From assembly GCA_003133025.1 (NCBI GenBank), contig PKZK01000135.1, forward strand, positions 4,455 to 15,388: a stretch of 10,934 nucleotides of DNA. The letters are read 5' to 3'. Positions 1 to 10,934 of the stretch are shown here, piece after piece. This DNA is from Vulcanimicrobiota bacterium. GTDB lineage: Bacteria > Vulcanimicrobiota > Vulcanimicrobiia > Vulcanimicrobiales > Vulcanimicrobiaceae. Position 1 is the stretch's first letter, and each line of letters opens with the position of its first letter. The notes under the pieces were generated by a model, which did not search any database, was not told the DNA's origin, and was given only the letters and a program-made list of their open reading frames with translations. A program made the position numbers and the translations under genes.

Positions 1-542
1 CGCTTGCCGACGATCATCACCAACTCGGACTCGTAATCGAAATTCTTGAAGGGCAGCGAAGAGACGTCGATCGTGCCGTTGTGGCGGTTGAGCGAGGTAT
101 TGTACTTGTTGAACAGATCCGGAAACGGCGGCAATTTCTCACCGGTCTCGGCCAAGTGCGCGCGATAATTCAGGCCGACGCAGACGATCTTGGGCGGACG
201 CGAGACCAGCGGCCCGTATTCGACCGCGTTCTCGGCGCGCACCGCCGAGGCGGGCGCGTGCAGCGCGATGCGCGCCAAGACGCTCACGTCGCCGCGGCCG
301 GCGACGACGTCGTCGACCGTTTGCGGCACGCCGGCCAGTCCGAGCGCCGCCGCGGCTCGACCCACGTCGATTATGCCGCGCGACGTGCGCAGTCCCAAGT
401 GATCGCGCGCGCCGTCGCGCAGGGTGGTGTAGGTCAGGCTGCGCGGCGCCTCGCCGGCCTCGGCCGCGGTGGGTGCGGATGCTGTCGCCGCCACCGTCGC
501 GGCGGCCGTGCCGGCGAGGAAGGCGCTGCGTGAAGGTGTCAC
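1..542 (-). CDS. Fumarylacetoacetate (FAA) hydrolase family protein, N-terminal part; the gene runs off the left edge of the window
   Basis: Not in the ORF track because there is no stop codon in the window. Manual translation from GTG at 542 gives MTPSRSAFLAGTAAATVAATASAPTAAEAGEAPRSLTYTTLRDG...GPLVSRPPKIVCVGLNYRAHLAETGEKLPPFPDLFNKYNTSL...KNFDYESELVMIVGK. KIVCVGLNYxxH, PxLFxK and DYExEL are hallmark FAH-family motifs. The start codon is inferred. Confidence 0.92.
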   Translation of the reverse strand, partial: MTPSRSAFLAGTAAATVAATASAPTAAEAGEAPRSLTYTTLRDGARDHLGLRTSRGIIDVGRAAAALGLAGVPQTVDDVVAGRGDVSVLARIALHAPASAVRAENAVEYGPLVSRPPKIVCVGLNYRAHLAETGEKLPPFPDLFNKYNTSLNRHNGTIDVSSLPFKNFDYESELVMIVGK

Positions 543-600
543 GCTCGACGAGTTTGGCAGCGGGTGACCAATCTCCGTCGGCCGAAAAGCGCGCGTCACC

Positions 601-1272
601 GTGTTCGGCCCCCTTTCGCGCTTGCCGTTTCTCCTCGCCGTGGCGCTGGTAGCCGCGGCGCTGGGCGATGCGTTCGTGGAGACGGTCTCCAACAGCGGGC
701 TGGTCGGGGCGGGCTACGCCGACGACAACCATGCGAGCGTGCTCCCGGCGTTCTTGCTCGGCGTCATTGCCGCCCTAGAAGCGGCGCGGCGGCGCTGCTG
801 CGCCCTGCTGCGTCGCGGCGAACGCCGCGCGGAAGCCGACCAGACCCTCGCCCTCATGCGCCGCTACCGCGACGTCTCTCCGCTGCGCGATCTTCCGCTC
901 GTGTTGACGCTGCAATTCGCGCTGTTGTTCGTGATGGAAAGCGCCGAACAAGTGGCCTTCGGCGGCAAGCTGCTCGGCGGCACGGCGTGGCTCGGCGGCC
1001 CGATCGCCTTTAGCCTGATCGCGCACGCTACTTTGGGGGCAGGCTGCATGCTGCTGCTGCGCTGGTTCGTGCGCAGGGTTCCGGGCGCGGTCGCGACGTT
1101 CGTGCGCGACGCACTGGACTATCTCGCGTACGTTCTCATCGCCGCCGCGCGCAGCGCGTCGTGCATTCGCACCGCCCGTCGCGACGAACGGCCCCGGCAC
1201 TGGGCTCAGGCGCCGCATTCCCGCCGCATCAGGGACCGCGCACCGCCGCTTCGCTCCTGCGCCTCGACCTAA
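601..1272 (+). CDS. Uncharacterised multi-pass membrane protein (223 aa) with C-terminal RAPP motif; candidate ribosome-arrest leader/sensor for the downstream TonB-dependent receptor
   Basis: 4-5 hydrophobic segments (about aa 8-26, 47-62, 98-112, 135-157, 163-183), then a basic linker and R213-A214-P215-P216 seven codons before TAA. It fills the gap between the divergent FAH gene and the receptor. GTG start with no clear SD. Confidence 0.8.
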   Translation: MFGPLSRLPFLLAVALVAAALGDAFVETVSNSGLVGAGYADDNHASVLPAFLLGVIAALEAARRRCCALLRRGERRAEADQTLALMRRYRDVSPLRDLPLVLTLQFALLFVMESAEQVAFGGKLLGGTAWLGGPIAFSLIAHATLGAGCMLLLRWFVRRVPGAVATFVRDALDYLAYVLIAAARSASCIRTARRDERPRHWAQAPHSRRIRDRAPPLRSCAST

Positions 1273-1286
1273 CCACAGGAACGGGA

Positions 1287-1306
1287 GCCGGGCGTACGCG
1301 CCCGGC
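1287..1306 (+). promoter_or_regulatory. GC-rich RNA hairpin directly 5' of the receptor ribosome-binding site
   Basis: gccgggcg (1287-1294), loop tacg (1295-1298), cgcccggc (1299-1306): a perfect 8-bp stem with a UACG tetraloop and no downstream U-tract. Confidence 0.6.
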
Positions 1307-1313
1307 GGAGGAG
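1307..1313 (+). promoter_or_regulatory. Shine-Dalgarno sequence of the TonB-dependent receptor
   Basis: GGAGGAG, 8 nt upstream of GTG at 1322. Confidence 0.8.
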
Positions 1314-1321
1314 CACTCGAC

Positions 1322-4069
1322 GTGAAACAGATGCGCGCCCTCGCGGCGCTGCTGATCGCGGCATGCATCGCCGTAGCCGTAATGGCCGCGGGCAATGCCG
1401 CCGAAGCCACGACCGGAATCGTCAGCGGAACGGTCGTCGACGCGCACGGCGTCACCGTTGCCGGCGCGCGCGTTGCGGCCGCGTCGCCCTCGGGCCGGTA
1501 TGCCGCGGTCAGCGACGAACGCGGGCGTTTCACGCTCCTCGGCGTCACGCCCGACTCGTATACCGTCACGGTCGAAGCCGTCGGCTTCGAGCCGCTGGTC
1601 GAGTCCGGCGTGTTGGTCTTGCCGGGACAGAATGCGGTGCTCGCCGTTCGCCTCGCGGGCACGCTACGCACCGTGGGCACCGTGCAAGCCAAGAGCAGTG
1701 CGTTCACGCATGGCGCCACGAGCGACTCGTTTACGGTCAACGGCGATGCGGCGCGCGCACTCGCGCCGCCGGCGACGTCGTCGGGTTTGGGCAACTACGG
1801 CGCGGGAACGGTGCAAGGGTCGATCGCCTCGGTGCCCGGCGTCGATTTCGACGCGTTCGGCAACGCGATTCTGCGCGGCGGCAAGATCGACGATGCGGTT
1901 TTCACCTTCGATTCGGTGCCGGTGCCGCAAGGCTTGGTCGCGGAGCCGGGCGGCAACGTGGTCGGCGCGCAATTGCCGACCACGGGCATCGGTTCGACGA
2001 CCGTCACGCTCGCGGGATACGAGACGCAGGGCGACAACGCGCTCGGGGGTGTGATCGATCAGATCCCGGCCGTCGGCACGAACCCCGGCAGCGTGCGCAT
2101 CTCCCTCGCCGACGGTCTGGCGGGCGGCCTCTTTCAGACGAGCGATCTGGAAATTCTCGGCGCGTCACCCGATCTCAAGTGGCGCTACGCGCTCGCCGCG
2201 TACGCGGGCAGCGAGTACTTCGGTTACGGCGACGGGCGCACGTTCTATCCCTCGGAAGCGGGCACGTACGGCCTCGCGTTGCAGAGTCGCGGACAGTTTT
2301 CGATCACGGGCAACGTGCACGACCGGCTCTCGCCGAGCGACGACCTCTCGTTCGTCGCGCTCGCGGGCCAAGCGACGTACGATCAATACGGCTCGCCCTA
2401 TGCGGGCGAAACGGTCGGCGCGTTCAACGGCCAAACGACGGTATATCCAGGCTCGACCAACCCGAATGCACCCGTCGATTACGCCTCGGGCGTGCGCGGC
2501 ACGTACGACATTCTCAAACTCCAATGGCTGCATTCGGGCGCGCACTCGCTCTCGCGCGTGCAACTCTATCAGACGCAATTCGGCTCGCAGGCCGGCGGCC
2601 CGTTTTGGGACGAGAACGGCTTCCCCGACGGCAGCATTTCGCTGGCCTCGCAACAGGGCGGGCGCGAGGAAGGCCTGGGATACGACGGCGAGGACGTGCT
2701 CGGCGAGCGTCACCATCTGCGCTTCGGCGCGGAGTACCGGATCGACAATTCGTTCTTGAACGAGATCGTGCCGACCGCCGACGAGGTGATCGCGTCCAAC
2801 CCCACGTTGTATTCGGCGCTCGCGTACGTGGGCGATACCTGGAGCGTCTCGCGCCGGCTCGACGTGACCGGCGCGGCGCGACTGACCAACACGCACATCG
2901 TGCCCAGCGACGGCTTCAGCTACAACGTCGGCGCGATCGATCCGCACGTCGCGAGTTCGTACGAGCTCGGCTCGAACTACACGTTGCGCGCGACCTTCGA
3001 CCACAACACGGTAGCACCGAAGCCGCTCGAGGCCGACCGCACAGACTCGACCAACGTAACGCCGACGGGTTCGCCCGCGCCGTTCGTGCCGCTCGCGCCA
3101 GAGAAGGGCGACGACTTCACCTATTCCTTCGAAGGCGGCAGCCGCACCCAATTCCGCGCGACCTATTTCGCCGAATACGAAAACAACCGCATCGACGTGC
3201 TCCCGTACAATTTCCGCAGCGCGGTCGCGGGCGGCCTCAATCCCGACGGCGTGGGCGTGCCCACCAACATCGGCAAACTCCAGGCGCACGGCTTCGAACT
3301 CTGGCTCAAACGCGACGGCTTCACGCTCGACTCCAACCTGATTCGCGGCTCCTCGTCGAGTGCTTCGCAGTTCGCCTACAACGATCTCAACGCGCCGGCG
3401 GTCGCGGCGAACCATCTCTTCCCGCTGGGCTACGTGCCCGACTTCACGACGACGCTCTCGTACGAGGTGCCGCTGGCCGGCGGTCGCGTGCGCTTGACGC
3501 CGGCGGTGTCGTACGCTACCGGCTATCCCTACGGCAACGGCAAGATGGTCTACATCTTTAACCCTCAGACCAACAAACCGCAACTCGTGCCCAACGACAA
3601 CTACGTCAACCCCGGGGAAAACTATTATTTCTTGCAGAATCCGTCGAATCCGTACAATCCCGTCAGTAACCCTTACATCGGAAACCTGGGCACGCCGGAG
3701 GGCAACGATCCGAACACGTTGCGCTCGCCGCCGCTGCTCCTCGTCAACGTGCATCTCGAGAGCGCGCTATCGCGGCGCGTCAGCGCATCGTTCGACGTGA
3801 ACAACCTGTTCGGCAACGCCACGCCCAGCGCGTATCAGGTGAATCCGTATCTGATCGGGCCGCCCGGATATGCGGGCGGCAACCCGCTCTATGCGATCGC
3901 TTACCAGGCCGCGGGCGGCTACAACGCGCCGTACACCCTGGGTAACGGCGTGCCCACCAACGACGGCGTGCACCAAGCGGTGCCCTGGAGCTACGGCCGC
4001 GCGGGCTACGTGCCCCAGGGTTACCCCAATGCGCGCACGCTTCGGCTAAAATTTCAGTACAGAATGTGA
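1322..4069 (+). CDS. TonB-dependent outer-membrane receptor with N-terminal carboxypeptidase-regulatory-like domain (915 aa); substrate unknown
   Basis: Sec signal peptide ending AEA; TGIVSGTVVD..G..VAGARV...SDERGRFTLLGVTPDSYTVTVEAVGF (CarboxypepD_reg-like); plug-like motifs VPGV..ILRGG..FTFDSVPV and NALGGVIDQI; alternating beta-strands; FDVNNLF near the C-terminus; terminal strand LRLKFQYRM; strong SD. Confidence 0.9.
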   Translation: MKQMRALAALLIAACIAVAVMAAGNAAEATTGIVSGTVVDAHGVTVAGARVAAASPSGRYAAVSDERGRFTLLGVTPDSYTVTVEAVGFEPLVESGVLVLPGQNAVLAVRLAGTLRTVGTVQAKSSAFTHGATSDSFTVNGDAARALAPPATSSGLGNYGAGTVQGSIASVPGVDFDAFGNAILRGGKIDDAVFTFDSVPVPQGLVAEPGGNVVGAQLPTTGIGSTTVTLAGYETQGDNALGGVIDQIPAVGTNPGSVRISLADGLAGGLFQTSDLEILGASPDLKWRYALAAYAGSEYFGYGDGRTFYPSEAGTYGLALQSRGQFSITGNVHDRLSPSDDLSFVALAGQATYDQYGSPYAGETVGAFNGQTTVYPGSTNPNAPVDYASGVRGTYDILKLQWLHSGAHSLSRVQLYQTQFGSQAGGPFWDENGFPDGSISLASQQGGREEGLGYDGEDVLGERHHLRFGAEYRIDNSFLNEIVPTADEVIASNPTLYSALAYVGDTWSVSRRLDVTGAARLTNTHIVPSDGFSYNVGAIDPHVASSYELGSNYTLRATFDHNTVAPKPLEADRTDSTNVTPTGSPAPFVPLAPEKGDDFTYSFEGGSRTQFRATYFAEYENNRIDVLPYNFRSAVAGGLNPDGVGVPTNIGKLQAHGFELWLKRDGFTLDSNLIRGSSSSASQFAYNDLNAPAVAANHLFPLGYVPDFTTTLSYEVPLAGGRVRLTPAVSYATGYPYGNGKMVYIFNPQTNKPQLVPNDNYVNPGENYYFLQNPSNPYNPVSNPYIGNLGTPEGNDPNTLRSPPLLLVNVHLESALSRRVSASFDVNNLFGNATPSAYQVNPYLIGPPGYAGGNPLYAIAYQAAGGYNAPYTLGNGVPTNDGVHQAVPWSYGRAGYVPQGYPNARTLRLKFQYRM

Positions 4070-4093
4070 GAGGCAAGCGAGGGGCGGCCGCAA

Positions 4094-5941
4094 ATGCCCC
4101 CCCGGATGGCACGTAAGGCAGCCCCCGGCGCCTCGCGCCGCGGGCTGGGCGCATTCGTAGGCGGCCTGCTGATCCCGTACCGGGGTACGCTTGCGGTCGT
4201 GCTCGCGGCGATGCTCGTGGAGACCGCGGCGACGCTCGCGGGTCCGTGGCCGCTCAAAGTGATCCTAGACAACGTCGTCGGCCACCACCCGCTGCCCGCC
4301 TGGCTCGGGCGCACGTTCGGAACCACGCTCGGCCACGGCCGGACGGATATCGCGGTCGCGGCGGCGCTGGCCTTCGTCGGCATCGCGGCACTCGGAGCGC
4401 TGGCCGGTTACGTCGAAAACTATTACACCGAAAGCGTAGGGCAGTTCGTGGCGAGCGACCTGCGGCTCAAAGTCTTCGCACACTTGGAGCGACTCTCACT
4501 TTCCTATTACGACTCGCATCAGACGGGCAAGTTGCTCAGCACCCTGACGGATGACGTACTGACGATTCAAAACTTCGCGTCCTCCTCGACGCTGGGCATA
4601 CTCGTCGACTTATTGACCATCGTCGGTATGGTCGGCATCATGTTTTGGCTCAACTTCGACTTCGCGTTGACCGCGATCGCCGTGACGCCGTTCCTGCTGC
4701 TCTTCGTCGCGCGCTTCAAGGGCGCGGTGAAGGCCGCCGTGCACGAGGTGCGCAACCGGCAGAGCGACATCGTGGCCGTGTTGCAAGAGGTTTTCGAGTC
4801 GATGCGTTCCGTGAAGGCCTTCGGCCGCCAAGACCTCGAGCAGCAGCGCTTGGCCGCCGCCGGAAAGGCGAGCGTCGAAGCGGCGCTCTCGGCGCGGCGC
4901 ATCAAAGCGTTGCTCTCGCCCGTGATCGCGGTGGTGGTGGCGGCCTGCACGGCCTTCGTGCTCTGGCGCGGCGCCAACCTGATTCTCGCCGGCGCGATGA
5001 CGGTCGGCGCGCTGACCGTGTTTCTGGCCTACCTGACTAAGTTTTTCAAGCCGGTGCAAGACCTCGCAAAGATGACCAACGCGATCGCGCAGACGACGGT
5101 GGGCGTCGAACGTATCCGGAGCCTGCTCGACGTCGACGCAATCATCGCGGAGCGGCCGGATGCGCTCGTGCCCACCAAGGTGCGCGGCGCGATCACCTTC
5201 GAGAACGTCGCCTTCGGCTACGATCCCGACGTGCCGGTGCTCAAGGACGTCTGCTTCTCGGTCGAGCCGGGACAACTCGTCGGCATCGTCGGCGCAACGG
5301 GCGGCGGCAAATCGACCATCATGAGCCTCCTGCCACGCTTCTACGACGCGGTCTCGGGTCGGGTGCTGCTCGACGGCGTCGACGTTCGCGACTACTCGCT
5401 CCAGGCGCTGCGCGATCAGATCGCCTTCGTGCTCCAGGATACGGTCTTGTTCCGCGGGTCGATTCGTGAAAACATCGCCTACGGCAAAGCCGATGCGACC
5501 GACGCCGAAATCGTGGCGGCCGCGAAGATCGCCAACGCGCACGACTTCATCATGGCGATGCCGCACGGTTACGACACGCCGGTCGGCGAGCGCGGCCTCA
5601 CCCTTTCAGGCGGCCAGCGCCAGCGCATCGGCATCGCGCGGGCGATCGTGCGCGACGCGCCCATCCTGCTCCTGGACGAACCGACGGCGGCGCTGGACAC
5701 CGAATCGGAGAAGCTGGTCATCGAGGCGACGGAGCGCCTCATGAAGGGACGCACGGTAATGACGATCGCGCACCGCCTGAGCACGATTCGCGACGCCGAC
5801 AAAATCATCGTGATCAAGGACGGCGTGGTGTGCGAACAGGGCACGCACGAGGAATTGCTCGCCTTGGACGGCACATACGCGGAGTTGCATCGCATCCAAT
5901 TCGAGAGCGCTGCCACCCCCGCCGCCGGCGCGCCGGCCTAG
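4094..5941 (+). CDS. ABC exporter, fused permease/ATP-binding protein (MsbA/MdlB-like half transporter)
   Basis: N-terminal transmembrane domain plus NBD with Walker A GATGGGKST, Q-loop VLQD, signature LSGGQRQRIGIAR, Walker B ILLLDEPT, D-loop ALD and H-loop IAHRLSTI. SD-like gagggg at 4079-4084. Alternative start ATG 4106. Confidence 0.96.
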   Translation: MPPRMARKAAPGASRRGLGAFVGGLLIPYRGTLAVVLAAMLVETAATLAGPWPLKVILDNVVGHHPLPAWLGRTFGTTLGHGRTDIAVAAALAFVGIAALGALAGYVENYYTESVGQFVASDLRLKVFAHLERLSLSYYDSHQTGKLLSTLTDDVLTIQNFASSSTLGILVDLLTIVGMVGIMFWLNFDFALTAIAVTPFLLLFVARFKGAVKAAVHEVRNRQSDIVAVLQEVFESMRSVKAFGRQDLEQQRLAAAGKASVEAALSARRIKALLSPVIAVVVAACTAFVLWRGANLILAGAMTVGALTVFLAYLTKFFKPVQDLAKMTNAIAQTTVGVERIRSLLDVDAIIAERPDALVPTKVRGAITFENVAFGYDPDVPVLKDVCFSVEPGQLVGIVGATGGGKSTIMSLLPRFYDAVSGRVLLDGVDVRDYSLQALRDQIAFVLQDTVLFRGSIRENIAYGKADATDAEIVAAAKIANAHDFIMAMPHGYDTPVGERGLTLSGGQRQRIGIARAIVRDAPILLLDEPTAALDTESEKLVIEATERLMKGRTVMTIAHRLSTIRDADKIIVIKDGVVCEQGTHEELLALDGTYAELHRIQFESAATPAAGAPA

Positions 5942-5946
5942 GAGCC

Positions 5947-6930
5947 ATGCCCACGCGTTCGCTCATCGTGCTGCCCGACGACTCGCCGCGCGAGATTCTC
6001 GACGCGATCGGCCGGGCGCAGCACTCGCTGCGGGTCAAGATGTTCGTCTTCTCCGATCCGGACTTGCTCGAGGCCGTGATCGCCGCCAAGCGGCGCGGGC
6101 TCGCTGTGCGCGTGATGCTCAACCCGGCGCGGCGCGACGGCCGGGACGACAACGTTGCCGCACGCGCGGCTCTGCTCGCGGCCGGCGTGAACGTGCAGGA
6201 CGCCAACCCGCGCTTCGATTTGACCCACGAGAAATCGATGGTCGTCGACGACACGGTCGCCTTCGTCAAATCGCTCAATTGGGAGACGAAAAACCTCACC
6301 GAGACGCGCGACTACGCGATCGTCACCGACCATCCGCGCGAGGTCGCCGAGATCGGTGCGTGTTTCGAGGCCGACTGGCATCGCCAAGATTTCACGCCCG
6401 GAGCGGATGCCGGCCTGGTGTGGTGTCCCGACAACGGACGCGCGCGCATCGGCGACTTCATCGACAACGCGCACAAGACGCTCTTCGTGCAGAACGAACG
6501 CTATCAAGACGCGCTCGTGATCGAACGCTTGGTGCGCGCCGCCGAACGCGGCGTGAAGGTGCACGTGATGGCGCGCGCGCCGCACACGCTCAAGGCCGAC
6601 AAGTTGATCGAAGGCGTCGGCGGACTACGCATCCTCGACGACGTGGGCGTCAAAATCCACAAGCTCAAGCACCTAAAGCTGCACGGCAAGATGTTTCTGG
6701 CCGACGGCGTGGCGGGCGTGGTCGGCTCGATCAACCTCGCACCGGGCAGCTTCGACGGCAGGCGCGAGCTGGCGATCGAGGTGCGCGACGACGCGGTGGT
6801 CGAGCGGCTTCACGACGTGGCCCGCGCCGACTGGGCCAACTCGCACCCGCTCGACCTCTCCGATGCGGGACTGCTCGCCGACCTCAAGGACCGGCAAGAC
6901 GTCGCCGAAGGGCTCCTGCCGAGCTCTTAG
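5947..6930 (+). CDS. Phospholipase D superfamily protein with two HKD motifs (cardiolipin-synthase-like, no membrane anchor), 327 aa
   Basis: HEKSMVVD (from 6226) and HGKMFLAD...GSIN (from 6682). The likely start is ATG 5947 (MPTRSLIVLPDD), 5 nt after the ABC stop. The track's 5830 start overlaps the ABC gene and reads as low-complexity R-rich sequence. Confidence 0.92.
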   Translation: MPTRSLIVLPDDSPREILDAIGRAQHSLRVKMFVFSDPDLLEAVIAAKRRGLAVRVMLNPARRDGRDDNVAARAALLAAGVNVQDANPRFDLTHEKSMVVDDTVAFVKSLNWETKNLTETRDYAIVTDHPREVAEIGACFEADWHRQDFTPGADAGLVWCPDNGRARIGDFIDNAHKTLFVQNERYQDALVIERLVRAAERGVKVHVMARAPHTLKADKLIEGVGGLRILDDVGVKIHKLKHLKLHGKMFLADGVAGVVGSINLAPGSFDGRRELAIEVRDDAVVERLHDVARADWANSHPLDLSDAGLLADLKDRQDVAEGLLPSS

Positions 6931-6951
6931 GACTCCGTAGGGTTGGCGGCC

Positions 6952-7767
6952 TCAGCGCACGGGCGTTACGTGACGCACGGCGCAGGCCACGAGCAAGACG
7001 ATGCCCGCCGTCGTACACGTGCCGAGCGCGACCACCGAGGCTTCGAGGCCGAAAGCGCCGCCGGTCAGCGCGACCGGTCCGCTCAGCGTGCCGAGGATGA
7101 GGCCGGGCGCCGCCGAGCCCGAGACGGGCGTGCTGAAGATCGTGCCCTCGGCGAAATTCCAGCCCAGATGAATGCCGATCGGAAACCACAGGTTTCCGCT
7201 CAGCCAAAACGCGGCGCCCAGTAGGAGGCCGGCTTCAGCAGCGATCGCGGCCGAACTGAAGGGCGTGGCGTGCGGATTGGCCGCGTGCGCGAAGCCGAAA
7301 ACGAGCGAGGTGATACCGATCGCAGCCCACGCGTTCCAGCCCGCGATCCAGCGAAAGAGATAGCCGCGGAAGAGCACTTCCTCGACGACCGCGGTCGCGA
7401 GCGCGCCCGCCGCAGCGGCGGCGAGGTCGACGGGCACCGGGGACGGGCCTTGCAGATGGTACGCGCCGAGCAGCGCGAGCGAGAACATGACGAGCGCGAT
7501 CAGCGCGATGCCGCCGAGCACCCCGCCCGCGAACCAGGGCAGACCGGCGGGCGCGAGTTCGACGGGCAGGCGGCGTTCGAGATAACGCGTGTGCAGCCAG
7601 TACACCCCGCCCGCCCCGAGCGCCACGCAGAGCGCGACGACGAGCGGCGGCAGACCGTGCATGACGGTCTGCACGACGACGGCCACGATAACGACCGACA
7701 CCGGACCGAGCGCCGCCGCGAAGAAACGCAGGACGCGTTCGCCCGCGCCGCTCGCGGCGACGCTCAC
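6952..7767 (-). CDS. CPBP family (CAAX/Abi, Rce1-like) intramembrane glutamic endopeptidase, 271 aa
   Basis: Motifs EEVLFRG (EExxxR), FGFAH (FxxxH) and HLGWN (HxxxN) with multiple TM helices. Start GTG at 7767 overlaps the ALDH stop (GTGA). The upstream 233 aa of the track ORF lie inside the ALDH gene. Confidence 0.92.
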   Translation of the reverse strand: MSVAASGAGERVLRFFAAALGPVSVVIVAVVVQTVMHGLPPLVVALCVALGAGGVYWLHTRYLERRLPVELAPAGLPWFAGGVLGGIALIALVMFSLALLGAYHLQGPSPVPVDLAAAAAGALATAVVEEVLFRGYLFRWIAGWNAWAAIGITSLVFGFAHAANPHATPFSSAAIAAEAGLLLGAAFWLSGNLWFPIGIHLGWNFAEGTIFSTPVSGSAAPGLILGTLSGPVALTGGAFGLEASVVALGTCTTAGIVLLVACAVRHVTPVR

Positions 7768-9194
7768 GGCAGACGGTCGAGGGCTTTGAGCAGCAGCCGC
7801 GCTTTGGGCCCGTACGGCGGATACAAGAGCGACAGCGCGCTGCGCTTCGCCTGACGGAAGACCGCGCGCTCGTGCGAGAAGGCGCGGAACCCGAAGACCC
7901 CGTGGTAATTGCCCGCGCCGCTCTCGCCCACGCCGCCGAAAGGCAGATGCTCGTTGGCTAGCTGGATCACCACATCGTCGAGTGCGACGCCGCCCGACGA
8001 CGTCGCCTCGACGATCGGTTCGGTTTCCGCCGACGGACCGAAGGCGTAAAGCGCCAGCGGTTTGGGCCGCAGGTTGACCTTGGCGATCGCGTCGTCGATC
8101 GAGCGGTAGGTCAACACCGGCAGCACCGGTCCGAAGATCTCCTCCGACATGATCGGCGCGTCGAAGCCCGCGCCGGTCACGATCGTCGGCGCGATGTAGC
8201 GACGCTCGCGATCGCGTTGGCCCCCGAGCACGATGCGCGCGCCGGCAGCCACGCTCGCATCGAGCAGGTTGACGATGCGCTCGAACGCGGCGTCGTCGAC
8301 GATCCGGCACAGATCGGGATTGATGCTGCGCGCCGATTCGGTCTTGCCGTACATGCGCTCGACCGCGGCGATCGTTTCGGCCAGAAACCGCTCGGCCAGC
8401 ATCTCGTGCACGAGCACGTAATCCGGCGCGACGCAGGTTTGGCCCGCGTTGATGAACTTGCCCCACGCGATGCGCTCGCCCGCAATCGCGGGATCGGCGT
8501 GTTCGGTTACGAATGCGGGCGATTTACCGCCGAGTTCGAGCGTGACGCTGGCCAGATGCTCGGCCGCGGCGCGCATCACGATCTTGCCCACGCGCGTGCT
8601 GCCGGTAAAGAAGATGTGATCGAAGGGAAAGGTCAGGAGCCGTTCGGCCGTGTCGATGTCGCCGCCGGCGAAGGCCACGTCTTCCGCCGCAAACGCCTCG
8701 TGCACGATCGTTTCGATCGCGGCCGCCGTGCGCGGCGTCTTCTCCGAGGGTCGCAGGATCACGCGATTCCCTGCGGCGAGCGCGGCGACCAGCGGCACGA
8801 TGGCCAAATAAAACGGGTAGTTCCAGGGCGCCAAGATCAGCGCGACGCCCTTGGGCTCGTACCGCACCTCGCTGCGCGCGCCGGCGAGTTTGAGCGGGGT
8901 CGGCACCTTTTCGGGACGCGCCCAGGCCGAGAGCGAGCGCCGCGCGTAACGCAGTTCGGCGAGCGCCGGACCGATCTCGGTCAGTTCGGTTTCCTCGGGC
9001 GCTTTGCCGAAGTCGCCGGCGAGCGCCGCGACGATGTCCTTCCGGTGCTTGCGGATGGCGCGTTCGAGCGCGTCGAGCCGCGCGCGCCGGCCGGCGAGCG
9101 GCGGGTAGGGCTGAGCCCGGTAGCGCCTGCGCTGCGCTTCGAAGGCGGCGCGCAGTTCGTCGCTGGAAGGGTTGGCCATCGGCGCCGAGATCAT
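7764..9194 (-). CDS. NAD(P)+-dependent aldehyde dehydrogenase, ALDH3/AlkH-like, 476 aa
   Basis: PWNYPF, FFTGSTRVG, LELGGKSP (catalytic Glu), NAGQTCVAPDY (catalytic Cys), EEIFGPVLP, PFGGVGESGAGNYHG and C-terminal YPPY typical of family 3. Start ATG 9194 overlaps the SBP stop (ATGA). Alternative start ATG 9179. Confidence 0.96.
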   Translation of the reverse strand: MISAPMANPSSDELRAAFEAQRRRYRAQPYPPLAGRRARLDALERAIRKHRKDIVAALAGDFGKAPEETELTEIGPALAELRYARRSLSAWARPEKVPTPLKLAGARSEVRYEPKGVALILAPWNYPFYLAIVPLVAALAAGNRVILRPSEKTPRTAAAIETIVHEAFAAEDVAFAGGDIDTAERLLTFPFDHIFFTGSTRVGKIVMRAAAEHLASVTLELGGKSPAFVTEHADPAIAGERIAWGKFINAGQTCVAPDYVLVHEMLAERFLAETIAAVERMYGKTESARSINPDLCRIVDDAAFERIVNLLDASVAAGARIVLGGQRDRERRYIAPTIVTGAGFDAPIMSEEIFGPVLPVLTYRSIDDAIAKVNLRPKPLALYAFGPSAETEPIVEATSSGGVALDDVVIQLANEHLPFGGVGESGAGNYHGVFGFRAFSHERAVFRQAKRSALSLLYPPYGPKARLLLKALDRLP

Positions 9195-10786
9195 CGGAGA
9201 CTCCAGTCGTAGGCGTTCCACGTCGGTGAGAACGCGTTCGGTGCGAAGCCGTGCAAACGCTTGCGGTACGCGTAGACGTAGCTGGGATTGAACAAATAGA
9301 TGATGGGCACGTCGTGCGCGACGATCCGGTCGATCGCGCGATAGGCCGCACGCCGCGCGTCGCGGCCGGTTGCGGCAATGGCCGCCGACTCCAAGCGCTC
9401 GACGCGCGGATCGCAGTAGCGCATGTAGTTCTTCGCGGCCGCCGAGCAACCGTAGAGAAAGCGATCGTCGGGATCGGCGCCCATCGACCAAGGCACGTAA
9501 GCCACATCGAAGGCGCCGCTCGCCAGCACGCCGGTTTGGGGCAGGAAGAGCTGCGCGTTCGAGATCGACTTGAGCGTGACGTCGACGCCGCGCTCTTCCA
9601 ACTCGCGTTGCGCAACGGTCGCCACGCGCACGCCGGTCGTCGTTTCGGGAAACTGCACGTAGGTGAGTGCGAGGCTGCGGCCGTCCTTACGGCGCTTGCC
9701 GTCGGGGCCGCGCCGCCAGCCCGCCGCATCGAAGGCCGCATCGGCCGCGCGCGGATCGAAGGGCGGCTGCAGGATGCTCGCATCGTAAGCCCAGGAGAAA
9801 CGTGGCCGGTCGGAATCGGCCACCGGATATTTGCCCAGCGTTATCTTGGCGCTGATGCCGCCGCGATCGAGCGATGCGGCGAGCGCCCGGCGCACGCGCG
9901 GATCGTCGAACGGCGGGTGCGTGGTATTGAGCGCAAGGCCCGCGATCAACGCGGTCGCAACGCTGGTGAAGGCGATGCCGTCGACGCCCGCGAGCACGGC
10001 CTGCTGCGACGGCGCGATCAGGTTGAAGTCGAGGCTGTCCGAACGCAAGAGCGTCAGATTGGTTTGCGGATCGGGCACGATCCCGATCTCGAGCCGCTCC
10101 ACTTTGGGTCGCCCGCGCCAATAGAGCGGATTCGCGCGATAGGTCAGGCGGTCGCCGCGGCGCCACTCGACGAACGCGAAGGGCCCGTCGCCGACGCTCG
10201 GCGCCGCGCCGAAGGCCGCCCGGTCGAGCGGGCCCTGGTGCGCCAGCACGTGTTCGGGCAGCACGTACTGCGGCGAGGTGCCGTACGCGAAAAACGTCGC
10301 AACGGCGGGCGCCCAGGCTCGTTTGAGATGCACGCGCACGGTCAGTGGATCGGGCGCGGTCGCCGCATCGATCAGCTCGTAGCCCTCACGCGAGCCGACG
10401 GGATTGGCCGGATCGAGGATGGCGTGCAGCGTGAAGAGCACGTCGCGCGCGGTCAGGGGCACGCCGTCGCTCCAGCGCACGCCACGCCGGAGGTGGTAGA
10501 CGATCGTCCGGCCGTCGGGCGAGATGCCGCCGTTGGCTGCGGTCGGGATCGTCGCCAGCAGTTCGGGCACGGGCCGGCCGCTCGGATCGAGGTCGAAGAA
10601 CGGCTCGAAGACCAGGTGGGCCAACTGCTGCTCGACGTTGGCCGCGTCGGCGTGGGCGAACAGGGGATCGAGCGTGCCCGGGTCGGCCGCAACGTTAAAA
10701 CGCAGGGGCGGCGGCCCCGCTGCCGGGGCGGGGCCGCGGAGGCCGAGCGCGAGGAGCAGGGCGATGAGGGCGAAAGCCGGGCGCAC
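9191..10786 (-). CDS. ABC transporter substrate-binding protein, family 5 (peptide/nickel type), 531 aa
   Basis: DPGTLDP, PELLATIPTAANGGISPDGRTIVYHLRRGVRWSDGVPLTARDVLFT, VGDGPF, ANPLYWRGRPK, PPFDDPRVRRALA, NYMRYCDPRV and terminal WNAYDW. Signal peptide VRPAFALIALLLALGLRGPAPA follows an SD-like gaagggg, favouring GTG 10786 over ATG 10879. Confidence 0.93.
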   Translation of the reverse strand: MRPAFALIALLLALGLRGPAPAAGPPPLRFNVAADPGTLDPLFAHADAANVEQQLAHLVFEPFFDLDPSGRPVPELLATIPTAANGGISPDGRTIVYHLRRGVRWSDGVPLTARDVLFTLHAILDPANPVGSREGYELIDAATAPDPLTVRVHLKRAWAPAVATFFAYGTSPQYVLPEHVLAHQGPLDRAAFGAAPSVGDGPFAFVEWRRGDRLTYRANPLYWRGRPKVERLEIGIVPDPQTNLTLLRSDSLDFNLIAPSQQAVLAGVDGIAFTSVATALIAGLALNTTHPPFDDPRVRRALAASLDRGGISAKITLGKYPVADSDRPRFSWAYDASILQPPFDPRAADAAFDAAGWRRGPDGKRRKDGRSLALTYVQFPETTTGVRVATVAQRELEERGVDVTLKSISNAQLFLPQTGVLASGAFDVAYVPWSMGADPDDRFLYGCSAAAKNYMRYCDPRVERLESAAIAATGRDARRAAYRAIDRIVAHDVPIIYLFNPSYVYAYRKRLHGFAPNAFSPTWNAYDWSLR

Positions 10787-10880
10787 CGCCACCCCTTCGC
10801 ACGGCCGCGGACGGCGCCCCCCGGACGGAACAAAGCTCGGCCGCCCGCCGGCAAATCCCCGGATTTTCTCCGTATTCATC

Positions 10881-10908
10881 TTGTAATCGCCGGATGAAAT
10901 GGTATACT
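10881..10908 (+). promoter_or_regulatory. Putative sigma70-type promoter firing rightwards out of the window
   Basis: -35 TTGTAA (10881-10886), 16-nt spacer, extended -10 TGgTATACT (10900-10908), in a locally AT-rich intergenic stretch. Confidence 0.55.
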
Positions 10909-10934
10909 CTTTGGCATTCCAACGAACCGAAATT

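Follow-up and report, generated by a model that had tools for sequence, protein, structure and literature searches.

The open reading frame at positions 601–1272 of the window (the whole analysed stretch of 10,934 nt, with all features described here on the forward strand) very probably provides an arrest-based translational switch for the next gene, a TonB-dependent-type outer-membrane transporter. We lean, with modest confidence, toward a more specific reading in which this frame is a ribosome-arrest switch acting in cis and its stall is released by a metal ion at an outer-face site. According to the proposed mechanism, a ribosome translating the leader is predicted to stall on its RAPP prolines, where it would cover an anti-Shine-Dalgarno (anti-SD) segment and free the receptor's Shine-Dalgarno (SD) sequence. 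A metal ion bound by a predicted Asp/Glu/His site on the outer face would probably end the stall, with the signal passing through a continuous TM4–amphipathic helix to the tunnel mouth, after which the hairpin would close. We infer the stalling in this bacterium, the metal site and the release by ligand through this helix.

The leader ORF, its motif and its family

The leader begins with GTG and encodes a 223-aa four-helix membrane protein (model pLDDT 84.5) that ends ...IRDRAPPLRSCAST*, with its stop codon at 1270–1272; the receptor's GTG at 1322 lies 49 nt past that stop. The first-pass annotation had described such a membrane ORF ending in RAPP ahead of the receptor, and we verified its coordinates. 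The RAPP arrest-type motif occupies 1237–1248 (R213–P216, codons CGC GCA CCG CCG), and the predicted P-site codon is 1243–1245, using the register (third motif residue) taken from the accessible text of PMC12992588.

The motif was expected to persist at the C-terminus despite a divergent linker, and it does. R[AG]PP is found 4–11 residues before the stop in 77 of 80 close homologues (the exceptions are one RASP and two fragments), and R[AG]P[P] occurs within the last 45 residues in 142 of the best 150 cluster representatives, which are distant relatives. The motif codons show synonymous variation across relatives. Internal RAPP and RGPP are depleted in the host's predicted proteome (5 observed versus 35 expected, and 3 versus 18, respectively), and all five of the C-terminal RAPP proteins called there resemble leaders of the same kind. 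Judged by sequence, the RAPP ending of the family exceeds chance. The spacing between W130 and the motif's arginine is 76–80 residues in 210 of 217 relatives, while the window's own leader has a spacing of 83, the longest among the 217.

On sequence comparison, the leader is a member of an unnamed family from soil and peat bacteria, present in 171 of 401 Vulcanimicrobiota genomes and in six copies in a single genome. In Pfam and NCBIfam, neither DUF2946 nor any other family passed for the leader protein or for 55 aligned members (DUF2946 cut-offs of E 0.1 and E 0.01, respectively), in agreement with the earlier remark that no family was recognised for it. The CxxC motif is absent from the leader protein, as had also been noted, and a CxxC at any position occurs in only 15 of 228 relatives, unaligned. 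A Foldseek search with the leader model returned nothing at E ≤ 0.001, and the atlas look-alikes were unnamed clusters from Vulcanimicrobiota, Dormiibacterota and Actinomycetota, none assigned to a family. The best fold match was a MacB/FtsX-type membrane domain (Z 8.8, rmsd 4.9, 159 aligned), which we read as a common helical arrangement; we did not take the absence of a clear fold match as evidence for a new fold. No plasmid relative was found. The family tree was built in a quick version.

A promoter-like pair (GCGGG-N18-CGAAA, 560–587) lies 13 nt upstream of the leader start, a position that suggests a leaderless leader mRNA. In most of 58 family loci, SAGG-N16/17-NGAA is found 8–13 nt ahead of the start. 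Because it also precedes 3–6% of all genes in the host genome, this motif is not leader-specific, and it gave no regulon clue. We looked for a shared palindrome upstream of the family's leaders and found none.

Pairing with the receptor Shine-Dalgarno and the genes downstream

The anti-SD segment (1251–1258, core GCUCCU at 1253–1258) would be covered by a ribosome that had stalled at P215. Its core pairs with AGGAGC (1309–1314) in the receptor SD, GGAGGAGC (1307–1314), and a GC hairpin of 8 bp with a UACG loop (1287–1306) places the two segments side by side. Across 64 loci, the anti-SD and SD of the same locus pair at −12.6 kcal/mol, compared to −9.5 kcal/mol for permuted pairs (0 of 20,000 permutations), and three upstream offsets used as controls in the same test had no pairing effect. 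The covariation was repeated in 23 His-clade loci (1/20,000) and in 11 further loci (2/20,000), 34 in all, and was absent from 64 ordinary gene pairs (2186/20,000), though the permuted loci are akin and these counts consequently overstate their independence.

Because the codons after RAPP pair with the next SD and covary with it, a stalled ribosome would free that SD. In receptor loci, the SD's predicted unpaired probability rises from 0.15 to 0.38 between a ribosome located 6 codons before the site and one at the stall site; in the window itself the predicted opening is modest (0.18–0.20 to 0.30–0.38). The predicted fold of this region of the window is no more stable than that of shuffled sequences (z −0.83), and Rfam gave no match. 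The first-pass annotation had proposed a role in cis with arrest keeping the receptor on. That proposal stands as a likely arrest-ON switch, to which the anti-SD/SD covariation adds a mechanism that the annotation did not contain.

The stall could instead act on transcription: once it is released, Rho would gain access to the RNA and end transcription before the receptor, with the anti-SD secondary. This is the output shown for CruR (PMC9426467), and neither an intrinsic terminator nor a sigma-70 promoter was found in the 49-nt gap. The gap is, however, short and structured, and the SD-specific covariation sits exactly in the ribosome's footprint; we consider a transcriptional output most improbable. 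Rho-dependent and SD-occlusion outputs can act together.

The downstream gene (1322–4069) encodes a transporter of 915 aa with a signal peptide, a CarboxypepD_reg domain, a plug region and a beta-barrel. Its sequence matches only CarboxypepD_reg in Pfam/NCBIfam (PF00593 is found on many homologues and not on the receptor itself), and against solved structures its N-terminal domain alone is matched. The earlier assignment as a TonB-dependent receptor is borne out by its model, which matches TonB-dependent transporter structures (344 solved chains at E ≤ 0.001, best 2e-25), with the plug region modelled at low confidence and with a fold that fits many transporter classes equally.

The expectation that the next gene is consistently such a receptor held for the highest-scoring loci and not throughout the family. 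An orthologous receptor lies 15–80 nt downstream in 29 of the top 30 leader loci, and the remaining one ends at a contig edge. A second leader clade stands ahead of LCP cell-wall ligase genes; among 32 lower-scoring loci chosen by hand, the next gene is an LCP gene in 26 and the receptor in 3. Conversely, receptor orthologues have a leader in 18 of 30 cases and none in 12. Four RNA runs yielded short contigs with 99% identity over parts of the leader and receptor, at low depth and with none across the gap; as their shares are small and there is no silent control, these contigs say nothing on expression.

These gene contexts bear on another explanation, in which the stall is unregulated or weak and merely sets the level of translation coupling, or in which the membrane protein, once released, assists the next product as partner or chaperone. 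The receptors that work without a leader are consistent with it, as is the persistence of the domain without its tail in a fusion. The domain fused behind another protein has, however, lost both the tail and the downstream partner (7 loci), which favors the switch. Also against it, the fixed spacing between site and motif, the invariant polar site and the recurrence of the leader ahead of unrelated genes fit a cis-acting sensor, and we regard an unregulated stall as highly improbable.

A candidate outer-face site and the proposed releasing signal

The leader has a predicted N-in topology with four spans. TM1 (622–690, aa 8–30) carries D23 and E27 at its predicted outer end and is followed by a predicted periplasmic loop (691–738, aa 31–46) that contains N31, D41 and H44 and only 0.03 Lys/Arg per residue. 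TM2 (739–792, aa 47–64) and TM3 (889–957, aa 97–119; Q105, E113, E116 and Q117) come next, and a WLGGP turn precedes TM4 (1003–1071, aa 135–157; H142). An amphipathic helix (1072–1149, aa 158–183; family hydrophobic moment 1.01) is continuous with TM4 in the model (helix 135–196), and in the window's leader it holds a 3-residue insertion compared to most relatives. Residues 158–183 are probably not a membrane span, and the last likely span reaches to around residue 157, which leaves about 58 residues before the stall codon. The first-pass annotation had counted about 30 residues from the last hydrophobic segment, roughly the length of the exit tunnel; that argument is weak because it was based on this helix.

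Across 221 sequences of the main clades, E27 and E116 are invariant, D41 is present in 220, E113 in 218, H142 in 211, D23 in 198 (N instead in 17) and H44 in 113. In the window's clade, the conserved set consists of one near-invariant His (H142) and four carboxylates, while a sister clade has His in place of D23 and has lost H142. Residue coupling joins the outer ends of TM1, TM3 and TM4 (V29–F137, V26–G133, D23–Q117 and E27–E116), and the conserved polar residues would cluster in space as a metal site.

The leader could alternatively be a monitoring substrate in the manner of MifM or ApcA: its charged spans would tie insertion or folding to Sec/YidC activity, proton motive force or outside pH, and the resulting pulling force rather than a bound metal would release the arrest. 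Release by insertion force is an established mode (PMC10987492), both main outputs (receptor and LCP) are envelope proteins, and the invariant Glu/Asp in or beside spans 1 and 3 may titrate in acid habitats. We nevertheless judge this unlikely. No secA, secDF or yidC is the next gene in any leader locus examined, whether it precedes receptor, LCP or other genes; about 58 residues separate the last span from the stall site; and the clade-specific Asp/His swap and the His3-rich CopC leaders resemble ligand tuning.

LCP enzymes use polyprenyl-linked substrates, which favors another version of the arrest switch. In it, the signal would be an envelope ligand other than a metal, for example a polyprenyl phosphate carrier, phosphate or an organic nutrient that the receptor takes up. 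Phosphoesterase genes adjoin 4 leader loci, and the receptor's fold fits many transporter classes equally. Phosphoesterases are, however, common in the host genome (41/3184), and the conserved residues are acidic and include no outer-face Arg/Lys that would suit an anion. A non-metal ligand is quite improbable in our estimate.

Given an arrest-based switch, we consider a metal ion its probable signal. The conserved outer-face Asp/Glu/His, the Nramp- and MntR-type neighbours and the probable distant relatives that head CopC genes all point to it. Nramp-family genes occur in 5 LCP-type loci, with a fragment in a sixth, compared to 3 of 3184 genes in the host genome, though the Nramp loci include kin; their TM1 motifs deviate from both the NRMT signature and canonical MntH. 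Other leader-locus neighbours are MntR/DtxR-type, CsoR-type, DUF1007 with NicO, PCuAC and SCO1; among 37 called genes downstream of a probable distant family, 14 encode CopC. As the site is carboxylate-rich and the neighbours include Nramp and MntR, a hard divalent ion (Mn2+, Mg2+ or Fe2+) is favored over Cu+, which is the weakest step of the argument. Several results count against the favored reading as a whole: the window's modest SD opening and its fold no better than shuffles, its outlying W130–R213 spacing, the leaderless receptors in 12 of 30 cases, the drop in the CopC-leader match once selected columns are masked, the downstream LCP and DJ-1/PfpI genes, whose products are not metal-uptake proteins, and the majority of neighbours, which are unrelated to metals.

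Known arrest leaders and distant relatives

The first-pass annotation had offered the leader as a new attenuation system. It is not a new attenuation principle: CruR and four-helix RAPP peptides with predicted metal sites are already in print (PMC9426467 and PMC12992588), and a probable distant relative of the family is in the source data of PMC12992588. CruR of Bordetella pertussis (Bp2923, DUF2946) is a RAPP uORF before a TonB-dependent transporter (PMC9426467), and its arrest was demonstrated in PMC12992588. Both leaders carry RAPP a few residues from the C-terminus ahead of such a transporter, both keep the sensor-to-motif spacing fixed (for our family, that of the presumed sensor) and both have the transporter on during arrest (here, by prediction). 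As far as the accessible text of PMC9426467 describes CruR, it differs in having a CxxC about 45 residues before RAPP, one export signal and Cys ligands, while our leader has no DUF2946 match, no CxxC, four spans and a carboxylate/His set. In CruR, repression depends on copper and Rho: release opens the RNA to Rho and transcription ends before the receptor, whereas our leader's output appears to be SD occlusion, and its family also precedes LCP genes.

Four peptides of Streptomyces lividans (SLIV_18480, 27375, 33595 and 33605) have four spans, end in RAPP/RGPP and arrest in vitro (PMC12992588). They share with the leader the four predicted spans, the C-terminal motif and conserved residues as a proposed metal site, and their downstream genes are metal-related, as are genes near some of the family's loci. 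Unlike their His3/Met site, the leader's is carboxylate-rich, and it has other downstream genes in another phylum; the three conserved His and Met of the SLIV_18480 kind do not occur in the window's clade. Comparison to four actinobacterial ycnI-leader stand-ins, a shallow 4-sequence profile without the SLIV proteins themselves, detected no homology (1.6% and 2.9%). A YcnI search found none in the host genome and 4 in 121 relatives.

In SecM, ApdA, ApdP, ApcA and MifM, a ribosome stalled at a RAPP-like motif opens a stem hiding the next SD (PMC10987492), an arrangement the leader family resembles in both motif and stem. They differ in preceding sec or yidC genes and, in the accessible text of PMC10987492, in having no conserved folded sensor. 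In CutF of Rhodobacter capsulatus (DUF2946), copper induces a stall at a polyproline motif and the output is a detoxifying oxidase (bioRxiv 10.1101/2025.02.05.636593). As in our model, the nascent chain reads a periplasmic metal and the stalled ribosome unfolds a stem that covers the following ribosome-binding site; the copper-induced stalling, the polyproline motif, DUF2946 and the oxidase output set CutF apart.

Among the open questions of PMC12992588 are whether RAPP leaders outside the Sec system regulate their neighbours, how they do so and where the releasing force comes from. The leader family is a clean test case: its candidate site, folded and invariant, keeps a constant spacing to the motif, and the clades differ by natural site swaps. 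One genome has six copies, the tail-less form serves as a natural control, and the anti-SD covaries with the SD it targets. Through this family, arrest control would reach LCP genes and a phylum in which few regulators have been studied, and the leader might give a clue to the substrate class of the uncharacterised receptor family paired with it.

We tentatively raise the possibility, which we regard as doubtful, that four-helix arrest leaders form a superfamily not yet recognised, of which the window's leader is one branch, and that their outer-face metal site has been retuned. If true, the site would be His-rich for copper ahead of CopC, His/Asp ahead of one receptor class and carboxylate-rich in the window's branch. 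That branch would then be the first case of a nascent chain sensing periplasmic Mn2+ or Mg2+, and ribosome arrest would control both an importer of the outer membrane and a cell-wall ligase of the LCP type.

TML16677.1 is an example of a RAPP leader before CopC/CopD that appears in the Fig. 4B source list of PMC12992588, listed and not described in its accessible text. We assembled a CopC-leader set of 55 metagenome relatives of this kind. Like the window's family, they have about 190 aa, four spans, a His at the end of span 1, E-x2-E-x5-G-H in span 3 and the same anti-SD arrangement; they differ by three invariant His and by copper-handling genes downstream. By sequence, the CopC leaders are probable distant relatives of the window's family. 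The match between the two profiles is 96% for the whole and 91% without the tail, and it decreases to 31% with selected columns masked and to 25% for the N-terminal half, compared to at most 1% for the controls.

Conservation of the leader and its RAPP end

The leader ORF (601-1272, plus strand; 223 aa), its RAPP motif (R213-P216) and the 49-nt gap to the TonB-dependent-type receptor gene (1322..4069, plus strand) all match the first-pass annotation, which recognised no family for the protein; searches of Pfam and NCBIfam likewise assign it to none. Scoring 7997 candidates gave 80 relatives at E ≤ 0.001, and the leader profile matches 395 clusters of a representative library. R[AG]PP is the terminus of 77 of the 80 relatives and is present at the end of 142 of the 150 listed cluster representatives; the eight misses are three RSPP/RPPP variants and otherwise fragments, frameshifts or a fusion. 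R213, P215 and P216 are nearly invariant across the family, and the linker between membrane domain and motif is variable (mean entropy 2.9 bits), which answers the annotation's question of whether RAPP/RGPP is kept at the C-terminus despite a divergent linker. The distance from W130 to R213 is 76-80 residues in 210/217 relatives and 83 in the window's copy. Judged from its sequence, this is a real, well-conserved arrest-type leader.

RAPP and RGPP are rarer than expected among the 3184 proteins predicted from the window's genome with our own gene caller (RAPP, 10 observed versus 35 expected, five of the ten ≤15 residues from the end; RGPP, 3 versus 18), which is indirect evidence that the motif hinders the ribosome of this lineage. 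Several leaders (L029/L098, L096, L099 and L101) are frameshifted or broken in their assemblies, some keeping RAPP in another frame, through either assembly error or decay.

The class of arrest leaders is established by CruR (PMC9426467), CutF (bioRxiv 10.1101/2025.02.05.636593), the Sec/YidC monitors (PMC10987492) and a survey (PMC12992588). It includes leaders linked to TonB, of which nearly all carry signal sequences, as well as four-span leaders with predicted metal sites. Our literature search, based on partial texts, found no description of the leader's family, whose members may stand in the survey's supplementary lists; the survey's main text does not mention the phylum, and the accessible part of its uORF list holds no WLGGP, WLGAP or 'LCP family' entry.

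Of the phylum's 401 genomes, 171 match the leader profile, and these fall within three families of a single class; the 69 genomes belonging to the remaining 18 families gave no match. The phylum, Vulcanimicrobiota, is reported to have a cultured member (PMC10582173). Named records with the leader are mostly Vulcanimicrobiota, Eremiobacteraeota or their genera (27/37); 10/37 are labelled otherwise, and several of these share leader ends with genomes filed in the family of the window's genome.

Pairing between the leader's end and the Shine-Dalgarno

In the window, GCUCCU (1253-1258) pairs with AGGAGC (1309-1314) of the receptor's Shine-Dalgarno (SD) around a hairpin at 1287-1306, while the receptor's start codon pairs with 1247-1249. 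The CruR stall register, as shown in PMC12992588, places the third motif residue, the counterpart of P215, in the P-site; a ribosome with P215 so placed would hold the anti-SD (1251-1258) inside its footprint.

Pairing of the 18 nt running from the last Pro codon with each locus's own SD region was compared with 20,000 permutations in 64 distinct loci (from 107 for the leader profile), in which the motif lies ≤18 residues before the stop and the next ORF has ≥250 residues. Among these related loci, own-SD pairing is -12.6 kcal/mol versus -9.5 kcal/mol permuted (0/20,000), and windows further upstream lack the effect (1021, 13,531 and 4099 of 20,000). It recurs in 23 loci of the His clade (leader relatives with a candidate His-Asp site) and 11 further loci, again related. 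No such effect is seen in 64 ordinary gene pairs, and the window's value of -21.2 is reached by 0.7% of 579 such pairs, starts having been chosen by SD strength for leaders and by codon score for control pairs. Even atypical SDs have complementary partners (ACAGGT with TACCTGT, TAGGAT with TCCTA), and Leu codons directly after the motif are CTC/CTT in 55/72 cases versus 857/1743 elsewhere. In the window itself the SD is predicted to open only modestly, from 0.18-0.20 to 0.30-0.38, and the region does not fold more stably than shuffles (z -0.83). The comparative evidence is unusually clear that the leader would work as a translational switch.

A two-box motif, SAGG-N16/17-NGAA, lies 8-13 nt before leader starts (window 560-587 and 58 family loci). 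It also precedes 3-6% of all genes in the window's genome, housekeeping genes included, and matches none of the promoter consensuses tested; it resembles a promoter typical of this lineage that would yield leaderless mRNAs. Just 58 nt separate the leader start from that of a divergent fumarylacetoacetate-hydrolase-family gene (1-542, minus strand), whose product has a twin-arginine-like N-terminal signal.

Downstream genes, clades and copies

The first-pass annotation asked whether the next gene is consistently a TonB-dependent receptor or metal-uptake gene. In the 30 top-scoring loci it is always the same orthologous receptor (visible in 29, one locus being cut), but not in lower-scoring loci. 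Among 32 of the latter, hand-picked to span genera, the next gene is an LCP cell-wall ligase gene in 26 and that receptor in three; the others have a bestrophin-like gene and then LCP, a small unknown gene and an uncalled gene (one each). Starting from the receptor instead, the leader accompanies 18 of its 30 best loci and is missing from the other 12. The receptor's structure model matches TonB-dependent transporters. The receptor is followed after 24 nt by an ABC exporter-type transporter gene and then a phospholipase D-like gene (4094-6930), an order not seen in the related loci compared.

The His clade is homologous to the leader (profile match 99.7%); its position 23 is His, positions 27 and 116 are Asp, and H142 is missing. 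The genes behind it encode other CarboxypepD receptors, in some of which the N-terminus is rich in His. In a quick tree of 104 leaders, the LCP clade (leaders before LCP genes) and the His clade are set apart from the receptor group (SH-aLRT 97). The usual R-[ST]-D motif of LCP proteins keeps its Arg in only 7/29 of those behind leaders, so many may be catalytically altered. LCP proteins behind leaders (L040-L070, L102-L111) show three motif types. In one genus, a 340-residue region precedes the leader domain in a fusion that has neither RAPP tail nor partner gene (7/8 loci; one cut), and this form nests inside the LCP clade. The fusion protein (L031-L037, P0205) has ~500 aa and ends in the membrane domain; its N-terminal part is weakly like sulfotransferases (PF13469, E 0.008, below cut-off).

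The window's genome holds five clear leader copies and a likely sixth. The further RAPP leaders (L071 4807-5427, L072 1848-2510, L073 2148-2813 and L074 5162-5827, all minus strand; L314 530-1096, plus strand) precede one LCP gene, three further CarboxypepD receptors, and one DJ-1/PfpI gene that has SCO1 behind it. Tandem leader-receptor units (L149 and L147) occur as two consecutive copies in one genome for the window's clade and in several genomes for the His clade.

Candidate metal site and probably related leaders

The leader's structure model (pLDDT 84.5) and hydropathy give four spans, at about 8-30, 47-64, 97-119 and 135-157, with an amphipathic helix (158-183) continuous with TM4. Since the N-terminus, loop 2 and tail are basic and loops 1 and 3 uncharged, we infer by the positive-inside rule an N-in topology in which loops 1 and 3 face outward. 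All the invariant polar residues (D23, E27, N31, D41, E113, E116, Q117 and H142) lie at the predicted outer ends, where a coupling analysis of 260 sequences links TM1 to both TM3 and TM4, a weak, clade-driven signal. By general coordination chemistry, the leader's carboxylate-rich candidate site would suit a harder ion than Cu+ as its putative ligand.

Most leader-locus neighbours have no relation to metals. Nramp-family genes stand in five LCP-type loci from at least four genera, with a fragment in a sixth, against a background of 3/3184 genes in the window's genome. The one neighbour tested is closest to 7qia (E 5e-53; MntH, 2e-14). PMC8806188, which names 7QIA, assigns that clade to Mg2+/Mn2+ transporters with a DxxG signature, which the Nramp neighbours of leader loci lack. 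Other neighbours are MntR/DtxR-type (two loci), CsoR-type, DUF1007 with NicO, PCuAC, SCO1 and a copper/cobalt island.

A supplementary row of PMC12992588 resembles the leader family by eye. A motif scan found at least 120 stretches; among the matches listed, 77 share a reading frame with the tail, 55 of them distinct, and 14/37 downstream genes called are CopC and 1/37 YcnI. This family has the same anti-SD pattern (49 loci, 0/20,000; one control window 94/20,000), and its profile matches the leader at 96%, or at 25-31% without the columns used to select it (controls, 1% or less). It has three invariant His where the window's leader has a carboxylate-rich set; from these sequence comparisons, a common metal-site ancestry is probable.

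These RAPP leaders with three invariant His (L194-L313, soil metagenomes) form a large family of ~190-aa proteins. The genes behind them encode CopC/CopD, YcnI, small proteins resembling cupredoxins, and a secreted protein of ~310 aa that belongs to no Pfam family. The copper/cobalt island (L146 4340-12801), which adjoins a family locus, encodes CusF-like, CopC-CopD, YcnI, and CbiM and partners; a second RAPP-ending membrane leader (L146 7041-7739, minus strand; 233 aa) has a Met-rich loop. The window's genome encodes 41 proteins that match a phosphoesterase family query, unusually many for its size of 3.3 Mb.

Follow-up and report, generated by a model that had tools for sequence, protein, structure and literature searches.

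The bases that follow the RAPP codons of a leader gene in this Vulcanimicrobiota genome are predicted to pair with the adjoining receptor gene's Shine-Dalgarno sequence (SD), and a ribosome likely stalling at RAPP would cover them, likely switching receptor translation on. We put the probability of this reading at roughly three in four. The features of the window (the whole stretch of DNA analysed, 10,934 nt) are as follows.

3–542, minus strand: divergent FAA-hydrolase-family gene, its start region abutting the leader promoter
562–586, plus strand: putative sigma-H-like promoter (GGG at 562–564, 19-nt spacer, GAA at 584–586), 14 nt before the leader start
601–1272, plus strand: leader ORF (223 aa) for a predicted helical bundle of four TM segments, with RAPP near the C-terminus (from the ORF, homologs, AlphaFold2 and hydropathy)
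667–1026, plus strand: codons of the near-invariant residues D23, E27, N31, D41, Q105, E113, E116, Q117 and H142 (138-row alignment)
1237–1248, plus strand: RAPP codons (R213–P216), predicted stall site; R, P and P invariant in 138/138 aligned rows, the locus-derived rows having been selected for the motif
1253–1260, plus strand: anti-SD arm (from pair probabilities and centroid structure)
1263–1285, plus strand: weak inner hairpin spanning the leader stop codon 1270–1272 (MFE and centroid)
1287–1306, plus strand: GC-rich 8-bp hairpin predicted by folding, which brings both arms together and occupies 1304–1306
1307–1313, plus strand: receptor gene SD, 8 nt 5' of the GTG at 1322
1322–4069, plus strand: TonB-dependent-receptor-like outer-membrane protein, 915 aa, the predicted regulated gene (PF13620 and a homolog)
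4094–5941, plus strand: ABC exporter, after a 24-nt gap behind the receptor
5938–6930, plus strand: phospholipase-D-family gene, overlapping the ABC exporter by 4 nt
6955–7680, minus strand: CAAX-protease-like protein
7767–9200, minus strand: aldehyde dehydrogenase
9194–10789, minus strand: family-5 solute-binding protein

The four minus-strand genes around the locus are ordinary.

The helix at the leader-receptor junction

A preliminary description of this DNA had noted that 10 of the 11 positions of 1253–1263 match the reverse complement of 1304–1314, the exception being a G-G mismatch at 1259/1308; this is confirmed, and the coordinates it had given are correct on the sequence. Folding bears out most of the proposed anti-SD helix. 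The pairs 1253–1258:1309–1314 (P 0.67–0.87) and 1260:1307 (P 0.72–0.84) are predicted in four of five folding windows, with P 0.11 in the widest (1100–1450). The remaining pairs, 1261–1263:1304–1306, stay at P ≤ 0.15 because the 8-bp hairpin 1287–1306 takes up 1304–1306, and a full 11-bp helix was rejected on this ground in favour of a functional helix of 6–7 bp. In the predicted structure, helix 1253–1258:1309–1314 closes a junction that holds the hairpins 1263–1285 and 1287–1306. Overall, the 101-nt region does not exceed its shuffles in stability (z −0.59).

Pro215 is encoded by 1243–1245, and after RAPP the leader continues for seven residues to a TAA at 1270. The footprint of a ribosome is about 11–15 nt counted from the P-site codon; with Pro215 in the P site, it is predicted to end at 1253–1257, which is the range in which masking switches the fold. 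When the region was folded with and without forced-unpaired bases, as the preliminary description had suggested, the SD was paired in the free ensemble and the helix was lost on masking: it stayed when bases up to 1252 were forced unpaired (P 0.99), and was gone when the mask extended to 1255 or 1258. With these two masks, the cost of opening the SD fell from 5.5 to 2.5–2.8 kcal/mol in 1235–1335, and stood at 3.3–4.0 kcal/mol in the windows starting at 1150 or 1200. The opening cost of the whole ribosome-binding site (RBS, 1305–1334) was nearly unchanged, moving from 10.95 to 9.37 kcal/mol, and the SD stays partly paired even after masking, with one mask setting moving the partner away (pairing fraction 0.09). 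The idea that a stalled ribosome would free the SD is supported by these predictions as far as the helix is concerned, while the gain in accessibility at the studied locus is modest. Of 300 synonymous recodings, about 97% give a weaker duplex between the post-RAPP bases and the RBS than the actual sequence does (quantile 0.028). The assumed stall register, with the third motif residue in the P site, agrees with what has been reported for ApdA, ApdP and CruR (PMC10951233, PMC12992588).

The complementarity had been taken as independent support for arrest at the RNA level. That interpretation gains computational support here; the helix by itself is no proof of arrest, because a ribosome at the stop codon at 1270 would cover the same bases. 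A search of Rfam over the locus gave no riboswitch, and the match of hairpin 1287–1306 to a CRISPR repeat (22.8 bits) lies below the gathering threshold of 39. Five RNA runs matched with small shares. Contigs from four of them match the leader exactly, for example over 577–727, 614–883, 968–1143 and 1123–1283, and also the receptor; none of these contigs crosses the leader-receptor junction, and the X1 and X2 pieces are identical. As contigs reveal neither strand nor level, we give them no evidential weight.

Conservation in related loci and competing explanations

Predicted SD-masking complementarity is conserved across related loci and locked in position, with moderate covariation, in line with what the preliminary description had expected of a functional element. 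The 69 receptor and 65 LCP loci with spacers of 15–130 nt were dereplicated at 75% identity to 54 and 56, respectively, and compared with adjacent gene pairs from the studied genome; SD strength decided the choice of start codon in test loci and control pairs alike. The SD was at least 50% paired with the stall footprint (P+3 to P+17) in 32/54 receptor and 25/56 LCP loci, against 6/109 controls, which leaves 22/54 and 31/56 loci below this line. Counted from the Arg codon, the profile of pairing partners peaks at +12 to +20 in receptor loci and at +4 to +16 in LCP loci; it is flat in controls. On stalling, the SD opening cost drops by at least 1.5 kcal/mol in 37/54 receptor and 35/56 LCP loci, compared to 15/109 controls, and when the mask is moved from five codons upstream to the stall, mean SD opening falls by 3.3 (receptor) and 2.9 (LCP) kcal/mol, versus 0.15 in controls. 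Counting MFE helices of at least 5 bp was dropped as a weak test, since these occur in 51/54 and 52/56 loci, yet also in 95/212 controls. In three paralogs from the same genome (C13, C71, C254), the SD helix is not the MFE structure.

The choice of codons points in the same direction. The first Pro of the motif is encoded by CCT in 20 of the 56 LCP loci, against a background of about 5%, and Leu codons in receptor loci are CTC at +1 (22/27) and CTC or CTT at +2 (31/36, background 54%). The residue at +1 after RAPP is any of 11 different amino acids in receptor loci, with the pairing kept. The observed duplex beats the mean of synonymous recodings in 47/54 receptor and 41/56 LCP loci, and a locus's own arm beats random other arms in 40/54 and 42/56. 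Cognate pairing exceeds permuted pairing with a p of about 2e-4, a value that overstates the case because the loci are kin and not independent; non-cognate arms also pair well (−11.1 against −13.7 kcal/mol for cognate ones). Unusual RBS sequences have matching arms in loci L009, L016, L204, L137 and L212. For a fixed 8-pair structure, whose register was chosen from one sequence, and which was scored in 43 of the 54 receptor loci, again kin, double-sided changes number 20 versus 10.3 in shuffles (0/500 shuffles reach this value), and the covariation score is 0.248 versus 0.193 (2/500 shuffles), with every slid register scoring lower. RNAalifold found no consensus pairs in a 43-row MAFFT alignment, because the helix register shifts between loci. 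Exchanging arms between nearest relatives gave 26 better and 28 worse receptor loci by duplex energy (LCP, 32 versus 23), and with full folding the gain was weak (33 versus 20 and 31 versus 22); these outcomes indicate that much of the arm fit reflects shared ancestry.

The arm could in principle be a by-product of chance or of the protein sequence, the C/U-rich codons of a Pro-Pro-Leu-Leu stretch in a 66% GC genome pairing with any GGAG. The unremarkable stability of the local fold, the good pairing of non-cognate arms and the many control pairs with a loosely defined helix would all fit this account, but it is at odds with synonymous codons that are skewed towards anti-SD letters, with pairing that is kept while the residues after RAPP vary, with double-sided changes above those of all 500 shuffles, and with the advantage of cognate over permuted arms, so that we consider it the least probable of the alternatives weighed here. 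Somewhat more probable, though still improbable, is plain coupling, in which the helix is melted by any ribosome that translates the leader or terminates there, so that receptor synthesis depends on leader translation, and RAPP causes a pause but no regulated release. The stop at 1270 is only 12–17 nt from the arm, a distance at which a terminating ribosome would cover it, and because of this proximity the studied locus cannot separate stall from coupling; in the Alteromonas leader uDF_RQH, moreover, ribosome transit gave basal opening (PMC10987492). Across loci, the spread of partner positions is similar against RAPP and against the stop (5.6 and 6.3 nt), and the partner position follows the stop offset with a slope above zero. 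This slope is 0.35 ± 0.10 (95 loci), however, rather than 1, and in four loci, related to each other, whose tails are 11 aa long, the arm stays at +13.5 to +14.8, some 30 nt ahead of the stop. Ordinary adjacent gene pairs mostly lack such a helix (present in 6/109), and coupling leaves the invariance of RxPP and of the polar cluster unexplained. The partner-position data thus lean towards the stall over the stop, without settling the question.

Even less probable than coupling is a mechanism of the CruR type, by which the stalled ribosome would block Rho at a C-rich site near RAPP, with the anti-SD match as a by-product or secondary layer. Its target would likewise be a TonB-dependent receptor, and C exceeds G around RAPP (+0.14 versus +0.004 in controls), reminiscent of the C>G bubble of cruR (PMC9426467), but part of this skew consists of the Pro codons and the anti-SD themselves. 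A rho gene is present in 50/61 related genomes (44/55 without six unpublished ones, all positive); it was not found in the studied genome (G000, 80% complete) or, with two models, in the leader-carrying genomes G004 (one contig, 97%), G014 (96%) and G010 (96%), which weakens the CruR-type mechanism. Moreover, locus L004 from G004 has a 12-pair MFE helix, the complementarity tracks the non-canonical RBS sequences of L009, L016 and L204, and the plus strand has no intrinsic terminator in 450–1500. A Rho layer is possible in rho-bearing lineages. We prefer the reading in which a ribosome stalled at RAPP holds the anti-SD arm away from the SD.

As a separate observation, rho was not found in 11 of the 61 related genomes, among them G013, G021, G002, a one-contig genome at 97% and several at 95–99% completeness, which suggests lineage-specific loss of Rho within Vulcanimicrobiaceae.

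Leader family, downstream genes and promoter

A first search gave 80 homologs of the leader at 40–60% identity, and a search with a 138-row profile expanded the family to 614 clusters at E ≤ 1e-3. Of the phylum's 301 genomes, 123 carry leaders, and these genomes all belong to three families of one class; among 45 named homolog records, 34 are titled Vulcanimicrobiota/Eremiobacterota or subgroups thereof, and 11 stand under other depositor labels. RAPP is invariant in 45/45 homologs, and RxPP lies within the last 30 residues of 142/148 library representatives. The family HMM hit 253 ORFs in 245 loci, of which seven have no stop; 235 of the 246 complete ORFs carry RxPP within their last 25 residues, with C-terminal tails of 2–11 aa, and of the 11 that do not, several look split or frameshifted and some are duplicates. 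Removal of 54 duplicates and of 12 loci with too little downstream DNA left 169 loci, with 149 RAPP, 11 RGPP, 7 RPPP and 2 RSPP motifs. The seven RPPP leaders (L027, L028, L030, L240, L242, L243, L244) are divergent and lie ahead of other genes, which encode a cytochrome c protein, an exported protein that is uncharacterised, and one receptor. By analogy to the PPP of CutF, they could be EF-P-sensitive.

Two further family members were found in the studied genome, both on minus strands: C13, before an LCP gene, and C71, before a gene that we take, from reading it by eye, to be DJ-1/PfpI-like. In addition, C254 (minus strand) holds a similar RAPP-ending membrane ORF before a receptor-like gene, with the sigma-H-like promoter motif and a similar layout. 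Neither tblastn nor the family HMM picked it up, so there is probably a subfamily at greater distance. Searching the whole genome for ORFs that end in RxPP yielded 255 frames, mostly spurious, and served just to point to paralogs.

AlphaFold2 models the leader confidently as a helical bundle, with a pLDDT of 86.4 and helices at 4–31, 47–73, 76–90, 94–119 and 135–195. Hydropathy and the distribution of Lys and Arg are consistent with four TM helices and an N-terminus on the inner side, and the positive-inside pattern places loops 32–46 and 118–134 outside. The polar residues D23, E27, N31, D41, Q105, E113, E116, Q117 and H142 are each conserved in 124–137 of 138 sequences; judging from their position in the helices, they would lie towards the outer face, where the Asp/Glu/His cluster likely constitutes a candidate cation or ligand site. 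No Cys column is conserved at 60% or more in the same 138 sequences. Pfam has no family above cut-off for 45 members, NCBIfam none common to two or more of 138 members, with weak single-member matches only, and DUF2946 matches neither the 45 members at E ≤ 0.05 nor the studied leader. The best structural match to the model is the MacB/FtsX TM domain (YbbP, 9ge6; Z 9.1 against a stated bar of about 13, rmsd 4.3, 145 residues aligned), a likeness at the level of a helical bundle. Foldseek gave no match at E ≤ 0.001, and the absence of a match is no proof of a new fold. In an Atlas feature search, the leads were unnamed clusters from Dormiibacterota and Actinomycetota, at 0.96. The protein family appears to be undescribed: it was not found in print by a search that took in part of the PMC12992588 supplement, its motifs WLGGP and WLGAP are absent from the examined part of the PMC12992588 uORF list, the rest of which may contain the family, and a literature search on arrest peptides in Eremiobacterota found nothing.

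The receptor at the studied locus has an N-terminal CarboxypepD_reg domain (PF13620, E 7.5e-16). While it matches CarboxypepD_reg models only, it is 61% identical over 927 columns to the receptor of L055, which has PF00593 above cut-off. Clustering the downstream genes of the 169 loci gives 72 receptor-like genes, 66 LCP genes, with the LCP assignment confirmed by a PF03816 match in three loci, and 31 others, including a CsoR/RcnR-type repressor (L070), a DUF1007 gene followed by NicO (L073), a cytochrome c protein, an RND pump and a bestrophin-like protein. The leader module is reused before LCP enzymes and a small number of further genes, which mostly relate to the envelope or to metals. No Sec/YidC family was found downstream among the scanned representatives; L244, L242, L225, L025 and L194 lay outside the Pfam scan. 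Neighbouring genes gave no consistent clue to a ligand among 54 ORFs scanned. Near some leaders there are metal genes, namely NicO nickel transporters, a multicopper oxidase and the CsoR/RcnR-type repressor (L127:1411-2745, L125:1309-3462, L073:5002-5949, L070:4714-5037), too sporadic to name a ligand. The ABC gene after the receptor recurs in L089 and in none of the other loci whose neighbours were scanned.

Upstream of the leader, the putative sigma-H-like promoter at 562–586 would yield a nearly leaderless mRNA. An AGG-N17–20-GAA motif stands 7–14 nt before the start of 48 of 98 leaders, compared to a mean of 1.0 and a maximum of 6 in 500 shuffles, with spacers of 18–19 dominating. Two paralogs in the same genome have the AGG form, and the studied locus has a GGG-N19-GAA variant; SigH promoters of C. 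difficile show the same AGG-N18/19-GAA layout (PMC7438776, Table 3). A SigH ortholog scores above the TIGR02859 cut-off in the studied genome and in 28 of 31 genomes (26/29 without two unpublished ones). No sigma-70 promoter was found in 450–1500.

Genome-wide, AGG-N19-GAA occurs 251 times, about five-fold more rarely than other spacers of the same codon phase (1209–1384 occurrences), and with a spacer of 18 or 20 the words are rarer by about 1.8-fold. Of 1973 coding-like ORFs, 54 are preceded by the motif, against 28.5 for control spacers. The rarity of AGG-N19-GAA resembles the avoidance of a promoter consensus and suggests that the SigH ortholog is a major sigma factor in these non-model soil bacteria.

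Related systems and proposed mechanism

The logic of the switch is already known from SecM, uDF_RQH and CutF; the family that carries it is apparently undescribed, and its predicted outer-face polar site, the LCP targets and the putative sigma-H-like promoter are new. The preliminary description had invoked SecM-secA and MifM-yidC2, which follow the same principle of a sequestered SD, but uDF_RQH_Enterobacterales-secDF2 of Alteromonas (PMC10987492) and CutF-cutO are closer. The former, like SecM-secA, MifM-yidC2 and VemP-secDF2, resembles what is predicted for the studied leader in its RAPP-like C-terminal arrest, where the P site holds the third residue, its two stem-loops and its masked SD freed by the stalled ribosome, and its arrest and stem mutants have been tested genetically (PMC10987492). 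This group, however, monitors Sec/YidC and regulates their genes, whereas the studied family precedes receptor-like, LCP and other genes, and the studied leader is a predicted folded four-TM bundle with a conserved polar site. Judging by the scanned downstream genes and the Pfam search, the family consists neither of Sec/YidC monitors nor of DUF2946 proteins.

CutF of Rhodobacter capsulatus (10.1101/2022.11.11.516240, 10.1101/2025.02.05.636593) resembles what is predicted for the studied leader in being an exported nascent sensor with a proline-rich C-terminus, which senses an extracytoplasmic ligand and in which an anti-SD stem shields the downstream SD; an anti-SD mutant has been tested genetically (10.1101/2022.11.11.516240). 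CutF-like proteins (DUF2946) are, however, defined as shorter than 150 aa with a signal peptide, and CutF has a CxxxC motif and a Cu-induced, EF-P-sensitive PPP stall, in contrast to the 223 aa, the four predicted TM helices, the lack of conserved Cys and the missing DUF2946 match of the studied leader. CruR (DUF2946) of Bordetella pertussis is also a RAPP leader directly 5' of a TonB-dependent transporter gene, bfrG, whose expression is permitted by arrest, but it acts on Rho-dependent termination, has a CXXC copper motif and is followed by a 162-bp spacer (PMC9426467); the studied locus has a 49-nt spacer and a conserved SD-masking helix, in a genome where, as in several close relatives, rho was not found. 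In Streptomyces lividans, SLIV_18480, SLIV_27375, SLIV_33595 as well as SLIV_33605 have four predicted TM segments before RAPP or RGPP and have been shown to arrest, SLIV_18480 being a proposed metal sensor (PMC12992588). As described, they differ in their predicted His/Met/Cys sites and in their targets, which are a gene related to metals, a protein with a thioredoxin domain and ECF sigma factors, and the part of PMC12992588 drawn on here reports no SD switch for them. RAPP leaders before TonB receptors form a large known class, with 5450 RAPP against 722 AAPP in the enrichment table of PMC12992588, and almost all of them have a signal sequence (PMC12992588).

For the studied leader, we envisage that it inserts as a four-helix bundle, which would have left the exit tunnel entirely when Pro215, 57 residues beyond R158, occupies the P site. 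The ribosome would then arrest at RAP/P after the bundle has entered the membrane, keeping the anti-SD away and allowing the receptor to be translated. The duration of the stall may be set by a ligand at the outer-face Asp/Glu/His cluster, whose binding would induce folding of the bundle and pull the stall free, so that the helix closes. Scarcity of the ligand would accordingly prolong arrest and induce the importer, while under sufficiency the helix would re-form. The carboxylate/His cluster and the few metal-gene targets make a divalent cation our best guess, at about even odds, its binding being what would fold the bundle and release the stall; protons, membrane potential or the state of insertion are a less probable signal, and something other than these is less probable still. 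More broadly, and somewhat short of even odds, the family may represent undescribed, portable polytopic sensors that read an outside cation or proton while on the ribosome, through a carboxylate/His site (D23, E27, E113, E116, H142) without cysteines, and pass the signal on to a RAPP stall and from there to an anti-SD embedded in the last codons; expressed from a sigma-H-like promoter, they would stand before TonB receptors, LCP cell-wall ligases and nickel or other metal genes across Vulcanimicrobiia.

If this is true, it would mean arrest-peptide control of LCP enzymes, which we did not find in the literature searched (LCP had no mention in what was searched on RAPP, uORFs and ribosome stalling), as well as a non-copper, carboxylate-based arrest sensor in acid-soil bacteria. 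The Discussion of PMC12992588 leaves open whether RAPP leaders outside the Sec/YidC group regulate downstream genes, and what pulls them free. On the former question, the 110 dereplicated loci provide comparative RNA evidence that RAPP leaders regulate via the SD; on the latter, the leader family offers a membrane sensor that is predicted to be folded and has a small set of invariant residues. Predicted arrest control is thereby extended to LCP enzymes, and a likely sigma-H promoter signature is exposed in a mostly uncultured soil phylum.
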